Positions 1 to 64,000 of a stretch of 64,000 bases of DNA are shown here, one piece after another (position 1 is the first letter of the stretch; each line of letters starts with the position of its first letter). Location: positions 6,038-70,037 of the forward strand of contig CAJJLZ010000005.1 of assembly GCA_905192745.1 (NCBI GenBank), read 5' to 3'. The translations under genes were made by a program, and so were the position numbers. The DNA comes from an uncultured Oscillospiraceae bacterium. GTDB lineage: Bacteria > Bacillota > Clostridia > Oscillospirales > Acutalibacteraceae. The notes under the pieces are model-generated. The model ran no database searches, was not told the DNA's origin, and saw only the letters and a program-made list of their open reading frames with translations.

Positions 1-14
1 GAATCCTAAAGGCT

Positions 15-48
15 GGCCGTCCTGCCGCCCGGCGGGACGGCCGTTTTT
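15..48 (+). terminator. Rho-independent terminator of a + strand gene ending just inside the window
   Basis: GGCCGTCC (15-22) pairs with GGACGGCC (35-42), followed by a T run (44-48). Confidence 0.55.
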
Positions 49-203
49 CGGGCAGGGGGAAAGACCCCACATTATGCCAAGAACACCCCACATCGTGCTC
101 TGTATTTATCGGGAAAGCCGTGCTAACATAACGGTGATTATCGCCCGATTTCAATCGGACGGAAAAGAAAGATTCCAGATATGAGACGAAAGGGGAAATC
201 GTT

Positions 204-1337
204 ATGATTCAGCGCACGCCGCCAATGGGATGGAATTCCTGGAACACCTTCGGTGAAAACATTTCCGAGGAGCTGATTTTCCAGACCGCCGACGCCATGG
301 TGGAAACCGGCCTGCGGGACGCGGGATACGATTATCTGGTGATCGACGACTGCTGGGCGGAAAAGACGCGGGACGCGGACGGCCGTCTGGTTCCCAGCCG
401 GGAGAAATTCCCGCACGGGATGAAGGCGGTCAGCGATTATGTACACAGCAGGGGCCTGAAATTCGGGATGTATTCCTGCACGGGCACTCTGACCTGCGCC
501 GGGTATCCGGGCAGCTTTGAGCATGAGTTTGTGGATGCCGCCACCTTCGCGGAATGGGGGGTGGACTTCCTGAAATACGACTACTGCCATAAGCCGGACT
601 ATGAAGAGGGCCGCCTGCTTTACACCCGGATGGGGCTGGCGCTCGCCAACTGCGGACGGGATATTCTGTTCAGCGCCTGCTCCTGGGGCGCGGATGAAAC
701 GCCGAAGTGGATCAAAGGCACCGGCGCGCACATGTGGCGCTCCACCGGGGATATCGTGGATACCTGGGAATCCATCAAAAACCTTGGGACGATGCAGATC
801 GACCTGCAGGCCTACAACGGCCTGAACTGCTTCAACGATATCGATATGCTGGTCGTCGGGATGGAGGGCCGGGGGAACGTCGGCTTTGCCGGCTGCACGG
901 CGGAGGAATACCGCACCCATTTCAGCCTGTGGGCGATGCTGAACTCGCCGCTGATGATCGGGTGCGATATCCGTTCCATGTCTCCGGAGACTAAGGAAAC
1001 CCTGATGAATCCCGAGATCATCGCGGTCAATCAGGATCCGGCCGGCCGCCAGCCGTTTTTGGTCAACCGCCGGGATAACTCGGTGGTCTGGGCCAAGCTG
1101 CTGGAAGGCGGCGACATCGCCATCGGCGCGTTCAACATGGGGGATTCCGAGACCGCTCCGTATTGCAGTCTGAGCATCCCGCTGGCTAGTCTGGGACTGA
1201 ACCGCTCCTGCGGCAAGTCGCTGATGCTCCGCGACCTGTGGGCGCGGGAGGACGTGGGCCTGGTGGACGATGTGTATCTGGCTTCTCTTCCGGCGCACGG
1301 CTGCCGGATGTTCCGTGCCCGGCTGGTGAACCGCTGA
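204..1337 (+). CDS. GH27 alpha-galactosidase (melibiase)
   Basis: 377-aa ORF. It carries the PPMGWNSWN start motif, VIDDCW and LKYDYC motifs typical of GH27, and a purine-rich RBS upstream. Confidence 0.85.
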   Translation: MIQRTPPMGWNSWNTFGENISEELIFQTADAMVETGLRDAGYDYLVIDDCWAEKTRDADGRLVPSREKFPHGMKAVSDYVHSRGLKFGMYSCTGTLTCAGYPGSFEHEFVDAATFAEWGVDFLKYDYCHKPDYEEGRLLYTRMGLALANCGRDILFSACSWGADETPKWIKGTGAHMWRSTGDIVDTWESIKNLGTMQIDLQAYNGLNCFNDIDMLVVGMEGRGNVGFAGCTAEEYRTHFSLWAMLNSPLMIGCDIRSMSPETKETLMNPEIIAVNQDPAGRQPFLVNRRDNSVVWAKLLEGGDIAIGAFNMGDSETAPYCSLSIPLASLGLNRSCGKSLMLRDLWAREDVGLVDDVYLASLPAHGCRMFRARLVNR

Positions 1338-1491
1338 TTCCGCCGCTGCTTGAGAAACCGCAAATCCCGCCCGCGGACTGCCGGATGAACGGCGGCCCCG
1401 TGGACGGGATTTGTTTTTTTGAAAAATTTTCCGATTCTGCCAATAAAACGCCGCCGTCCTGTGTCATAGAAAACGGGAGGAGGGGAACCGC

Positions 1492-2013
1492 ATGGATAAC
1501 GAACGGCTGCAGCTATGCATCCACCGGCTCCGGGATGGGGACGATACAGCCTTTGAGGAAATCTACGAGGACCTCAAGACGCCGGTGTTCACCATCGTCT
1601 GCCGCATTGTGCGCGACCGGGAGCAGGCGGAGGATATCCTGCACGATCTTTTCCTGAAGCTGTACCAGGCTCCCCCCGCTCCCTCCGTGAAGAATCCGCG
1701 CGCGTGGATCTTTCAGGCAGCGCACAATCTGGCGTTGAACAGCCTGCGGCGGCCGATACCCGCCTCCCTGTCCGAGGACGAACCGGATCCCGGGAATCCG
1801 GTCGCCGACGCGGTCGCCCTGCGTCTGGATATGGAGAAGGCGCTGAAACAGCTTCCGCTGACCGAGACGGCGATTCTTTCCTACCATATTTACGGGGAGA
1901 TGAAATTCCGGGAGATCGCGGAGCTGATGGGGCTGCCTCTCGGCACCGTACTCTGGCGGTACCGCCGGGCGATCCGGCGGCTGCAGGCGTATTTTAAAGG
2001 AGGCAGATCATGA
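1492..2013 (+). CDS. ECF-type RNA polymerase sigma-70 family factor
   Basis: 173 aa. Region 2-like DLFLKLYQ...WIFQAAHN and a region 4 HTH (FREIAELMGLPLGTVLWRYRRA). The stop overlaps the next start (ATGA at 2010-2013). Confidence 0.85.
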   Translation: MDNERLQLCIHRLRDGDDTAFEEIYEDLKTPVFTIVCRIVRDREQAEDILHDLFLKLYQAPPAPSVKNPRAWIFQAAHNLALNSLRRPIPASLSEDEPDPGNPVADAVALRLDMEKALKQLPLTETAILSYHIYGEMKFREIAELMGLPLGTVLWRYRRAIRRLQAYFKGGRS

Positions 2014-2843
2014 AAGCCACAGAAACGAGGAACATAAGCCGAAAAAGAGGAAAAATCGCCGCCGTTTTCCTCGCTCTTTCCCTGTTCGTTTTATCCGGGG
2101 CTTCCTTCGGAGCCGCGGCGGAGGCTCCCCCGGCTTTTCTGGACAGCGAGTGGTCGGCGGAAACGCCCTATCCGGAGTGGTACGGCGGTCGATATATCGA
2201 AAACGGGAAGCTGATCTATGTCCTCACCGCCGGGGAGGAAGAATCCGTGCCGGCCGGATTCCGGGACAGCCATTCCTGCGTCGTCCGGCCGAATTCCTAC
2301 AACACGCTCCGGCGGACGCTGGATGCTCTGACGGCCGAATGGATGCCGTCCGCACCGGACGAAACCGTGTTCGTGCAGGGCGCGGGCGTGTACGAGATGC
2401 AGAACACCGTGAAAGTGGAAATTTTCTGTGAAGACGGCGAAACCGAAGAGGAGACGGCGGAAAACAGGGAAAAGGCGGAGGTTATCAAGGCCCGGCTGCT
2501 GGAAACCTATGGAGGATTGGCGGAGGTCTCCGTTACCAATGCCCGGATCGTCCCTTTGAGCGGCGTCGCTCCCCCTGATACAACGAACCGGCTGTATTTT
2601 CTGCTCCTTCCGGCTCTGCTCGCCCTGCTGTTCCTGTCCGGCGCGGGCGTGTTTCTGTACCGGCGCCGGCGTACGGCCCTCGGCGTACGGCGGCCGGCGG
2701 AAGGACCGATGGAAACAGTGGGCCGCCGGCCGCCCCGGAGCTTTTCCGAAACGGAAGCGGCGGTGCGGGAGCGTACCCTTACACCGTCTCCCGCGCTTTT
2801 TGACCGGATTCGGAAGGATGCCGAAGCCGGAAAAAAGCCCTGA
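2010..2843 (+). CDS. Membrane protein translationally coupled to the ECF sigma (putative anti-sigma/partner)
   Basis: 277 aa with an N-terminal signal/TM segment and a C-terminal TM followed by RRRR. The 4-nt overlap with the sigma gene suggests coupling. No recognisable catalytic motif. Confidence 0.55.
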   Translation: MKATETRNISRKRGKIAAVFLALSLFVLSGASFGAAAEAPPAFLDSEWSAETPYPEWYGGRYIENGKLIYVLTAGEEESVPAGFRDSHSCVVRPNSYNTLRRTLDALTAEWMPSAPDETVFVQGAGVYEMQNTVKVEIFCEDGETEEETAENREKAEVIKARLLETYGGLAEVSVTNARIVPLSGVAPPDTTNRLYFLLLPALLALLFLSGAGVFLYRRRRTALGVRRPAEGPMETVGRRPPRSFSETEAAVRERTLTPSPALFDRIRKDAEAGKKP

Positions 2844-2866
2844 TTCTCGGATTTACCGCATCTTCC

Positions 2867-2922
2867 AATTAGAGCGGGTCTCCCGACCGGGATAGTTCCC
2901 GGCAGGGGGACCCGCTCTAATT
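2867..2922. terminator. Bidirectional stem-loop between convergent genes
   Basis: AATTAGAGCGGGTC (2867-2880) pairs with GACCCGCTCTAATT (2909-2922). A T-rich tract follows. Confidence 0.6.
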
Positions 2923-2926
2923 TATT

Positions 2927-4360
2927 TTATGTCGTTTCTTCCAATCCCCAGGCGGCGGCCAGGCGGGCAACCGCTTCTTCGATCTGCTCCGGCGGAAACC
3001 CGGCGTAGCCCAGCACCACGCCGCCCATGCCGCCGGGCGGGGGAGCGCCGTCCGGCGTATAGTAGCCGGAGAGACCGTATACCCGCACGCCGGCCCGCTC
3101 GGCCGCCGCCGTGAGCGTTTCTTCGTCCCGCCCCTCCGCCTGAAGGAGAAGATGAAGCCCGGTCTCCGCCCCCCGGATACGAAGCGCTTTCCCCGGATCG
3201 TGCCGGGTCAGCGCTTCCAGCAGACGGTCCCTCTTCGCCTTGTAGCGGTTGCGCATCCGGCTGAGATGCCGTTCGAAATACCCGTCCTGCAAAAAGCGGC
3301 GGAGAACGTGCTGCTCAAAGCTCGGAACGGTGGAGGAGTAAAACAGGAAATCCCGCTGATACAGGGCGAGAAGCGGCTTCGGCAGCACCATATACCCGAT
3401 GCGCAGGGAGGGAGCGAGGGTCTTGGCAAAGGTGTTGAAATAAATCACCCGTCCATTCCGGTCCAGTCCCTGCAAGGCGGGGATCGGCCGCCCGGCGAAG
3501 CGGAACTCGCTGTCGTAGTCGTCCTCCAGAATAATCCGCCCCTCCGCCTCCTCCGCCCAGCGGAGCAGTTCCATCCGCCGCCGTACCGGCATCACCGTCC
3601 CGAGCGGGAAGTGATGGGAGGGGGTGACATGGACGACGTCCGCCCCGCTCCGCCGCAGTCCGTCCACCCGCAGCCCGTCCTCGTCCAGCCGGATCGGGAC
3701 GACCCGCGCCCCGCCTCCCTCAAAAATCCGGCGGGTTTTGGGATAGCCCGGGTTTTCCACCGCATAGCGTTTATCCCTGCCGAGCAGTTGAATAGCCAGC
3801 CCCAGCAGGTATTCCGATCCGGCTCCCACCACGATTTGTTCAGGGGAGGCCAGGATGCCGCGGTAATCCCGCAGATACCGCGCGATTTCGGTCCGCAGTC
3901 CGGGGTCCCCCTGCGGATGAACGGCCCGCAGCAGTCCGCGGCTGTCCTCGCACAGAATCTCCCGGGTCAGCCGCGCCCACACCGAAAAGGGAAAATGGTC
4001 GGTATCCACCGCGTTGGTGCGGAAATCGTACCGGGGCGGGGGAGCGGCCTCCCCGGCGGGAAGCTCCGCCGTCTGCAAAACGGAGGAAAAGGGTGGCGGC
4101 GCGGGACGCAGCGGCGCTTCCATCCGCTGAACGTAATAGCCGCTGCGGGGCCGGGCGGTCAGGTAGCCCTCGGCCGTCAGTTGTTCATAGGCGGTTTCCA
4201 CCGTGTTCTGGCTGATCTTCAGATGGGCGCAGAGCGCCCGCTTGGAGGGGAGCTTTTCCCCAGCGGCTAACCGGCCGGTTTCGATTTCTCCCCGGATATA
4301 GCGGTAAAGCTGTTCGTACAGCGGCGTTTCCAAACGGCTGTCCAGAGAAACGGTCAGCAT
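2927..4360 (-). CDS. pdxR: MocR/GntR-family regulator with aminotransferase-like domain (PdxR-type)
   Basis: 477 aa. N-terminal GntR wHTH (LPSKRALCAHLKISQNTVETAYEQL) plus a long fold-type-I aminotransferase-like C-terminal domain. It is divergent from pdxS-pdxT. Confidence 0.8.
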   Translation of the reverse strand: MLTVSLDSRLETPLYEQLYRYIRGEIETGRLAAGEKLPSKRALCAHLKISQNTVETAYEQLTAEGYLTARPRSGYYVQRMEAPLRPAPPPFSSVLQTAELPAGEAAPPPRYDFRTNAVDTDHFPFSVWARLTREILCEDSRGLLRAVHPQGDPGLRTEIARYLRDYRGILASPEQIVVGAGSEYLLGLAIQLLGRDKRYAVENPGYPKTRRIFEGGGARVVPIRLDEDGLRVDGLRRSGADVVHVTPSHHFPLGTVMPVRRRMELLRWAEEAEGRIILEDDYDSEFRFAGRPIPALQGLDRNGRVIYFNTFAKTLAPSLRIGYMVLPKPLLALYQRDFLFYSSTVPSFEQHVLRRFLQDGYFERHLSRMRNRYKAKRDRLLEALTRHDPGKALRIRGAETGLHLLLQAEGRDEETLTAAAERAGVRVYGLSGYYTPDGAPPPGGMGGVVLGYAGFPPEQIEEAVARLAAAWGLEETT

Positions 4361-4378
4361 AAAAAAGCCCTCCCGGTT

Positions 4379-4430
4379 AAACTGACATCATAAAATAGTC
4401 GTAAACTGGCTATTTAAATGATGCCAGTTT
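4379..4430. promoter_or_regulatory. Candidate PdxR operator: AAACTGAC, AAACTGGC (direct) and GCCAGTTT (inverted)
   Basis: Boxes lie at 4379-4386, 4403-4410 and 4423-4430. A TATAAT at 4435-4440 has a poor -35. Confidence 0.45.
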
Positions 4431-4499
4431 TTTTTATAATAAAGCATAAACCGACCGGCCGTCAAGTCCGGCGCGATCATTTTCAAAGGAGAATGCAGT

Positions 4500-5381
4500 A
4501 TGAGCGAACGTTATGAACGGTACGAACTCAATAAAAATCTGGCGCAGATGCTGAAGGGCGGCGTTATTATGGACGTCACCACCCCCGAACAGGCGAAGAT
4601 CGCGGAAGCGGCGGGCGCCTGCGCAGTCATGGCGCTGGAGCGTATCCCCGCCGATATCCGCGCGGCGGGCGGCGTGTCCCGGATGAGCGACCCCAAAATG
4701 ATTAAGGGCATCCAGCAGGCGGTTTCCATCCCGGTTATGGCGAAGGTGCGGATCGGCCACATTGCGGAGGCGCAGATTCTGCAGGCTATCGAGATCGATT
4801 ACATCGACGAGAGCGAGGTGCTCTCCCCGGCCGACGATAAATACCATATCGACAAAACGCGGTTCGACGTGCCGTTCGTCTGCGGCGCGAAGGATCTGGG
4901 CGAAGCGCTCCGCCGGATCGCGGAGGGAGCGTCCATGATCCGTACCAAGGGGGAGCCGGGAACCGGCGACGTGGTGCAAGCCGTCCGCCATATGCGGATG
5001 ATGACCAGCGAGATGCGCCGCCTTCAGTCAATGCGGGAGGATGAGCTGTATCAGGCCGCCAAGGAGCTGATGGTGCCGGTGGAGCTGGTGCGGTACGTCC
5101 ATGAGCACGGCAAGCTGCCGGTGGTCAACTTTGCCGCCGGCGGGGTCGCCACCCCGGCCGATGCGGCGCTGATGATGCAGCTTGGCGCGGAGGGCGTGTT
5201 CGTCGGTTCCGGCATCTTCAAGTCGGGCAATCCGGCCAAGCGGGCGGCGGCGATCGTCAAGGCCGTCACCAATTATAACGACCCGGCGATGCTCGCCGAG
5301 TTGTCGGAGGATCTGGGCGAGGCGATGGTCGGCATCAATGAGCAGGAGATCGAACTGCTGATGGCGGAGCGCGGAAAGTAA
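4500..5381 (+). CDS. pdxS: Pyridoxal 5'-phosphate synthase, lyase subunit PdxS
   Basis: 293 aa with a canonical PdxS/SNZ sequence ([31 protein letters not shown]). AGGAG RBS. Confidence 0.95.
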
Positions 5382-5417
5382 CCGGAACCAAGGGGCTTTG
5401 AAAGGAACGGATATACG

Positions 5418-5984
5418 ATGACCATAGCCATTCTGGCGGTGCAGGGCGCGTTCGCCGAGCACGCCGCCATGCTGGACCGCCTGTCGGCCGGGCATTTTGA
5501 AATTCGGCGGAAAAGCGATCTGGACCGCCCGTTCGACGGGCTGATCCTCCCCGGCGGGGAGAGCACGGTAATGAACAAGCTGCTCCGGGAGCTGGAGCTG
5601 TATGAGCCGCTGAAATCGAAGATTGAGAACGGCCTGCCGGTGTTCGGCACCTGCGCCGGCCTGATCCTGCTGGCCGACCGGGTGGAGGGCGGCGTCCCCT
5701 GCTTCGGCGGGATGGATATCACCGCCCGGCGGAACGCCTACGGCCGTCAGCTCGGCTCTTTCCATACGCAGGAGCGTTTCGGCGGAGAGGACGCCGTGCC
5801 GATGGTGTTCATCCGCGCTCCCTATATCGCGCAGGCGGGGCCGGGGGTGGAAATCCTCGCTCGGACCGGCGGCCGTATCGTCGCCGCCCGGCAGGGGAAC
5901 CGCCTCGTCACCGCCTTTCATCCCGAGCTGACGGAGGATATCCGGGTACACGCCCGTTTTCTCGAGATGGCGGCCGCCGGGTAA
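5418..5984 (+). CDS. pdxT: Pyridoxal 5'-phosphate synthase, glutaminase subunit PdxT
   Basis: 188 aa class I amidotransferase with a GTCAG nucleophile elbow, directly downstream of pdxS. Confidence 0.95.
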   Translation: MTIAILAVQGAFAEHAAMLDRLSAGHFEIRRKSDLDRPFDGLILPGGESTVMNKLLRELELYEPLKSKIENGLPVFGTCAGLILLADRVEGGVPCFGGMDITARRNAYGRQLGSFHTQERFGGEDAVPMVFIRAPYIAQAGPGVEILARTGGRIVAARQGNRLVTAFHPELTEDIRVHARFLEMAAAG

Positions 5985-6018
5985 AGTGGTAAATGCCCGA
6001 CGTATATGCTTACTGCAT

Positions 6019-6058
6019 AAAGAAGAGGCTTCCGGTCCTTGCCGGAAGCCTCTTCTTT
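6019..6058. terminator. Bidirectional terminator between pdxT and metH
   Basis: 17-bp arms AAAGAAGAGGCTTCCGG / CCGGAAGCCTCTTCTTT with a 6-nt loop. Confidence 0.75.
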
Positions 6059-6068
6059 ATATGCCTTT

Positions 6069-8486
6069 TTACTGTCCCAGAATCCGGCGGGCGATGTCCA
6101 CCGATTCCTTTGCGTCTTTGGAATAATAGTCCGCGCCAATCTTTTCGGCGTATTCCGGAGTAAGGACCGCGCCGCCCACCATGATCTTGACCGGAACATG
6201 GTTTTCATGCAGCAGGGCGATGGTCTTTTCCATGCTCTTGAGGGTGGTGGTCATCAGGGCGCTGAGTCCCACGATATCCGCCTTGTGGCGAATCGCCGCG
6301 TCCACCACCGCCTGATGGTCTACGTCCCGGCCGAGATCGATCACCGTATATCCGTAATTCTCCAGAAGAACCTTTACAATATTTTTGCCGATGTCGTGGA
6401 TATCTCCCTTTACCGTGGCCAGCACAATGGTTCCCTTGCTCACCGGCGCGTCGTTCCCGGCCGCGATTTTCGCCTTAATCACGTCGAACGCCGCCTGCGC
6501 CGCCCCCGCCGCCTGAATGAGCTGGGGGAGGAACAGGGTTCCCTTTTCAAACGCGGCGCCGGTCCGGTCCAGCGCGGGAATCAGTAGGGTGTCCACCACC
6601 TCCATCGGGTCGGCGGTTTCCAGCAGCGAGGAGGTGATCCGCGCCGCGTCGGCCTTCAAACCGTTTTCCACCGCATACGCGAGGTCGTCCGTCCGTTTCG
6701 GTTCAGCCGGGGCAGACGACGGCGAGGGGGCGGGAGAGGCGGCGGGGGCGGAAGGGGCCGAAGCCGTCCCGGCATAGGCGGCAACGAATTCCTGTGCGTT
6801 GCGGTCGAGGTTATACAGCAGATGGAAGGCCCGCACCGCGCCGGTCATTGCTGCGATGTTGGGGTTGATAATGGGCAGATCCAGCCCGTGGGCGAGGGCG
6901 AGGGTAAGAAAGGTCTGGTTGACCAGCTCCCGGTTCGGCAGACCGAAGGAGATATTGGATACCCCCAGCACGGTTTTCAGCCCCAGCCGTTCCTTCACCA
7001 TCTGCAGGGCCTTCAGCGTTTCTCTGACCGCCTCCTGCTCCGCCGAGGCGGTCAGGGTCAGACAGTCGATAAAGACGTTCTCGCGGGGAATGCCGCAGGA
7101 GATCGCCCGGCGAAGAATTTTCTGCGCGATGGCGAAGCGCTGTTCCGCCAGGGGAGGGATACCGTTTTTGTCCAGCGTCAGCCCCACCACGGCGGCCCCG
7201 TATTTCCGGACCAGCGGCAGAACGGAGGAAAGGGATTCGTCGTCCCCGTTCACCGAATTGACAATTGCCCGCCCATGGTACAGCCGCAGTCCGCGCTCCA
7301 GCGCGTCGGGGTCGGAGGAATCGAGCTGGAGCGGCGCGTCGGTCACCCCCTGCAGCGCCTTGACGCAGCGGGCCATCATCGCCGGCTCGTCAATTTCGGG
7401 CAGGCCGACGTTCACATCGAGAATATCCGCCCCAGCCTCGGTCTGCTGAAGGGCCTGAGTGAGGATATAATCCACGTCTTCCCGCCGAAGAGCGGCCTGA
7501 AACAGCTTCTTTCCGGTCGGATTGATCCGTTCCCCGATGATCCGGGCGCGGTCGATCGGCACCACACGGGTGGCGCTGCAGACCGCCGAATTCCGGACCG
7601 CCGGACGCGCCGCCGGAGGGGGGAAGCCGTCGATCGCTTCCCGGACAGCGGCGATATAGGCGGGGGTGGTGCCGCAGCAGCCGCCCAGGATTTTTACACC
7701 CTTTCCGGCGAGCGCGGCGGCGGAAGCGGCAAACTGCGCGGGGGAGATATCGTAATCTCCCGTCGCCGGATCGGGAAGTCCCGCATTCGGCTTGACGATC
7801 AGGGGCAGGGAAGACCACTCCAGCAGCTCGTCCACCAGCGGCGCGAGCTCGTCCGGCCCGAGGGAACAGTTGACGCCGAGCGCGTCCGCTCCCAGTCCTT
7901 CCAGCGTCAGCGCCATCGAGGGGATACCGCAGCCGGTGAAGGTGCGGCGGTTTTTTTCAAAGGTCATGGTGCAGAGCACCGGCAGACTGCTGTGCTCCTT
8001 TGCCGCGAGGACGGCGGCCCGCGCCTCTCCGAGGTCGGTCAGGGTCTCCAGCACGATCAAATCGGCCCCGGCGGCCGTACCGGCCTCCACCTGCTCGCGG
8101 AAAATATCCACCGCCTCGTCGAAGGAAAGACTGCCGGTTGGTTCCAGCAGCTGGCCGATCGGACCGATGTCCAGCGCGACCAGACAGTCGGTCCCCTCCG
8201 CCGCTTTCCGCGCGGCGGCGACCCCGGCGGCGACCACCTCGGCCGCCGTCCGTCCGGAGCCGGCCAGCTTGTGCCGGTTGGCCCCGAAGGTATTGGCGTA
8301 GATCACGTCCGCTCCCGCTTCGATATAAGCGCGATGGATGGCGGTGATCTGGCCGGGATTCTCCATATTAAGCAGTTCGGGCGTTGCGCCGAGGGGAAGC
8401 CCCGCTTTTTGCAGCATGGTTCCCATCGCGCCGTCCAGCAGCACGAACGGTTTATTCAGCAGTGTGGGAAAGTCCACAAAATTCAC
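6069..8486 (-). CDS. metH: Cobalamin-dependent methionine synthase lacking the C-terminal activation domain
   Basis: 805 aa. Hcy-binding domain ending GGCCGTTPAYI, a pterin-binding region, and B12-binding DxHxxG (GDIHDIGKN). No AdoMet-activation module. Confidence 0.9.
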   Translation of the reverse strand: MNFVDFPTLLNKPFVLLDGAMGTMLQKAGLPLGATPELLNMENPGQITAIHRAYIEAGADVIYANTFGANRHKLAGSGRTAAEVVAAGVAAARKAAEGTDCLVALDIGPIGQLLEPTGSLSFDEAVDIFREQVEAGTAAGADLIVLETLTDLGEARAAVLAAKEHSSLPVLCTMTFEKNRRTFTGCGIPSMALTLEGLGADALGVNCSLGPDELAPLVDELLEWSSLPLIVKPNAGLPDPATGDYDISPAQFAASAAALAGKGVKILGGCCGTTPAYIAAVREAIDGFPPPAARPAVRNSAVCSATRVVPIDRARIIGERINPTGKKLFQAALRREDVDYILTQALQQTEAGADILDVNVGLPEIDEPAMMARCVKALQGVTDAPLQLDSSDPDALERGLRLYHGRAIVNSVNGDDESLSSVLPLVRKYGAAVVGLTLDKNGIPPLAEQRFAIAQKILRRAISCGIPRENVFIDCLTLTASAEQEAVRETLKALQMVKERLGLKTVLGVSNISFGLPNRELVNQTFLTLALAHGLDLPIINPNIAAMTGAVRAFHLLYNLDRNAQEFVAAYAGTASAPSAPAASPAPSPSSAPAEPKRTDDLAYAVENGLKADAARITSSLLETADPMEVVDTLLIPALDRTGAAFEKGTLFLPQLIQAAGAAQAAFDVIKAKIAAGNDAPVSKGTIVLATVKGDIHDIGKNIVKVLLENYGYTVIDLGRDVDHQAVVDAAIRHKADIVGLSALMTTTLKSMEKTIALLHENHVPVKIMVGGAVLTPEYAEKIGADYYSKDAKESVDIARRILGQ

Positions 8487-9219
8487 CCTTTCTTCGGAAA
8501 GCGCAGTTGCCGCGCAGAGAACAGCGGGCGCATCCGGTCCGCGGATCGGATGGCGCCGCGTCGGTTACCCCGAAAACGGCGGTTACCGATTTCCGGGGGG
8601 TCAGGATATCGCTGTCGGTGACGCAAAGCCCGATTTTCCGGGGCGCGTCCAGCGCGGCAAGAAAAGCCGCCTGAATGGAAAGCGGCAGATCTCCGTAGCC
8701 CGGGCTGAAGCGGGTGGTGAAGCCGGCCGGACGGCCTTCCTCCCCAAACAGCGGCTTTACCTGCCGTTCCACTTCATCACAGAGCTGCTCGACCAGCGTG
8801 GTCGCGCAGCAGTCCATTACCAGCCCCGCGGTTACGTCCTGCACCTGCCTGCGCCGAATCAGCGCGTCCGCCTGCATGGACAGGGTGGCGCAGAGAAGCA
8901 CGGCGGTATGACAGCCCGCCAGATGGGCGGCAATGTCCTCCCCCGGAAGGGCGAGGCTGCAGCCGTCCAACGTCAGAGCGCCGGACTCTTCCGAAAAGGC
9001 GGATGACTTTACAAGCGGAAAGGCGGCGTACACCGCCCGGGGACGGACTTCTTTGGTTAGTTCGTCAATACAGCGGTCCACCAGCGCGTCGGTGGCCGGA
9101 TTGGGCGCGGTTCCCCCATAGCCGAGATACCGCAGCACCTCCGGCTTATCAATGGGGGGAAGAGAGGAACCGGACGGCTGAAAAACCACCGGCGCGAGAT
9201 AAGGAGTCATGGGAATCAC
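8452..9219 (-). CDS. Stand-alone methionine synthase activation-domain protein
   Basis: 255 aa located between metF and metH, overlapping the metH start by 35 nt. GTG start with GAGGAGG 6 nt upstream. The composition and Cys-rich tail are typical of the separate activation subunit found in Clostridia. Confidence 0.7.
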   Translation of the reverse strand: MIPMTPYLAPVVFQPSGSSLPPIDKPEVLRYLGYGGTAPNPATDALVDRCIDELTKEVRPRAVYAAFPLVKSSAFSEESGALTLDGCSLALPGEDIAAHLAGCHTAVLLCATLSMQADALIRRRQVQDVTAGLVMDCCATTLVEQLCDEVERQVKPLFGEEGRPAGFTTRFSPGYGDLPLSIQAAFLAALDAPRKIGLCVTDSDILTPRKSVTAVFGVTDAAPSDPRTGCARCSLRGNCAFRRKGEFCGLSHTAE

Positions 9220-9243
9220 AGGCAGCCTCCTCGTCCAAAAGCC

Positions 9244-10110
9244 TCAGTCAAACAGAGAGGCGACGCTTTCGGTGATCCGGCGCGCCACCATAGGGTTGTT
9301 CATTGTGTAAAGATGAATGCCTTGCACCCCGTTGGAGACCAGATCCACAATCTGATCGATGGCATAAGCGATGCCCGCATCCCGCAGCGCCTCCGGTTTG
9401 TTTTCGTACCGGCTCATAATCTTGGAGAATTTCGCCGGAAGGCTGGCGCCGCACATCGACACCATCCGCTCGATCTGCTTTTTATTCACTACCGGCATAA
9501 TACCGGCTTCAATCGGCTGGGTGATGCCCGCGATCCGCGCCCGTTCGAGAAACGCATAGAAGGCGGCGTTGTCGAAGAAAAGCTGGGAAACCAGATGCTC
9601 CGCCCCGGCGTCCGCTTTCCTTTTCAGGTTGAGCACATCCTCCACCAGAGAATCGCATTCAATGTGTCCCTCGGGATAACAGGCGGCCGAAAGATGAAAT
9701 TCCGGATCCTGCTCCCGGATGAAAGCGATCAGGTCGCTGGCGTGCCGAAAATCCGTCTTGGGCGGATGATCGGGGGAAAAATCCCCCCGCAGGGCGAGTA
9801 TGCTGCGGATATTCCGCTCTTTCAGCCGCGCAAGGTTCTGCAGAATTTCCTCTTTGGTGCTGCTGACGCAGGTAAGGTGGGCGAGAGGCTCGATATGATA
9901 GGTGTTCTGAATGATCGACGCGATTTCACAGGTGGATTGGTCGGCGACGTTGCCGCCCGCCCCATAGGTCACGCTGATAAAGTCCGGACGCAGGTTTTTG
10001 AGCTGGTCCAGCGTGCTGTAGATCGTATCGATGGAACTGGTGCGCTTTGGGGGAAACACCTCAAAGGAGAACACCGTCGATTTTTTCTGAAAAAGTTCAG
10101 CAATGGCCAT
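9244..10110 (-). CDS. metF: Methylenetetrahydrofolate reductase
   Basis: 288 aa MTHFR-family sequence (FSFEVFPPK, VTYGAGG, LRGD). First gene of the met operon. Confidence 0.9.
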   Translation of the reverse strand: MAIAELFQKKSTVFSFEVFPPKRTSSIDTIYSTLDQLKNLRPDFISVTYGAGGNVADQSTCEIASIIQNTYHIEPLAHLTCVSSTKEEILQNLARLKERNIRSILALRGDFSPDHPPKTDFRHASDLIAFIREQDPEFHLSAACYPEGHIECDSLVEDVLNLKRKADAGAEHLVSQLFFDNAAFYAFLERARIAGITQPIEAGIMPVVNKKQIERMVSMCGASLPAKFSKIMSRYENKPEALRDAGIAYAIDQIVDLVSNGVQGIHLYTMNNPMVARRITESVASLFD

Positions 10111-10168
10111 GTAATCAGATCCTTTCGACAGAGCGGATGTCCTGAAGGAAATTCAGGGGGCGTTTCCT

Positions 10169-10197
10169 ATCATACACGAAAATTTCCGGAAATGCAA
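10169..10197 (-). promoter_or_regulatory. Candidate sigma-A promoter of the metF operon
   Basis: TTGCAT, a 17-nt spacer, then TATGAT on the minus strand. This leaves a leader of only about 58 nt. Confidence 0.4.
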
Positions 10198-10232
10198 ACC
10201 GAAGGAAGCGGATGAAAGGAACCAATCGGCAG

Positions 10233-10264
10233 AGAAAAAAGGAACGGCCCGTTTATGCCGTCCC
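10233..10264 (-). terminator. Terminator of the membrane-anchored sigma factor gene
   Basis: GGGACGGC/GCCGTTCC stem with one mismatch, followed by TTTTTTCTCT on the minus strand. Confidence 0.55.
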
Positions 10265-10331
10265 TTCGAAAAATTTTCGGTATATTTGCAATGGCTGTCC
10301 CGTTCCGTCCGCTTTCCGGACCGGGCGCTTT

Positions 10332-11189
10332 TCACAGCAGCCGCAGAAAGAGCGTCGTCACTACCCCGGAGAGCGCGCCGATGATCGCTACCATTCCCGC
10401 GAGCCGTCGGATGGTTCGGTTTCGTTCCTTTTTCAAAAGCTGCCGAACGGCCCGCCGCTCGCATTCGGGGAGTTTGGCGTCGGCCAGATGACCAATCGCC
10501 GTCTGTATATTCAGGGCGGCCAGCATGTCCGCCTCCACCGCGTCGTTCAGCGCCGCTGCCAGAATACCGGTGGGGCTGCCGCCATAGAGGGGGCGGTCGA
10601 TTCCCTTTTCCTCCAGTATCCGCAAAACGCTGCGTTTGGCGGCGGTGAATCGGCTGCGGACGGTGCTGGGCGGTTCGTGCAGAGTGCGGGCGATTTCCGC
10701 AAGACGCATCCCGACAAAATAATACAGAATCAATACTTCGGCGTAGCGGGGATTCAGATGGGTGAGCACATCGGTCATGTCGGTGCGCAGATTGCTGCCG
10801 TCCATCTCGTCATAGACGGCGGATTCCGACAGGGCGCCCTCTTCCAGAGGAACCAGCCGCCGGCTGTCCGCATCGACGGCGCTTCGTACATCCCGCGCGC
10901 AGTTTTCCGCCGTGCATCTCAGCCAATTGTAAAAAGCCTCCGGATGACGGAGGGTGGGGAGGTATTTGAAGGCTTTGATATAGGTGTTCTGCAGGGCGTC
11001 GTTTACGTCCTCCTCCCGATGCAGGATTTCCCGGATCGCGCAGCGGATCGGCCGGCAGGTTGCCTGAAACAGGGCGGTGAAGGCTTCCTGGTCGCCGTCC
11101 ATCGCCCGGCGTACCAGTTTTTCATCACAGGGATACCGGCGTTTCGGAGCGGTCGGCCGTTCGGTTTTCTCCGCAGTGAATGCTTTCAT
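10332..11189 (-). CDS. Sigma-70 family factor with C-terminal extension ending in a transmembrane helix
   Basis: Sigma region 2-like (ALQNTYIKAFKYL...FYNWL) and region 4 HTH (RLAEIARTLHEPPSTVRSRF), then about 90 aa ending in MVAIIGALSGVVTTLFLRLL. I chose the ATG at 11189 because GAGGGG lies 8-9 nt upstream; the track ORF starts at a TTG at 11195. Confidence 0.75.
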   Translation of the reverse strand: MKAFTAEKTERPTAPKRRYPCDEKLVRRAMDGDQEAFTALFQATCRPIRCAIREILHREEDVNDALQNTYIKAFKYLPTLRHPEAFYNWLRCTAENCARDVRSAVDADSRRLVPLEEGALSESAVYDEMDGSNLRTDMTDVLTHLNPRYAEVLILYYFVGMRLAEIARTLHEPPSTVRSRFTAAKRSVLRILEEKGIDRPLYGGSPTGILAAALNDAVEADMLAALNIQTAIGHLADAKLPECERRAVRQLLKKERNRTIRRLAGMVAIIGALSGVVTTLFLRLL

Positions 11190-11315
11190 CGGCAAGTCCC
11201 CTCATTTCCCACTATATATCTATAAAGACCGTCTATTCCTCAAAAATCGACGAAAAAATTCACATTTTTTAAGAAAAATATTCCGATGGATTTATAAATA
11301 AAAAAGAACAAATGT

Positions 11316-11344
11316 TTGACTTTTGAAAAAAGAAAGCGTATAAT
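11316..11344 (+). promoter_or_regulatory. Candidate sigma-A promoter of the radical SAM gene
   Basis: TTGACT (11316-11321), a 17-nt spacer, then TATAAT (11339-11344). Confidence 0.5.
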
Positions 11345-11409
11345 GCAAACAAACGGAGGAATTTTCCGGTTTATGGACTTTGAAATACGGGTAAAGGAGG
11401 AGTGACGCC

Positions 11410-12651
11410 GTGGCGAATCTGATATTGCCGCCAACGCTGGAGGCGGAGGATAAAATCCGCCTGATTCAGGATTCCGCGCGGTTTGACATTGCGGACGCCA
11501 GTGAGCTGACCGCCGATGAGATTGCCGATCTGGAGACCATCCGCGCACCGCATACGCCTCCCACCGTTCCCAAGGTGGGGCTGTCCAACGATTGTATCTT
11601 TAACTGCTCCTACTGCAGCTGCCGCGCCGGGCTGGAATGCCGCCGGCGCTATACCTGCACCCTGCGGGAATTGGCGGAAATCGCCGTGCAGTCGGCCAAA
11701 AACAATCCGACCATGGGGGTATTCGTCACCTCCGGCATCTATAAAAACGCGGATTATACCGAAGAGCTGATCGTGGAAACCCTGCGGATTATGCGGCAGG
11801 AACTGCGATACAGCGGGTATATCCATGCCAAGATCATGCCGGGCGCCGATCCGGAGCTGATCGAGCGGGCCGGATGGCTTGCCGACCGGCTGAGCGTGAA
11901 TATCGAATTACCCCACAGCGAAGGATATGCCGTGATCGCCAAGCAGAAAAATAAAACCAATATTCTTACCCCGATGGGGGAAATCAGCCGTCGTGTCCGA
12001 AACCACGCCGGGGAAATCAACGCCGCCGGCCGCCGTTTTGCCCGCAGCGGGCAAACCACCCAGATGATCGTGGGGGCGATGAAGGAGACGGACCGCACCG
12101 CCATGACGCTTTCGGCGGCGTTGTATCGGAAATATCGGCTGCGGCGGGTGTATTATTCCCCCTTTCATCTGCCCCGTTCTTCTCACTTTGACTTTTTTCC
12201 GGAGGAAAACACCCCGCATTGGCGGACCCGCCGTCTGTATCAGGCGGATCGGCTGGTACAGCTCTACGGCTTTACGGTGGAAGAACTTCTGCCGGAAGAG
12301 GAACCCAATTTTCCCTTTGATCTCGATCCCAAAGCGGTTTGGGCGATGCGGCATCTCGATCAGTTCCCGGTGGAGGTGAATACGGCGGATTATGAAATGC
12401 TCCTTCGGGTACCGGGAATCGGCGTCACCTATGCCAAACGGATCCTTCAGGCCCGCCGCCTTCATGTGCTGACGCATGACCTTTTGCGAAAGATCGGCGT
12501 ATCCCTCAAACGCTGCCGGTACTTTATTACCTGCAACGGCAAATATACCGGCGGCCGTCTGCTGGATTCCCCGGCGCTGCGGCCGATGATCAGCGACGTA
12601 GCTTCCCAGACAAGGCTTTTCGGTCCGCTGCCCAACGCGAACGCCTCCTGA
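11410..12651 (+). CDS. Radical SAM protein of the putative DNA modification/repair type (TIGR03916-like)
   Basis: 413 aa. CIFNCSYC (CxxxCxxC) cluster and a C-terminal helix-hairpin-helix (LLRVPGIGVTYAKRIL). GTG start with AGGAGG 10 nt upstream. Confidence 0.7.
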   Translation: MANLILPPTLEAEDKIRLIQDSARFDIADASELTADEIADLETIRAPHTPPTVPKVGLSNDCIFNCSYCSCRAGLECRRRYTCTLRELAEIAVQSAKNNPTMGVFVTSGIYKNADYTEELIVETLRIMRQELRYSGYIHAKIMPGADPELIERAGWLADRLSVNIELPHSEGYAVIAKQKNKTNILTPMGEISRRVRNHAGEINAAGRRFARSGQTTQMIVGAMKETDRTAMTLSAALYRKYRLRRVYYSPFHLPRSSHFDFFPEENTPHWRTRRLYQADRLVQLYGFTVEELLPEEEPNFPFDLDPKAVWAMRHLDQFPVEVNTADYEMLLRVPGIGVTYAKRILQARRLHVLTHDLLRKIGVSLKRCRYFITCNGKYTGGRLLDSPALRPMISDVASQTRLFGPLPNANAS

Positions 12652-12680
12652 CGAGATAAAAGAAATAAAAGAGAAAGAAA

Positions 12681-12716
12681 AAACAAAAAAGGCCCCAATG
12701 CCTGCGCATTGGGGCC
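12681..12716 (-). terminator. Terminator serving the minus-strand gene relic
   Basis: GGCCCCAATG / CATTGGGGCC stem, followed on the minus strand by TTTTTTGTTTTTT. Confidence 0.6.
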
Positions 12717-12776
12717 TGCAATAACCGATGAAGGGCAATCCGCGTTGACGAGCCGGATCGTCGTCCGGCAGCGTTA

Positions 12777-12911
12777 CCGCTCCGTCAGGCGTTCCCGCAG
12801 CCGGCGGATATAGGAGGCGTTGCTTCCGCAGCAGCCGCCGATATAACGCACAAACTCCGCCGCCGGAAGTACATCCCGTATCCGCCCTCTCGCGCCCTGC
12901 TGTCCGAAAAA
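12777..12911 (-). pseudogene. C-terminal relic of a homocysteine S-methyltransferase domain gene
   Basis: This 45-codon open frame reads FFGQQGARGRIRDVLPAAEFVRYIGGCCGSNASYIRRLRERLTER-stop. The IGGCCG motif matches the end of Hcy-binding domains (compare the metH GGCCGTTPAYI in this window). There is no start codon or upstream coding sequence, but the terminator is retained. Confidence 0.5.
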
Positions 12912-13040
12912 TCATCCCGAAATCCGCGCATTCCGGATAGTATCAACACACTCTAGAATACACCGAAAAGGGAAAGCGTGTATAGAACAAATTCCGCAAA
13001 AACCGGAATTTGTTGCTTTGTCTTCCACAGCCCGCGAAAA

Positions 13041-13080
13041 ACAGAAAAACACGGCGTTCCATTTTTCGCCGTGTTTTTTC
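13041..13080 (-). terminator. Terminator of the CapD-like gene
   Basis: ACACGGCG / CGCCGTGT stem flanked by A and T runs, immediately after the stop at 13085. Confidence 0.6.
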
Positions 13081-13084
13081 CATT

Positions 13085-15073
13085 TTATTCAGCCGGGGAG
13101 GCTTCTTCCTTTTCGGCAGGAGTCTCCGCCGCGCCCTCATCGCCTTTTGCCTCGGACTCAAGATGCAGTTCCCTGTGCTGAAAGGTGGGAACCAGATCGT
13201 ACAGACGGCGGATGATGACCGCCACGTCTTCGTCGTTCATGACCTCTTTGAGCGCCCGCATCTTCCGGATGAAATCATCGATGTCCACCGGAATCTGATT
13301 GCCGATGAAAATTTTGTTGTTCATGGTGGACTGGAGACCCTCTTCATTCATCAGCAGCTCTTCAAACAGCTTTTCACCGGGGCGCAGTCCGGTAAAGACG
13401 ATGGGAATATCCCGGTAGGGTTCCTTCCCGTATTGACGGATCAGGTTTTCCGCCAGGGTGACGATTTTAACCGGTTCTCCCATATCCAGCACGAAAATTT
13501 CTCCGCCGTGCGCCATGGCGCCTGCCTGAAGGATCAGGGAAACCGCTTCGGGAATGGTCATAAAATACCGGATGATATCCGGGTCGGTGACGGTGACGGG
13601 GCCGCCTTCCTCGATCTGCTTTTTAAACAGAGGGATTACCGATCCGTTGCTTCCCAGCACGTTGCCGAATCGTACCGCGACATATTCCGTCCCGGTGGAC
13701 TGCTCCGCCATATACTGCATAATCATTTCGCAGCAGCGCTTGGTCGCGCCCATCACATTGGTAGGGTTAACCGCTTTATCGGTGGATACCAGAACAAATT
13801 TTTTCACCCGGTAGAGATCGGCGAGATTAGCTACGTTAAAGGTGCCGATCACGTTGTTTTTTACCGCTTCCTCCGGATTGGTTTCCATCAGCGGCACATG
13901 CTTGTGCGCCGCCGCGTGGAACACCACGGTCGGCTGGAAGGTGCGGAACAGCCGATCCATTTTCTTGAAGTCCCGCACCGACGCGATCTGAACGCTCAGG
14001 TTGATGGAATCCCCGTATTTCCGAATCAGTTCCTGCTGAATCTCATAGGCGTTGTTCTCGTAGATGTCCACAACGATCAACTGCTTCGGCCGGTATTTCA
14101 CAATCTGCCGGCAGAGCTCCGAACCGATGGAGCCGCCGCCGCCGGTGACCATGCATACTTCGTCCCGGATAAAGGCGGCGACGTCGCTGTTGTCGAAACG
14201 GATGGCTTTCCGTCCGAGCAGATCCTCCAGATTGATATCCTTGGCCTGACCGAGCAGACCGAGATCGCCGTCGATGGTCTCATGAATGTAGGGAAGAACC
14301 TTGATTTTGCAGTTGGTGTTGGAGCAGATTTGCAGAATCCGCTTCCGGTCCGCCTCATCGCAGGAGGGCATGGCGAACAGAATGGTATGGATGCCGAACT
14401 GCCCGCAAAGCGCCGGGATAACGTCGGTGGGGCCGTATACCTTAACGCCGCCGATACTGCGGCCGATTTTCTCCTTATTGTCGTCCACAATGCACAGCGG
14501 GTTATACCGGCAGTCCACCCGCTGCATTTCCTCCAGAATGCTTCGGCAGGCCTGTCCGGCCCCCACAATCAGCGTCGGCTCCCTCAGTTCGGTGGAAATA
14601 TGACGGTTCAGAGCGGTGTAAATATACTGATACAGCAGCCGCATTCCTACAATAGCGAAAACGGCAAGCAGAAAAGCCAGCACCATATAGATGTTGGACG
14701 GCATTTCGTGAAGAAGGGTCATAATCAGATAACTGACCGACGTCCCCAGAAAGAGGCTGGAGATAACCAGCAGAAAATTTTTCACCTCCGCATACCGCCA
14801 GATACTGCGGTAGGTGCCGCAGAGAGTAAGAGACAGGCTGTTGCAGAGGGTGAACAGAATCAGAGACCAATAGGTGTCCGAAACGGTCAGATGCACGATT
14901 GCCATGGTGTTGGAAAGAAAGAAGGAGGCGAAGCAGGCAAGACAGAGGGTGATTAAATCAATGAAAACCAACACAATTTTACGAATACTCATATTCCTCA
15001 TTCGTTTGCTCTCTCGTTTCCTTTTATTTTTCACGGTAAACAGCGGCTTGATTAGCTGCCGGACATCTCCCAT
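13085..15073 (-). CDS. Membrane-anchored polysaccharide biosynthesis protein (CapD/PglF-type NDP-sugar 4,6-dehydratase)
   Basis: 662 aa with N-terminal TM helices and two Rossmann-like segments (VGAGQACRS; VTGGGGSIGSEL). Acidic C-terminal tail. Alternative starts at 15001 or 14992 are possible. Confidence 0.85.
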   Translation of the reverse strand: MGDVRQLIKPLFTVKNKRKRESKRMRNMSIRKIVLVFIDLITLCLACFASFFLSNTMAIVHLTVSDTYWSLILFTLCNSLSLTLCGTYRSIWRYAEVKNFLLVISSLFLGTSVSYLIMTLLHEMPSNIYMVLAFLLAVFAIVGMRLLYQYIYTALNRHISTELREPTLIVGAGQACRSILEEMQRVDCRYNPLCIVDDNKEKIGRSIGGVKVYGPTDVIPALCGQFGIHTILFAMPSCDEADRKRILQICSNTNCKIKVLPYIHETIDGDLGLLGQAKDINLEDLLGRKAIRFDNSDVAAFIRDEVCMVTGGGGSIGSELCRQIVKYRPKQLIVVDIYENNAYEIQQELIRKYGDSINLSVQIASVRDFKKMDRLFRTFQPTVVFHAAAHKHVPLMETNPEEAVKNNVIGTFNVANLADLYRVKKFVLVSTDKAVNPTNVMGATKRCCEMIMQYMAEQSTGTEYVAVRFGNVLGSNGSVIPLFKKQIEEGGPVTVTDPDIIRYFMTIPEAVSLILQAGAMAHGGEIFVLDMGEPVKIVTLAENLIRQYGKEPYRDIPIVFTGLRPGEKLFEELLMNEEGLQSTMNNKIFIGNQIPVDIDDFIRKMRALKEVMNDEDVAVIIRRLYDLVPTFQHRELHLESEAKGDEGAAETPAEKEEASPAE

Positions 15074-15351
15074 TTTTCAATCCCCATTATATTACCATGG
15101 TTTCCGCCGTTCTGCAACAATATACAGCGCCGCATTTTCTGGCGCGCCGTCAGCCTTTGCCGGCGGCGCTGCTGAGAAATGCTGTCGCATTTCTTCCGAA
15201 CGACATTATACCATAGAAGGCGGCGGAGGAAAAGCCGATTGTCCGTACAAACCGCTTTCAACTAAAAAGACCGGCCGGGACAGGCAAAAAAGCGAAAAAC
15301 CGATCGGATTTTTTGATTTGCCGCCGGCTTTGCATTTTCCGGAAAAGTTTA

Positions 15352-15398
15352 CCGCGAAAAGAGCCGCCGAATACCGGTCAGGGCATTCGACGGCTCTT
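15352..15398 (-). terminator. htpG terminator
   Basis: 14-bp stem with one mismatch, followed by TTTTCGCG on the minus strand. Confidence 0.55.
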
Positions 15399-15416
15399 AG
15401 GGGCGGAAGCTTTCCG

Positions 15417-17300
15417 TCAGCGGGAAGCCATCAGGTCGCAGATCTGGCTGCTGAACGCCGCCGGATCGTCAATCGGCAGCCCTTCAATCAGCAGGGCCTG
15501 AGTATACAGCAGCTGCGCATACTCCCGCAGCTTATCCTTATCGCTGTCATAAAGAGAAACCAGCGTGCCGAAAATCGGGTGGGATTCGTTGATTTCCAGA
15601 ATCCGATCCGCCTGCACCTTGTTGTCGGTCGGCATCGCGTTGAGCACCTTTTCCATTTCCAGCGAAAGGTCGCCGCCGCTGGCGAGACAGACCGGGTGGG
15701 TCTTCAGCCGCTTGGACAGCCGGACTTCCTTGACCTTTCCGTCCAGCGCCTCCGTCATGAAACCGAAGAGCTCCTTATTCTCCTCCTGCAGCTTTTTCTC
15801 TTCATCCTTCTCCTCCGCCTCAAAACCGAGATCGCCGGAGGAAACCGAGCGGAATTCCTTGCCGTCGCTGTCGTGAAGCACCCGCAGGGCAAATTCATCC
15901 ACGTCGTCGGTGCAGTACAGAATCTCGTAGCCTTTGTCCCGAACCGCTTCGCTCTGGGGCAGACGGGCCAGCTTGTCCACGCTGTCGCCGCAGGCATAGT
16001 AAATGTATTTCTGCTCCTCCTTCATCCGGCCGACATATTCGGCCAGAGTGACCGGCTTTTCCTCGGTGGAGGAATAGAACATCAGCAGCTCCTGCAGCAC
16101 GTCCTTATGCTGGCCGTAGTCGGCGTAAACGCCGTATTTCAGCTGGAGACCGAAATTCTTGAAGAACTTTTCGTAATTCTCGCGGTCGTTGTTCAGCATG
16201 GCGAGCAGCTCGCTCTTGATCTTTTTTTCCAGCCGGGCGGCGATTACCTTGAGCTGGCGGTCGTGCTGAAGCATTTCCCGGGAAATGTTCAGCGACAGGT
16301 CCTGTGAATCCACCAGACCGCGGACAAAGCTGAAGTAATCGGGCAGCAGGTCGGCGCACTTATCCATAATCAGCACACCGCTGGCGTAAAGCTGAAGGCC
16401 CTTCTCGTATTCCCGGGTATAATAGTTGTAGGGCGCGCGGGAGGGGATGAAAAGCAGCGCGTTATAGGTGGCCGCGCCTTCGGTGCTGGAGTGGATAACG
16501 CGGGCCGGATTCTCGTAGTCGAAAAATTTCTCTTTGTAAAAGCTGTTGTAGTCCTCGTCGGTCAGCTCGTTTTTGTTCCGTTTCCAGAGCGGAACCATGC
16601 TGTTGACGGTTTCCACCTCGGTATAGCTTTCGTATTCGCCTTCCGCTCCCTCCTTCGGGCGGGATTTTTCGATCTCCATTTTAATCGGGTAACGGATGTA
16701 GTCGGAGTATTTCTTAATAATTCCCCGCAGACGGTAGGTATCCAGAAATTCGTCGTAATTATCCTCTTCGGTGTTCGCCTTGATGTTCAGGACGATGACG
16801 GTGCCGTGCCCATCCATCCCGCAGGGCTGGATGGTATAGCCGCTTGCCCCGTGGGACTGCCATTCGTAGGCTTCGTCCGCCCCGTAGGCGCGGGAGCGGA
16901 CGGTTACGCAGTCGCTGACCATAAAGGCGGAGTAGAAGCCCACGCCGAACTGGCCGATGATATCGACGTCCTCTTTGGCCTCGTTTTCCTTTTTAAAGGC
17001 GAAGGAGCCGCTTTTCGCAATGGTGCCGAGGTTGTTTTCCAGTTCCTCCTGCGTCATGCCGCAGCCGTTGTCCGTCAGGGTAAGGGTGCGGTTTTCCTTA
17101 TCCACATCCAGCCGGATAAAGAAATTGTCCCGGCTGACGCCGGTCAGCCCGTCGGTCAGCGAACGGTAATACAGCTTATCGATTGCGTCGCTGGCGTTCG
17201 AAATCAGTTCCCGCAGGAAGATTTCGCGATGGGTATAGATGGAATTAATCATCAGGTCGAGCAGACGCTTTGACTCGGCCTTGAACTGTTTGGTTTTCAT
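15417..17300 (-). CDS. htpG: Chaperone HtpG (Hsp90)
   Basis: Canonical Hsp90 N-terminus ([38 protein letters not shown]). I chose the start at 17300 by RBS spacing; the track ORF extends to 17336. Confidence 0.95.
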
Positions 17301-17348
17301 CTCGGAGACCATTCCCTTCCTGGCGGCGGAAAGCACCGCCGCATCATG

Positions 17349-17375
17349 TTTAGCACTCTGTTTGCTTGAGTGCTA
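17349..17375. promoter_or_regulatory. CIRCE element (HrcA operator)
   Basis: TTAGCACTC-N9-GAGTGCTAA is a perfect match to the CIRCE consensus. It lies between the predicted -10 and the htpG start. Confidence 0.85.
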
Positions 17376-17381
17376 AACAAT

Positions 17382-17410
17382 ACTATAGCGCGGTTTGGCA
17401 TAAAACGCAA
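17382..17410 (-). promoter_or_regulatory. Candidate sigma-A promoter of htpG
   Basis: TTGCGT, a 17-nt spacer, then TATAGT on the minus strand, directly upstream of CIRCE. Confidence 0.55.
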
Positions 17411-17605
17411 GGGTTCGTCCGCCGGAAAATGTTAAAATTTTGAAAACAAAGGGGCCGCGAGGGGGATGTCCCGGAAAGACAGGATATTTTTCCAAAGCGG
17501 CGGTTATAGTAAACGGCGGGAAAGAACGGCATTTGACAGGACGGCGTACGGCGGGTAAACTGATAGCGGAAGCGCCGATAAAAAACGATGAAAAGGGGAA
17601 CATGG

Positions 17606-18673
17606 ATGAGAACGTTTCTGCGCCCGGCCGCCTTGCTGACGGCCGCCCTGTGTTTTCTGGCCGGCCTGACCGGCTGCGGCGGAAGGGGCGCGGCGGAGCG
17701 GTATGAGGCTTCTTATGTCGATCTGTTCGATACCGTGACCACCCTGACGGCTTATGCGGACGATCGGGCCTCTTTCGACCGCTGGGCGGCGGACGTCCAT
17801 GCCGCGCTGCTGGAATATCACCAGTTGTATGATATCTATAAGGAATACGAAGGCGTCGTGAACCTCTGCCGGATAAACCGAGAAGCGGCGTCCGCGCCGC
17901 TGGCGGTGGACAGCCGGATCCTCGGCCTGCTGGAAATGGGGAAGCAGGCGGGGGAGGAGACCGGCGGAAAGGTGAATGTGGCTCTGGGCTCTGTCCTGAC
18001 CCTGTGGCGGACCTGCCGGGAAGCGGGGCTGGCCGATCCGGCGAACGCCGCTCTGCCGTCTATGGAGACGCTCCGCGCGGCGGCGGAGCACATCGATCCT
18101 GCGGATATCGTGATCGACCGGGAAACGTCCACCGTGTTTCTGGCGGACCCTCTGCTGAAAATCGACGTGGGAGCGGTCGGCAAGGGCTATGCGGCGGAGC
18201 AGGTCGCCCGTTGGGCGGCGGAACACGCGGAGGAATACGGCGTGACCTCCGCTCTGCTGAACCTCGGCGGCAATATCCGCGCTGTCGGCGGCCGGGCGGA
18301 CGGCACGCCCTGGAAGGTCGGGATTCAGGATCCGAAGAAGGCGGAAACCGGCGGCCTGCTGATGCTGGTGGGGCTGGACGGAGAGGATGCGCTGGTCACC
18401 AGCGGGGATTATCAGCGGTATTACTCCGTGAACGGGAAGCGGTACGCGCATATCATCGATCCGGATACGCTGATGCCGCCGGAGTATATGTCGTCGGTCA
18501 GCGTGCTGTGTCCGGATTCCGGCCGGGCGGACGCTCTGTCCACCACCCTGTTTCTGATGCCGGTGGAGCAGGGGAAGGCGCTGGTGGAATCCCTTCCCGA
18601 TGTGGAAGCGGTATGGGTTGCAGCGGACGGGACGATTACCTATAGCTCCGGTTTTGAAGCCGGCGTGCTTTGA
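17606..18673 (+). CDS. apbE: FAD:protein FMN transferase (ApbE family) lipoprotein
   Basis: Signal peptide with lipobox LTGC and ApbE-type motifs (GAVGKGYAAE, TSGDYQRY, HIIDP). I preferred the ATG at 17606 (AGGGGA RBS) over 17588. Confidence 0.85.
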   Translation: MRTFLRPAALLTAALCFLAGLTGCGGRGAAERYEASYVDLFDTVTTLTAYADDRASFDRWAADVHAALLEYHQLYDIYKEYEGVVNLCRINREAASAPLAVDSRILGLLEMGKQAGEETGGKVNVALGSVLTLWRTCREAGLADPANAALPSMETLRAAAEHIDPADIVIDRETSTVFLADPLLKIDVGAVGKGYAAEQVARWAAEHAEEYGVTSALLNLGGNIRAVGGRADGTPWKVGIQDPKKAETGGLLMLVGLDGEDALVTSGDYQRYYSVNGKRYAHIIDPDTLMPPEYMSSVSVLCPDSGRADALSTTLFLMPVEQGKALVESLPDVEAVWVAADGTITYSSGFEAGVL

Positions 18674-18778
18674 AAAAAGGAACACGGACAAACGCCCCCT
18701 GACACAGGAAGACGGACGGATGCATTGGGACGCGGAGAAGGATTGCACGAAATTCTCTGTTTCAGGGAACGACGGCTC

Positions 18779-18807
18779 TTGTTTTCCTTGGATAGGGTTG
18801 GTATAAT
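18779..18807 (+). promoter_or_regulatory. Candidate promoter of asnS
   Basis: TTGTTT, a 17-nt spacer, then an extended -10 TGGTATAAT. Confidence 0.5.
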
Positions 18808-18905
18808 GGCATTCGGAAGAAATGTCAACGGCATTTTTGCCTTCCTGATGAAAAGGAAGCCGCCGGGCGTATATCCTGTCCGGCCGGCGAAAGGATGATA
18901 AGGAA

Positions 18906-20300
18906 ATGAAACGCAAAGAAATCGCGGCGCTGTATGTGGATGCGGAGCAGCTGGCGGGGCAGAATGTTACGGTGTGCGGCTGGATTCGTACCCTGCGCCA
19001 GTCGAAAACCATCGCCTTTATTGAGCTGAACGATGGAAGCTGTCAGCGCAACCTGCAGGTGATCGCTGAAGAAGAACGCCTGCCGGGCTTTGACGAGGTG
19101 GTACGGCTCAACGTCGGTTCGGCCCTCGTGGTTTCCGGTACGATTGCCATGACGCCCGGTATGAAGCAGCCGTTCGAGCTGCACGCCGTTTCGGTGGAAG
19201 TGGAAGGCCGCTCCACCCCGGATTATCCGCTGCAGAAGAAACGGCATTCCATGGAATTTCTCCGAACCATCGCCCATCTGCGGCCGCGGACGAATACCTT
19301 CAGCGCGGCGTTCCGGGTGCGGTCGGAATGCGCGTTTGCCATCCATCAGTTTTTCCATGACCGCGGCTTTGTCTATGCCCATACCCCGCTGATTACCTCC
19401 AGCGACTGCGAAGGGGCGGGGGAAATGTTCCATGTCACCACCCTCGATATCGCGAATCCGCCCCGCACGGAGGACGGCGCGGTGGATTATTCGCAGGATT
19501 TCTTCGGCAAGCATACCTCGCTGACCGTGTCCGGCCAGTTGGCGGCGGAATGCATGGCCATGGCGTTCGGCAAGGTGTACACCTTCGGCCCGACCTTCCG
19601 CGCCGAAAAGTCCAACACGCCCCGGCACGCGGCGGAGTTCTGGATGATCGAGCCGGAGATCGCCTTTGCCGACCTGCAGGATGATATGGAACTGGCGCGG
19701 GATATGATGAAGTACGTCATCGCGCATGTCCTGACCAAATGCCCCGACGAGATTGATTTCTTCAACAGCTTTTTTGATAAAGGGCTGAGGGAACGGCTGG
19801 AGTTCATCGTGAATTCGGATTTTGCCCACGTTACCTATACCGAAGCGATCCGTCTGCTGGAGGAGCATAAGGAGCAGTTTGAATTTCCGGTTTACTGGGG
19901 CTGCGACCTCCAGACCGAGCATGAGCGGTATCTGACCGAGCAGGTGTTCCGGCGCCCGGTATTCGTCACCGATTATCCGAAGGAAATCAAGGCGTTCTAT
20001 ATGCGGCTGAACGACGACGGAAAAACCGTTGCGGCAATGGATTTGCTGGTGCCGGGAATCGGGGAGATCATCGGCGGAAGCCAGCGCGAGGAACGGCCGG
20101 AAATGCTGGAAAAGGCGATGGACTACTTCCATCTCAACAAAGCCGACTACGACTGGTATATGGATCTGCGCCGTTTCGGCGGCGCCCGCCACGCGGGCTT
20201 CGGCCTGGGCTTTGAGCGGCTGATTATGTATGTGACCGGTATCCCGAATATCCGGGACGTGCTGCCCTTCCCCCGCACCACCGGTTCGGCGGAATTCTGA
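18906..20300 (+). CDS. asnS: Asparagine--tRNA ligase
   Basis: 464 aa class IIb aaRS with an OB-fold N-terminus ([25 protein letters not shown]) and class II motifs (FRAE, GLGFERL). Confidence 0.95.
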
Positions 20301-20329
20301 GCAGCCGCCCCTGCGGCCATTACCGAAAC

Positions 20330-20359
20330 AAAAGCTCCCGTCCGTGGACGGGAGCTTTT
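20330..20359. terminator. Bidirectional terminator between asnS and the YfhO-like gene
   Basis: AGCTCCCGTC / GACGGGAGCT stem flanked by A and T runs. Confidence 0.7.
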
Positions 20360-20363
20360 ATGT

Positions 20364-23090
20364 TTAACGGAATCTATCCGCCTGTTCCGGTTCCAAAGCT
20401 GGAATAGGAAGCGCCGGCTCTTTCGTCCTTTTCCGCCGCCGCAGGAGCCGCCCGGCCAGACACATCCCTGCCGTGGCGAGGGAAAGGGCGACGCCCGCCG
20501 TCAGCCCGCGGGGACGGAAGGACAGAGCAACGGTATGCTCCCCGGCAGGGAGGGGGACGGCAAGAAACGCGTCCGCCACATCCGAAGCGGCGGCCTTTTT
20601 CCCGTCGATCCGCACCGTCCAGCCGCTGTCGGCGGGCAGGGAGGTGAACAGCACGCCGTCCCGGGGCGCGGTGAGGACGGCGGTGACCTGCGCGCCGCTT
20701 TCGCTTACGGTCAGCCGGTCGGGCGTCCCTTCCCGAAGGACGGCGGTCAACCGCTCGAACGCCGCTTCATCAAAGGCGGCGGCGTACAGCTCACCAAACC
20801 GGCGGTTGGTTCCCGACACCGGAAAGGAAACGGTCACTATGCCGGCCTCCTGTTCGCCGAGGTCGATCACACCGCGCACCATCCGTTCGCCGCCGGCGTT
20901 GAGCGTCTTGTCCGACAGGAGAACCGCGGCGTTTTCCGGCAGATTGTTGGAGAAATACAGCAGCACATGCTGACACGCGGGATTTTCGATGGTCAGAACC
21001 AGCCGCCCTGTTCCCGCCGGAACCGAAACGTAGGTACGCGTCCCGGCGGACGGCGTGTCCAGCGTGCCGTTCCGGCAGGAGGCCTGAACGGACAGCGGGG
21101 TAAAAAAGGCGTTCTCCTCGCCGGAGCCTTCCAGAGACGAGAAAAAGGCGTTTTGCAGTGTGAAGGGATCTGCCTTTCCATTCGCGGAAAGGGAGAGAAC
21201 GGCGCTGTCCGCAAAATAGGCGAGGGGAAGAGCGTTTTCATTGGCCCGGAGGATAAGACCGTCCGCCTGACCGACGTCCGTCATACCGGCGCGGTCGTCC
21301 CGCCGGGCAAAAACGTAGCGGATGCCCAGAACGGCGTCCAGCGCGGAGGTGGAGCCGCCGTACCGCAGGATTTTGTCGGAGGACGCGGTGGTCATCCCCA
21401 GCCGCCGGAGGAACCCGAAGGTATCCCGCCGGGAAAGGGAGCTGTAATGGCTCAGGGCGGGCAGACCGCGGACAAGCCCGTCGTTTGGGTTTCGGGCGTT
21501 CCGGTCCTCCACGCGGTAGAAATTGTCGGGGGAAAGCGAATCCCCGCGCGATGCGGTGAGGGAGGAAAGCAGCGCGGTCTGCTCCTCCTCCCGCTCCAGA
21601 TATTCGGTAAAGGTTTTTCGCTGCTCAAAGCCCAACTCGGTGTTCAGGGAGCGCAGGGAGCGCAGCGCGTTGTCCGTAAGTTCCAGCGGGACGCACAGAG
21701 CAAGGAGAATAAGCGCCGTGCGCTCAAGCACGCGGCGTTTCCCCGTCCGCAGCGTCAGCAGAGCCGCATACAGCGCAAGCAGCCCAAGAGTAATCCACAG
21801 CTGTCCGGTGAAGGCGCCGGCCTCCTCCGGAAACAGCCATTCCGGGAGCTGAACCGCCAGCATCAGCAGAGCGGAAGCGGCGAAGCCGAGCCAAATCCGC
21901 CGCCGGGTCAGCCCATCCCGCCGGGAAAAGGCACGGGCGGAGGAGGCCACCAGCAGGAGGATCAGACAGAAGGCATACCGCCCCGGAAACCAGACCGGCG
22001 GCTGTCCGCCGTGCCAGAGGGTGTCCAGCGGATCCACCGCCATGCTGAGCAGCAGAAAACCGATCAGCACCCCGGCGGCGAGCTTTTCCCGCCGGGGGAT
22101 TTCCCGGTGAAGGAAATACGCGGGCAGCAGGCCGAGAGACAAAATCCCGCAATAGAGGTTGGGGGTGCCGCTGCTGGTGGCGGAATCGTACGCGCCGAAC
22201 GCCAGCTTCCCAAGCAGGGTCAGGGGGTCGGCCGCCAGACTGAGCCAAGGAAGGGTTCCTCCCACATCCCCCTGCGCCTCCCGCAGGGCGAAGAAGGCGG
22301 GAAGCAGCAGGAAAGCTCCCAGCCCCGCCGCGATCCCCGCCGCGCCGAACAGACGGAGAACGGCCCGTCGCCATTCCTTCCGGGACGCACGCCGGACGAA
22401 AAGAAGGGCGAACAGGAACAGCAGGCTGAACCCGCCCGCCATGTACGCCGTGTAGAAATTGGAAAGGAAAAGCACCGTGTACACGGCGGCCAGCGGGGCG
22501 AACCGCCCGGTCCGGACCAGATGCCGCACTCCCAGCAGAACAAGGGGAAGCAGCAGCACCGCGTCAAACCACATCACATTGAAAAAGAAAACGGCGGCAT
22601 ATCCCGACAGGCCATACATCGCCGCAAACAACACGTTTGCCGTTCCCCGCGCGCCGACGGCCTTCCGCAGAAAAAGCGACATGGTGCAGGCGCTCCCCGC
22701 CAGCTTGAGGGAGACGACCAAAAGTACCGCCTCCGGCAGCAGCCCGCGGGGAAAGAGCAGGATCAGCGGGGTGAAGGGGCTGGCAAGGTAATAAGCGAAC
22801 AGGCCGAGGAAATTCATTCCCAGCCCGCCGTCCCAGGTATACAGGAGACTGCTCCCCCCCCGAACGGCGTCGTACAGAGCGGCATGGTATTCGATATACT
22901 GCTGCGCAAGGTCGGTAATCAGGATGGAACGGGAGCCGAAGGGGGCGACCCCGAACAGGCAGAGCGCGGCCGTCCAGACTGCCGCGGTCAGCAGAAAAGC
23001 GGCAATCGGCGGCAGCAGTCCGGCAAGAGCGTTTTTTTCGTCCCGGCGGTGTTCCGTGATGGTTCCCCGCGGCTGAATCGCTTCAGACAT
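20364..23090 (-). CDS. YfhO-family polytopic membrane protein (glycosyltransferase-like) with large C-terminal extracytoplasmic domain
   Basis: About 909 aa with many TM helices, then a soluble region and a final TM. I set the start at the ATG at 23090 with a GGAGGA RBS. The 1029-aa track ORF extends further upstream through non-coding sequence into the next gene. Confidence 0.7.
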   Translation of the reverse strand: MSEAIQPRGTITEHRRDEKNALAGLLPPIAAFLLTAAVWTAALCLFGVAPFGSRSILITDLAQQYIEYHAALYDAVRGGSSLLYTWDGGLGMNFLGLFAYYLASPFTPLILLFPRGLLPEAVLLVVSLKLAGSACTMSLFLRKAVGARGTANVLFAAMYGLSGYAAVFFFNVMWFDAVLLLPLVLLGVRHLVRTGRFAPLAAVYTVLFLSNFYTAYMAGGFSLLFLFALLFVRRASRKEWRRAVLRLFGAAGIAAGLGAFLLLPAFFALREAQGDVGGTLPWLSLAADPLTLLGKLAFGAYDSATSSGTPNLYCGILSLGLLPAYFLHREIPRREKLAAGVLIGFLLLSMAVDPLDTLWHGGQPPVWFPGRYAFCLILLLVASSARAFSRRDGLTRRRIWLGFAASALLMLAVQLPEWLFPEEAGAFTGQLWITLGLLALYAALLTLRTGKRRVLERTALILLALCVPLELTDNALRSLRSLNTELGFEQRKTFTEYLEREEEQTALLSSLTASRGDSLSPDNFYRVEDRNARNPNDGLVRGLPALSHYSSLSRRDTFGFLRRLGMTTASSDKILRYGGSTSALDAVLGIRYVFARRDDRAGMTDVGQADGLILRANENALPLAYFADSAVLSLSANGKADPFTLQNAFFSSLEGSGEENAFFTPLSVQASCRNGTLDTPSAGTRTYVSVPAGTGRLVLTIENPACQHVLLYFSNNLPENAAVLLSDKTLNAGGERMVRGVIDLGEQEAGIVTVSFPVSGTNRRFGELYAAAFDEAAFERLTAVLREGTPDRLTVSESGAQVTAVLTAPRDGVLFTSLPADSGWTVRIDGKKAAASDVADAFLAVPLPAGEHTVALSFRPRGLTAGVALSLATAGMCLAGRLLRRRKRTKEPALPIPALEPEQADRFR

Positions 23091-23285
23091 GGCTTCCTCC
23101 GCTGTTTCAAAGAAGTAACGACATAACGGTGCTGTGATACGGATAACGTCGTGTTTACTGAACAAATCCATAGAGCGTTTGCGGCGGCATTTTTTATTGT
23201 TCGATTGTTCAGCAGACATTAATATAAGGGATTTTACCACACAACGGAATAAAAAGGAAGAGCGGTCCGCATGGGCGGTTCCCCT

Positions 23286-23315
23286 AAACAAAAGGCCCGG
23301 AGCGGCGCTCCGGGC
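23286..23315 (-). terminator. Terminator of the small Cys-rich protein gene
   Basis: GCCCGGAGC / GCTCCGGGC stem, then CCTTTTGTTT on the minus strand. Confidence 0.55.
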
Positions 23316-23358
23316 GGTTCGGTCGGTATGCGGGCGCGCGGGGCGGAAACGAGCCGCG

Positions 23359-23739
23359 TTAAAACGCCTGATAATAGGGACAGTAGCCGTCCAGTCCCAC
23401 ATAATTCCGCCGTCCGTCGAGAATGTCGTCCTCGTTTTCATCGAAATCCACACAGCCCCGGCAGCAGTGGGGCAGTGCCTCCCGCAGCCGCGCGTCGTAT
23501 TCCGCCCGGGAAAGCAGAGTAACGTCCGCCTCCTCCATCATGGTGACGGCGGAAAAGTTGACATAGCACATCCCGATATCCTCCCGCACAAAATAGGGGG
23601 GGACGCAGTTGTCGGAATACAGGCAGCGCATGGGCAGAAATTTGTTGCCGCTTAAATTGACGTAGGCGACGAAATCCTCCATGGAATAGATTCCTTCCGG
23701 GTACAGATACGCGTCGCCGCCGATGTTGATGACTTTCAT
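23359..23739 (-). CDS. Hypothetical Cys-rich protein (126 aa)
   Basis: The ATG at 23739 is preceded by AAAGGAGAA. It has eight Cys, including HCCRGC and YCPYY near the C-terminus. No family recognised. Confidence 0.5.
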   Translation of the reverse strand: MKVINIGGDAYLYPEGIYSMEDFVAYVNLSGNKFLPMRCLYSDNCVPPYFVREDIGMCYVNFSAVTMMEEADVTLLSRAEYDARLREALPHCCRGCVDFDENEDDILDGRRNYVGLDGYCPYYQAF

Positions 23740-23972
23740 GGGGCTTGCTGGTTCTCCTTTCAGGCCGGAACCGCCAAGGGTGCCGGCACACGATCGATTC
23801 TTATCGTAGCATATTTCTCTTCCGGTTGCAACGTGGGAAACAGGATTTTCCCCGGAAATCAACAGGCTCTTTGAAAACCGGAAAAATTATGCTAGAATAA
23901 AAGAGCAGCACATCGGCGGAACCGGTGCGGATATCCGGAAGCAGATCAAAAAGCGTAAGGGGAGGGCGAATC

Positions 23973-24491
23973 ATGGAGAAAAAGGATATGCGGTTATATA
24001 ATGCGGTTTTTCCTATATGGCTGCTCTGGCTGTTTCCTGTCACCTGGCTTGTGGCGCTGCCCGCCAATTTCCTGATAGACCTGCTGGTCGTCGTTCTGAC
24101 AATGGTGCGCCTGAAAATACCGGATAAAAAGAAAACGGTCAAATGTACGATATGGAAGGTGTGGATCGCCGGGTTTATCGCGGATTTCGCCGGCGCTCTG
24201 GCGATGAGCGCGATGGTTCTGCTCCCTGTGCGTTCTATACCGGTTTTGGGGACGTGGCTGGCTGAAAATGTGGCATATCCCATTGGATCGAATCCATTTA
24301 CCAATATTTTTGCGTTTTTTTGGGTGACGGGCTGCGTTTTGTTAACGGCATTTTTAATTTATCGGCTGAATCTTGGATGGTGTCTGAAAAAAGCCGACCT
24401 TGACGATGGGCAGAAAAAGAAAATCGCGTTGTCGCTCGCGGTTTTTACGGCGCCGTATTTGTTTTATCTCCCGACAGTATGGTTTGTATGA
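23973..24491 (+). CDS. Hypothetical integral membrane protein (172 aa)
   Basis: The ATG is preceded by AAGGGGAGGG, and the protein has four or more hydrophobic helices. No family recognised. Confidence 0.55.
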   Translation: MEKKDMRLYNAVFPIWLLWLFPVTWLVALPANFLIDLLVVVLTMVRLKIPDKKKTVKCTIWKVWIAGFIADFAGALAMSAMVLLPVRSIPVLGTWLAENVAYPIGSNPFTNIFAFFWVTGCVLLTAFLIYRLNLGWCLKKADLDDGQKKKIALSLAVFTAPYLFYLPTVWFV

Positions 24492-24554
24492 ATACTTTTA
24501 TTTACGAGCTGAAAAAGCAGAAAACTTATCATGGTAAGGAATTTGTGAAACGCT

Positions 24555-26480
24555 ATGGCTTTGTTATCGGTATCCAATCTTCGAAAGGATTTCAGTGAAC
24601 GCACCCTCTTCCGCGACGTGAACTTCGAGGTGGGGGAGCGGGACAAAATCGGTCTGGTGGGGGATAACGGGTGCGGGAAAACCACCCTGTTCCGCCTTCT
24701 GACCGGGGAATATACGCCCGACGCCGGAGGCGTGGTCCGTGCGAAGGACGCGCGGGTCGGGTATATGGAACAGCATGTCTGCCGGGACGGCGGCCGCACC
24801 CTCTGGGGTGAGGTGGAGTCGGTGTTTGCCCCTGTGATGGAGCTGGAAAGGGAATGGGAGGCGGTGAACGCCCTCCTCGCCGGGGAAAAGAGCGGGGACG
24901 CGGCGCTGATCGAGCGCCAGCACAGCCTGACCGAGCGGATCGAGGCGATGGGAGGCCTCACTTATAAAAGCCGGGTACGGGCGACGCTGCTCGGCCTTGG
25001 ATTTGATGAAGCCGCCTTCTCCCAGCCGGTGGATACCCTGAGCGGCGGGCAGAAATCCAAGGCGGCGATGGGGCGGCTGCTCCTTTCGGACGCCAACCTC
25101 CTGCTTCTGGACGAACCGACCAACCATCTGGATATCCCGTCGGTGGAATGGCTGGAGGAATTCCTCCGCGCCTATACCGGGGCCGCGGTGATTATCTCCC
25201 ACGACCGGTATTTTCTCGACCGGGTGACCGGCCGCACGCTCGAACTCGCCCATGGGCGGCTTTACGCTTCGAACGGCAATTATTCCTTCCATAAGGCGCT
25301 GCGGGAAAAGGAGCGCGAAACCGAGGAAAAGCACTATAAAACCGCCTCGAAGGAAATCAAACGGATCGAGGAAAACATCGCCCTGCTGCGGCAGTGGAAC
25401 CGGGAAAAGAGCATCCGCACCGCCGAAAGCAAGCAGAAAATGGTGGATCGGATGAAGGCGGATCTGGTGGAGCCGGAGAGCGACGCGCCGGTCATCCGTT
25501 TTGATTTCACCGCCCGCTTCACCAGCGGGAACGAGGTCGTCAACGCCGAAAATCTTGCGATGGGCTTCCCCGGCCGCCCGCTTTTCCATGATGTGAGCTT
25601 TCAGGTCCGCCGGGGACAGCGGATTTTCCTGCTCGGCCCGAACGGCTGCGGCAAGACCACCCTGCTGAAGGTGATGAACGGCCAGTATGCTCCGCTTCAG
25701 GGTTCCGTCCGTCTGGGGGCGAAGGTATCGATCGGCTACTACGATCAAACGCAGGAAGGGCTGGACCCCGGGAAAACCGTCATCGACGAGGTATGGGACG
25801 CCTATCCCGACCGCACGCAGACGGAAATACGGAACGCTCTGGCCGCCTTTCTTTTCCGGGGGGACGAGGTGTTCAAGTCGGTTTCCCTCCTTTCGGGCGG
25901 GGAGCGGGCGCGGCTCCTTCTGCTCAAGCTGATGCTGGCGCGGGATAATCTCCTTCTGCTGGACGAGCCGACCAACCATCTGGATATCGCCTCCTGCGAG
26001 GCGCTGGAGGAGGCCCTCTCCGGCTACGACGGCACGATTTTCATCGTGTCCCACGACCGGTATTTCATCAACCGGATGGCCGATCATGTGATCCGCCTGA
26101 CCGGGGACGGCTGCCGGGTATTTCCCGGCAATTACGACGCTTACCTTGCCGAATTGCAGAAGGAGGACGCGGCGGAGCCGGAAACGCCCGCCGCGCCGGT
26201 TCCGCCGAAGGCGAATGAGTACAGACTTCGCAAGGAGCAGGAATCCGCCCGGCGAAAGCTGGCCACCCGCATCCGGCGGAATGAGGAAGCGATCACGGAT
26301 GCCGAAGCCGCCGTCGCCGCACTGCACGAACAGCTGGCGGACGAAGCTGTGGCCGCCGACTATGGCCGCGTACTGGGACTGACCGCCGAGCTGGACCGGC
26401 AGAACACCGAACTGGAACGCCTGATGGAGGAATGGGAGCAGCTCCAGAACGAGCAGATGACGATGGACGGGGAGCTTTAA
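24555..26480 (+). CDS. ABC-F family ATPase (two ABC cassettes, no TM domain)
   Basis: 641 aa with two Walker A sites (GDNGCGKTT, GPNGCGKTT), two LSGG signatures and a coiled-coil C-terminal tail. Confidence 0.9.
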   Translation: MALLSVSNLRKDFSERTLFRDVNFEVGERDKIGLVGDNGCGKTTLFRLLTGEYTPDAGGVVRAKDARVGYMEQHVCRDGGRTLWGEVESVFAPVMELEREWEAVNALLAGEKSGDAALIERQHSLTERIEAMGGLTYKSRVRATLLGLGFDEAAFSQPVDTLSGGQKSKAAMGRLLLSDANLLLLDEPTNHLDIPSVEWLEEFLRAYTGAAVIISHDRYFLDRVTGRTLELAHGRLYASNGNYSFHKALREKERETEEKHYKTASKEIKRIEENIALLRQWNREKSIRTAESKQKMVDRMKADLVEPESDAPVIRFDFTARFTSGNEVVNAENLAMGFPGRPLFHDVSFQVRRGQRIFLLGPNGCGKTTLLKVMNGQYAPLQGSVRLGAKVSIGYYDQTQEGLDPGKTVIDEVWDAYPDRTQTEIRNALAAFLFRGDEVFKSVSLLSGGERARLLLLKLMLARDNLLLLDEPTNHLDIASCEALEEALSGYDGTIFIVSHDRYFINRMADHVIRLTGDGCRVFPGNYDAYLAELQKEDAAEPETPAAPVPPKANEYRLRKEQESARRKLATRIRRNEEAITDAEAAVAALHEQLADEAVAADYGRVLGLTAELDRQNTELERLMEEWEQLQNEQMTMDGEL

Positions 26481-26533
26481 TGCGCCGAAAGGGGCGGGAG
26501 AAAAGCCGCCGATACGCGAAAACAGAAGAAAAG

Positions 26534-26572
26534 CGCCGGACAAGATTTGTGAAATCTGTCCGGCGTTTTTTT
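26534..26572 (+). terminator. Terminator of the ABC-F gene
   Basis: CGCCGGACAAGATTT / AAATCTGTCCGGCG stem followed by a T7 run. Confidence 0.75.
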
Positions 26573-26580
26573 GTGGTTCG

Positions 26581-27720
26581 CTATTCCCGCCGGGAAAAAA
26601 GACGGTGGAAGAAAACGAATAAAAGATACAGGAAGAGCGAACCGGTCAGAAGGAACAGCCAGACGCGGGGGCTCTCCCGTGCAGAGAGATCAGCCGGTTC
26701 GCTTGCCGCAGAAAGGCCGCCTGTCGCGTCAGGAAGGGAAGAAGCCGCCGGTAAGCTGCTTTCCGGGGTTTCGGATGGTGCAGTTTCCCCGACCGGCGCG
26801 GCGGCCCGCCGGTCGGCGATCAGATCCTGTACCAGAGGAAGATGCGTTTCCGCCATCAGCCGGTGCCCGGCCGGCGTGGGGTGCGGATCGGGATTCCAGC
26901 CGGACGGCTCGCTCCAGCCGGCGACGGTAAAGGTCAGCGCTTCCTCCCCGGCGTAACTGCGGAAAGCCTGACTGCAGTCCGCCAATCGTACAGCGGGATT
27001 GGAAACGGTTTGCAGCCGGGAGTTGAAGCAAAACAGAAACGCGTCCACCAGCAGGTTCAGGGGCGGTTCCACCGTCGGCGGAGGAATGGTGGTGAGCAGA
27101 AGGACGGCTTCCGGATTGCGGCGGGAAAGAGCATCCAGCACGGCCTCCACATTGTTCAGCATATCGTCCGCCGCCGCGTTCAGACGGCGGTAGAAATCGC
27201 CGTTTCCCGCCAGCTTCAGCAGGGAGGATACGGTTTCCCGCCGGTTTTCCTCCTGCAGCTTTCCCAGAAGCTCCTGCCAGGGCGCGGAAGAATCCGGGTC
27301 CAGCGCCAGCGCGCCGCCAAGGGCCTCCCGCAGACAGTACAGCAGGTCGTTCCCGCCGATGCTGACGGTCACCAGGTCGGCATTGGCGGCAACGGCCTGT
27401 ATTTCATCGGTTTCGATCATTGCCCGCAGCCCGCCGCTGGTCAGGCCGTCCACGCCGTAATTGGCAAAGGATACGGTCGTTCCCGTCCCGTCCAGTTCCT
27501 CTGCCAGACGGTCGGCTAAAAGACGGCCGTAGGCTTCCTCCGGACGGCAGCCGTATCCCTGCGCGATGGAATCGCCCAGCGCCGCTGCCCGGAGGGGTTC
27601 CGCGCCTTCCCGCGCAAGGACGACCGGAGAAAAAATGAGAAAAATAAACGTCGCCGGGAAGAGAAACGCGGCCGCCCGACAGCGGGAAAAGAGCCGCCGC
27701 GCGTGAAATACGCCTTTCAA
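26581..27720 (-). CDS. SGNH/GDSL-family hydrolase with N- and C-terminal membrane segments
   Basis: GDSI block (AALGDSIAQGYG), GGND block (VSIGGNDL) and a C-terminal TM. A TTG start at 27720 has GGGGGGAG 4 nt upstream. The 747-aa track ORF is an artefactual upstream extension. Confidence 0.7.
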   Translation of the reverse strand: MKGVFHARRLFSRCRAAAFLFPATFIFLIFSPVVLAREGAEPLRAAALGDSIAQGYGCRPEEAYGRLLADRLAEELDGTGTTVSFANYGVDGLTSGGLRAMIETDEIQAVAANADLVTVSIGGNDLLYCLREALGGALALDPDSSAPWQELLGKLQEENRRETVSSLLKLAGNGDFYRRLNAAADDMLNNVEAVLDALSRRNPEAVLLLTTIPPPTVEPPLNLLVDAFLFCFNSRLQTVSNPAVRLADCSQAFRSYAGEEALTFTVAGWSEPSGWNPDPHPTPAGHRLMAETHLPLVQDLIADRRAAAPVGETAPSETPESSLPAASSLPDATGGLSAASEPADLSARESPRVWLFLLTGSLFLYLLFVFFHRLFSRRE

Positions 27721-27753
27721 ACGTCTCCCCCCTGCCGATTTTATTGCCTTAGC

Positions 27754-27808
27754 AAACAGCCGCGCTGCGGATCGGACAGATTTCCGCCGGACGGCAGCGC
27801 GGCTGTTT
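27754..27808. other. Perfect 15-bp inverted repeat with 25-nt loop in the trmK / SGNH intergenic region
   Basis: AAACAGCCGCGCTGC (27754-27768) pairs with GCAGCGCGGCTGTTT (27794-27808). Confidence 0.6.
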
Positions 27809-27842
27809 ATCCCTGTGCTAGTATATCCGCACGCGGGACGCG

Positions 27843-28541
27843 TTAGTACTTGGAAGGAAGGCCGGCGGTCAACTGTCCGGCAACTTTTAGGAGGCTTTCT
27901 GCCTTGTCGGCTTGCCCGGCGCCTTGGAGAGCGATCGCCGCCGCTTCCAGCCGCTTTGCCTGATGGAACAGATACGCTCTTCCGTCGGGATCGGCGGCGT
28001 CCACACCGCCGCGATAGAAGCAGGCGGGCCGGGCGAGCTGCTCCGCCGCAGAAGCGGGGGAGAAAGCGGCGCACAGAACGGTGTACAGCCGGTCTCCGTC
28101 CCGGGCGATCCGTTCGGATTCGATGGCGAAGCCCGACCGGAGAAGAAACCGGCGCAGTTCTTCCGGTCTGGACATCGGCTGCAAAATCAGGCGATAGCGC
28201 CCGTCCCGCGTCCAGAGCGCGGCGGCAAGGATGGCGGCGATAGTTTCCCCGCCCATGCCCGCGATCACGATGTCGTCCGTTTCTTCCGGCCGGACAGGGG
28301 AAAGCCCGTCCCCCAGCCGCAGATCGATCCGCCCGGTCAGTCCCGTCCTTTCCACAGTGGCGGCGGCGCGGGAGAGAGGGCCGGGGCGGATATCCGCCGC
28401 AATGGCGGAGGGGCAGACGCCGGTTCCCACCAGATGGGCGGGAAGATAGGCGTGGTCCGTGCCGATGTCCGCCAAACGGTGGCCGGGGCGGACAAACGCG
28501 GCACAGAGGGACAGCCGGGAATCCAGATGAACCGTGGGCAT
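27843..28541 (-). CDS. trmK: tRNA (adenine22-N1)-methyltransferase TrmK
   Basis: TrmK motifs (LADIGTDHAYLP, LRLGDGL, IVIAGMGGETI). The ATG at 28541 has an AAGGAG RBS. Confidence 0.85.
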   Translation of the reverse strand: MPTVHLDSRLSLCAAFVRPGHRLADIGTDHAYLPAHLVGTGVCPSAIAADIRPGPLSRAAATVERTGLTGRIDLRLGDGLSPVRPEETDDIVIAGMGGETIAAILAAALWTRDGRYRLILQPMSRPEELRRFLLRSGFAIESERIARDGDRLYTVLCAAFSPASAAEQLARPACFYRGGVDAADPDGRAYLFHQAKRLEAAAIALQGAGQADKAESLLKVAGQLTAGLPSKY

Positions 28542-28657
28542 AAAACGTCTCCTTTCTGCCTTCTGCCGCCGCGCATCCGCATAAATCGGGGAGAGGTGCG
28601 GCGTAGTTCGGTTTGTCAAAGGGATGACGGCTTCGTCCGGCTTCTTTGATAAGCCGA

Positions 28658-28686
28658 AACGGCACGGCCCGTCGGGCCGTGCCGTT
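28658..28686 (-). terminator. Stem-loop downstream of the DUF1858-like gene
   Basis: 13-bp arms AACGGCACGGCCC / GGGCCGTGCCGTT with a 3-nt loop and a weak T tract. Confidence 0.45.
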
Positions 28687-28706
28687 CGCTTTCGCTGCGT
28701 TTTCGT

Positions 28707-28910
28707 TTATTTCGCGGCCGCCATGTGCTCGTTCAGCTTCTTCACGATTTCTTTCCAGTCTACCCCGTGCACGGCGCAGGCCTGCTCGATGGTTTCCCCG
28801 CGGGAAGCCGGGCAGCCGAGACAATGCATCCCCATCTCCATAAAATAGGTGGCGGTGGTGCGGTCAAAATCCAGAACGTCGCCGATCAGGCTGTCCTTTG
28901 TCACTACCAT
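28707..28910 (-). CDS. Small DUF1858-type (hybrid-cluster-protein-associated redox disulfide) protein
   Basis: 67 aa. LIGDVL...YFMEMGMHCLGCPASRGETIEQAC matches the CxxC-containing DUF1858 pattern. GGGAG RBS. Confidence 0.65.
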   Translation of the reverse strand: MVVTKDSLIGDVLDFDRTTATYFMEMGMHCLGCPASRGETIEQACAVHGVDWKEIVKKLNEHMAAAK

Positions 28911-29383
28911 ATTAATCTCCCTTCCGCCGTTACACGCCGGCGCCAACAGAATGGAAAGAATGGCGTCTCCGCGCAGCGGAGCGCCGCCCCGCCCACGGGG
29001 AAAACAGCCTGTCCGGACGGCTGCCGGACTGAGCTTTCCAATCCCATCGATGGTTTTTGTATACGTTGAACTCCTGCCCTGCGTTTTCCACGCCCGGCCG
29101 CCGGTCCGTTGTTTCCGCGGCAGGTTGTCCTTTTGTTTATTATAGGAGGAACGAAAGAAAAATGCAACCGTTTTCTTGGAAATCCTTCTTGATCGGGAGA
29201 AGAAGAAAGAAGGAAGGGAAAAAGGAAACTATGTAAAAATATAAACCGGATAACATTTTTATTTTATCGGAAGAACGAGGGCAAAAGGAGAATTTCGGGG
29301 AATATCCCAAGATATTTAAAGAAATATTCAGGGATATGCACAATATACTATTTAAATTTTCATAATTCAAAACGAATATTATA

Positions 29384-29420
29384 TCAACCGATTGACATAC
29401 AAACGGTAATGTGTTACGCT
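29384..29420 (+). promoter_or_regulatory. Candidate promoter of the sucrose locus with overlapping near-palindrome
   Basis: TTGACA (29392-29397), a 17-nt spacer, then TGtTACGCT. TCAACCGATTGA (29384-29395) is a 12-mer with dyad symmetry at 10 of 12 positions and overlaps the -35. Confidence 0.35.
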
Positions 29421-29489
29421 GTGGGCAGTGAAAGATTCGCCTTGTGCCCGCCGGTAAATATGCCGGCTGGCCGAACGGGGCGTCGGCAT

Positions 29490-29530
29490 CCGGCGTTTCG
29501 TCACTTTTATCAAAAATGACGAAACGCCGG
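29490..29530 (+). other. Perfect 14-bp hairpin in the sucrose phosphorylase leader
   Basis: CCGGCGTTTCGTCA / TGACGAAACGCCGG with a 13-nt AT-rich loop. No U tail. Confidence 0.6.
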
Positions 29531-29637
29531 GTATGAGCGGGCGGACGGCAGGGAATGCTATGCCGTATGGCGGGCTGTGCGAATTGGGACGCCGTTTGAA
29601 TGTGCAAATGGATGCAAATGGAAGGGAGCGGAAATGG

Positions 29638-31053
29638 ATGGGCGATGCGAAACTCCGCAATAAGGTGATGCTGATTACCTATGCAGACAGTCTTGGTCAA
29701 AATCTGAAAGAACTGAAACAGGCGCTGGACGGATATTTTGAAGGCGCGGTGGACGGTGTGCATATCCTGCCGTTTTTTCCATCCTCGGCGGACCGCGGCT
29801 TTGCGCCGATGCGGTACGACAGGGTGGAGGAAACCTTCGGAGACTTTGAGGACATCGCCGCTCTGGCGGGGGACCATCCCCTGATGTTTGATTTTATGGT
29901 GAACCATATTTCCCGTTCATCGGCGTATTTTCAGGATTTTCTTCAGAACAAAGACGCGTCTCCCTATAAGGACATGTTCATCCGCTTCCGGGATTTCTGG
30001 CCGGGCGGCGCGCCGACGCAGGAGCAGGTGGATAAAATCTATAAACGCAAGCCCCGCGCGCCTTCCATTACCGCCCGCTTTGCGGACGGCAGCGAGGAGG
30101 AAATCTGGTGTACCTTTGGGGAAGAGCAGATCGACCTCGACGTGTCCAGACCCTTTACCCGGCGGTTCATCCGGGACACGCTGAAAGAGATGTGCGAACG
30201 GGGAGCCGCGCTGATTCGGCTGGACGCGTTTGCCTACGCGGTGAAAAAACCGGATACCTCCTGCTTTTTCATTGAACCGGAGATGTGGGAGCTGCTCGAG
30301 GACATCCGCCGGACGGTAGAACCGTACGGGGTGGATATTCTCCCCGAAATCCACGAACACTATTCCATTCAGCTCAAGCTGAGCGAACGCGGCTACTGGG
30401 TATACGACTTTGCGCTGCCCATGCTGGTGCTCCACGCGCTGTATACCGGCCGGGGGGATCGCCTCAAGCACTGGCTGGATATCTGTCCCCGCAAACAGTT
30501 TACCACGCTGGATACCCACGACGGCATCGGGGTGGTGGACGTGGCCGATCTGCTGACCGAAAGCGAGATCGAGGAAACGCGGGAGCTGCTCTTTTCCAAG
30601 GGCGCGAACGTTAAAAAGAGCTACAACACCGCCGCCTACAACAATCTGGATATCTATCAGATCAACTGCACCTATTATTCCGCGCTGGGGGATGACGATC
30701 AGGCGTATCTGCTTGCCCGGGCGATCCAGTTCTTTGCGCCGGGTATCCCGCAGGTTTACTACGTCGGGGCGCTCGCGGGCACGAACGATATCGAACGTCT
30801 GGAGTCCACCAAACAGGGCCGGGATATCAACCGCCACGCCTACACGCTTTCAGAAATTGCCGCTGAAACGCAGCGGCCGGTGGTGCAAAAGCTGCTCGGG
30901 CTGATGCGGCTGCGCAATACCCATCCGGCGTTCGACGGCGTATGCGAGACGGCGTTGGAGGGGGAAAACGGTCTGGTGATTACCCGGATGAACGGAGATC
31001 ACCGCCTGACGCTCCGCGCCGACCTCAAAACTCATGCGTTTACCATTGACTGA
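29638..31053 (+). CDS. Sucrose phosphorylase (GH13_18)
   Basis: LITYADSLGQNLKEL...GVHILPFFPSSADRGFAP N-terminus plus GH13 catalytic blocks (RLDAFAY, EIHEH, LDTHDGIG). GGAAGGGAG RBS. Confidence 0.85.
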   Translation: MGDAKLRNKVMLITYADSLGQNLKELKQALDGYFEGAVDGVHILPFFPSSADRGFAPMRYDRVEETFGDFEDIAALAGDHPLMFDFMVNHISRSSAYFQDFLQNKDASPYKDMFIRFRDFWPGGAPTQEQVDKIYKRKPRAPSITARFADGSEEEIWCTFGEEQIDLDVSRPFTRRFIRDTLKEMCERGAALIRLDAFAYAVKKPDTSCFFIEPEMWELLEDIRRTVEPYGVDILPEIHEHYSIQLKLSERGYWVYDFALPMLVLHALYTGRGDRLKHWLDICPRKQFTTLDTHDGIGVVDVADLLTESEIEETRELLFSKGANVKKSYNTAAYNNLDIYQINCTYYSALGDDDQAYLLARAIQFFAPGIPQVYYVGALAGTNDIERLESTKQGRDINRHAYTLSEIAAETQRPVVQKLLGLMRLRNTHPAFDGVCETALEGENGLVITRMNGDHRLTLRADLKTHAFTID

Positions 31054-31128
31054 GACCCCGCGGGGGAGAGCAAACGGCAGACCATAAAATTCAGAAACAC
31101 ACAAACCGATGGATGAAAGGAATGGAGA

Positions 31129-32415
31129 ATGGCTATGAAAAAGATCACGCGAATTTTGAGCGTCCTTCTGGCGGCCGGGCTGACCGCCGTTTCCTTTGCG
31201 GGCTGCAGCGGCGGCAAGGGAAAGAAAATCACTTTTCTGAATACCAAGGGCGAAATCCAGAGCGAATTTGAAGAAGTGGCGAAGCTGTATCAGGAAAAAA
31301 CCGGTATTACCGTGGAGATCACGGTCGCGCCGGCCGGCTCGTCTCCCTTTGCGACGATTTCCTCCATGTACAATTCCGGCAATCCGCCCACGATGGCGAT
31401 GCTGGATACCACCGACGTGGTGTCCCTCTACGCGGAAAAGGCGCTCGACCTGTCGGACGAAACCTGGGCCAAGGATGAAAGCGCGCAGACCTACACTCTC
31501 GACGGCAAGGTCTATTCCTTCCCCATGGGGGTGGAGGCAAAAGGCCTGATTTATAACAAAACGGTGATTGAAAAGACGCTGGGCCGTACGTTTGATCCGG
31601 CGGAATACAACACGCTCGACAAGCTGAAGGCCCTTCTGGAAGAACTCAAATCCAAGGGGATGGAAACTCCGGTGGCGCTGTCCAAGGAGGACTGGTCTCT
31701 CGGCTCGCACGTTTTCGGCACGGTTTACCAGTCTCAGGCGGATAACGAGGCCGGACTGGAAGCGTATCTCGACAAACTGCGGGCAGGCACAGGCGATCTG
31801 GCGAATAACGGGCGCTTCAACCAGCTGATGGATGTATTCGACCTGCTGAAGGAGAACAACATCAATAAGAAAGATCCTCTGTCCGCCGATTACGCGGTTG
31901 ATCCTTCCTATATCGTGGAAGGCAAGGTGGCTTTCTGGTATAACGGCAGCTGGGCTTGGCCGAATATGGAAGTGTTCGTCAAACAGGGCGACGCCACCGA
32001 GTACGGTCTGATGCCTCTGCCAATGGGGAACGACGCGTCCGATTTTGCCAATACGACCATGGTGGGCACCGGCTCCAAGCAGGTCATCATCGATCGGGTG
32101 AAGGCGACCGAAGAAGAGCAGAAGATGGCGAAAGACTTCCTGAACTGGCTGTATGCCGACGAGGAGGGCCAGAAGCAGGTGGTGAATACCCTGAACATGG
32201 TTCCCGCCTTCGGCAACAACCCCAACGAGCCGGGCGACCCCCTGAGCAAAACGGTGAAATCCTATGTGGCGGACGGCCGGATTCTGTTTGAGCCGATCGT
32301 TCCCTCCGATCATTGGTCGGTGGTCGGCGCGAAGATGCAGGAGTATCTGGCGGGCAAGATTGACCGAACAGCCCTTGCCGCGGCGGTGGAAGCATACTGG
32401 AAAGGGAAAGCCTGA
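31129..32415 (+). CDS. Sugar ABC transporter substrate-binding lipoprotein
   Basis: 428 aa with signal peptide and lipobox (FAGCSGG). Family 1 SBP-like. Confidence 0.85.
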   Translation: MAMKKITRILSVLLAAGLTAVSFAGCSGGKGKKITFLNTKGEIQSEFEEVAKLYQEKTGITVEITVAPAGSSPFATISSMYNSGNPPTMAMLDTTDVVSLYAEKALDLSDETWAKDESAQTYTLDGKVYSFPMGVEAKGLIYNKTVIEKTLGRTFDPAEYNTLDKLKALLEELKSKGMETPVALSKEDWSLGSHVFGTVYQSQADNEAGLEAYLDKLRAGTGDLANNGRFNQLMDVFDLLKENNINKKDPLSADYAVDPSYIVEGKVAFWYNGSWAWPNMEVFVKQGDATEYGLMPLPMGNDASDFANTTMVGTGSKQVIIDRVKATEEEQKMAKDFLNWLYADEEGQKQVVNTLNMVPAFGNNPNEPGDPLSKTVKSYVADGRILFEPIVPSDHWSVVGAKMQEYLAGKIDRTALAAAVEAYWKGKA

Positions 32416-32464
32416 TTTTCCTCCGGCGGCGGTTTCCCCTCTGATCCGGCCGGGAAATCTTCCT

Positions 32465-32494
32465 CCGCCCGGAGTCCTGCGGGACTCCGGGCGG
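32465..32494 (+). other. GC-rich intercistronic hairpin between the SBP and permease genes
   Basis: CCGCCCGGAGTCC / GGACTCCGGGCGG is a 13-bp stem with a 4-nt loop and no U tail. Confidence 0.6.
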
Positions 32495-32646
32495 GGGGAA
32501 GGAACAATAGCAACGGCTGCGCCGCCGGGAAAGGCTGATACAGCACCCGGTTGGGCGGCACTGTGGAACAAGAAAGCTAAGGAAAAAGGGAGGGACCTGC
32601 CGCCGGGGGGTTCTCTCGAAGGAGAACTTCTCCGTTTCATGAAAGG

Positions 32647-33534
32647 ATGGGCGTTTCTATGGGTGAGAAAACAAGACTCGGCAAGACAAAGCTGTTTCTG
32701 ATCTTTGGATTTCCGGCGCTTTTCTTCTTCTGCGCCGTTGTGGTCATCCCCGTGGTCTACGGCCTGTATCTGACCCTGACGAACTGGGACGGGATCTCCA
32801 GCGCGAAGGACTTTGTCGGATTGTCGAATTATGTGGAGGTTTTTCAGGACGGCGAGTTCTGGGGCTCGCTGTGGCTGACTCTGAAATATGTGATCGTTTC
32901 GGTGCTGCTGATTAACGTGGTGGCCTTTGTGCTGGCTTATCTGCTGACCAGCGGCGTAAAAGGGCAGAACTTCCTGCGCTCGGCGTTTTTTACGCCCAAC
33001 CTGATCGGCGGCATTGTCCTTGGCTTCATCTGGCAGTTCGTTTTCAACCGGGCGCTGACGGAACTGGGCGGGACAATTCCGTTTTTTGAAAACACTTTTC
33101 TTGGGGATCCGACCAAGGCGTTCTGGGCGATGGTAATCGTGACGGTCTGGCAGTATTCGGGATATATGATGATTATTTACGTCGCCGGCTTCACCTCGAT
33201 CCCCGGCGACCTGCTGGAGGCGGCGAGCATCGACGGCTGTACGGCGTGGCAGACCACCCGCCGCATCGTCCTGCCGCTGATGATGCCCTCCTTTGTGATT
33301 TGCCTGTTCCTGTCCATTCAGCGCTGCTTCATGGTGTATGACCTGAACCTGTCCCTGACCAACGGCGCGCCGTTCGGTTCCACCAAGATGGTGGCGATGC
33401 ATGTCTATAATAAAGCGTTCCTGTCCCGCGAATACGGCGTCGGTCAGGCGGAGGCGTTCGTGCTGTTTCTGGTGGTGGCGGCGATTTGCGTGACGCAGAT
33501 CTATCTCGGCAAGCGGAAGGAGGTTGAGGCGTAA
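32647..33534 (+). CDS. Carbohydrate ABC transporter permease (MalF-like)
   Basis: 295 aa with 6 TM helices and an EAA-type loop (EAASIDGCTAWQTTRRIVLP). Confidence 0.9.
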   Translation: MGVSMGEKTRLGKTKLFLIFGFPALFFFCAVVVIPVVYGLYLTLTNWDGISSAKDFVGLSNYVEVFQDGEFWGSLWLTLKYVIVSVLLINVVAFVLAYLLTSGVKGQNFLRSAFFTPNLIGGIVLGFIWQFVFNRALTELGGTIPFFENTFLGDPTKAFWAMVIVTVWQYSGYMMIIYVAGFTSIPGDLLEAASIDGCTAWQTTRRIVLPLMMPSFVICLFLSIQRCFMVYDLNLSLTNGAPFGSTKMVAMHVYNKAFLSREYGVGQAEAFVLFLVVAAICVTQIYLGKRKEVEA

Positions 33535-34394
33535 TGAGCGGAATGGTCGGAGGAACCCGGAAGCGGGTGTTCAACGTGGTGAAAACCGTGCTGCTTTTCG
33601 CCCTGCTCCTGCTTTACATGGTGCCGTTTCTCCTCGTCGTCATCAACGCCTTCAAAAGCAACGGCGCAATCCTTTCCTCGCCTCTCGGGCTGATTGATCC
33701 GGACGGCATCACCTTTTCCAATTTTTCCAAAGCGTGGGAACGGATGGATTTTCTGCGGTCCTTTATAAACTCTCTGATGATTACCGTGGTCAGCGTGGTT
33801 TTGATTGTGCTGGTTTCCTCCATGACCGCCTGGCTGTTCGTCCGCTTCTCCTGGAAGATCAACAAAATTTTCTTCGGGGCCATGGTGGCGGCCATGATCG
33901 TTCCCTTTCAGGTCATCATGATTCCGCTGGTGTATGTGTACGGCGGGGTTCTGGATATCCTCGGCAACCCCGTTACCCTGATGGCGATGAACGTCGGCTT
34001 CGGCGTGAGTATGGCGACGTTCATCTATCACGGCTTTATTAAGGGCGGCGTACCGCTTTCGCTGGAGGAGGCGGCGACGCTGGACGGCTGCACCCGCACG
34101 CAGATGTTCTTCAAAGTGGTGTTCCCGCTGCTGAAACCGACCACCGCGACCATTGTGGTGCTCGATGTGCTGTGGGTATGGAACGACTACCTCCTGCCGA
34201 GTCTGGTTCTGTCCAATAACCGGGATGCGTTCACTCTGCCGCTTTCCACCTATACCTTTTACGGCGCGTACCTTACCGATTACGGCGCGATTATGGCGGC
34301 GCTCTGCCTTACTGCCCTGCCGGTCATCGTCCTGTATCTTTTCCTCCAGAAACAGATCATTTCCGGTGTCATTTCCGGCGCTGTCAAGGCGTGA
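33534..34394 (+). CDS. Carbohydrate ABC transporter permease (MalG-like)
   Basis: 286 aa with an EAA loop (EEAATLDGCTRTQMFFKVVFP). The start overlaps the preceding stop. Confidence 0.9.
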   Translation: MSGMVGGTRKRVFNVVKTVLLFALLLLYMVPFLLVVINAFKSNGAILSSPLGLIDPDGITFSNFSKAWERMDFLRSFINSLMITVVSVVLIVLVSSMTAWLFVRFSWKINKIFFGAMVAAMIVPFQVIMIPLVYVYGGVLDILGNPVTLMAMNVGFGVSMATFIYHGFIKGGVPLSLEEAATLDGCTRTQMFFKVVFPLLKPTTATIVVLDVLWVWNDYLLPSLVLSNNRDAFTLPLSTYTFYGAYLTDYGAIMAALCLTALPVIVLYLFLQKQIISGVISGAVKA

Positions 34395-34439
34395 AAAAGC
34401 GTAAAAAGAATAGACAGGCATACCCGGCCTGAACGAGGC

Positions 34440-34476
34440 GGAGGACCGGCGGATCGCCGCGCGGTCCTCCTTTGCC
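34440..34476 (+). terminator. Terminator after the permease genes
   Basis: GGAGGACCG ... CGGTCCTCC stem followed by TTTGCC. Confidence 0.5.
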
Positions 34477-34643
34477 TGTGGTTAAGAAGCCTTCGGCAGA
34501 ATTCTTGGTTCTTTTCTTGCCAAATCGGAAGGAACAGGATACAATAAGCAGAGAAAAGGGCAAGCGGAATGGAAATGAGAGAATGACGATACCGGCGCCG
34601 AAAGGCGGCGGGAAGGGGGGAACTCCCATTGAACCGGAGAGTA

Positions 34644-36257
34644 ATGGAGCGGGATTATCTGTGGATGCCGGTGTGCCCGGGGGCGGAAAAACGGCAAATT
34701 GAAATTTTCGACGAGGGAAAAAAGGTGCTGGAGCTGACGGTTCCCTGCGCCGTTCAGCCGGGTTCTTCGGAAGGAGAGCGTCCGTTTTTCGCCTGTCTGC
34801 CGGTGTCGGCCTACCGCGGCCATACGCTGACCTTCGAGGGCGCGCCGGCCGGCTGGGCGGCTTCCCTGCGCTGCGAACCGGCGCCTCCTTCGCCTCCCGC
34901 CTGTCCGCGTCCGCTTCTGCATTTCACCCCGCCGGTCGGTTGGATGAACGATCCGAACGGTCTGGTATTCGCGGACGGGGTTTATCATCTGTATTATCAA
35001 TACAATCCCTGCGATGTGGAGTGGGGAAATATGACCTGGGGCCACGCCCACAGCCGGGATCTTTTTCAGTGGGAATGGGACGATCCCGTCCTGTATCCGG
35101 ATGAGACCGGCGTGATGTTTTCCGGCTGCGCCCTCCGGGATGACCGGAACGCTGCCGGTTTCGGCCGGGGACGGCTGCTGTATTATTATACGGCGGCGGG
35201 CGATACGAACGCGTGGTCCAAGGGGCGGCCCTTCGCCCAGTATCTGGCGCTCGGCGCGGCGGGCGGGATGCGGCTGGAAAAGACCGGCCGGGTCATGATT
35301 CCGCCTCTGGCCAAGGGAAACCGCGACCCCAAGGTGTTTTATCACGAAGCCTCCGGCGCCTATATTCTGGCGCTGTATCTGTCGGCGGATGAATTCGCCC
35401 TGTTCCGTTCGGCCGACCTGCTGCATTGGGAGGAATCCCAGCGCTTGACGCTGGACGGGGCGTGGGAATGCCCCGATCTGCTGGAACTGCCGGCGGATGA
35501 CGGCGGCAGGCAGTGGGCTTTCTGGTCGGCGGACGGCTATTATTTTACCGGAGAGTTCGACGGCTTCCGTTTCACGCCGACCGGCCCCCGCCGCTGCGCT
35601 TACGCGGGCGGGGAGCCGAACGCCTTCGGCGGCGGACCGCTCCGGCCGGGGGTCACTCTGCTGCCCTACGCGGCCCAGACCGTGGCCGGGGTGGAGGACG
35701 GCCGGGTAATCAGCGTCGCCTGGCTGCGTACGCCGGGTACGCCCGGACACGGCGCGGCGCGGCTTCCCTACACCGGGATGATGGCGCTGCCGGTTGAACT
35801 GTCCCTGACGGCGGACCGGCAGATTCGGCTGTCGCCGGTGCGGGAGCTGGACGCGCTGCGGGGCCGCCGTACCCCGATGATGCGCGGGGCGGCGGTGGAA
35901 ATGAAGGCGGCTTTCGAATTGACCCTGACGCTGAAAAGCGGTTCCGCCGAGGCGGAGCTTCCGGCCGGCCGGCTGACGGCGGACGGGAAAACCGGCCGGT
36001 GCCGTTTTGTCTCCGCGCTTTCGGCGCGGGAGTTTTCCTACGATCCGTCGCGCGGCCTTTCGCTCCGCCTGATCGCGGATACGGGAATCGTCGAAATTTT
36101 CGCTCAGGATGGAACGATTTCCATGGCGTGCGAAACGACACCGGCGCTTTCGGGCCGGGTACGCTGCCGGATCGACGGGGTGGGCGAGGCCTTTGTGGCG
36201 CCCTATTCCTTTTGCGAGTTTCCTTCGCGCGGACAAAAGGATAGCCAATCGACTTGA
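34644..36257 (+). CDS. GH32 beta-fructofuranosidase / sucrose-6-phosphate hydrolase family
   Basis: WMNDPNG, RDP (NRDPKVFY) and EC (WECPDL) catalytic motifs. I preferred the ATG at 34644; the track ORF starts at a TTG at 34629. Confidence 0.85.
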   Translation: MERDYLWMPVCPGAEKRQIEIFDEGKKVLELTVPCAVQPGSSEGERPFFACLPVSAYRGHTLTFEGAPAGWAASLRCEPAPPSPPACPRPLLHFTPPVGWMNDPNGLVFADGVYHLYYQYNPCDVEWGNMTWGHAHSRDLFQWEWDDPVLYPDETGVMFSGCALRDDRNAAGFGRGRLLYYYTAAGDTNAWSKGRPFAQYLALGAAGGMRLEKTGRVMIPPLAKGNRDPKVFYHEASGAYILALYLSADEFALFRSADLLHWEESQRLTLDGAWECPDLLELPADDGGRQWAFWSADGYYFTGEFDGFRFTPTGPRRCAYAGGEPNAFGGGPLRPGVTLLPYAAQTVAGVEDGRVISVAWLRTPGTPGHGAARLPYTGMMALPVELSLTADRQIRLSPVRELDALRGRRTPMMRGAAVEMKAAFELTLTLKSGSAEAELPAGRLTADGKTGRCRFVSALSAREFSYDPSRGLSLRLIADTGIVEIFAQDGTISMACETTPALSGRVRCRIDGVGEAFVAPYSFCEFPSRGQKDSQST

Positions 36258-36378
36258 AAAGCGGCACAGGGCTTGCGGCAGACAGACCGCGGGGACGGAA
36301 TGATTTTCCGGTTGATTGACTATAAAAAGAACCGGAAGAACAGGACGAGTTTTCAAGAAAAGGAAGGCATGGTAAAGC

Positions 36379-37386
36379 ATGGCGACGCTTAAGGATGTGG
36401 CCGAGAAGGCGGGGATTACCGTTACGACCGTTTCCCGTGTGCTCAATAACCGGGGATATATCAGCGATAAAACCCGGGAAAAGGTGTACGCCGCGATGAG
36501 GGAACTGAATTATCGGCCCAATGAGGTGGCGCGTTCCCTTTCCAAAAAAAGAACCAATGTGATCGGCGTCATCGTCCCCTCTGTTCTGCATCCCTATTTC
36601 AGCAAGGTCGTACATTATCTCGAACGGTCCGCCGCGGCAAAGGACTATAAAATCATGCTCTGCGTCTCCAATCACGAAAAGGAGAAGGAGATCGAATACA
36701 TCGATATGCTCCGCTCCAATAAAGTGGCCGGGATCGTGATCTGCTCCCGGACGGTGGATATTGGGGATTATCTGGATCTCGGTATGCCGGTGGTTACTTT
36801 TGAGCGGGAGCTTCCGGGCGATATCGTGTCGGTCTCCTGCGACAACCGCCAGGGGGGATGTCTTGCGACCCGGCATCTGCTGCAGTGCGGCTGCCGGCGC
36901 CTGCTCCATATCAGCGGCAGCCGGAATGTACCGATCGTGGCCGATCAGCGCGGCGCGGCGTTTGAGGAGGTCTGCCGGGAGGCGGGGGTGGACGGCACGG
37001 TGTATCACACGGAAGAGGCGCAGTTCCTTTCCATGGATTACACCGCTTTTATAGAGAAAATCATTGCGGATAATGTTGTCGGCCGTCCGGCAGACGAACG
37101 GGCGGACGGCGTTTTCGCCAGCAGCGACGTGATCGCCGCGCAGGTGCTTCAGGCCTGCGCCCGTTTCGGCGTCCGGGTACCGGAGGAACTTCGGGTCGTC
37201 GGTTTCGACGATGTGGAGATCGCCGCGCTCACCATTCCCACCATCACAACCATCCGTCAGCCGGTGGAGGATATGTGCCGCTACACGATTTCCCATATTC
37301 TCCGGCGGCTGGATGGGGAGACCGTCCCCACCCGCACGGTGCTGCCGGTTCAGTTGATAGCGCGGGGCTCTACCGCGGCGGTCTGA
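36379..37386 (+). CDS. LacI-family transcriptional regulator
   Basis: N-terminal HTH (ATLKDVAEKAGITVTTVSRVLNN) plus a periplasmic-binding-protein-like sugar-binding domain. Confidence 0.9.
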   Translation: MATLKDVAEKAGITVTTVSRVLNNRGYISDKTREKVYAAMRELNYRPNEVARSLSKKRTNVIGVIVPSVLHPYFSKVVHYLERSAAAKDYKIMLCVSNHEKEKEIEYIDMLRSNKVAGIVICSRTVDIGDYLDLGMPVVTFERELPGDIVSVSCDNRQGGCLATRHLLQCGCRRLLHISGSRNVPIVADQRGAAFEEVCREAGVDGTVYHTEEAQFLSMDYTAFIEKIIADNVVGRPADERADGVFASSDVIAAQVLQACARFGVRVPEELRVVGFDDVEIAALTIPTITTIRQPVEDMCRYTISHILRRLDGETVPTRTVLPVQLIARGSTAAV

Positions 37387-37427
37387 CAGTCAAAGGAAAG
37401 CAAAGAGGCAAAAAGGGAGGAAAATTC

Positions 37428-38423
37428 ATGGCAGATCTGGTGTCTCTCGGCGAACTTCTTATTGATTTCACCCCTCGCGGGGTCAGCGAAAACGGCAATC
37501 CGCTGTTTGAGCGAAATCCCGGCGGGGGTCCGGCTAATCTGGCCTGCGCCGCCGCCAAACTCGGGGCGGATACCGCATTCCTCGGCAAGGTGGGGGACGA
37601 TGTGTTCGGCCGCGCCCTGCGGGATATCCTGCGGCAGAACGGCGTGAATGTGGACGGGCTGCGGCTTTCCGCCGAAAATCCCACCACCCTCGCCTTTGTC
37701 CATCTGGCGGAGGATGGGGACCGCTCCTTCAGCTTTTACCGGCACGGCGGGGCGGATACCATGCTGCGGCCGGAGGAGCTTTCCGCGGAGCTGATCCGGC
37801 AGGCCCGGGTGTTCTTCTTTTCCTCGGTTCTGATGGCGGAAGGACCGTCCCGCGAAACCAGCTTCGCGGCGGTGAAGCTGGCGAGGGAGGCGGGCGCCGC
37901 CGTGGTGTTCGACCCGAATCTCCGTCTGAATCTGTGGAAGGACCCGGAGGACGCCAGAGAGTGTATCCTTTGTGCAATTCCGTACGCCGATGTGCTGAAG
38001 GTGTCGGAGGAGGAACTGGTGTTCCTTACCGGGGAGAGCGATCCGGAAACCGGCGCGCGGCTGTTGTCCGAACGCTTTGAACTGGATGTGGTGCTTGCCA
38101 CCCTCGGTCCGCGGGGCTGCTTTGCCTATGCTCGCCCGCAGGAAGCGGGAGAGGGCGCGCTGGTGCGGGTCGGCGGTTTCCCGGCCAGGACGATCGATAC
38201 CACCGGCGCGGGGGATTCGTTTACCGGCGGATTTATTTCCCGGCTGCTTAAACGGGGGGGCCGTTCCAGTTTTTACGCGGGCGACCGGGAGGCTTTCCGG
38301 GAGGATGTCCGTTTCGCCAACGCCGTCGGTTCGCTGACCACCACCAAAAAGGGCGGTATTCCCGCCCTCCCCGCGCTGGAAGAAGTGGAAGCCTACCTTT
38401 CCACCCTCGCCGACGTGGAGTAA
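37428..38423 (+). CDS. PfkB-family fructokinase
   Basis: GELLIDF N-terminus and a DTTGAGDSF ATP-site motif. The ATG at 37428 has a GGGAGG RBS. The track ORF is extended upstream into the lacI gene. Confidence 0.85.
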   Translation: MADLVSLGELLIDFTPRGVSENGNPLFERNPGGGPANLACAAAKLGADTAFLGKVGDDVFGRALRDILRQNGVNVDGLRLSAENPTTLAFVHLAEDGDRSFSFYRHGGADTMLRPEELSAELIRQARVFFFSSVLMAEGPSRETSFAAVKLAREAGAAVVFDPNLRLNLWKDPEDARECILCAIPYADVLKVSEEELVFLTGESDPETGARLLSERFELDVVLATLGPRGCFAYARPQEAGEGALVRVGGFPARTIDTTGAGDSFTGGFISRLLKRGGRSSFYAGDREAFREDVRFANAVGSLTTTKKGGIPALPALEEVEAYLSTLADVE

Positions 38424-38440
38424 ACGCGGAAACATAGGAA

Positions 38441-38474
38441 AAAACGCCCGGGGAAATTCCTCCGGGCGTTTTTG
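38441..38474 (+). terminator. Terminator of the sucrose/fructan locus
   Basis: AAAACGCCCGG ... CCGGGCGTTTTT stem and T run. Confidence 0.75.
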
Positions 38475-38739
38475 AAAAGTCCCGGCTTTTGGCGTCCGGT
38501 TCGCCGCAGACCGGCCTCTGTTGTTGATTTCCGATGAAAGACGGCGGCGGGATACGGCGGCCGCTTCACGGAAATGTTTCCGCGTTTCGGCGCTTTCGCA
38601 TTGACGAAGCACAAAAAATGTGATATGCTGGTTTTCGAAACCATATGATATTTTCATTGAGTTTATATGTGCCTGTCTTGCCCGCGTCTGCGCGCGTAGA
38701 AAAACACAGGCGTGAAAAATCGTATTTGGAGGATGACGC

Positions 38740-39618
38740 ATGGACAGCATAAACAAGGGGAATATTTCGTTGATCGTGGATAGCTGCTGCGACCTGACGC
38801 CGGAGCTGAGGGAGCTTCTTCGCCCGGCGGTAGCGCCTTTGAAGGTTCGGGTGGACGGCGGCGCGGAGTATATCGACGACGGAACCGCCGACGTGCCGGC
38901 GCTGATCGCGGATATGGCGCGTTCCCGTCAGGGGGCCAGCTCGGCTTGCCCTTCTACGGAGGAATATGCCGAGCCGATGCGGGCGGCGGAGGAATGCTTC
39001 GTCGTCACCCTTTCCAGTAAGCTGAGCGGTTCCTACAATGCGGCCCGGGTGGCGGCGGATATGGTGCTGGAGGATGCGCCGGAAAAGAAAATTCATGTGT
39101 TCGACTCGGAGAGCGCTTCCGCCGGCGAGGTACAGCTGGCGCTGTTTCTGCGCGACCGGATTGACGAGGGGCTGTCGTTTGAGGAAATCATTCCTCTGGC
39201 GGACGAGTACATTGCCCGTATGCGTACGCTGTTCGTGCTGGAGGATCTCGGGAATTTTGTGAAAAGCGGACGGCTGAGTAAGGTGTCCGGCCTTTTGGCG
39301 TCGGTTCTGTCCCTCTGCCCGATCATGGGCGACAATGGACACGGCGATATCCATCTGGTCGCCAAGGCGCGGGGGGTGCAGAATTCCCTGCGGAAGCTGG
39401 TGGAGATTGTCGCGGAGATGACCGCCGGCGCCGCGGAAAAATCGGTGCGGCTGGTTCTCGCCTTCTGCAACTGCCCGTCCCGCGCCCAGACGCTGAAGGC
39501 CTCTCTGCTGGAGAAATGCCGGGCGCTGGGCGAAATCATCCTGGTACCCACCGGCGCGCTGTCCACCATGTATGCCAACGACGGCGGCGTAATTCTGGCG
39601 TTTAGACCGGAGACATAA
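38740..39618 (+). CDS. DegV-family fatty-acid-binding protein
   Basis: 292 aa with the DegV N-terminal pattern (ISLIVDSCCDL) and length. Confidence 0.8.
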   Translation: MDSINKGNISLIVDSCCDLTPELRELLRPAVAPLKVRVDGGAEYIDDGTADVPALIADMARSRQGASSACPSTEEYAEPMRAAEECFVVTLSSKLSGSYNAARVAADMVLEDAPEKKIHVFDSESASAGEVQLALFLRDRIDEGLSFEEIIPLADEYIARMRTLFVLEDLGNFVKSGRLSKVSGLLASVLSLCPIMGDNGHGDIHLVAKARGVQNSLRKLVEIVAEMTAGAAEKSVRLVLAFCNCPSRAQTLKASLLEKCRALGEIILVPTGALSTMYANDGGVILAFRPET

Positions 39619-39647
39619 AAATCGGAATATTTATGCCCGCTAAAGAC

Positions 39648-39680
39648 AAAACCGCCGCCCCATTTCCGGGCGGCGGTTTT
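39648..39680 (+). terminator. degV terminator
   Basis: AAACCGCCGCCC / GGGCGGCGGTTTT stem and T run. Confidence 0.75.
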
Positions 39681-39869
39681 GCTGTGCGGCGGAACAGCCG
39701 GAGGCCCCCCGGGACTGGCCGGCCGGGAGAAATATTGTGGATTCGATCGGGGGACCAGATTGAACAGGGAATGCGAAACCGGTGATTTTCGCGCTTTTTC
39801 CGCTTTTTTCGGCTTTTGACTTCCCGGAGCGAATCCGGTATGATACGGGTAAGGCCTTAAAAAATAACA

Positions 39870-40709
39870 GTGAGGATGAAAAAAGTGGAGAAAGTGGAAA
39901 AGAAAATGCCCAAATTTGTAAAACGCCTGTTGATTATTGTGCCCTGTGCCATAGTGGCGCTGATTGTGATAGTCAGCTGCTTTGACATTGTACCGGCCGG
40001 CTTCAAGGGGGTCAAGCTGACCATGGGAGCGGTTGACGGTACGGTGCTCAATGAAGGGCTGGCGTTCAAGCTGCCTTTTGCCCAGCAGATCGTCCATGTG
40101 GACGCCCGGGTGAAAAAGTATACGCTGGAGGGGGAAACCTCCGCCAGTAAGGATATGCAGTCCATCACCACCAACGTGGCTCTGAACTACCGGGTGGACG
40201 GTGCCAATGTGGATGAGCTGTACAAGAATCTGAGCCTTAATTATGAGGATACCATCATCGCTCCGGCCGTGTCCGAATGCATTAAGTCGGTCACCTCCCA
40301 GTATACGGCCGAGGAGGCCATCACCCGCCGCAGCGAAATTTCCTCGCAGATGAAGGATATGCTCAAGGAACGGCTGGAGGACAAATACATATTTGTGGAC
40401 AGCCTCAACATCACCGATCTGACTTTCAGCGCGGCCTTCGACAAGGCCATTGAGGAAAAACAGGTGGCGGAACAGAACGCCCTGAAGGCGAAGTACGACT
40501 TGGAGCGGATCAAAACCGAGGCCGAGCAGGCGGTAATCAAAGCTCAGGGCGAGGCGGAGGCCATGGAGATCAAAAACAAGGCGCTGACCGAGAGCATCAT
40601 TGAACTGGAGTTTCTGGAAAAATGGGACGGGAAAATGCCTGCCTATTACGGCGGAGACGCGGACCTGCTTCTGTCTCTCACCCCGGATAAGGATACGGAT
40701 GCGGAATAA
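39870..40709 (+). CDS. SPFH/band-7 (prohibitin-like) membrane protein
   Basis: N-terminal TM, an SPFH core and a coiled-coil (EQNALKAKYDLERIKTEAEQAVIKAQGEAEA). The real start may be the ATG at 39876 or 39906. Confidence 0.8.
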   Translation: MRMKKVEKVEKKMPKFVKRLLIIVPCAIVALIVIVSCFDIVPAGFKGVKLTMGAVDGTVLNEGLAFKLPFAQQIVHVDARVKKYTLEGETSASKDMQSITTNVALNYRVDGANVDELYKNLSLNYEDTIIAPAVSECIKSVTSQYTAEEAITRRSEISSQMKDMLKERLEDKYIFVDSLNITDLTFSAAFDKAIEEKQVAEQNALKAKYDLERIKTEAEQAVIKAQGEAEAMEIKNKALTESIIELEFLEKWDGKMPAYYGGDADLLLSLTPDKDTDAE

Positions 40710-40746
40710 CGGAGTAATCCGCATATAGAATAACGGAAATTCGGAA

Positions 40747-40789
40747 AAGAGCCGCCGCAAAACGTTCGTTTCGTTCTGCGGCGGCTCTT
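40747..40789. terminator. Stem-loop between the convergent SPFH and MFS genes
   Basis: AAGAGCCGCCGCA / TGCGGCGGCTCTT, 13-bp arms. Confidence 0.55.
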
Positions 40790-40834
40790 CGTTGTTGCCG
40801 TAAAGCGCCGGCTTTCTTTGGCGCGTCGGCCGGA

Positions 40835-42016
40835 TTATCCGGAGTACCGGCCCTGCTTTTTTAATCGGGCGCCGAGCAGCCATGTCGCCGCAATCATCAC
40901 GGCGAACAGCGCCAGCAGATAATAGGGGAAAACAAAAGCGCCGGCCGCCTGCGCCAGAAAGCCGAACACAGGTGGCATCAGCATAATCCCCATGTAGGTG
41001 GCCGCCATCTGGGTCCCCATGACCGACTGGGAAATATCCCGGCCGAAGTTCGCCGGAGTCAGATGGATCAGGTTGGGGAAAACCGGGCCGACGCCGAGGC
41101 CGATCAGGAACAGCCCGGCGGCGGAGGAAAAAGAGGACGGAAGGGCGAGCAGCAGGAGGGCGGCCAGCATAATTCCCTGTCCGATATAGATCAGCTTCCA
41201 GCTGGAAAGCCGGGCCGACAATATCCCGGAAAGGAACCGGCTGAGCGTCATGCCCACATAATACACGGTGATGATTCCCGCGGCCTGTTCCGCCGTCATC
41301 CCCTTGGCGTCCACCAGAAAGGTGCTGCCCCAGGTCCCGCAAGTATTTTCAATCGCACAGGAACCGATGAAAATCCACCACACGGTCCGCACAGCCGGAA
41401 TTTTCATCATTTCCGTCATGCGAAGCGTTTTCACCGGCTCCGTTTCCACGGAATCGGAAACCGCGGGCCGCGTCTTTTTCCACAGGGGCAGGGACAGGAG
41501 GACGATCAGGACGATGACCGTCTGGACAAAAAATGCCCGGCGGTAGCCAAGCCGCCATTGATTTCCGTCGGCCAAGGCCAGCGACATCAGATACGGGCTG
41601 AGGGAAACCCCGATCCCGTAAAAGCAGTGCAGAAAATTCATGTGTGCCGCCCGATAATGAAGCGCCACATAGTTGTTAAGGCCGGAATCAATAGCCCCGG
41701 CGCCGATGCCGAGGGGAAGGGCGAAGAGGCACAGCCACGGCAGGTTTCCGGAGAGGGAGAAGCCGAGCAGCGCCGCGGCGGTCAGGGCGGTACTGGCCGC
41801 GGTGACTGCGGCCGTCCCCAACCGGTTGATAATCCGGGCGCTCAGAAGGCTGGACACGACCGTACAGCCGGAAATCAGCAGCGTCACAACGCTGGCCGCC
41901 GAAACCGGCAAATCAAATTCCGGATAGATGGCCGGCCAGACGGTGCCGAACAGAGAGTCCGGAACGCCCAGACCGATGAAGGCAATATAGATCACGAATA
42001 AAAGCAGAGTCGCCAT
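40835..42016 (-). CDS. MFS transporter
   Basis: 393 aa with about 12 TM helices and MFS-like loop motifs. Confidence 0.8.
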   Translation of the reverse strand: MATLLLFVIYIAFIGLGVPDSLFGTVWPAIYPEFDLPVSAASVVTLLISGCTVVSSLLSARIINRLGTAAVTAASTALTAAALLGFSLSGNLPWLCLFALPLGIGAGAIDSGLNNYVALHYRAAHMNFLHCFYGIGVSLSPYLMSLALADGNQWRLGYRRAFFVQTVIVLIVLLSLPLWKKTRPAVSDSVETEPVKTLRMTEMMKIPAVRTVWWIFIGSCAIENTCGTWGSTFLVDAKGMTAEQAAGIITVYYVGMTLSRFLSGILSARLSSWKLIYIGQGIMLAALLLLALPSSFSSAAGLFLIGLGVGPVFPNLIHLTPANFGRDISQSVMGTQMAATYMGIMLMPPVFGFLAQAAGAFVFPYYLLALFAVMIAATWLLGARLKKQGRYSG

Positions 42017-42104
42017 ACCGGTATCCTCACTCGCACGGATTTTTTCTGTGAGCTATCATACAGGAACCGGGAAGGGATTGCAACCGCTTTTTTTGCCGGT
42101 TTCC

Positions 42105-42140
42105 CGCAAAAAAGACTGCAAACGGTTCGGTTTGCAGTCT
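42105..42140 (-). terminator. Terminator of the zinc-ribbon protein gene
   Basis: AGACTGCAAAC / GTTTGCAGTCT stem followed by TTTTTTGCG on the minus strand. Confidence 0.65.
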
Positions 42141-42172
42141 CCAAAAACATATTTAAACCCTCCGGGGCCTTT

Positions 42173-43222
42173 CTATTTGCTGGGAATCAGCCGGATATCC
42201 AGCCCGGTAACCGCCAGCTCCGCCCCATCGGAAAGGTTGACGTTGCGGAATTCCTTAACCGCGCCGTTTTCCTCGGTTTCCGCCATATGGGCATAAATCC
42301 CTCCGGCCGTTTCCGCACCGGATACCACCAATCCGTCCCCGCGCAGCACGCACACCGTGTAAACGCCGGCCGAAAAATCCTCTCCGGCCCGGAAGGTGGC
42401 CGAAGGAGGCGGAACGGGGGAGGTCGTCCCCGTCGAACCGGCGGAGGAACCGGCGGCGCTCCCGGTTGAACCGGTCGTATTTCCGCCCGCGCCGGTTACA
42501 TTCCCGGTTGAACCCGTTGTGTTTCCGGCCGAACCCGCAGCGCTTCCCGTCGTGTCGCCGGTGGGACTGCTCTCCGTGCCGCTGAGGACGGCGAGGGTTA
42601 CCGGTTCCACCGCGGTGTTGCTGCGGGCCGAGGTGGTGCCCGTGGCGGTTCCCCGGACACGGATCGTCATGCCGGTGGCGGTCAGCGTGTCGCCCACCGC
42701 CAAGGAAACATCCTCAAAGCCGCAGATCGTGTCGGGGCCTCCCTGAGCGATCAGGGTTTCGTCCACCACGCCAAGAGCGGTGAAGAGGCGTCCCTCGCCC
42801 TTTTCAGCGGTGATGGTATACAAACCGGCGGGAATGTCCACCCCGACGACATAGTGGCCGCTGGGAAGCAGCTCGTCGTAAGATGTCTCCGTTCCGTCTG
42901 CGCCGGAGGAAAGAACGCCGTTTGCCGGCAGAAGGAAACCCCAGTTCCCGCCGTACCGCCGCGCGGTCACCGCCGCCCCGGCCGCCAATATCGCCGCCGC
43001 CGCGGCAAGGATCGCCGCGTTGCGCATCCAGTGGCTGGGACGCGGCGCTTTTTTCAAAGCGGGCGCGTCCTCCCGACCGGTCTGCGAAACGGGGGAATCC
43101 GGCGCGCCGCCCGCCGCCTTGGCGGAAAGCGCCGTCTCATCGGACGGATTTGCTGGCGATACCCGTCCGCAGGCGGGACAAAAATCGCCGTTGTAGGTTT
43201 TGCCGCAGTTCGGGCAGATCAT
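42173..43222 (-). CDS. Zinc-ribbon membrane protein with low-complexity G/T/S linker
   Basis: MICPNCGKTYNGDFCPACG zinc ribbon, one TM (AAILAAAAAILAAGAAV), two beta-rich segments with (I/F)xAG(L/V)YT motifs, and a GNTTGSTG-type repeat linker. Confidence 0.65.
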   Translation of the reverse strand: MICPNCGKTYNGDFCPACGRVSPANPSDETALSAKAAGGAPDSPVSQTGREDAPALKKAPRPSHWMRNAAILAAAAAILAAGAAVTARRYGGNWGFLLPANGVLSSGADGTETSYDELLPSGHYVVGVDIPAGLYTITAEKGEGRLFTALGVVDETLIAQGGPDTICGFEDVSLAVGDTLTATGMTIRVRGTATGTTSARSNTAVEPVTLAVLSGTESSPTGDTTGSAAGSAGNTTGSTGNVTGAGGNTTGSTGSAAGSSAGSTGTTSPVPPPSATFRAGEDFSAGVYTVCVLRGDGLVVSGAETAGGIYAHMAETEENGAVKEFRNVNLSDGAELAVTGLDIRLIPSK

Positions 43223-43284
43223 GCGCTACCTTGCCTTTCCGGCCCGCCGGGGCCTTGCCGAGGTGAAGGGGACGGACGAACCGC

Positions 43285-43590
43285 TCAGCCGCCGATCAGG
43301 CGCCGCAGACGGACGATCTCCTCCGCGGTGAGAGCGGGCACGGTTTCTGCGCCGCCCGTTTCCTTGGGGTGCAGGGAGGGAACGTCGACCCGGCCGAGAA
43401 GATAATCCACCGAACAGTCAAAATAATCAGCCAGCGAGGCCAGCTTATCCGCCGAGGGCATGGAGCCGCGCTTCATATTATCCAATACGCTTTTATTCAG
43501 CCCGCTTTCCCGCAGAACCTGATTGATACTGATTCCGCGCTGCCGGGCGAGGGCGGTAATCCGTTCAATGACCGTTTGCACGTTAATCAT
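43285..43590 (-). CDS. XRE-family helix-turn-helix regulator
   Basis: 101 aa with a Cro/C1-type HTH (ALARQRGISINQVLRESGLNKSVLDNMKRG). Confidence 0.85.
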   Translation of the reverse strand: MINVQTVIERITALARQRGISINQVLRESGLNKSVLDNMKRGSMPSADKLASLADYFDCSVDYLLGRVDVPSLHPKETGGAETVPALTAEEIVRLRRLIGG

Positions 43591-43826
43591 TGGAAAATCT
43601 ACGTCCTTTCCGGGCCTTACATCCGGAAAGGATACAAAGCCTGATTAATACGAATCCCGAATAAAAAGGATGTCCTCTTGTCGGCGCCGCGCCGCGTTCC
43701 GCCGTTTTTCGGCTGCCGTAAATTGATTGTACACTTTCCGGGATTTCCTGTCAACAGCCGGGGAAAAACTTCCGCCCGGGAGGCAGAACTCCGGAAATAT
43801 ATGGATATTTGTTGCCGTTTTTTCTT

Positions 43827-43869
43827 TGTAAAAGCAATACGGGCCGGCCATTCTGCCGACCCGTATCGC
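43827..43869 (-). terminator. Terminator of the TetR-MMPL-lipoprotein operon
   Basis: Imperfect 14-bp stem (two mismatches) followed by TTTTAC on the minus strand, just after the stop at 43897. Confidence 0.5.
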
Positions 43870-43896
43870 TTTTCTGGGAGGATGCATTGCCCGTGG

Positions 43897-46563
43897 TTAC
43901 GTCTCGTCCTTTTTAAAGAGGTTCTTTATCCAGCCGATCAGACCGGCGGGGGCTTCTTTCGTGTCCGCCGCCGTTTCCTCCGCCTCCGGCTTGCGGATGG
44001 CGTCGGTTTTCATAATAAATTTCACATCGGTGTCCATTCCTTCCGCCGCGTCGGTGAAAAGACGGTAGTCGTCCGAAAGCTTCAGATAGGCTTCCGCCCG
44101 CGCCTTCAGAGTATCCGCCGATTCCAGCAGCGAAAGGTAGCTGCCCACCGTGTCCTCGGCCTGCAAACGGTCCAGTTTGCTTACGATGCCGGCGGCGAGA
44201 GCGGTATTCTCCGGGTCGGTTGCCAGCGTCAGCGCGTCGGCAATCTGCCGGTTTGCTTCCAGATCGGCCTTCATCTTCAGCAGGGTGGCCAGTGTGGAGG
44301 GCGCGTCTTTCAGCCGTGCTTCCGACTGCGGATCCTCCAGCCCCGCGGCGAGCGCGTCCAACACCGGCTTCGCGTCGTTCAGGTCCTGCCGGAGGGTGGG
44401 GAGCATTCTGGCAAAAGCCTGCATGGCGGGATCCTCCATCGTCCCCATCAGTTCTTCCAGCAGGGCGAGATTTTCCGCGTTATCGTCGAGGTCGGCTTTC
44501 ATCGCCACCAGCTTCCGGCTTGTCTGCTGCAGATAGGCCATGGTTTCCTTGTCCTCCAGCAGCGATTCCAGTCCGACGATCTGTTCCCGGTTCTGTTCCA
44601 GTCCGGCCACCAGCTCGTTCAGCCCGGGCATCAGGTTCTGAACAAAGTGCAGGGAGTTCTGCACCTGCTCGGTTCCCAGCGCGTCCAGCCGGCCGCCGAG
44701 CGCCTTCGCCTCCGTCAGGAGCGCTTTTACCTTCTGCGAAACGGCGGCGCTCTGCTGCCGTACGGTTTCCTCCGCCTGCGAAAGCTGTGTCAGGATCGCC
44801 GGCTGAATCTGGCCGACAATGCCGCGCAGGGCGGGCAAATATGCCGCGGGGACGGCGTTCGGGGAGGACAGCAGGGAAATCAGCGCACGAATCTGCGCTT
44901 TTTCCTCTTCACCGGTGTCCGGCCGGGCCGCCGCCATATTCAAACAGACGGTGACGACCGTCCGTTGGTCGGCGGTCATTTCGCCGCTGTCCGGAATCAG
45001 CTCAGCCGGGGTGGAAGAGGTCAGCAGGTTCAACTGCGGCAAGGTAAGGGAGAGGGAGGAGGCCGCTTTTTCCATCGCCTTCTGTTTTACCAGCGTCCCC
45101 ACCAGAAGGTCGATGTCTTCCTCGGTAAGGGATACGCCCTGCGCTTCCAGCTCCGCGGACAGCGCCTTCACCCCGCTCAGCAGGGTGAACGCATCGTCGC
45201 TGTATCCGAGCAGGGCCTGCATCGTCTGCATCGCCTGCGTATTGACCGAAACCTGATCCGCCAGTGCCGTACTGCCCTTCAGCAGGGCGGCGAGCTGGTC
45301 GGCTCCGCCGAGCATCCCGATCACGTCGGCCAGCCGGTCGGTGTCGATTTCGCGGAGTTCGTTAACGTCCGCCATCAGGCTCCGGATCTTCTCCCGGTCC
45401 AGCGTTTCCATCCGGTCAAGCAGGGCCAGAACGTCGGGATCGTTCAGCACTTCGCTGAGCTTCGCCTCCTTTACGTCGGCGCGGAGCCGCTCAAACAGGC
45501 CGATATTGTCTTCGGTTACTATGTCGGGGAGAGAATCCAGCAGAGACGTGTCCATCTCGTAGAAAGCGGCGAGATCGCCGGTCAGGGTTTGCGCTCCGGC
45601 GGCCGTCTGCGGATCGGTAAACAGGTCGCGGAGCAGGTGGTCGGGATCGATCTTCTGCAGCCCGTCCTGCATATCCCGCAGGTCATACAGGTTCTGTTTC
45701 ATGGAATCCAGACTGAAGTCGTTTTTCAGTTCTTCCAGCTCGGGAATGTCGGTGGTCATCGCAAAAGCCATGTTCCCCAGCTCAAAATCGGCCGCGTCCG
45801 CCGTCACGGTGAAGGATTCCGGGAAGGAAAGTTCATCCAGCCCGTCAATCCCCGCGCCGGAAAGATCGAGGCTCTTTTCCAGACCGGGAATGCAGACAAA
45901 AGCGGCGATCTGTTTGCTTCCGTCGCCAACGACCGTCCCGTTTTCCACCTGCACGTTCCGGAAGGTTTCCTCCGGCAGGATTATGCCGCCGGCCACCATG
46001 ACCGGGGTATACATGGTCACGGTTTTTCCCTCCGCCGTCACGGCGTGGGCGTCGGTGTTGGTCACGGTAATTTCGATCGTGATCCGGCCGGATTTGCCGG
46101 CGAGATCAGCCGGGGCGGTTTCCTTTCCATCCAGCAGATAGCGAACGCGGAGATCCACCGGCAGCTTTTTTTCGCTGACGCCTTTGTAATACAGGTCGGT
46201 GCCCGCCACGCTCCAGATGAGGGAGGAACCGTCCTGTACGGGGGCTTCGTTCCCCTTGATGTTCTGGATATCCGTCAGGTCGCTTTTATCCCGAACCGTG
46301 ACCCCGGCGGTGTCGGTATGGAGCCAGTCGGTCACCAGCTTCATGGTCGGGTTGCCCTGCGCGTCCATAGTGACGTAGACGGTTTCGGATTTCCGCACCG
46401 AGCCGGCCGTGCCGCCCGCGGAAACGCTCTTTTCCGGCTCGTCGTCCGACGGCGTGCCGGCGGGGACGGTCTTGGCTCCGCCCGCGTTACAGGCGGTCAG
46501 GGTGATCAGCGCCCCCGCCAGGAGAACGCAGAGCCCGCTTTTCGCATAGGTTATCCATTTCAT
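43897..46563 (-). CDS. 888-aa lipoprotein with long alpha-helical repeat region (YhgE/Pip-like LxxG heptads)
   Basis: Signal peptide with lipobox LTAC, a beta-rich domain of about 250 aa, then about 600 aa of helical repeats rich in xxxLxxG-type periodicity (LNELVAGLE, LDALAAGLE). An RBS lies 38 nt after the MMPL stop. Confidence 0.7.
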   Translation of the reverse strand: MKWITYAKSGLCVLLAGALITLTACNAGGAKTVPAGTPSDDEPEKSVSAGGTAGSVRKSETVYVTMDAQGNPTMKLVTDWLHTDTAGVTVRDKSDLTDIQNIKGNEAPVQDGSSLIWSVAGTDLYYKGVSEKKLPVDLRVRYLLDGKETAPADLAGKSGRITIEITVTNTDAHAVTAEGKTVTMYTPVMVAGGIILPEETFRNVQVENGTVVGDGSKQIAAFVCIPGLEKSLDLSGAGIDGLDELSFPESFTVTADAADFELGNMAFAMTTDIPELEELKNDFSLDSMKQNLYDLRDMQDGLQKIDPDHLLRDLFTDPQTAAGAQTLTGDLAAFYEMDTSLLDSLPDIVTEDNIGLFERLRADVKEAKLSEVLNDPDVLALLDRMETLDREKIRSLMADVNELREIDTDRLADVIGMLGGADQLAALLKGSTALADQVSVNTQAMQTMQALLGYSDDAFTLLSGVKALSAELEAQGVSLTEEDIDLLVGTLVKQKAMEKAASSLSLTLPQLNLLTSSTPAELIPDSGEMTADQRTVVTVCLNMAAARPDTGEEEKAQIRALISLLSSPNAVPAAYLPALRGIVGQIQPAILTQLSQAEETVRQQSAAVSQKVKALLTEAKALGGRLDALGTEQVQNSLHFVQNLMPGLNELVAGLEQNREQIVGLESLLEDKETMAYLQQTSRKLVAMKADLDDNAENLALLEELMGTMEDPAMQAFARMLPTLRQDLNDAKPVLDALAAGLEDPQSEARLKDAPSTLATLLKMKADLEANRQIADALTLATDPENTALAAGIVSKLDRLQAEDTVGSYLSLLESADTLKARAEAYLKLSDDYRLFTDAAEGMDTDVKFIMKTDAIRKPEAEETAADTKEAPAGLIGWIKNLFKKDET

Positions 46564-46601
46564 GAATAATAACGCCTCTTTCCGGTTACGATGTTACGCT
46601 C

Positions 46602-48746
46602 TTATTTCAGCAGGGGCTGGGGTTCGGGCGTTTCCGGATGGACGGAGGATTCGCCGCGGCCGGCGTCCTCCTTCTTGCCTTTCTTCCAGCCGATGGTGGT
46701 TTTACCGATCAGTTTTTCACTGGCCAGCAGCAGGGGGGTGAGGAACAGGATAATAACGATGGCGGAAATGATCGCGCCCCGGGCCAGCATGGCGCAGATA
46801 CTCTTGATGATTTCAATGTTGGAGATCAGGTACACCCCGAAGGTGGCGCAGAAAAAGACCAGCGCGCTGGTGACGATCGACCGGTCGGAGGCGTTCGCCG
46901 CGATTTTCATGGCGGTAAACCGATCCTTGCCGGACCGCAGTTCCTCCCGGAAACGGGTGGTGAGAAGGATGGCGTAGTCCACTGTCGCGCCAAGCTGGAC
47001 GCAGCCGATCACGGTGGGAGAAATGAAGGGGATCACCGTGCCGGTCAGCCACGGGATGCCGAGGTTGATGAAAATGGCCAGTTCAATGGAGGAAACCACG
47101 ATGATCGGGATGCTGATTGATCGAAAGCAGATCATGACGATCAGGAAGATCGCCGCAATGGAGATAATGTTGGTCACCAGAAAATCGGTGTTCGCAATAT
47201 CGATCAGATCCTTGGTCAAGGGGCCTTCGCCGGTAATCATCCCATTTGGGTCGTAGGCCTTGACAATGGCGTTCAACTCGTCGATTTGGGCGTTTTCATC
47301 GTCCATCGCCGCTTTGTAACGGGAGTTGACCATCATCATCTGATAGCCGTCCTTCTTGCAGATCTCCCGGATATCCTCCGGAATGAACTCCTCCGGGATG
47401 GCGGAGCCGACGAATTTGTTATAGCTCAGAACATTTTCGATTCCTTCCACCTTTTCTATCTCGGCGGTCATGGCGGAAAGGTCGCTCGCCGGCAGGCTGT
47501 CGTCCACCAGAATAAAGTGGGTGGAGGCCATGTTGAAGTCATCCTTCAGTTTGTTGGTCGCCACGATGGAAGGAAGATCCTGCGGCAGGGACTGGTCGAG
47601 GTTGTAATACATCGCCGTGTGGCTCTGCGCGTAATAGGCGGGAATCAGCAGCAGAAGAAAAATCACCACATAGACGGCCCGGCGCTTGACAAGATGGTTG
47701 TTCAGCCGGTCGAAACGGGGAACCAGACTGCGGTGACGGAAGCGATGGACAGCCTTGTCGAACGTCAGAATCAGCGCCGGCAGGATGATAACCACGCTGA
47801 GCACGCCGAGCACCACACCCTTGGCCATGACAATGCCGATATCCCGTCCGAGAGTCAGCCGCATAAAGCACAGGGCGATAAAGCCGAAAATCGTGGTCAG
47901 CGAGCTGCCGGAAAGGGAAACAAAGGTGCGTTCGATCGCGCGGGCCATGGCGTCCCGGCTGTCGCTGAATTTTTCCCGTTCCTCCTCGTACCGGTCGATC
48001 AGAAAGATGGAGTAGTCCATCGTCACGCCAAGCTGGAGGACAGCGGCAATGCATTGCGTAACATAGGAAATCTGGCCGAGAAAAATATTCGTGCCGAAGT
48101 TGTAAACAATGGCGAAGCCGATATCCAGCAGAAACAACAGCGGCAGAACCCAGGATTCGATCGACAGGCTCATGGCCGCCAGACTGAGAAGAACGGCCAG
48201 CCCAACGTAGATGGGAAGCTCCTGATCCGCAAGATCCTTGGTGTCCTTAACGATTACCGACAGGCCGCTCAAAAAGCACTGCCCGTTCATCAGTCCCCGT
48301 ATCTTGCCGATGGCGCTCATGGTTTCCTGAGAGGAGCCGGGATGGTCGTACTGGATCAGAATCATGGTGGAGGTTCCGTTCTGGCTGTAAAACACGTCCC
48401 GAATCTCGTCCGGCAGAATCTCCGCCGGCACGGTGATGTCGGTCAGATCGCTGATCCAGACGGCGTCGCTCACGCCGTCCACCTGCCGTATTTTTTCCTG
48501 CAGGGGAGCAATATCCTTTGCCGGCATGTTTTCAATAATCAACATGGAACTGGCCGCATTATGGAAGGTGCCGTCCAGAATATCCTGTCCCTTGGTGGTG
48601 TCCAGATCCTGCGGCAGATAGGACAGAATGTCGTAATTCACATAGGTGTTGACGGCGCCGATCACACTGGGAATCAGCAGCAGCACGGCGATTATCAGTA
48701 CGGCTCTGGTGTGGCGGGTAAGCCACCGTGCAAATTTTTTAATCAT
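46602..48746 (-). CDS. MMPL-family (RND superfamily) transporter
   Basis: About 714 aa with two 6-TM bundles, each containing a DY(S/A)I(F/L)L motif (GVTMDYSIFLIDRYEEE; GATVDYAILLTTRFREE). I set the start at the ATG at 48746 with a GGAGAA RBS. Confidence 0.85.
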   Translation of the reverse strand: MIKKFARWLTRHTRAVLIIAVLLLIPSVIGAVNTYVNYDILSYLPQDLDTTKGQDILDGTFHNAASSMLIIENMPAKDIAPLQEKIRQVDGVSDAVWISDLTDITVPAEILPDEIRDVFYSQNGTSTMILIQYDHPGSSQETMSAIGKIRGLMNGQCFLSGLSVIVKDTKDLADQELPIYVGLAVLLSLAAMSLSIESWVLPLLFLLDIGFAIVYNFGTNIFLGQISYVTQCIAAVLQLGVTMDYSIFLIDRYEEEREKFSDSRDAMARAIERTFVSLSGSSLTTIFGFIALCFMRLTLGRDIGIVMAKGVVLGVLSVVIILPALILTFDKAVHRFRHRSLVPRFDRLNNHLVKRRAVYVVIFLLLLIPAYYAQSHTAMYYNLDQSLPQDLPSIVATNKLKDDFNMASTHFILVDDSLPASDLSAMTAEIEKVEGIENVLSYNKFVGSAIPEEFIPEDIREICKKDGYQMMMVNSRYKAAMDDENAQIDELNAIVKAYDPNGMITGEGPLTKDLIDIANTDFLVTNIISIAAIFLIVMICFRSISIPIIVVSSIELAIFINLGIPWLTGTVIPFISPTVIGCVQLGATVDYAILLTTRFREELRSGKDRFTAMKIAANASDRSIVTSALVFFCATFGVYLISNIEIIKSICAMLARGAIISAIVIILFLTPLLLASEKLIGKTTIGWKKGKKEDAGRGESSVHPETPEPQPLLK

Positions 48747-48837
48747 ACCTGGCCTCTTTTCTCCGCAGGTTGATGGAGGAGAAACCGCCGGTTCGGTCCG
48801 CTGCGGAGGCCGGCCGGCGGGCAAAAAACATCGCCGC

Positions 48838-49431
48838 TCAACACAGCAGCTTGCCGATCAGCAGATACAGGGTGGGTTTGATTTCGTCCAGCCGGTAAGG
48901 GCTTTCGTCCAGAATCGCATCGCAGCAGACCGAACCGGCCATTTCCACCAGAATATACAGCGTCTGGAGCGCCTGCTCCTGCGATTCCCCCCGGCTCATG
49001 AAATTCTCGGTGAACCGGGCGATGGCGGTCTGGAGGTTTTCATCCGCTGCGATAAGATTGCTGCGGAAAAGCCCCTTGGACAAATCCTTCCGGATCAGCA
49101 GCAGCGCGTCCTTATGGGTGGTGAAATAGGCGAGAAGATCGTCGATGAAGCAGAACACCGCTTCCTTTAAATCGATTTTCTTCTGCGCTTTGCGTTCCTC
49201 CACCGTGGAAAGGGCGTGCTTGATTACGTCGGCGCTGCGGTACAGGATGAGCTGATCCAGCAGGTCGTATTTGTCTTTAAAGTACAGGTAAAACGTACCC
49301 TTGGCCACGCCGGCCCGTTTAACGATGTCGTCGATTACCGTGGCGTGGATTCCTTTGCTGACAAACAGCTCGCCGGCGGCCTCCAGCAGGGCCGTGCGTT
49401 TCGCGTCCTTCTTTTTTTCAATCGTTGGCAT
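48838..49431 (-). CDS. TetR/AcrR-family transcriptional regulator
   Basis: 197 aa with an N-terminal TetR HTH (ELFVSKGIHATVIDDIVKRAGVAKGTFYLYFKDK). Confidence 0.9.
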   Translation of the reverse strand: MPTIEKKKDAKRTALLEAAGELFVSKGIHATVIDDIVKRAGVAKGTFYLYFKDKYDLLDQLILYRSADVIKHALSTVEERKAQKKIDLKEAVFCFIDDLLAYFTTHKDALLLIRKDLSKGLFRSNLIAADENLQTAIARFTENFMSRGESQEQALQTLYILVEMAGSVCCDAILDESPYRLDEIKPTLYLLIGKLLC

Positions 49432-49515
49432 AGGTTGGATCCCTTCCTTCGCATGTTGTCGGGTTTCCGGTTTTCCCTCGGTTCCGTTTGTTCGGAATAA
49501 AGGAAAAGCGCAAAT

Positions 49516-49532
49516 AATGACTGTTAGTCATT
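49516..49532. promoter_or_regulatory. Candidate TetR operator 1
   Basis: AATGACT-gtt-AGTCATT perfect inverted repeat, downstream of the predicted -10 of the tetR operon promoter. Confidence 0.5.
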
Positions 49533-49545
49533 TGCTACAGGCTAC

Positions 49546-49574
49546 ACTTTACACCAGAAATGACCATTGGTCAA
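49546..49574 (-). promoter_or_regulatory. Candidate promoter of the TetR-MMPL operon
   Basis: TTGACC, a 17-nt spacer, then TAAAGT on the minus strand. Confidence 0.45.
49561..49573. promoter_or_regulatory. Candidate TetR operator 2
   Basis: TGACCA-t-TGGTCA perfect palindrome overlapping the predicted -35. Confidence 0.5.
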
Positions 49575-49844
49575 CACCTGCACTGCAATATTCATAATTT
49601 CTTCATCTTTTATGCTTTTCCCGGGAGGTCTTTCCGCCCTCCAGAGAAAAGGACCCCGACGGGGAAAACGACTCTCCGACAGGGTGGGGGAACAGGGGAG
49701 TGCGCGGAAAGACCGCGCGATGAATATACAAAGGAGAAGGGGCCCGAAAGTTTCAGAAACTCACGGAAGGTTTCCCCAAAGAACGGCGCTTTTTAGGGAA
49801 TTCCTGAAAGTCGCGTCCGGATGAAAAAAAGTTAAATCAACCCC

Positions 49845-49873
49845 TTGACAAAAGCCTGCCGGATCGTTATAAT
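49845..49873 (+). promoter_or_regulatory. Promoter of tRNA-Leu
   Basis: Consensus TTGACA, a 17-nt spacer, then TATAAT, about 60 nt upstream of the tRNA. Confidence 0.7.
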
Positions 49874-49932
49874 AACATTCGTCGCTGACGGATGTCGCTG
49901 AAAGGCGTTCCCAAAGCGGCAAAATAAAATAG

Positions 49933-50019
49933 GCGGATATGGCGGAACTGGCAGACGCGTTAGATTCAGGTTCTAATGAGCGCAAGCTCATGGAGGTTCA
50001 AGTCCTCTTATCCGCACCA
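49933..50019 (+). tRNA. tRNA-Leu (anticodon CAG), CCA encoded
   Basis: Hand-folded cloverleaf. Acceptor GCGGATA/TATCCGC, anticodon stem TTAGA/TCTAA with loop TTCAGGT, a long variable arm (GAGC/GCTC), T-loop TTCAAGT and a 3' ACCA. Confidence 0.9.
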
Positions 50020-50022
50020 CGT

Positions 50023-50057
50023 CGGAGTAAGCTTTGTATCGCTTGCTCCGATTTTTC
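50023..50057 (+). terminator. tRNA-Leu terminator
   Basis: CGGAGTAAGC / GCTTGCTCCG stem (one G-T pair) followed by ATTTTTCTTT. Confidence 0.6.
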
Positions 50058-50150
50058 TTTGAAAAAACAGAGCGCACTCGCCTGCTGCTCCTCCTTCCCG
50101 CAAAAAGCCTCGCTTGCTGCGGCTGATGCCGGTACGGCATAGACAAGTCT

Positions 50151-50195
50151 AAAAAGGCTGAGCATCTTGCCAACGGTAAGATGCTCAGCCTTTTT
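50151..50195. terminator. Bidirectional terminator
   Basis: GGCTGAGCATCTT / AAGATGCTCAGCC are 13-bp arms flanked by A5 and T5. Confidence 0.75.
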
Positions 50196-50229
50196 GTCTT
50201 TTGTCATTGAAAATGCAAGAGAAAACCAC

Positions 50230-51059
50230 TTAAATCCGCGAGAAAAATTCACGGTATATTCGGATAAGCTCCAGTTCCGTCCACGGCTTTACCTTTACCG
50301 GGTTTTCATCCAGATCATATATTTTCGCGTCCCGCGCCGCCAGCAAAAACGGCGAATGGGTTGATATAATAAACTGGCATTCAAAAAGCGGGCGGAGTCT
50401 TCTATAAATTCCTTCAGTTCTATTTGTCTCTGCGGTGAAAGGCTGTTTTCCGGCTCATCCAATATATACAGCCCGCCGTCGCCGATTTTTTCAATAAAAT
50501 ATTTGTAGGCGTTTTCTCCGTTTGAGAGTTCTCTCACCGTATCGATCAATTCGCTTTTCACAAATTGCCGCTGTGTTTTGCTCCGCGCTTTTACTACTCT
50601 TTTTAATTCATCGTAATCGGCGATGGATTTCACTTGAAAGTGGGCGTACTTCGCGTCCAGATATTCCTTGCATGTGATCTTCCTTTTCCGGTCAATCCCC
50701 TCGTTTAAAGCGCGTATCTCCAGCATGTAATCAAAAACGTCGTCGCTTGTGATAATCCGGCTGTTTTCAGGGATACTTTTTCGCGTGTCGGCATCGCACA
50801 ATTTCACATAGTCGGGATAACCACTGGTTTTGTTATACATGGAATCCCGATGAATCTTCATTTTTTCCGCAATGATGTTTAAGGCCGTTGATTTCCCCGA
50901 ACCGTTGCTCCCGTATAAAATAGTGATCGGTTCAAAGTCAATCCGCCTGAGATTGTGTGCCGACAGGACGCGGAAGGGATACGATGCGTCTCCGGTTGTA
51001 TAGGCATATTTAAGTTCCATATCCTCGCTGGGGAATGTGAAACCGGTTAAGTAAATCAT
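50230..51059 (-). pseudogene. AAA/ABC-like ATPase gene interrupted by a -1 frameshift in a homopolymer
   Basis: Walker A (GSNGSGKST) and Walker B (LYILDEPENSLSP). After ...EDSARF the frame is lost at the A5/T5 run (50383-50387). The shifted frame continues ECQFIISTHSPFLLAARDAKIYDLDENPVKVKPWTELELIRIYREFFSRI and stops at 50230. The track ORF ends at 50295. Confidence 0.75.
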
Positions 51060-51184
51060 GACGCTGTACTCCTCAAACGCAGAAACTTTGATCGGTGTCT
51101 ATAGTATAGCATATTTTCAATGGGGAGTATGGAAATTTACGCTTCGGATTCGACGTTACCGGACATTCTTTTTTCTGCTAAATA

Positions 51185-51213
51185 TTGAAACAGCGGCGTC
51201 TTTCGGGTACAAT
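51185..51213 (+). promoter_or_regulatory. Candidate promoter of the Ntn hydrolase gene
   Basis: TTGAAA, a 17-nt spacer, then TACAAT. Confidence 0.5.
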
Positions 51214-51264
51214 TTGGTTAGAATACAGGGGGAATCAATCGATAAATCGGATGGAGGCAGGCGT

Positions 51265-52248
51265 ATGTGTACGGCAGCGTGCTACAAAACCAAGGCGTTT
51301 TATTTCGGCAGAACGCTGGACTATGATTTTTCCTATGGCGATGAGGTGACCATAACCCCGCGGAATTATCCGTTTTCCTTCCGCGGCGCGGACGGCGCGG
51401 GGCGCATGGATCACCATTACGCCATCATCGGTATGGCTCATGTGGCGGAGGAATACCCGCTCTATTATGATGCGATCAATGAAAAAGGGCTGGGAATGGC
51501 CGGCCTGAATTTCGTGGGAAATGCGGATTACGGGGAGGACGCGCAGGGGAAGGACAATATCGCGCCGTTTGAATTTATACCGTGGATTCTGGGCCAGTGC
51601 GCCACGGTGCGGGAAGCGAAAGCGCTGCTGGAAAGGATACGTCTCGTTGACAGAACCTTTAATGAGAAACTGCCGGTAGCCCAGCTCCATTGGCTGATTG
51701 CCGACCGGGAAGAAGCGATTACCGTGGAATCGGTGAGGGAGGGCCTTCGCGTCTATCCGAATCCGGTTGGTGTTTTAACGAACAATCCTCCGTTCGACGA
51801 GCAGATGTTCCAGCTCAATAATTATATGCATTTATCTCCTCGATCTCCCGAAAATCATTTTTCCGATCAACTGTCCCTCCACGAGTACAGCCGCGGCATG
51901 GGCGCGCTGGGACTGCCGGGCGACCTGTCCTCCCAATCCCGTTTTGTTCGGGTCGCTTTCACGAAAATGAACGCGGTTTCCGGTGATTCGGAATCCGAAA
52001 GCGTCAGCCAGTTTTTTCACATTCTGGGCTCTGTCGATCAGCAGAGGGGCTGCTGCGATGTCGGCGGCGGAAAATTTGAAATTACGATTTACACTTCCTG
52101 CTGCAATACCGACAAAGGAATCTATTACTACACGACTTATGATAATCACCAGATCACGGCGGTGGATATGCACAGGGAGGAACTGGACGGCATTCGTCTG
52201 GTTCGGTATCCGCTGATTCAGGGTGAACACATACGGTGGCAGAATTAA
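51265..52248 (+). CDS. Choloylglycine (bile salt) hydrolase / penicillin V acylase family Ntn hydrolase
   Basis: Begins MCTA, giving the Cys2 nucleophile after Met removal. Family blocks present (FGRTLDY, NEKGL, LTNNPPF, LPGDLSSQSRFVR). The track ORF is extended upstream. Confidence 0.85.
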   Translation: MCTAACYKTKAFYFGRTLDYDFSYGDEVTITPRNYPFSFRGADGAGRMDHHYAIIGMAHVAEEYPLYYDAINEKGLGMAGLNFVGNADYGEDAQGKDNIAPFEFIPWILGQCATVREAKALLERIRLVDRTFNEKLPVAQLHWLIADREEAITVESVREGLRVYPNPVGVLTNNPPFDEQMFQLNNYMHLSPRSPENHFSDQLSLHEYSRGMGALGLPGDLSSQSRFVRVAFTKMNAVSGDSESESVSQFFHILGSVDQQRGCCDVGGGKFEITIYTSCCNTDKGIYYYTTYDNHQITAVDMHREELDGIRLVRYPLIQGEHIRWQN

Positions 52249-52352
52249 GAGGATGGCCGCGCCTATCCCCACAGGGGATTTTGTGCACGGTGTTCACGGA
52301 ACGGATACGTTCCTAAACATATGGAAAACCTGCCGGGGAAGGGAAGAAGAGC

Positions 52353-53468
52353 ATGGAACGTCTGGAAAGATGGATGCAATGGTGCAGGAAAGAAGCCGTA
52401 CTCTGCGCAGCATTCGCCTGTGCGCTGGTTTCCATGCTGTTCGTGCCGCCGGATGCGGAATACCGGGGCTATGTCAATCTGCAGGTTCTCTGTTTGCTTT
52501 TCTGCCTGATGGCCGTGGTTCTGGGACTGCAGTCCTGCGGTCTGTTCGAACTGCTGGCGCAGAAGCTCCTGACCGGCCGGAAATCGGGGCGGCGGTTGGT
52601 TCTCCTGCTGGTTTTACTGCCTTTTTTCACCTCCATGCTGGTCACAAACGACGTAGCGCTGATTACCTTTGTCCCCTTCGGTCTGCTGGTGCTGGAAGCG
52701 GCGGATGCGAAAGCGCTCGCCATCCCGGTTGTTGTCCTGCAGACGGTGGCGGCAAATCTCGGCAGTATGGCCACTCCCGTGGGAAATCCGCAGAATCTGT
52801 ATCTGTATGCCTTTTATGGGCTGAATGGCGCGCAGTTTTTTCGCGCTCTTCTCCCGCTTGTTCTGGTCAGCCTGCTCGGCCTGACGGCGGCCTGCCTGTG
52901 TACGGGGAAGCGGGAACTGCGGGTGGATTTCCCCCGGCCGGTATCGCTGCGCAGCCCGGGCCGGCTGGCGGTATATCTCGCTTTATTCGGGTTTTGCCTG
53001 CTTTCGGTTTTTCGCCTTGTCCCGTATGCGGCGGTCACCGCCGGGGTGCTTGCCGTCTTTCTTGTGCTGGACCGGAAACTCCTTCAGCGGGTGGATTACG
53101 GCCTGCTGCTGACCTTCCTCTGCTTTTTTGTGTTTTCCGGAAATCTCGGCCGTATTGCGCCGGTGCGGGATTTTTTAAGCGAACTGCTGACGCGCGGCTC
53201 TCTCCTCTGCTCGGTGGCCGCCAGCCAGATAATCAGCAACGTGCCGGCAGCCGTCCTGCTCTCCGGCTTTACGGACGATTGGCGCGGCCTGCTGGCCGGC
53301 GTTAACATCGGCGGTCTGGGAACTCCGATCGCTTCCCTGGCCAGCCTGATTTCCTTCCGGATCTATCTGCGGCAGCCGGAGGCGAGGCTGGGAAGATATC
53401 TGCTGATCTTTACTCTGGCGAATCTGGTGGGGCTGGCCGTTCTCCTTCCGATTGCTCTGCTGCTGTGA
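52353..53468 (+). CDS. ArsB/NhaD-superfamily anion permease (citrate-transporter-like)
   Basis: 371 aa with about 10 TM helices and motifs such as NDVALITFVP and GNPQNL. Confidence 0.7.
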   Translation: MERLERWMQWCRKEAVLCAAFACALVSMLFVPPDAEYRGYVNLQVLCLLFCLMAVVLGLQSCGLFELLAQKLLTGRKSGRRLVLLLVLLPFFTSMLVTNDVALITFVPFGLLVLEAADAKALAIPVVVLQTVAANLGSMATPVGNPQNLYLYAFYGLNGAQFFRALLPLVLVSLLGLTAACLCTGKRELRVDFPRPVSLRSPGRLAVYLALFGFCLLSVFRLVPYAAVTAGVLAVFLVLDRKLLQRVDYGLLLTFLCFFVFSGNLGRIAPVRDFLSELLTRGSLLCSVAASQIISNVPAAVLLSGFTDDWRGLLAGVNIGGLGTPIASLASLISFRIYLRQPEARLGRYLLIFTLANLVGLAVLLPIALLL

Positions 53469-53487
53469 ACGGGAACAGGACGGCCCC

Positions 53488-53514
53488 TTTTCTGCCTTTT
53501 CTGCCTTTTCTGCC
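53488..53514. repeat. 3 x 9-bp tandem repeat (CTTTTCTGC)
   Basis: Read directly in the intergenic region after the permease gene. Confidence 0.8.
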
Positions 53515-53541
53515 GCCCCTCGCTTTCTCTCATAAAGGATA

Positions 53542-53570
53542 TTGTGGTTTTTCTGAAAAAACGATATAAT
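53542..53570 (+). promoter_or_regulatory. Candidate promoter of xpaC-telA
   Basis: TTGTGG, a 17-nt spacer, then TATAAT. Confidence 0.45.
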
Positions 53571-53682
53571 GAGGGAGAACGAACCGCGTAAACGGGGATA
53601 ACGGGGATGGGGAAGAGAGGGCCCTCTTTTGCCTGTCGTTCGGCAAGCCCAAACGGATTGGCTCACGTTGGAGGACAACGCC

Positions 53683-54888
53683 ATGGATGATAAATTCGTC
53701 AATCTCGGTCAGGAAATTCAGAACGCCGTGCAGAGGGTACTGGATTCCAAAAGTCTGGCCGATCTGGAGGTTACAATCAACGACACGGTCCGCCGCACCA
53801 CCCAGAAGGTGGCGGACAGCGCCAGAAAAGCGACGGGCGCCGCCCGGCAAACGACATACTATTACCAGACGCCGCCTGCCGCTCCGCCGGGGACTCACGC
53901 GGGACAATATCCGACGCCGCCCCGTTCGGTCCCCTATGCGGCGCCGGTGGCCTATCAGCAGACAGTGACGCGGCGGAAAATCCGCGCGCCCGGCTTGGCG
54001 GCCAGCGTGTTGATGATCGTCGCCGGCTTTCTGGGAGTCATTCCTTTCGGGGGAGCGTTCCTGGCCGTGTTGATTCAACTGATTTCTGAATGGAGCGTTG
54101 GGAATCTGATCGCTACCCTGCTGATGGCGGCTTTTTTCAGCGGCTGCCTGTTTCTGATCCTCCGCGGATTTTCCAATCGCCGGCGGATCCGCCGATTCGT
54201 TCAGTATCAGTCGGTGATTCAGGGAAGGAGTTTCTGCACCGTCTCGGAGCTGACGGCGGCAACGGGAGCAACCGCGGATTTCGTGGTGAAGGATCTTCGA
54301 AAAATGCTTCAGCTGCGGATGTTCCCCGAGGGATACCTCAACGCGGAAGGAACCAGCTTCATGCTGGATTACGCTACCTTCCAGCAATACCAACAGGCGG
54401 AGGAAAGGTCCCGCCGCCGGCAGGAGGAACTGGACAGCAACCCGGAAAAGGCGGCGATTCAGCAGATGCTGACCGAAGGCGGCGCCTACATCCGCCGAAT
54501 CCGGGAAATCAATCTCGAGCTTCCGGCGGAGGATATCAGCCGGAAACTGGATACGCTGGAAACCGTGACCGGAAAAATTTTCGTTTATGTGGAAAAGCAC
54601 CCGGATAAGCTTCCTCAGATCCGGAAATTCCTGTGCTACTACCTTCCCACCACCCTGAAGCTGGTGGAAGCCTACCGTGATCTGGAAAAGCAGCACGCCG
54701 ACAGCAAATCCGCCGGCGGGGCCAAAGAGGAAATTCAGGGCGCGCTGGATAAAATCAACCTCGCCTTCCAAACCCTGCTCGACAATCTGATGCAGGACGA
54801 CCTGCTGGATCTTTCGGCGGATATCTCCACGCTGGAGACGATGATGGCGCAGGAAGGGCTGACCGGCCTGAATTTCCGTCAGTCCTGA
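53683..54888 (+). CDS. xpaC: XpaC-like (5-bromo-4-chloroindolyl phosphate hydrolysis) membrane protein
   Basis: The ATG at 53683 has a GGAGGA RBS. Two central TM helices and a helical C-terminal domain, directly upstream of a TelA-family gene as in Bacillus xpaC-yaaN. Confidence 0.65.
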   Translation: MDDKFVNLGQEIQNAVQRVLDSKSLADLEVTINDTVRRTTQKVADSARKATGAARQTTYYYQTPPAAPPGTHAGQYPTPPRSVPYAAPVAYQQTVTRRKIRAPGLAASVLMIVAGFLGVIPFGGAFLAVLIQLISEWSVGNLIATLLMAAFFSGCLFLILRGFSNRRRIRRFVQYQSVIQGRSFCTVSELTAATGATADFVVKDLRKMLQLRMFPEGYLNAEGTSFMLDYATFQQYQQAEERSRRRQEELDSNPEKAAIQQMLTEGGAYIRRIREINLELPAEDISRKLDTLETVTGKIFVYVEKHPDKLPQIRKFLCYYLPTTLKLVEAYRDLEKQHADSKSAGGAKEEIQGALDKINLAFQTLLDNLMQDDLLDLSADISTLETMMAQEGLTGLNFRQS

Positions 54889-54948
54889 CCAAACCCGGTA
54901 TTTCCCGGTTTACGGCGCCGTACCCATAAGTAAAAGGAGGAACCAACC

Positions 54949-56094
54949 ATGTCTGACACTATGCAGGAAATGCCCACCCTGACGCTGGATCCCGGTGCCG
55001 CCTCCGCCGCGCCTTCGGTCTCTCCGGCGAATACGGCGGCAAAGGAAGAGGAAACCATCGTTCCTGTTGAGCAGATGAAGCTGACGGAACAGGAACAGCA
55101 GATGGTGGATTCGTTCGTCCCGAAAATCGATCTGCGGGATTCCCATCTCGTGCTGCAGTACGGTTCCGGCGCACAGAAGAAAATTGCCGACTTTTCCGAG
55201 AATGTGCTTGGTTCCGTCCGCACGAAGGATCTGGGTGAAATCGGCGAGATGCTGTCGGGTGTGGTCACCGAGCTGAAAAGCTTCGATGTGGAGGAAGAGA
55301 AAGGCCTTTTCGGCTTTTTCAAGCGGAGCTCGAACAAAATCACGGCGATGAAGGTCAGGTACGACAAGGCGGAGGGCAACATCAATAAAATCTGCGGCGT
55401 ACTCGAAAACCATCAGATTCAGCTGATGAAGGATATCTCCCTGCTGGATAAGATGTACGAGCTGAACACCGTGTATTTCAAGGAGCTTTGCCTGTATATC
55501 ATCGCCGGGAAGAAAAAGCTGAACATAGTGCGGGAAACCGACCTCGCCGCTCTCGCGGAAAAGGCAAAGCAGAGCGGGCTGGCGGAGGACGCGCAGGCGG
55601 CGAACGACCTTGCGGCCCTCTGCGACCGTTTTGAGAAAAAGCTGCACGATCTGGAACTGACCCGGATGATTTCCATCCAAATGGCCCCCCAGATCCGGAT
55701 GATACAGAACAACAACACCCTGATGTCGGATAAAATCCAGTCCACGCTGGTCAACACCATTCCGCTCTGGAAGAGCCAGATGGTTCTGGCCCTGGGGCTG
55801 GAACATTCCCGTCAGGCGGCGAGCGCTCAGCGGGAGGTCGCCGACATGACCAACGAACTGCTGAAAAAGAACGCCGACGCCCTGAAAATGGCGACGGTGG
55901 ATATTGCGCGGGAATCCGAACGGGGCGTGGTGGATATCGAGACTCTGCAGCACACCAACCAAAGCCTGATCTCCACACTGGACGAGGTCCTTCAGATTCA
56001 GGAGGAGGGACGGCAGAAACGTCAGGAGGCCGAGCGGGAGCTTTCCCGTCTGGAGGGCGAGCTCAAACAGAAGCTGCTGGATATTCGCGGATAA
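54949..56094 (+). CDS. telA: TelA-family toxic anion resistance protein
   Basis: 381 aa, all-helical, with TelA-like blocks (LQYGSGAQKKIADFS, LTRMISIQMAPQIRMIQNNN). Confidence 0.8.
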   Translation: MSDTMQEMPTLTLDPGAASAAPSVSPANTAAKEEETIVPVEQMKLTEQEQQMVDSFVPKIDLRDSHLVLQYGSGAQKKIADFSENVLGSVRTKDLGEIGEMLSGVVTELKSFDVEEEKGLFGFFKRSSNKITAMKVRYDKAEGNINKICGVLENHQIQLMKDISLLDKMYELNTVYFKELCLYIIAGKKKLNIVRETDLAALAEKAKQSGLAEDAQAANDLAALCDRFEKKLHDLELTRMISIQMAPQIRMIQNNNTLMSDKIQSTLVNTIPLWKSQMVLALGLEHSRQAASAQREVADMTNELLKKNADALKMATVDIARESERGVVDIETLQHTNQSLISTLDEVLQIQEEGRQKRQEAERELSRLEGELKQKLLDIRG

Positions 56095-56126
56095 AAAACG
56101 CGATATTTCTCCGTGTTTGTGATATA

Positions 56127-56176
56127 CTACAGGAGGAAACAAAGGCCGTGACCGCCGTTTCCTCCTGTAGTTTTTT
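56127..56176 (+). terminator. telA terminator
   Basis: CTACAGGAGGAAAC / GTTTCCTCCTGTAG are 14-bp arms followed by a T6 run. Confidence 0.75.
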
Positions 56177-56210
56177 GTTATTTTGTCATTTGAGAAAGGA
56201 TGACGCCGTT

Positions 56211-57164
56211 ATGACTTCCAGCAACAACCGGAAGGTAGTGCTGATCGGCACCGGCATGGTGGGGATGAGCTACGCTTACGCGCTGCTGAACCAGAACGCC
56301 TGCGACGAGCTTGTTCTGATCGACCTGGACAGGGAGCGGGCCAGGGGAGAGGCGATGGATCTGAACCACGGGCTGGCCTTTTCCGCCTCCAGCATGAAAA
56401 TCTACGCCGGGGAATACACCGACTGCGCGAACGCGGATATCGTGGTCATCTGCGCCGGGGTCGCGCAGAAACCGGGGGAATCCCGGCTGGATCTTTTGCA
56501 GCGAAACGCCGCGGTTTTCCGTTCCATTATCGGTCCGGTAACCGAATCCGGCTTTAACGGCATCTTTCTGGTAGCCACCAATCCGGTGGATATCATGACC
56601 CGGATTACCTGTACGCTGTCCGGCTTCAACCCCCGTCGGGTGCTGGGCAGCGGCACCGCGCTGGACACCGCCCGGCTGCGGTACCTGCTCGGGGAGTATT
56701 TCTCGGTCGATCCCCGCAATATGCACGCCTATGTGATTGGGGAGCATGGGGACAGCGAATTCGTCCCCTGGTCTCAGGCAATGATGGCGACCAAGCCGAT
56801 TCTCACCCTGTGTGAGGAGGCCGGGAATTGCCAGTATGCCGACCTGGAAAATATCGCCGCCGAGGTGCGGGGCGCGGCGCAGCAGATCATCAAGGCCAAG
56901 CGGGCCACCTATTACGGGATCGGTATGGCTCTGGTGAGGATCACCAAAGCCATTTTCGGCAATGAAAACAGCGTGCTCACTGTTTCCGCCATGCTGCGGG
57001 GGGAATATGGGGAAAACGGCGTGTATGTCGGCGTTCCCTGTGTCGTCAACCGCAACGGGGTGCGAAAGGTGCTCACTCTTTCCCTGAACGAAGACGAAAA
57101 CCAACGCTTCCGAGCTTCCTGCCGGACGCTGCAGGAATCCTACGCGGAGCTTTCTCTGGAATAA
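56211..57164 (+). CDS. ldh: L-lactate dehydrogenase
   Basis: KVVLIGTGMVGMSYAYAL Rossmann motif and an LDH catalytic block (GEHGDSEF). The ATG lies at 56211. Confidence 0.9.
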   Translation: MTSSNNRKVVLIGTGMVGMSYAYALLNQNACDELVLIDLDRERARGEAMDLNHGLAFSASSMKIYAGEYTDCANADIVVICAGVAQKPGESRLDLLQRNAAVFRSIIGPVTESGFNGIFLVATNPVDIMTRITCTLSGFNPRRVLGSGTALDTARLRYLLGEYFSVDPRNMHAYVIGEHGDSEFVPWSQAMMATKPILTLCEEAGNCQYADLENIAAEVRGAAQQIIKAKRATYYGIGMALVRITKAIFGNENSVLTVSAMLRGEYGENGVYVGVPCVVNRNGVRKVLTLSLNEDENQRFRASCRTLQESYAELSLE

Positions 57165-57985
57165 CGGACCTTCAAATCCTGCCCGGTAGAAACCAACCCA
57201 TCCGCATTAATAAACCGCATGGTCATGGGATCATAATACCGGCTCAGGAGATAATACAGTCCACTCTCGGCATCATACTCATACCCACGGTAGCGGAAGG
57301 GGTTGAGGGCACCCACGGTCGCGGCCAGACTGCCGGTGACGCTGACCGGACGGCCCCACGAGTCGTAGCTGTACTGCACCACCGACGTGCCGGTTTTGTC
57401 AATCAGCCCCACCACGTCGCCCTGCGCGTTGTAGACGTAGTAATACCCCGTACCGTTCAGCAGGAAGCCGACCCGGCGGCCGTCGCCCTCATACATGAAG
57501 AGCAGGATATCATTGCCCTTCTGCATCTTCATGATCTTGCCGTCGGTGTCCCGCCAGTAGGTGGTCGCCGTGCCGTTCACGGTTTTCTTCACCCGCTGGC
57601 CGTCCGCGTCGTACTGGAACGCCATGCTCAGCCCGGTTTTGTTCAGCGTTTTGAGCTGCCGGCAGTCCCACGTCATCGTCATCCCGTCCCGGTAGGCGAG
57701 GGGATTGCCGATCGCGTCGTAGGTGATGCTCTGCCCCTTGTAGGCGGTCAGCAGGTCCTTCCATGTGCTGTCCGTGTAAGAGAAGGTTTCCAGCCCGGTC
57801 ATGCCAGACTCCAGCTCGCCGCTTTCGGAATACGGGTATTCCTGCCGGCTCAGGAGGTTGCCGCCCGCGTCGTAGGCGTAGGTGGTCATCTTGCCCGTGA
57901 TCTGGTTGTTTTCCCAGATCAACTGGTTCAGTCCGTCGTATTTGTACGATATCTTCCGACCGCACTGGTCTGTGATGGTCGCGAT
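57140..57985 (-). pseudogene. Terminal orphan rhs core fragment without toxin domain (copy C)
   Basis: YD-repeat sequence that is near-identical to copies A and B. It has no start codon of its own (the frame opens after a TGA at about 57990). After ...RFINADGLVSTGQ it runs into ldh-flanking sequence and stops at 57140. Confidence 0.75.
57177..57985 (-). repeat. rhs core repeat, copy C
   Basis: Offset 2061 nt from copy B and 4494 nt from copy A. The alternate-frame ORF 57510..57965 shares its C-terminal sequence (about 133 of 135 aa) with 59571..59978 and 62004..62411. Sequence is more diverged at 57920-57985. Confidence 0.9.
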
Positions 57986-58626
57986 GTTCCCGCTGTCGTC
58001 AAAAATTCATCCCAATAAGTATAGAACATACTAAACGCTTTGCTATCTAACGGATAAATAAACAACAAAATATCGGCCCAACTATGGTTTGGCGTGTAAA
58101 TGTGAAATTTGTTTTGAATAAATTTCGTAAAATCTGGAAACAAAGAATTTGTGGGTGCCGTATTTCTGTCTAGAAAATAATTATATCCGCATAAATTGGC
58201 ATACAGTCCTTCCAGTGATTGCGTTCCCAAGAAGAGCTCAGGCTGTTTTCGAATGGTTTCAATTTCCATATACAGTAAAGAGTCTGTTGTCGTATCTGTT
58301 GAAAGCGTATTTTCTTTTTCAGGACAACTCCAATTAGCATATTCCTCAAAGAATTTCTCCAAATGCTTATAAAACTCATAGAAAGCCTGTTCATCCGAGA
58401 TGCAGAAAAAACTAATTATTTTTGCCCAGTGATGGTCGGCATTCATTCGATATTTTTTCTGGATATATTTTTGAAAATCAGATATTATGCAGGACGTATA
58501 ACCTAACTTGTGGAACTGATAGGCAAAAGCGTTATAGAAATAAAACAGTCGATTGAGGGAAGGCTTTCCAATAAGTGCGGACGGATTTTTTTGTACATCT
58601 ATTAGCATTCTATGTATTTGGTCCAT
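57928..58626 (-). CDS. Candidate immunity protein for the orphan toxin (imm2), internally duplicated
   Basis: 232 aa from AT-rich sequence. The AAGGAG RBS overlaps the toxin stop (TTTTAAGGAGCAAAAAACAATG). Two homologous halves of about 95 aa. The last 24 codons read out-of-frame through rhs copy C. Confidence 0.6.
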   Translation of the reverse strand: MDQIHRMLIDVQKNPSALIGKPSLNRLFYFYNAFAYQFHKLGYTSCIISDFQKYIQKKYRMNADHHWAKIISFFCISDEQAFYEFYKHLEKFFEEYANWSCPEKENTLSTDTTTDSLLYMEIETIRKQPELFLGTQSLEGLYANLCGYNYFLDRNTAPTNSLFPDFTKFIQNKFHIYTPNHSWADILLFIYPLDSKAFSMFYTYWDEFLTTAGTSRPSQTSAVGRYRTNTTD

Positions 58627-58639
58627 TGTTTTTTGCTCC

Positions 58640-60695
58640 TTAAAATATTGGTGTAGGTATTACTGTTTTTTCCCCGGTTCCGATAAAGTCGGCAACCCAT
58701 AATGATTCCGGTAGCCCCAGCGGATGAATGTTACAATATACCACTCCATTGAGACGGATGCCAATATGAAATCCGTTTGTACTAATTGCATCTCCACCAC
58801 GAGAAAGGCTTAAAATATACCCCCTTCCGCCGATAAATGTTATGGAAAGATAATCTGCTTTAATTTTGTTCTTACGCAAATATTCAGCCATTTCATTAGC
58901 GGCTTGTACGCATTCATATAATCCAAACTGTCCAGCAATTTGACCTAGCTGTTCCTCTGTTGATAATAGGATACTTTCTGTAATTGCATAGTCTGAAATA
59001 AACTCAGTCATGAAATTTTGAAATTCATTCAAAGCATTATTTAAACTATCTTTTGCGGAGTTTAAGGCATCTGTAGCTTCGCTGACACCAAAAATTGATA
59101 ATACGGTTAATCCACCAAGTACCAATATTTCATCTACAGGTCCTGTGATAACGTCATCAACACCAAACCATTCGCCGGTTTGATCATCGTAATTCACGGG
59201 ATTATTTCCACAATAAGCGAAAAGGTTGGTTCCAACTATACTCGAAGAGTGTATTGAAATGTCCGCATTCACAAACCGCATGGTCATGGGATCATAATAC
59301 CGGCTCAGGAGATAATACAGCCCGGATTCGGCATCATACTCATACCCACGGTAGCGGAAGGGGTTGAGCTGGCCCACGGTCGCGGCCAGACTGCCGGTGA
59401 CGCTGACCGGACGGCCCCACGAGTCGTAGCTGTACTGCACCACCGACGTGCCGGTTTTGTCAATCAGCCCCACCACGTCGCCCTGCGCGTTGTAGACGTA
59501 GTAATACCCCGTACCGTTCAGCAGGAAGCCGACCCGGCGGCCGTCGCCCTCATACATGAAGAGCAGGATATCATTGCCCTTCTGCATCTTCATGATCTTG
59601 CCGTCGGTGTCCCGCCAGTAGGTGGTCGCCGTGCCGTTCACGGTTTTCTTCACCCGCTGGCCGTCCGCGTCGTACTGGAACGCCATGCTCAGCCCGGTTT
59701 TGTTCAGCGTTTTGAGCTGCCGGCAGTCCCACGTCATCGTCATCCCGTCCCGGTAGGCGAGGGGATTGCCGATCGCGTCGTAGGTGATGCTCTGCCCCTT
59801 GTAGGCGGTCAGCAGGTCCTTCCATGTGCTGTCCGTGTAAGAGAAGGTTTCCAGCCCGGTCATGCCAGACTCCAGCTCGCCGCTTTCGGAATACGGGTAT
59901 TCCTGCCGGCTCAGGAGGTTGCCGCCCGCGTCGTAGGCGTAGGTGGTCATCTTGCCCGTGATCTGGTTGTTTTCCCAAACAAGCTGGTTCAGCCCGTCGT
60001 ACCGGTAGGTGATCTTCCGACCGTCCTTGTCCGTGATGGACGTGATATTCCCATTGTCGTCGTAAGCGTAGGTATCGTTCACCAGTGTGCCGGAAATCTG
60101 CGCCTGCGCCGTGTAGTTGTTCACCAGAGTGGTGGTCTGCTGGCCGGTCACCCCGACGAAGGTGCGGTTGAAAACAAGGGCGTACTGCCCGGGCGTGGCG
60201 ACCAGATTGGTGCGGTATTCCCGCCCGAGACTGTCAAAGGTATGGTTGGCTATGGCGCCGACGCCTCCCGCAGCATAGCCGCCGAACATGGTCGAACCGC
60301 TCAGCCGGGAATCCGGGCCGTAGGAATAGGTGTTCTGATAGGTCTGCCCGTCGAAAATGTAGCTTTCGCCGGTGAGGCGGTTCTGGTTGTCGTATTGGTA
60401 CCGCACGGAGGAAACGCTGCCGGAGTCGGGAATGGTGCGCCGCGCCTCCAGCCGTCCGGCGAGGTCGTACTGGTAGTAATGCGACCCGCCGAACGCCTTG
60501 TCGTGGGTGACGGCCAGCGTGCCGTTCGCGTCATACTCGTTCCACAGGATGTAATTGGAGGAATCCTCCGCTTCCATCATCAGCCAGAGCTGCCCGTATT
60601 TGTTGTAGCTGTAATGCCGCGTGTCCCCGTTGCCGTAGGCTGCGAGCTTCAGCTGTCCGCTGTTCGGCCAGTAGGTGTTGCTGATGAGCTGGCGG
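58640..60695 (-). CDS. Orphan rhs C-terminal cassette (copy B core plus distinct toxin tip CT2), no start signals of its own
   Basis: The frame is open from about 60730. Its first ATG is at 60580 with no RBS. The core is identical at protein level to the main gene up to RFVNAD. It then continues NLFAYCGNNPVNYDD and about 190 aa of unique AT-rich sequence containing YECVQAAN and NGFHIGIRLNGVVYCNIHP. Confidence 0.75.
59262..60695 (-). repeat. rhs core repeat, copy B
   Basis: 1434 bp at a constant offset of 2433 nt from copy A. Several alternate-frame ORF translations are identical between the copies, with a few substitutions near 60640-60665. Confidence 0.95.
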
Positions 60696-60705
60696 ACGGC
60701 TGAGG

Positions 60706-60748
60706 GCTGAGGCAGGGCATATTTTCACAGGATATGCCCTGCCTCAGC
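60706..60748. other. Perfect 17-bp hairpin at the imm1 / orphan-cassette boundary
   Basis: GCTGAGGCAGGGCATAT (60706-60722) pairs with ATATGCCCTGCCTCAGC (60732-60748), 10 nt from the end of rhs homology. Confidence 0.7.
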
Positions 60749-60830
60749 GAACATACTTTAATGGGTTATCTTTTTTGCATCCTAATCCTTGATGTGGCTT
60801 TTCCTCAGATAAGAATTTCCTTTCTGATGT

Positions 60831-61025
60831 CTATTTTTCCTTTTTTGGTATTAACTTTGTTAATATAGCAACCAACCAAAAAGCAAAAGATATATAATAT
60901 AACTTTTGAACAACACCATAATCCAATGAAATCACTTTTGTACTGAGTAAGATAAGCAATAGTAAAAATCCCCCAAAATAGGTTGCGCATCCCCATCGAA
61001 CCAATTTTCCGACTTTATACCACAT
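60831..61025 (-). CDS. Candidate immunity protein for the main Rhs toxin (imm1), 64-aa two-TM protein
   Basis: The ATG at 61025 lies 15 nt after the rhs stop, with AAAGGA upstream. Two hydrophobic helices (FGGFLLLLILLS; ISFAFWLVAILTKLI). AT-rich. An overlapping alternative frame (60805..60996) cannot be excluded. Confidence 0.45.
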   Translation of the reverse strand: MWYKVGKLVRWGCATYFGGFLLLLILLSTKVISLDYGVVQKLYYISFAFWLVAILTKLIPKKEK

Positions 61026-61039
61026 ATGAAACTGTCCTT

Positions 61040-64000
61040 TCAACCCAATTGAAATGGGTTATTCGCATAGGGATATTTTCCATATTTGCCATCCCATTCG
61101 GCGTATACATATGGAGTCAACCCATTTCCAGCAGAAGCTCGAGGATCGGTGCAATATGGTTTGTACATGACTATACCATTTCCATGATTAACAGCGCTTT
61201 CTATTGCTTCACACTTAATACGATACTCAGTTTCGTCCTTTAATGCAAAAAGCAAATCACTAATTAACAAACATATTCCACCTCCAGTAGTGCCTTTTAA
61301 TGTATCATATAATCCAATACCTGCTGATATTCCAAGTTCAGCATAAGAGCCTTGTCGTTTATACAAGTCTTTTACATCATTCGGAGGTATAAATGTAATT
61401 TGGTCAGTAACTACAGCAACTCCATAAACTGGACCAGTTATGCATCCCCCGTTAGTCACTCCTCCATCTGGCAGATAATGAAGTTTTTCATTTGGATAAT
61501 ATGTGCAATTTTCGATTCCTCCATCGTATAATTGCATTTCCCAACGTGTCTGACTGCTTAAAGATTCCCACTGCATTCCTGAAGTGTTTCCAACCCAATA
61601 ACGACCAAAAGGATCATAACATGTGATCGGATTGTTTCCGCAATACACAAACATATTGTAGCCAAGGATTCCCTGCCCAGTAGAAACCAACCCATCCGCA
61701 TTCACAAACCGCATGGTCATGGGATCATAATACCGGCTCAGGAGATAATACAGCCCGGATTCGGCATCATACTCATACCCACGGTAGCGGAAGGGGTTGA
61801 GCTGGCCCACGGTCGCGGCCAGACTGCCGGTGACGCTGACCGGACGGCCCCACGAGTCGTAGCTGTACTGCACCACCGACGTGCCGGTTTTGTCAATCAG
61901 CCCCACCACGTCGCCCTGCGCGTTGTAGACGTAGTAATACCCCGTACCGTTCAGCAGGAAGCCGACCCGGCGGCCGTCGCCCTCATACATGAAGAGCAGG
62001 ATATCATTGCCCTTCTGCATCTTCATGATCTTGCCGTCGGTGTCCCGCCAGTAGGTGGTCGCCGTGCCGTTCACGGTTTTCTTCACCCGCTGGCCGTCCG
62101 CGTCGTACTGGAACGCCATGCTCAGCCCGGTTTTGTTCAGCGTTTTGAGCTGCCGGCAGTCCCACGTCATCGTCATCCCGTCCCGGTAGGCGAGGGGATT
62201 GCCGATCGCGTCGTAGGTGATGCTCTGCCCCTTGTAGGCGGTCAGCAGGTCCTTCCATGTGCTGTCCGTGTAAGAGAAGGTTTCCAGCCCGGTCATGCCA
62301 GACTCCAGCTCGCCGCTTTCGGAATACGGGTATTCCTGCCGGCTCAGGAGGTTGCCGCCCGCGTCGTAGGCGTAGGTGGTCATCTTGCCCGTGATCTGGT
62401 TGTTTTCCCAAACAAGCTGGTTCAGCCCGTCGTACCGGTAGGTGATCTTCCGACCGTCCTTGTCCGTGATGGACGTGATATTCCCATTGTCGTCGTAAGC
62501 GTAGGTATCGTTCACCAGTGTGCCGGAAATCTGCGCCTGCGCCGTGTAGTTGTTCACCAGAGTGGTGGTCTGCTGGCCGGTCACCCCGACGAAGGTGCGG
62601 TTGAAAACAAGGGCGTACTGCCCGGGCGTGGCGACCAGATTGGTGCGGTATTCCCGCCCGAGACTGTCAAAGGTATGGTTGGCTATGGCGCCGACGCCTC
62701 CCGCAGCATAGCCGCCGAACATGGTCGAACCGCTCAGCCGGGAATCCGGGCCGTAGGAATAGGTGTTCTGATAGGTCTGCCCGTCGAAAATGTAGCTTTC
62801 GCCGGTGAGGCGGTTCTGGTTGTCGTATTGGTACCGCACGGAGGAAACGCTGCCGGAGTCGGGAATGGTGCGCCGCGCCTCCAGCCGTCCGGCGAGGTCG
62901 TACTGGTAGTAATGCGACCCGCCGAACGCCTTGTCGTGGGTGACGGCCAGCGTGCCGTTCGCGTCATACTCGTTCCACAGGATGTAATTGGAGGAATCCT
63001 CCGCTTCCATCATCAGCCAGAGCTGCCCGTATTTGTTGTAGCTGTAATGCCGCGTGTCCCCGTTGCCGTAGGTCGCAAGCTTCAGCTGCCCGCTGTTCGG
63101 CCAGTAGGTGTTGCTGATGAGCTGGCGGCTGCCGGACCCGTTTACCAGCCTCACCGTCTGCTGGTTCCCCAGCGCGTCGTAGGTGAAGAAGTACTGGAAC
63201 CCGTTATGGGTGATGGCGGAAAGGCGGCTCCGGCTGTCGTAGCCGTAGGTGTTGGAGGCGTTCCCGCTGCTCACCCCCGTCAGCCGGTCCGCGCTGTCAT
63301 AGGTGTAGCTGGTCACGTTCCCCTTCGGGTCGGTTACGCTGTTCACCAGACCGCTCATCCCGTCCACGTCAAAGGTGGTAACCTTCCCGCGCTGGTCATA
63401 GGTTTTGGTCACATAATGCCCCAGCGCGTCGTATTCCTGGCTTGTCTTCAGATAGGGGTTGGAGGTGTTCAGCGTGCCGCTGGTGGTCACCGTCCCCATC
63501 CATGTCTGGGTCACGTTGCCGCTTGCGCCGTCATAGCCAAAACGGAATCCAAGCCCGGTCTGGTTCGACCGCGCCGCCACCAGCCGGTGCTTGTTCGAGG
63601 TGTCGTAGGTATAGCTGTAGCTTTCGCTCAGCGCTTCGTCGGTTACACCGACTAACTCGTTGCTCGATTCATCATAGTCGTAAATCTTTTTGTTCTGCGC
63701 GTTGTCGCTCGCCGAGAGCAGATTGCCGGTCTTATCGTCATAAGCGTAGGCTGTCCCCGTCGCGTCGATGTTCAGGCAGAAGTCGTCGAACCACACCTTG
63801 TTCGCGTTTTTGTAGTAGATGGCGTAGAACGAAACCGAACGGATTTTTTTGTTCCTGTTGGTCTTGGACGGCCCGACCGCCTACGACACGAACTGCGCCC
63901 CCGTCGAGTCCGGGTTGAAGGGGACAACCTTCCACTCGGTTGTACCGTCGGCGAAGTATATCCCCAGATCCAGCGCAAAATACCGCGATGACGCCGTGAT
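61040..64000 (-). CDS. Rhs/YD-repeat polymorphic toxin, C-terminal ~980 codons (partial, runs off window; in-frame TAG at 63881-63883)
   Basis: Dense YD repeats (YxYDxxGN), an RHS core end motif (RYYDPMTMRFVNADGL...NMFVYCGNNPITCYDPFG), then about 190 aa of unique AT-rich C-terminal tip (CT1). The same frame stays open on both sides of the TAG, up to position 64000. Confidence 0.85.
61672..63128 (-). repeat. rhs core repeat, copy A (inside the main gene)
   Basis: This is the master copy matched by copies B and C. Confidence 0.95.

Follow-up and report, generated by a model that had tools for sequence, protein, structure and literature searches.

The distal end of the window, by which we mean the whole 64,000-nt stretch of DNA analyzed here, very probably carries a WapA-like Rhs/YD-repeat polymorphic toxin locus, composed of two toxin/immunity cassettes and a truncated stub (copy C), whose main gene is interrupted by a nonsense codon (Table 1). 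The host is an uncultured human-gut Clostridia bacterium of the Oscillospiraceae type, in which the array lies directly downstream of ldh. In the model that we propose, based on what is described for the family, a large Sec-exported protein would form a YD-repeat shell around its C-terminal toxin, which would be cut off at an end-of-core motif and delivered into neighboring bacteria, and the small gene directly after each tip would protect the producer. The first cassette, on the main gene, would pair the tip CT1 with the two-TM protein encoded by imm1. The second would pair a papain-fold toxin of the Tox-PL-2 family, of thiol peptidase or transglutaminase type, with the candidate immunity gene imm2; with a 5′-truncated core devoid of its own start and export signal, it would be silent as a weapon but retained for immunity, and recombination within the 1.4 kb of identical core could transfer it to the main gene.

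Table 1. Features of the Rhs array and its flank, in window coordinates
Feature	Position	Strand	Remarks
Rhs array	57140-64000	-	3 co-linear core copies, 2 tip/partner modules
Main rhs frame upstream of the nonsense codon	63884..64000	-	translation; runs off the window
In-frame TAG nonsense codon	63881..63883	-	Gln codon (CAG) in a different strain
Main rhs frame after the TAG	61040..63880	-	YD-repeat shell, TIGR03696 core, CT1, TGA stop
Core repeat copy A	61695-63128	-	4 mismatches to B, base by base
Diverged end of core A with demarcation motif GLVSTGQGILGYNMFVYCGNNPITCYDPFGR	61601..61694	-	within TIGR03696 match, residues 674-759
CT1 pre-toxin linker, 37 aa, YWVGNTSGMQWESLSSQTRWEMQLYDGGIENCTYY...	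61490..61600	-	common to other Rhs proteins before different tips
CT1 toxin domain (predicted), ~145 aa	61043..61489	-	undescribed family
imm1, 64-aa two-TM protein, predicted CT1 immunity	60831..61025	-	conserved synteny with CT1-family tips
Hairpin, perfect 17-bp stem, 9-nt loop	60706..60748	-	between imm1 and start of orphan core B
Orphan rhs fragment (core B + CT2), no own N-terminus	58640..60724	-	RHS_repeat 8e-22, TIGR03696 72.6 bits
Core repeat copy B	59262-60695	-	4 mismatches to A, base by base
Tox-PL-2 papain-fold domain of CT2	58685..58957	-	PF15643, E 3.1e-14
imm2, 232-aa protein, predicted CT2 immunity	57928..58626	-	13 nt after tip 2
Core copy C remnant	57140..58006	-	ends 53/76 into TIGR03696 core
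ldh, L-lactate dehydrogenase	56148..57164	+	PF00056 + PF02866 on identical-length product in L001-L004

Three core copies and their linear order

HMM searches recovered, in all three copies, the Rhs core that a first-pass annotation of this DNA had proposed. The Pfam model RHS_repeat (PF05593) matches copies A, B and C with E values of 1.7e-33, 8e-22 and 7.9e-15, and the TIGR03696 core model scores 68.2, 72.6 and 47.9 bits, respectively (cut-off 32.5 bits), the match being limited to profile positions 1-53 of 76 in C only; TIGR01643 also exceeds its cut-off in the array. The tips are AT-richer than the cores, as had been noted, with a GC content of 0.35-0.43 over 57850-59350 and 60700-61750 versus 0.54-0.63 in the cores; the tips themselves have 35-38% GC, compared with about 60%. 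The description of three near-identical direct repeats is borne out, the offsets between the copies being constant at 2433 and 2061 nt. Over 1434 nt, A and B differ at four positions, all at the 5′ edge (60640, 60641, 60644 and 60656 in B), and are perfectly identical over the remaining 1378 nt. Their co-linearity at an offset of 2433 nt is therefore as annotated, but their protein products are not strictly identical, A reading LKLATYG and B LKLAAYG at that edge, and the start given for A (61672) had to be corrected, since the extra 23 nt are common to A and C and absent from B. Copy C (~57196-58001) shows 36 mismatches to B, mainly at both edges (~95% identity). Read by eye, the end-of-core motif, at which cleavage is predicted, has the canonical NNPxxxxDPxG form in A (CGNNPITCYDPFGR), carries a P->Q change in B (CGNNPVNYDDQTGE, with DDQTGEW instead of DPxG) and is lost in the truncated C.

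Copy C, annotated as a third core stub, is a truncated, tip-less remnant adjoining ldh: it has neither a demarcation motif nor a toxin, its stop lies inside the ldh 3′ end, and Rhs-derived sequence ends at most 13 nt from the stop of ldh, which bounds the array. In L008, an otherwise co-linear contig, the counterpart of copy C bears an intact third tip (CT3) and a 202-aa gene. Copy C is probably the stump of a third cassette from which the tip and the immunity gene were deleted. Cassette content appears to differ between strains: CT3 and the 202-aa gene occupy the window's CT2 place in L009 and the stub's place in L008, and in L005 and L006 the non-repeated portion of the main gene runs into the core and is then joined directly to CT2. 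The latter joins could reflect a wrong path taken by a short-read assembler through the 1.4-kb perfect repeat, rather than tip swaps.

We consider it extremely improbable that the three-copy structure itself is an assembly artefact, i.e., a collapsed or duplicated repeat in a genome that really holds one rhs gene with one tip. The 1378-nt identity of A and B exceeds the span of short reads, and most public contigs with array genes break at the repeat edges, both of which would fit such an artefact; however, CT1-imm1 has core sequence on either side, and each junction of the array is reproduced on independent metagenome contigs, with a 3886-nt contig from a different sample (L007) running through CT1, imm1, the whole of core B, CT2 and imm2, and L001-L004 through CT2, imm2, C and ldh. 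Moreover, the edges main gene to core, core to CT1, imm1 to core and core to CT2 allow one linear path, which is that of the window, and two contigs of the same sample (L040 and L004) carry both unique nodes. Copy C, being ~5% diverged, is therefore no collapsed copy.

A nonsense codon in the main gene

The large YD-repeat gene ending in CT1 is present as first described, but it is interrupted by an in-frame TAG that had been missed. Upstream of this codon, the sequence encodes the end of a CBM-like domain preceding the YD-repeat shell, in a frame continuous with a 1449-aa cut ORF of L005. The codon is TAG in the window and in L006, and CAG in L005. A fully armed locus, in which the TAG would be a sequencing error or be bypassed and CT1 would still be delivered by the main gene, seems quite unlikely: while the CAG of the sister contig and the 2.8-kb frame past the TAG, intact and with no more stops, speak in its favor, L006 is an independent metagenome contig of another sample, TAG is an ordinary stop in the window, where it ends 3 of the 31 long ORFs, and the first possible restart (GTG 63796) would yield a product lacking the export signal and the N-terminal half. 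Because the amber codon breaks the main gene, the locus in the present strain is probably disarmed, and probably kept mainly for its immunity genes.

Full-length relatives (L027, P0007 and L019) carry a Sec-type signal peptide at the N terminus, together with a DNRLRE domain in L027 and a CBM96 domain in P0007 (the L030 protein); in L019, too, the gene is followed by a fragment of an orphan core and by small genes. The closest full-length relative is 71% identical over just the 109 aa that it shares with the main gene. Judging from the signal peptides of these relatives, the main gene product would be exported by a Sec-type, WapA-like route, and we therefore regard the locus as WapA-like, not as T6SS- or CdiA-type. 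The orphan-cassette architecture first proposed is supported, and none of the findings named in the first-pass annotation as refuting it turned up in the checks that could be run.

Two tips and their partner genes

CT1 is a rare, undescribed domain, predicted to be a toxin. As the first-pass annotation had stated, it cannot be named: profile searches against Pfam and NCBIfam gave no match, PDB gave neither a sequence nor a profile hit, and Foldseek comparison of its AF2 model (pLDDT 65), a compact alpha/beta domain, with PDB reached a best E of 0.55, i.e., no fold match. The search of 1.84 billion representatives returned 19 hits, and about a dozen representatives (50%-identity clusters) match the tip; P0011, P0016 and P0019 match the query at residues 1-40 only, and in P0016 the CT1-type linker leads into a CHAP domain. 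The Rhs end motif lies just upstream of CT1 in every retrieved relative long enough to show it. No invariant catalytic-looking residues were found in the alignment, and most members have no 19-residue segment of TM grade by hydropathy. CT1 displays a Gly/Ala/Ser-rich hydrophobic helical hairpin, with hydrophobic segments of just 11-15 residues.

The tiny membrane protein annotated after this tip is indeed a two-TM protein, but the real gene is imm1 (64 aa) and not the 61/63-aa ORF of another frame. Its ATG lies 14 nt past the rhs stop, with an AAGGA 9 nt upstream, and gene calls for it exist on 11 contigs. The conservation of the small ORF beside homologous tips in other genomes holds for imm1: a small multi-TM ORF is found directly 3′ of the CT1-family tip in all six loci examined (L029, L030 and L031/L032 included), four of which encode alignable 2-TM proteins (31-34% identity; BLASTP 1e-9 for one compared pair) and two 4-TM versions. 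The hairpin after imm1 (-33.5 kcal/mol, z = -6.9) is unique in the window, and no T-run follows it.

Because a small multi-TM protein comes after the CT1-family tip in each of these loci, placing the predicted protector in the membrane, and because the linker is also found ahead of a tip of the CHAP type, a cell-wall hydrolase, the most likely site of CT1 action is the membrane or envelope and not the cytoplasm, a view that owes most to the type of predicted immunity protein. Since cytoplasmic action is known for most characterized Rhs and WapA tips, CT1 might instead be a cytoplasmic enzyme (nuclease, NADase or similar), and the membrane protein, e.g., an entry or export helper rather than an immunity protein. 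The lack of a clear TM segment in CT1 and its compact alpha/beta model agree with this, but we find it doubtful, given that an ORF of cytosolic type follows CT1 in none of the six loci, that the TM protein is the sole conserved neighbor, with a start-stop proximity typical of toxin-immunity pairs, that no set of residues characteristic of nucleases or NADases is invariant in CT1, that its fold matches no enzyme, and that its linker is common to a CHAP tip acting outside the membrane. Going beyond envelope action as such, CT1 and its 64-aa partner could, as a tentative idea that we hold with reserve, represent a new, Clostridia-restricted class of Rhs-delivered toxin, in which the hairpin attacks the cytoplasmic membrane or envelope of the target non-enzymatically from outside and the two-TM protein neutralizes it in the membrane. 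If true, Sec-exported (WapA-type) Rhs systems would thereby gain their first described membrane-acting payload.

The second core, described as start-less and fused to a different tip, proved to be 5′-truncated and to lack both a start and an export signal: the orphan frame opens just after a stop at ~60725, homology to A begins at 60695-60700, and no promoter-like site was found upstream of core B (the mechanical ATG ORF is 58640-60580). The claim that this tip, too, matches no nameable toxin domain did not hold, as CT2 scores 53.5 bits against Tox-PL-2 (PF15643; gathering cut-off 25 bits) over profile positions 3-102 of 103. Two signatures of the family are present, the Cys in LYECVQ and NxxH as NGFH, and the third motif is apparently CN (VVYCNIH) versus the expected DN; a homologue search meant to provide a family alignment gave zero matches. 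Owing to the DDQTGEW end motif and the CN third motif, CT2 may not be fully functional.

The tight coupling of the 232-aa protein to this tip is evident from the short gap between them, and CT2 lies immediately upstream of imm2 on every contig shown with enough mappable upstream sequence. The protein consists of a ~105-aa unit duplicated in tandem (halves 29% identical, E 2e-11), and its last ~24 codons run into copy C in a different frame. A homologue search found nothing but imm2 itself, and Pfam gave no match with the E threshold relaxed to 10, so that it is not Imm73. Its immunity role is predicted from position only.

Comparison with known systems

Taken together, the Rhs polymorphic toxin locus is genuine but follows the textbook, and it leaves the understanding of Rhs systems unchanged. 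Of the candidate undescribed effector/immunity pairs put forward in the first-pass annotation, what remains undescribed is CT1, its 64-aa partner and the protein of 232 aa, CT2 being a known Tox-PL-2. The locus nevertheless offers a clean orphan-cassette example in uncultured human-gut Clostridia, where contact-dependent antagonism is little studied. In public metagenomes, cassettes are seen to be gained, lost and possibly swapped at precisely this site, and a knock-out allele of the delivery gene segregates, which fits strains dropping attack and retaining immunity. CT1 adds a rare domain that is absent from Pfam, matches no fold and has a conserved two-TM protein as its partner.

In enterobacteria, orphan rhs-CT arrays likewise consist of a main gene followed by 5′-truncated core-tip-immunity units, with long near-identical cores permitting recombination and GC-rich cores versus AT-rich tips, and orphan rhs/cdiA-CT cassettes recombine onto the main gene (Poole et al. 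2011, PMC3150448; Koskiniemi et al. 2014, PMC3967940). Unlike these arrays, the present one belongs to a Gram-positive-type Clostridia gut host, has relatives with Sec signal peptides, and combines a nonsense-interrupted main gene with a last orphan reduced to a tip-less stub. Enterobacterial Rhs toxins are delivered by a PAAR/VgrG-linked T6SS. With NF041261, the equivalog model of the E. coli RHS core, the window protein scores 93.8 bits where 2000 are required, and is hence no equivalog of it.

With WapA (Bacillus subtilis; WapA-type of Streptococcus suis, PMC12704120), the locus shares a signal peptide (in the relatives), a YD/Rhs shell, a polymorphic C-terminal toxin and a predicted immunity gene immediately 3′ of it. 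It differs in that the relatives have DNRLRE (L027) and CBM96 (P0007) domains instead of WapA wall-binding repeats, its own N terminus lying beyond the window. The characterized B. subtilis WapA tips are cytoplasmic tRNases, unlike the action proposed here for CT1.

Tox-PL-2 was defined as a polymorphic-toxin peptidase with conserved C, NxxH and DN motifs and Imm73 as partner (Zhang et al. 2012, PMC3482391). CT2 is likewise Rhs C-terminal, matches the whole profile and keeps the Cys and NxxH, but apparently reads CN instead of DN and neighbors a 232-aa tandem-duplicated ORFan, a candidate Tox-PL-2 partner unrelated to Imm73. A literature search found no experimental study of any Tox-PL-2 member.

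Pore-forming colicins and the ionophoric CdiA-CT of E. coli EC93 act on membranes and are countered by small integral-membrane immunity proteins. CT1 has no sequence or fold similarity to them, and its membrane activity is putative, but it resembles them in its predicted multi-TM immunity protein encoded directly downstream, its lack of obvious catalytic residues and its hydrophobic helical hairpin.

A three-copy Rhs array

The minus-strand array comprises three co-linear copies of one sequence, at offsets of 2061 and 2433 nt: copy A in the main gene, copy B in an orphan and copy C as a stub. Copies A and B run for 1378 nt without any difference, their only four mismatches all lying at the 5′ edge, and copy C is about 95% identical, with its differences clustered at its two edges. 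A core repeat of such length cannot have arisen by chance. A further 23 nt are common to A and C and absent from B (family D3), which accounts for the slightly inconsistent coordinates of A in the first-pass annotation, made from the sequence alone. That annotation had also taken the repeats for rhs cores, and profile searches agree: Pfam RHS_repeat matches all three copies (E 1.7e-33, 8e-22 and 7.9e-15), as does the NCBIfam RHS repeat-associated core TIGR03696 (68.2, 72.6 and 47.9 bits; cut-off 32.5). The E. coli RHS-core equivalog scores 93.8 bits against its cut-off of 2000, and the window protein is an Rhs protein of a lineage other than that one. GC content is 0.54-0.63 in the cores and 0.35-0.43 in the two segments between them; this contrast of a GC-rich core and AT-rich tips is the mosaic classically seen in Rhs loci.

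Copy C ends at position 53 of 76 of the TIGR03696 profile, reading ...RFINADGLVSTGQ, and then enters ldh, a convergent gene, at its 3′ end; copy C thus has neither an end-of-core motif nor a toxin. Rhs-derived sequence finishes within 13 nt of the ldh stop, which is the island edge. The flanking genes (53629-57164) are of housekeeping type, and by synteny with four other contigs (L001-L004) a CitMHS transporter and a choloylglycine (bile-salt) hydrolase family gene follow beyond the PF10112-family gene. None of the genes adjoining the array, in this interval or by that synteny, is for a secretion system.

Coordinates of the array, its parts and its flanking genes in the window
Feature	Coordinates	Strand	Remark
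Rhs array	57140-64000	minus	
Main rhs frame upstream of TAG	63884-64000		open up to window edge
In-frame TAG	63881-63883		in main rhs frame
Copy A	61695-63128	minus	
23 nt shared with C	61672-61694		adjoins copy A
imm1 (64 aa)	60831-61025	minus	
61/63-aa ORF	60805-60996		rejected as gene after CT1
Inverted repeat	60706-60748		17 bp, perfect; 9-nt loop
Copy B	59262-60695	minus	
Copy C	about 57196-58001	minus	
End of imm2	57928-58001		last ~24 codons
23 nt shared with A	57178-57200		
ldh	56148-57164		flank of array
TelA-family gene	54949-56094		flank of array
PF10112-family gene	53629-54888		flank of array

The order of the array can be traced across other contigs, where CT1 and CT2 denote the tips of the main and orphan genes, imm1 and imm2 their 64-aa and 232-aa partners, and CT3 a third tip. 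L007, which comes from another sample, is 99.7% identical and has the order CT1-imm1-whole core B-CT2-imm2; L001-L004 run CT2-imm2-C-ldh and then through the same neighbours (TelA, PF10112, CitMHS, CBAH); L005 and L006 carry the unique part of the main gene leading into the core. These edges allow a single linear path, which has the order of the window. On L005 and L006 the main gene is joined straight to CT2, without the CT1 cassette, as expected of recombination between A and B and in keeping with the tip-swap model, demonstrated by experiment in Salmonella (PMC3967940). The same join could also arise in short-read assembly, by a wrong exit from the perfect 1.4-kb repeat, so we regard these two contigs as consistent with swapping and not as proof of it.

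Other contigs extend the array. L009 reads CT1-imm1-core-CT3 and L008 CT2-imm2-core-CT3, each followed by a gene for a 202-aa protein, and on L008 the copy matching the window stub still bears its tip. After the 202-aa gene, both contigs (3533-3879 of L008, 3689-3949 of L009) re-enter the main gene upstream, in the part before the YD shell (TGTAYFDCFQLENAMVASDYNLL...), and therefore some strains carry a further, much longer orphan. The same layout occurs in a relative, L019: behind its full-length gene lie a fragment of an orphan core and small genes. Close relatives come under the MAG labels Oscillospiraceae, Acutalibacter, Faecousia, Ruminococcus, Eubacteriales and Clostridia, two weaker matches under Akkermansia and Lachnospiraceae, and several locus-bearing contigs are labelled as human-gut metagenome assembly.

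The interrupted main gene and its proposed export route

The ORF layout read at first pass, a main gene with its tip and small membrane protein, a second core with tip and partner, and a third stub, was borne out overall, save that the main gene is interrupted by an in-frame TAG. On L005 this codon is CAG (Gln), and the gene is called there as one cut product of 1449 aa, continuous with the window frame. The same TAG is found on L006, an independent contig from another sample; the nonsense allele is therefore real and segregating, and not a chance error. TAG reassignment is ruled out, as TAG terminates 3 of the 31 long ORFs of the window and the genetic code is thus standard. The 946-codon frame 3′ of the TAG is intact, and a restart at that point would give a protein stripped of its whole N-terminal part, with any export signal; we therefore infer that this strain is unable to deliver CT1. 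The delivery gene is knocked out by this segregating CAG-to-TAG allele, and the immunity genes are left intact.

L005 takes the gene 475 aa further upstream than the window, and a domain search of this extra part returned marginal YD-repeat matches and no other domain. L027, a relative that overlaps L005 at its 5′ end and is 71% identical to it over 109 aa, has an N-terminus that is a typical Sec signal peptide (MEGIRNRTRLFLRTLAAICSAALLVQTAPLSAIA) and contains a DNRLRE domain (63.2 bits). Signal-peptide-like starts are likewise present in two full-length relatives, P0007 (2153 aa, with a CT1-family tip) and L019 (2232 aa). These related sequences suggest that the system, whose own N-terminus lies outside the window, would be Sec-exported and WapA-like, and neither T6SS-linked nor of CdiA/CdiB type.

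The CT1 tip and its two-TM partner

CT1 consists of the 186 residues after the motif CGNNPITCYDPFGR. It has no match in Pfam or NCBIfam, none in the PDB by sequence or by profile, and a word-indexed homologue search returned at most the query. An exhaustive HMMER scan of 1.84 billion representatives gave only 19 matches, about 12 of which span residues 38-184 and are, as aligned, 28-55% identical to the tip in the window; in every one of these long enough to show it, the Rhs end motif lies just upstream. Three others are limited to residues 1-40; the first 37 residues form a linker of their own, which in one protein (P0016) stands ahead of a CHAP domain (the CHAP family comprises peptidoglycan amidases and peptidases). 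One of the matches, an ankyrin-repeat protein (P0015), is spurious, and a contig of frameshifted appearance (L025) was left out of use.

Most of the invariant positions in the alignments are Gly, Pro or aromatic residues; no set of acidic, His or Cys residues is invariant. Single-sequence AF2 prediction was useless (pLDDT 30); the alignment-based model (pLDDT 65, pTM 0.53) predicts a small sheet and a long helical hairpin, whose tip would be Gly/Ser/Ala-rich and hydrophobic (GISAGIGLYDTLKGTTGGGICLLISDLLFAL). The best Foldseek match of this model in the PDB has E 0.55; matches to FemA and FemX are not significant and arise from the helical hairpin. Hydrophobic stretches in CT1 measure 11-15 residues, below TM grade in most members.

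Two small ORFs overlap after CT1, in different frames. The ATG of the 64-aa ORF lies 14 nt past the rhs stop, with AAGGA 9 nt upstream, and 64-74-aa two-TM proteins stand directly after CT1-family tips on L029, L030 and L031/L032. These are 31-34% identical to the window protein and share with it the pattern ..VRWxC..., ...YY....W....TKxIPK. BLASTP against the L031 protein gives E 1e-9, versus 0.17 in relatives for the overlapping 61/63-aa ORF, which is thus not conserved and which we rejected as the gene after CT1. Public gene calls are split, with imm1 on at least 11 short contigs, one of them from the same sample as a CT2-imm2-C-ldh contig, and the 61-aa ORF on 2. On the low-coverage L044 (86-823; cov 1.5) the ORF before imm1 has only 145 aa and a 105-nt gap follows, which could reflect a truncated CT1 or sequencing errors. 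Longer versions on L013, an Oscillospiraceae MAG, and L033 have four hydrophobic segments and look like duplicated units. In L013 (100-1765), which represents another species, the three-part layout recurs: a CT1-like tip that has diverged, a 146-aa four-TM ORF overlapping it, and a truncated orphan core after that.

The architecture points to CT1 as a toxin and imm1 as its immunity protein. The membrane-embedded protector, the absence of catalytic signatures and the linker common with a cell-wall hydrolase tip bring to about even the chance that CT1 acts at the target membrane or envelope and not in the cytoplasm; that it does so as a non-enzymatic, membrane-disrupting protein, a narrower version, we think rather unlikely. 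An inverted repeat, unique in the window and without a T-run (RNA -33.5 kcal/mol, z -6.9), lies precisely between imm1 and the point where orphan core B starts; it may terminate the main transcript or stabilise it, and may insulate the orphan. Promoter and terminator scans stayed at chance level, with no promoter-like site ahead of the orphan.

CT2, its partner and comparison with known systems

The whole Tox-PL-2 profile (PF15643) aligns with CT2 (E 3.1e-14; 53.5 bits, cut-off 25). The family was described by Zhang et al. 2012 as a papain-fold peptidase then known from polymorphic toxin systems only; they give C, NxxH and DN as its conserved residues and Imm73 as its partner (PMC3482391). A later survey considers it possibly a thiol peptidase or transglutaminase (PMC10318531), and our literature search for Tox-PL-2 found no experimental study. 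The Cys (YECVQ) and NGFH are present in CT2, and the third motif, in the presumed register, seems to be CN instead of DN. A word-indexed homologue search with the domain returned at most the query. The end-of-core motif of this cassette is DDQTGEW, versus DPxG, and a TM-grade hydrophobic helix follows the end-of-core motif in CT2 and CT3 (ILVLGGLTVLSIFGV; ALGGGIALLTALAKAVGVAALAAIGAAAGVVVG) and not in CT1; tips that act in the cytoplasm may use it for entry or translocation.

The imm2 gene starts 13 nt 3′ of CT2 and encodes an internal tandem duplication (halves 29% identical, E 2e-11). It has no match in Pfam, so that Imm73 was rejected as its identity, and a word-indexed search found imm2 itself only. 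On every shown contig with mappable upstream sequence, CT2 lies directly upstream of it, and its position predicts an immunity role. Its last codons come from copy C, in another frame, and the junction with the next cassette probably replaced the original C terminus.

As an entry for the catalogue of such loci the array is useful and easily testable, and holds no surprise for a specialist. Its structure and logic are like those of the orphan rhs/cdiA-CT arrays (PMC3150448, PMC3967940) and of the WapA-type Gram-positive Rhs toxins (PMC12704120); new in the window are the host lineage, the pair of CT1 and a two-TM protein, a non-Imm73 partner of Tox-PL-2, and the natural knock-out allele.

Follow-up and report, generated by a model that had tools for sequence, protein, structure and literature searches.

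The DNA analyzed here, a 64,000-nt stretch that we call the window, carries an Rhs open reading frame whose C-terminal tip (CT1) is followed by a very small ORF encoding a hydrophobic protein. This arrangement raises the question of whether the two form a toxin and its immunity protein and, if they do, where such a toxin would act. The end of the Rhs/YD core, YCGNNPITCYDPFG (61604..61671, minus strand), was placed by translation, by a weak match to the TIGR03696 Rhs_assc_core boundary, and by a match of the ORF to PF05593 RHS_repeat (E 5e-33, 7 stretches). Directly before the tip stands the boundary motif NNPITCYDPFG, and the 187 aa that follow (61043-61603, minus strand) are the CT1 tip including its linker. 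The first 39 aa (RYWVGNTSGMQWE...LYDGGIENCTYYPNE, 61487..61603, minus strand) are a pre-toxin linker that is separable from the toxin core and matches alone elsewhere, in P0013, P0018, and P0019 (57-78% identity), where it lies ahead of other C-terminal tips, one of them a CHAP domain (E 6e-8). The remaining ~148 aa (KLHYLPDGG...YPYANNPFQLG, 61043..61486, minus strand) are the toxin core, with the family pattern LPDGG...YPYAxNP; family alignments span query residues ~40-185.

The CT1-bearing frame stops at a TGA (61040..61042, minus strand). It is separated from the small ORF by a 14-nt spacer (61026..61039, minus strand) that contains a Shine-Dalgarno-like AAGGA (61035-61039) 9 nt upstream of the ATG. 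The DPFG boundary, the tip, the small ORF, and an alternative frame were all found where an initial annotation of this DNA had placed them, all on the minus strand. The GC content drops from ~0.60 in the Rhs core to 0.31-0.43 across the toxin and small ORF module (~60750 to 61650). A break of this kind typically marks a toxin/immunity module that has been swapped, and it is not a chance fluctuation.

The same annotation described the CT1 gene as the main Rhs protein, which is not the case. CT1 is carried by a 3.3-kb duplicated orphan cassette, whose 946-codon open frame (61043..63880, minus strand) has no signal peptide and is bounded by an in-frame TAG within a conserved domain of the cassette (63881..63883, minus strand). 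The contig contains four rhs core copies, namely the main gene and three partial cores, and CT1 is on the first orphan; the full-length rhs gene, which has a signal peptide, lies past the window end and contains the same TAG. Relatives read through the TAG position with L, Q, A, G, E, F, or V. Recoding of TAG was considered and rejected: the genome has no CUA-anticodon or suppressor tRNA, and 237 of 1413 long ORFs terminate at a TAG. Because the main gene is interrupted by the TAG and the CT1 module lies behind the main gene, only the immunity gene is probably in use in the source genome, in which the module is a stored orphan cassette. From its YD shell, its boundary and composition break, its downstream partner, and its orphan cassettes, we judge that the CT1 and 64-aa locus fits an Rhs/YD polymorphic toxin system.

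The initial annotation could not place CT1 in a known toxin family, and the searches agree. There was no match to CT1 in Pfam (E up to 1) or in PDB sequences (E up to 10), and NCBIfam returned the Rhs boundary only; the Pfam and NCBIfam profiles gave no nuclease, deaminase, ADP-ribosyltransferase, peptidase, Tox-, or Ntox match. When 12 family members were scanned against Pfam, the result was scattered chance matches with no family in common. Relatives of CT1 are rare: a search of 1.84 billion representative proteins gave 19 matches, nearly all of gut-metagenome origin, JGI metagenomes gave two loci, and protein-pattern and DNA-motif scans of species-representative genomes gave one Oscillospiraceae MAG. 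None was found in 400 genomes of the same order or in viral contigs. Members of the family sit at the C-terminal end of YD proteins, one of which is a full-length protein of 2153 aa that has a signal peptide. At least 8 independent metagenomes carry the CT1 and immunity DNA with 100% identity. As far as these searches indicate, CT1 is an undescribed family, a rare predicted toxin domain that is unnamed in the databases, and thus a new family within a well-known type of system.

The gene behind CT1 (P0002, 60831..61025 including the stop, minus strand) has its ATG at 61025, its coding region at 60834-61025, and its stop at 60831-60833. It encodes a 64-aa protein with two predicted transmembrane (TM) segments (Kyte-Doolittle spans at ~residues 13-29 and 42-58) and K/R-rich ends, and homology, selection, and orphan copies mark it as the predicted cognate immunity protein. 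Hydrophobic ORFs arise readily in AT-rich DNA, an overlapping 63-aa ORF is present, and the 64-aa protein matches no family (none in Pfam at E up to 1, nothing in NCBIfam or PDB sequences); it might therefore be a chance ORF, or a small membrane protein serving, for example, export or lysis. This explanation is very improbable in light of three observations. The protein is 34% identical (E 1e-9) to the ORF behind a 47%-identical CT1 homologue, so that identity is kept, together with a ribosome-binding site (AAGGTG ahead of the small-ORF ATG at the homologous locus L005), at the same position behind diverged toxins. The pN/pS ratio is ~0.4 in the 64-aa frame only, compared with ~0.85 in the other frames. 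Orphan copies of the gene adjoin CT1 3' toxin remnants, showing that it is retained beside truncated toxins. These results indicate that the 64-aa frame is a real gene, and the exact protein has been called in at least 11 metagenome assemblies. The pairing of this membrane ORF with CT1, as first annotated, is borne out by the homologous small ORF behind a homologous toxin. The 64-aa protein is very probably the CT1 antidote, and we consider it highly likely that the two are a real toxin/immunity pair.

The overlapping 63-aa ORF (60805..60996, minus strand) was rejected as a gene. In this frame homologous loci give 51 aa without similarity beyond MGM, and the single substitution in locus L030 alters the 63-aa product but leaves the 64-aa protein unchanged.

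Homologous small ORFs lie behind homologous CT1 tips, and two remote subfamilies likewise have small polytopic membrane proteins behind the tip, which also supports the pairing; in these subfamilies four-TM proteins of 114 and 120 aa are encoded 11-24 nt downstream. These four-TM partners have no detectable relation to the 64-aa protein by BLASTP, hhalign, or shuffle tests. The idea that the three immunity classes share an origin, or arose by a 2+2 TM duplication, found no support, as all tests were non-significant (best z 2.5). In the three subfamilies for which downstream context is available, out of ~12, the partners are very small and almost wholly intramembrane, carrying two TM segments in 64-74 aa or four in 114-120 aa.

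The CT1 domain itself has the character of a soluble protein. It is acidic as a whole (pI ~5, GRAVY ~-0.2), and we predict that it is soluble. The initial annotation had emphasized a Gly-rich hydrophobic segment with GxxxG spacing, a description that does not extend to the family. The best 19-residue hydropathy of this stretch is mostly 0.9-1.4 across the family and 1.3 in CT1 itself, below the usual transmembrane threshold of 1.6, and the stretch carries 2-8 charged residues. The GxxxG of CT1 is single and member-specific; in the family its first position is G/A/S/T/I and its second G/A/L/C/V, and a conserved (G/A/S)xxxGxxxG zipper was sought in the hydrophobic stretch of the family and is absent. 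A glycine zipper or TM hairpin as a family trait is ruled out by the hydropathy and the unconserved positions. A lipase reading of the sequence GISAG (GxSxG) was also discarded, as the Ser varies within the family. In the family alignments, invariance falls mostly on G, P, Y, and W; no more than a single Asp and a single Arg come close to it, and a search for a conserved set of catalytic residues found none.

Modeling by AlphaFold followed by Foldseek, proposed earlier as a structural check, gave no fold that can be relied on. The AlphaFold2 models are unreliable (pLDDT 40 and 52, from alignments of 4 and 7 rows), and Foldseek of these low-confidence models against the PDB returned nothing at E below 1. 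Both runs nevertheless gave the same predicted order of elements, with three strands, a helical hairpin, and two strands. The best PDB profile match for the family is a Sclerotium rolfsii lectin over ~40 residues only, which is marginal at E 0.07 (A1) and, at E 0.014 with a core-only profile (A6), still not significant and to be taken as a lead only. Pfam FB_lectin matched none of the CT1 family members examined.

Because the partners are intramembrane in three subfamilies and no catalytic set is conserved, we infer that CT1 would act non-catalytically at the target cytoplasmic membrane, from outside. That the site of action is the membrane or the envelope is likely; membrane permeabilization specifically is possible, with a chance a little below even, and the pore-forming activity guessed in the initial annotation is plausible. 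In the best explanation we can offer, the CT1/64-aa module would belong to a Sec-secreted, WapA-like YD/Rhs polymorphic toxin system of gut Clostridia (Oscillospiraceae-type). The soluble CT1 domain would reach the target cytoplasmic membrane from outside and act there without catalysis. Its central helical hairpin, which is moderately hydrophobic and rich in small residues and has a GTKxTG-like turn, may engage or insert into the bilayer and so dissipate the membrane potential, and the immunity protein would bind CT1 within the plane of the membrane. We hold this explanation tentatively, as nearly but not quite an even proposition.

The soluble, acidic nature of the domain is compatible with another mode of action, in which CT1 would approach from outside, as a binder or an enzyme, and attack an envelope component embedded in the membrane, such as lipid II or undecaprenyl-phosphate carriers, teichoic-acid precursors, or an integral membrane protein, with the small membrane proteins shielding the target. 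Among the conserved residues, the polar and aromatic ones (D, R, Y, Y, and W) would suit a ligand-binding site, the marginal top profile match is to a carbohydrate-binding lectin with an actinoporin-like fold, the CT1 linker also occurs on a CHAP peptidoglycan hydrolase tip, and non-catalytic peptidoglycan-binding toxin tips have been described by Zhang et al. 2012 (PMC3482391). We regard envelope attack as unlikely, though it is the most serious of the alternatives: the lectin match is not significant and FB_lectin matches no member, no catalytic constellation is conserved, and known immunity proteins against envelope enzymes have sizeable extracytoplasmic domains, whereas the three classes here have short loops only. 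TipC, the immunity protein against TelC, is an example with such a domain.

A third possibility is that CT1 acts in the target cytoplasm and that the membrane proteins block its uptake at the membrane. CT1 resembles an ordinary soluble globular protein, and the tips of other Gram-positive YD toxins, such as WapA, include cytosolic nucleases. A block of uptake was proposed by Zhang et al. for the two-TM proteins Imm-CdiI and Imm17 (PMC3482391). Several points make this reading improbable: the searches showed no signature of a nuclease, a deaminase, an ADP-ribosyltransferase, or another enzyme; the Gly/Ala-rich segment for membrane entry that the neighboring CT0 has at the same locus is missing from CT1; and three unrelated classes of membrane protein would be required to block one import route.

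Several known systems resemble the CT1 system in part. Tse5-CT of Pseudomonas aeruginosa is an Rhs pore-former whose immunity protein, Tsi5, has two TM (PMC9637101), and the likeness includes the Rhs shell, a C-terminal toxin without predicted enzymatic activity, and a small two-TM inner-membrane immunity protein encoded directly downstream (PMC9637101, PMC10684867). Tse5 is, however, delivered by T6SS/VgrG in Gram-negative cells, whereas the CT1 system uses a Sec signal peptide; Tse5-CT, with its predicted TM and amphipathic helices, partitions into lipid on its own, whereas CT1 is acidic and soluble with no TM-grade segment. The test for similarity to Tse5-CT found no match of CT1 to any PDB chain at E up to 10. 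EsxX is neutralized from outside by the polytopic membrane proteins ExiCD, which are also found as orphan immunity genes (PMC12744356). Together with TspA/TsaI and TelE, it shows that antibacterial toxins of Gram-positive bacteria (Firmicutes) can act on (depolarize) the membrane from outside and be opposed by polytopic immunity proteins with orphan immunity genes (PMC12744356, 10.1101/2022.09.07.506920). These toxins depend on a glycine zipper and are LXG/T7SS delivered, whereas in CT1 the zipper is absent or unconserved and the shell is of the YD type.

WapA (B. subtilis; S. suis, PMC12704120) shares with this system an N-terminal signal peptide, a YD-repeat shell, a DPxG-type boundary, a variable tip, a downstream immunity gene, and orphan cassettes. 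Its characterized tips are cytosolic nucleases with soluble immunity proteins, in contrast to the unclassified tip and the intramembrane partner found here. CdiA-CT(EC93)/CdiI and the pore-forming colicins (Cai/Cei-type immunity) pair soluble or deliverable domains that dissipate membrane potential, as proposed for CT1, with small integral-membrane immunity proteins. There is no sequence relation to them, and the Pfam colicin and CdiI models did not match the CT1 locus; the pore domain of colicins consists of helices only and includes a long uncharged hairpin, which CT1 does not have. Imm17 is a two-TM immunity protein in Firmicutes polymorphic toxin loci (Zhang et al. 2012, PMC3482391), but the WxW motif and inter-helix Arg that define it are absent from P0002 and from the A4 alignment.

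The points for a membrane model include the swapped-cassette composition, the conserved partner ORF, the four-TM partners in distant subfamilies, the absence of an enzymatic family match, the linker common to a CHAP cell-wall hydrolase tip, and the lack of a CT0-type membrane-entry segment. The points against it are a hairpin below TM grade with conserved charges, the acidic and soluble domain, which in this differs from Tse5-CT and the glycine-zipper toxins, no conserved zipper or GxxxG, unreliable AlphaFold models with no Foldseek match at E below 1, and context from 3 of ~12 subfamilies.

Competition among strains in the human gut is shaped by polymorphic toxins, whose tips are mostly uncharacterized in Gram-positive anaerobes. 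The CT1 module is a compact test case, with a 148-aa toxin and a 64-aa predicted antidote that are identical in many human-gut metagenomes, and the family also offers natural orphan-immunity variants and three unrelated classes of membrane antidote directed at a single toxin fold. If CT1 is membrane-active without a classical hydrophobic segment, it would represent a new way of attacking Gram-positive membranes and a model for toxin-immunity recognition inside the membrane. A bolder proposal, which we consider rather unlikely, sees CT1 as the founder of a new fold and family of antibacterial toxins in gut Clostridia, non-enzymatic and of a soluble-to-membrane type. A protruding helical hairpin would engage the target membrane from outside, and at least three families of tiny, nearly fully intramembrane proteins, unrelated in evolution, would neutralize the toxin. 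The logic of the colicins and Tse5 would then have a Gram-positive equivalent with Sec/YD delivery. If CT1 is instead an enzyme, it would be one more named toxin family.

At the junction of the low-GC module with the next rhs cassette lies a perfect 17-bp inverted repeat with a 9-nt loop (60706..60748). It did not score as an intrinsic terminator and may serve as a terminator that lacks a T-run, or else as a junction element; it occurs only once in the genome.

The YD/Rhs frame that carries CT1, which like all features of the module is on the minus strand, ends in translation with ...YCGNNPITCYDPFG followed by 187 residues (window positions 61043-61603) and a TGA stop (61040-61042). An ATG at 61025, 14 nt past this stop and with AAGGA in front, opens the 64-codon ORF that encodes the two-TM protein P0002 (60834-61025). 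The core has a GC content of ~0.60, which drops to 0.31-0.43 over about 60750-61650, as is typical where a toxin/immunity cassette has been exchanged. A G+C-rich, 17-bp perfect inverted repeat with a 9-nt loop (60706-60748), present in one copy in the genome, lies exactly at the junction between this low-GC module and the next rhs cassette. The repeat lacks a T-run, and its candidate roles are those of a terminator or a recombination junction.

The initial annotation had placed CT1 on the main Rhs protein. In this 2.69-Mb, 57% GC genome, where the window corresponds to C5:6038-70037, the full-length rhs gene lies past the window end and upstream of the CT1 cassette (C5:71080-77325). This gene has a signal peptide-like N terminus, a 2083-codon frame (1167 + TAG + 914), and a tip, CT0, in which a Gly/Ala-rich hydrophobic segment (GKFALALGGGIALLTALAKAVGVAALAAIGAAAGVVVGKG) precedes an unnamed domain ending in ...YYRHFHLDNRHGNPHIWHY; CT0 had no matches in Pfam. 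A 234-aa immunity-like ORF follows CT0, also past the window end (C5:70457-71158). As CT1 is on a 3.3-kb duplicate of the core that comes after this immunity-like gene, its carrier is the first orphan cassette and not the main gene. Two further partial cores follow: a second orphan rhs cassette with a Tox-PL-2 papain-like tip (58640-60580, minus strand; Pfam E 2.7e-14), behind which a 232-aa ORF without a family match (57928-58626, minus strand) is presumably the immunity gene of that tip, and a third core stub (57140-57922), truncated at a convergent lactate dehydrogenase-like gene.

The initial annotation could not place CT1 in a known toxin family, and searches of Pfam, NCBIfam, and PDB sequences gave no match either. 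Exhaustive HMMER searching of 1.84 billion representative proteins produced only 19 matches, one of which, an ankyrin-repeat protein, is spurious. These matches cover query residues of about 40-185. The first 39 residues align separately, at 57-78% identity, in proteins with other tips, one of which is a CHAP peptidoglycan hydrolase and two of which are Gly-rich and unnamed. The 39 residues after DPFG (YWVGNTSGMQWE...LYDGGIENCTYY, 61487-61603) are therefore a reusable pre-toxin linker, leaving a toxin core of about 148 aa (61043-61486). Linkers differ in other family members, one being Cys/His-rich (CPIHGNHFWQPNCxxC). The family occupies the C terminus of YD proteins, one of them full-length (2153 aa) and equipped with a signal peptide. 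Nearly all members are unnamed metagenome proteins; an Oscillospiraceae MAG contributes one that NCBI lists as an "RHS repeat-associated core domain-containing protein." A search of 400 genomes from the same order found no member, and motif scanning of 185,579 species-representative genomes picked up one MAG in addition to the host genome.

The pairing of CT1 with a 64-aa two-TM protein, proposed in the initial annotation, is borne out by its homologs. A 74-aa ORF with the same two-TM layout begins 10 nt after P0004, a CT1 homolog of 47% identity, with AAGGTG in front; its identity to P0002 is 34% (E 1e-9), and the two share the motifs VRWxC and YY...WLxAIxTKxIPK. This ORF was found in 27 blocks of a public collection and was directly behind the toxin gene in all 10 loci shown. 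The exact P0002 protein is called in at least 11 assemblies, in 8 of which the CT1 and P0002 DNA is 100% identical. Comparison of diverged copies gives a pN/pS of about 0.4 for the P0002 frame versus about 0.85 for the other two, and the overlapping 63-aa frame, which is unconserved, was rejected as the gene. In related metagenome loci (L009/L010 and L030), a P0002-type gene is intact beside bare 3' toxin remnants, as is typical of orphan immunity genes. The intact genes and short remnants at L030:86-823 and L009:307-1210, which follow unrelated modules, and the tandem variant CT1-like/immunity modules at L033:113-1909 look like orphan immunity islands of the CT1 family. From these results, we conclude that the 64-aa ORF is a real gene that behaves like an immunity gene; that it is not one is highly improbable.

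The hydrophobic spans of P0002, at about 13-29 and 42-58, together with its K/R-rich termini, imply an N-in/C-in hairpin with a predicted outer loop of 12-14 residues. The downstream context of CT1 homologs, which covers three subfamilies, shows the same arrangement in two distant subfamilies (about 30% identity), where the genes 11-24 nt downstream encode short-looped four-TM proteins (114 and 120 aa); on one contig, such variant modules are in tandem. No relationship of these four-TM proteins to P0002 or to each other was detectable. In all three classes, the partner is almost wholly intramembrane. With no soluble domain, such an antidote can encounter the toxin, or whatever the toxin targets, only in or at the membrane, and CT1 therefore probably acts at the cytoplasmic membrane or envelope. 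A membrane partner might instead protect against a cytosolic toxin by blocking its uptake, an idea of Zhang et al. 2012 (PMC3482391). CT1 is without a membrane-entry segment of the CT0 type, and this, along with a linker that is also used by a cell wall hydrolase, suggests that import is unnecessary. A cytosolic target appears improbable.

CT1 is a toxin tip of the secreted YD type, a soluble, acidic domain of an unnamed family without a conserved catalytic set. Its conserved positions are mainly Gly, Pro, Tyr, and Trp, in the motifs LPxGG, NGNG-V, DPR, YxxW, and YPYA. Apart from these, near-invariance is limited to a single Asp and a single Arg, and no constellation of conserved Ser, Cys, or His was found across the family. 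The GISAG motif is likewise unconserved. The domain has a pI of about 5 and is hydrophilic overall (GRAVY about -0.2). The Gly-rich hydrophobic segment with GxxxG spacing that had been noted in CT1 proved only moderately hydrophobic across the family (best 19-residue window mostly 0.9-1.4, with 2-8 charges per 34 residues), and the spacing is not conserved. Two AlphaFold runs with few sequences gave unreliable models (pLDDT 40 and 52), with which Foldseek matched nothing. Both low-confidence models predict three strands, then a helical hairpin with the Gly-rich stretch at its turn, and lastly two strands. The sole recurrent profile match, to 40 residues of a Sclerotium rolfsii lectin with an actinoporin-like fold (E 0.07; 0.014 with a core-only profile), is a lead only.

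We tentatively favor a non-catalytic mechanism in which the helical hairpin would engage or insert into the membrane and membrane potential would be lost, by analogy with Tse5/Tsi5 (PMC9637101), EsxX/ExiCD (PMC12744356), and colicins as soluble-to-membrane proteins. A less likely alternative is that CT1 binds or cleaves a membrane protein or an envelope precursor linked to a lipid. Membership of CT1/P0002 in Tse5-CT, glycine-zipper toxins, Imm17, or a curated enzymatic toxin family was rejected. The module is an Rhs/YD polymorphic toxin system, in which every testable defining feature was found. It works like systems already known, in which a toxin tip is paired with a small immunity protein in the membrane, and is built from new, unnamed sequence families.

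The CT1 cassette contains an in-frame TAG (63881-63883, minus strand) within a conserved jelly roll-like domain, and the same TAG is present in the full-length rhs gene (C5:73822-73824, outside the window) and in L007, a diverged strain from a metagenome. Of 120 other genera sampled from the same bacterial family, 26 gave a match, and in these genomes 28 of the 29 homologous frames matched have no internal stop; in the seven aligned homologous frames, the TAG position reads L, Q, A, G, E, F, or V. The genome has no tRNA with a CUA (suppressor) anticodon and uses TAG as an ordinary stop. As this TAG interrupts the CT1 cassette as well as the main gene, this genome probably does not deploy the toxin; the immunity gene may still be in use. 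The TAG is probably an inherited nonsense mutation, and the rhs weapon may thus be inactive in the lineage. A homologous YD protein from a different genus of this bacterial family (L037, G426:C71) has a premature stop of its own, TAA, in the same domain, which hints that inactivation of large YD toxin genes is recurrent.
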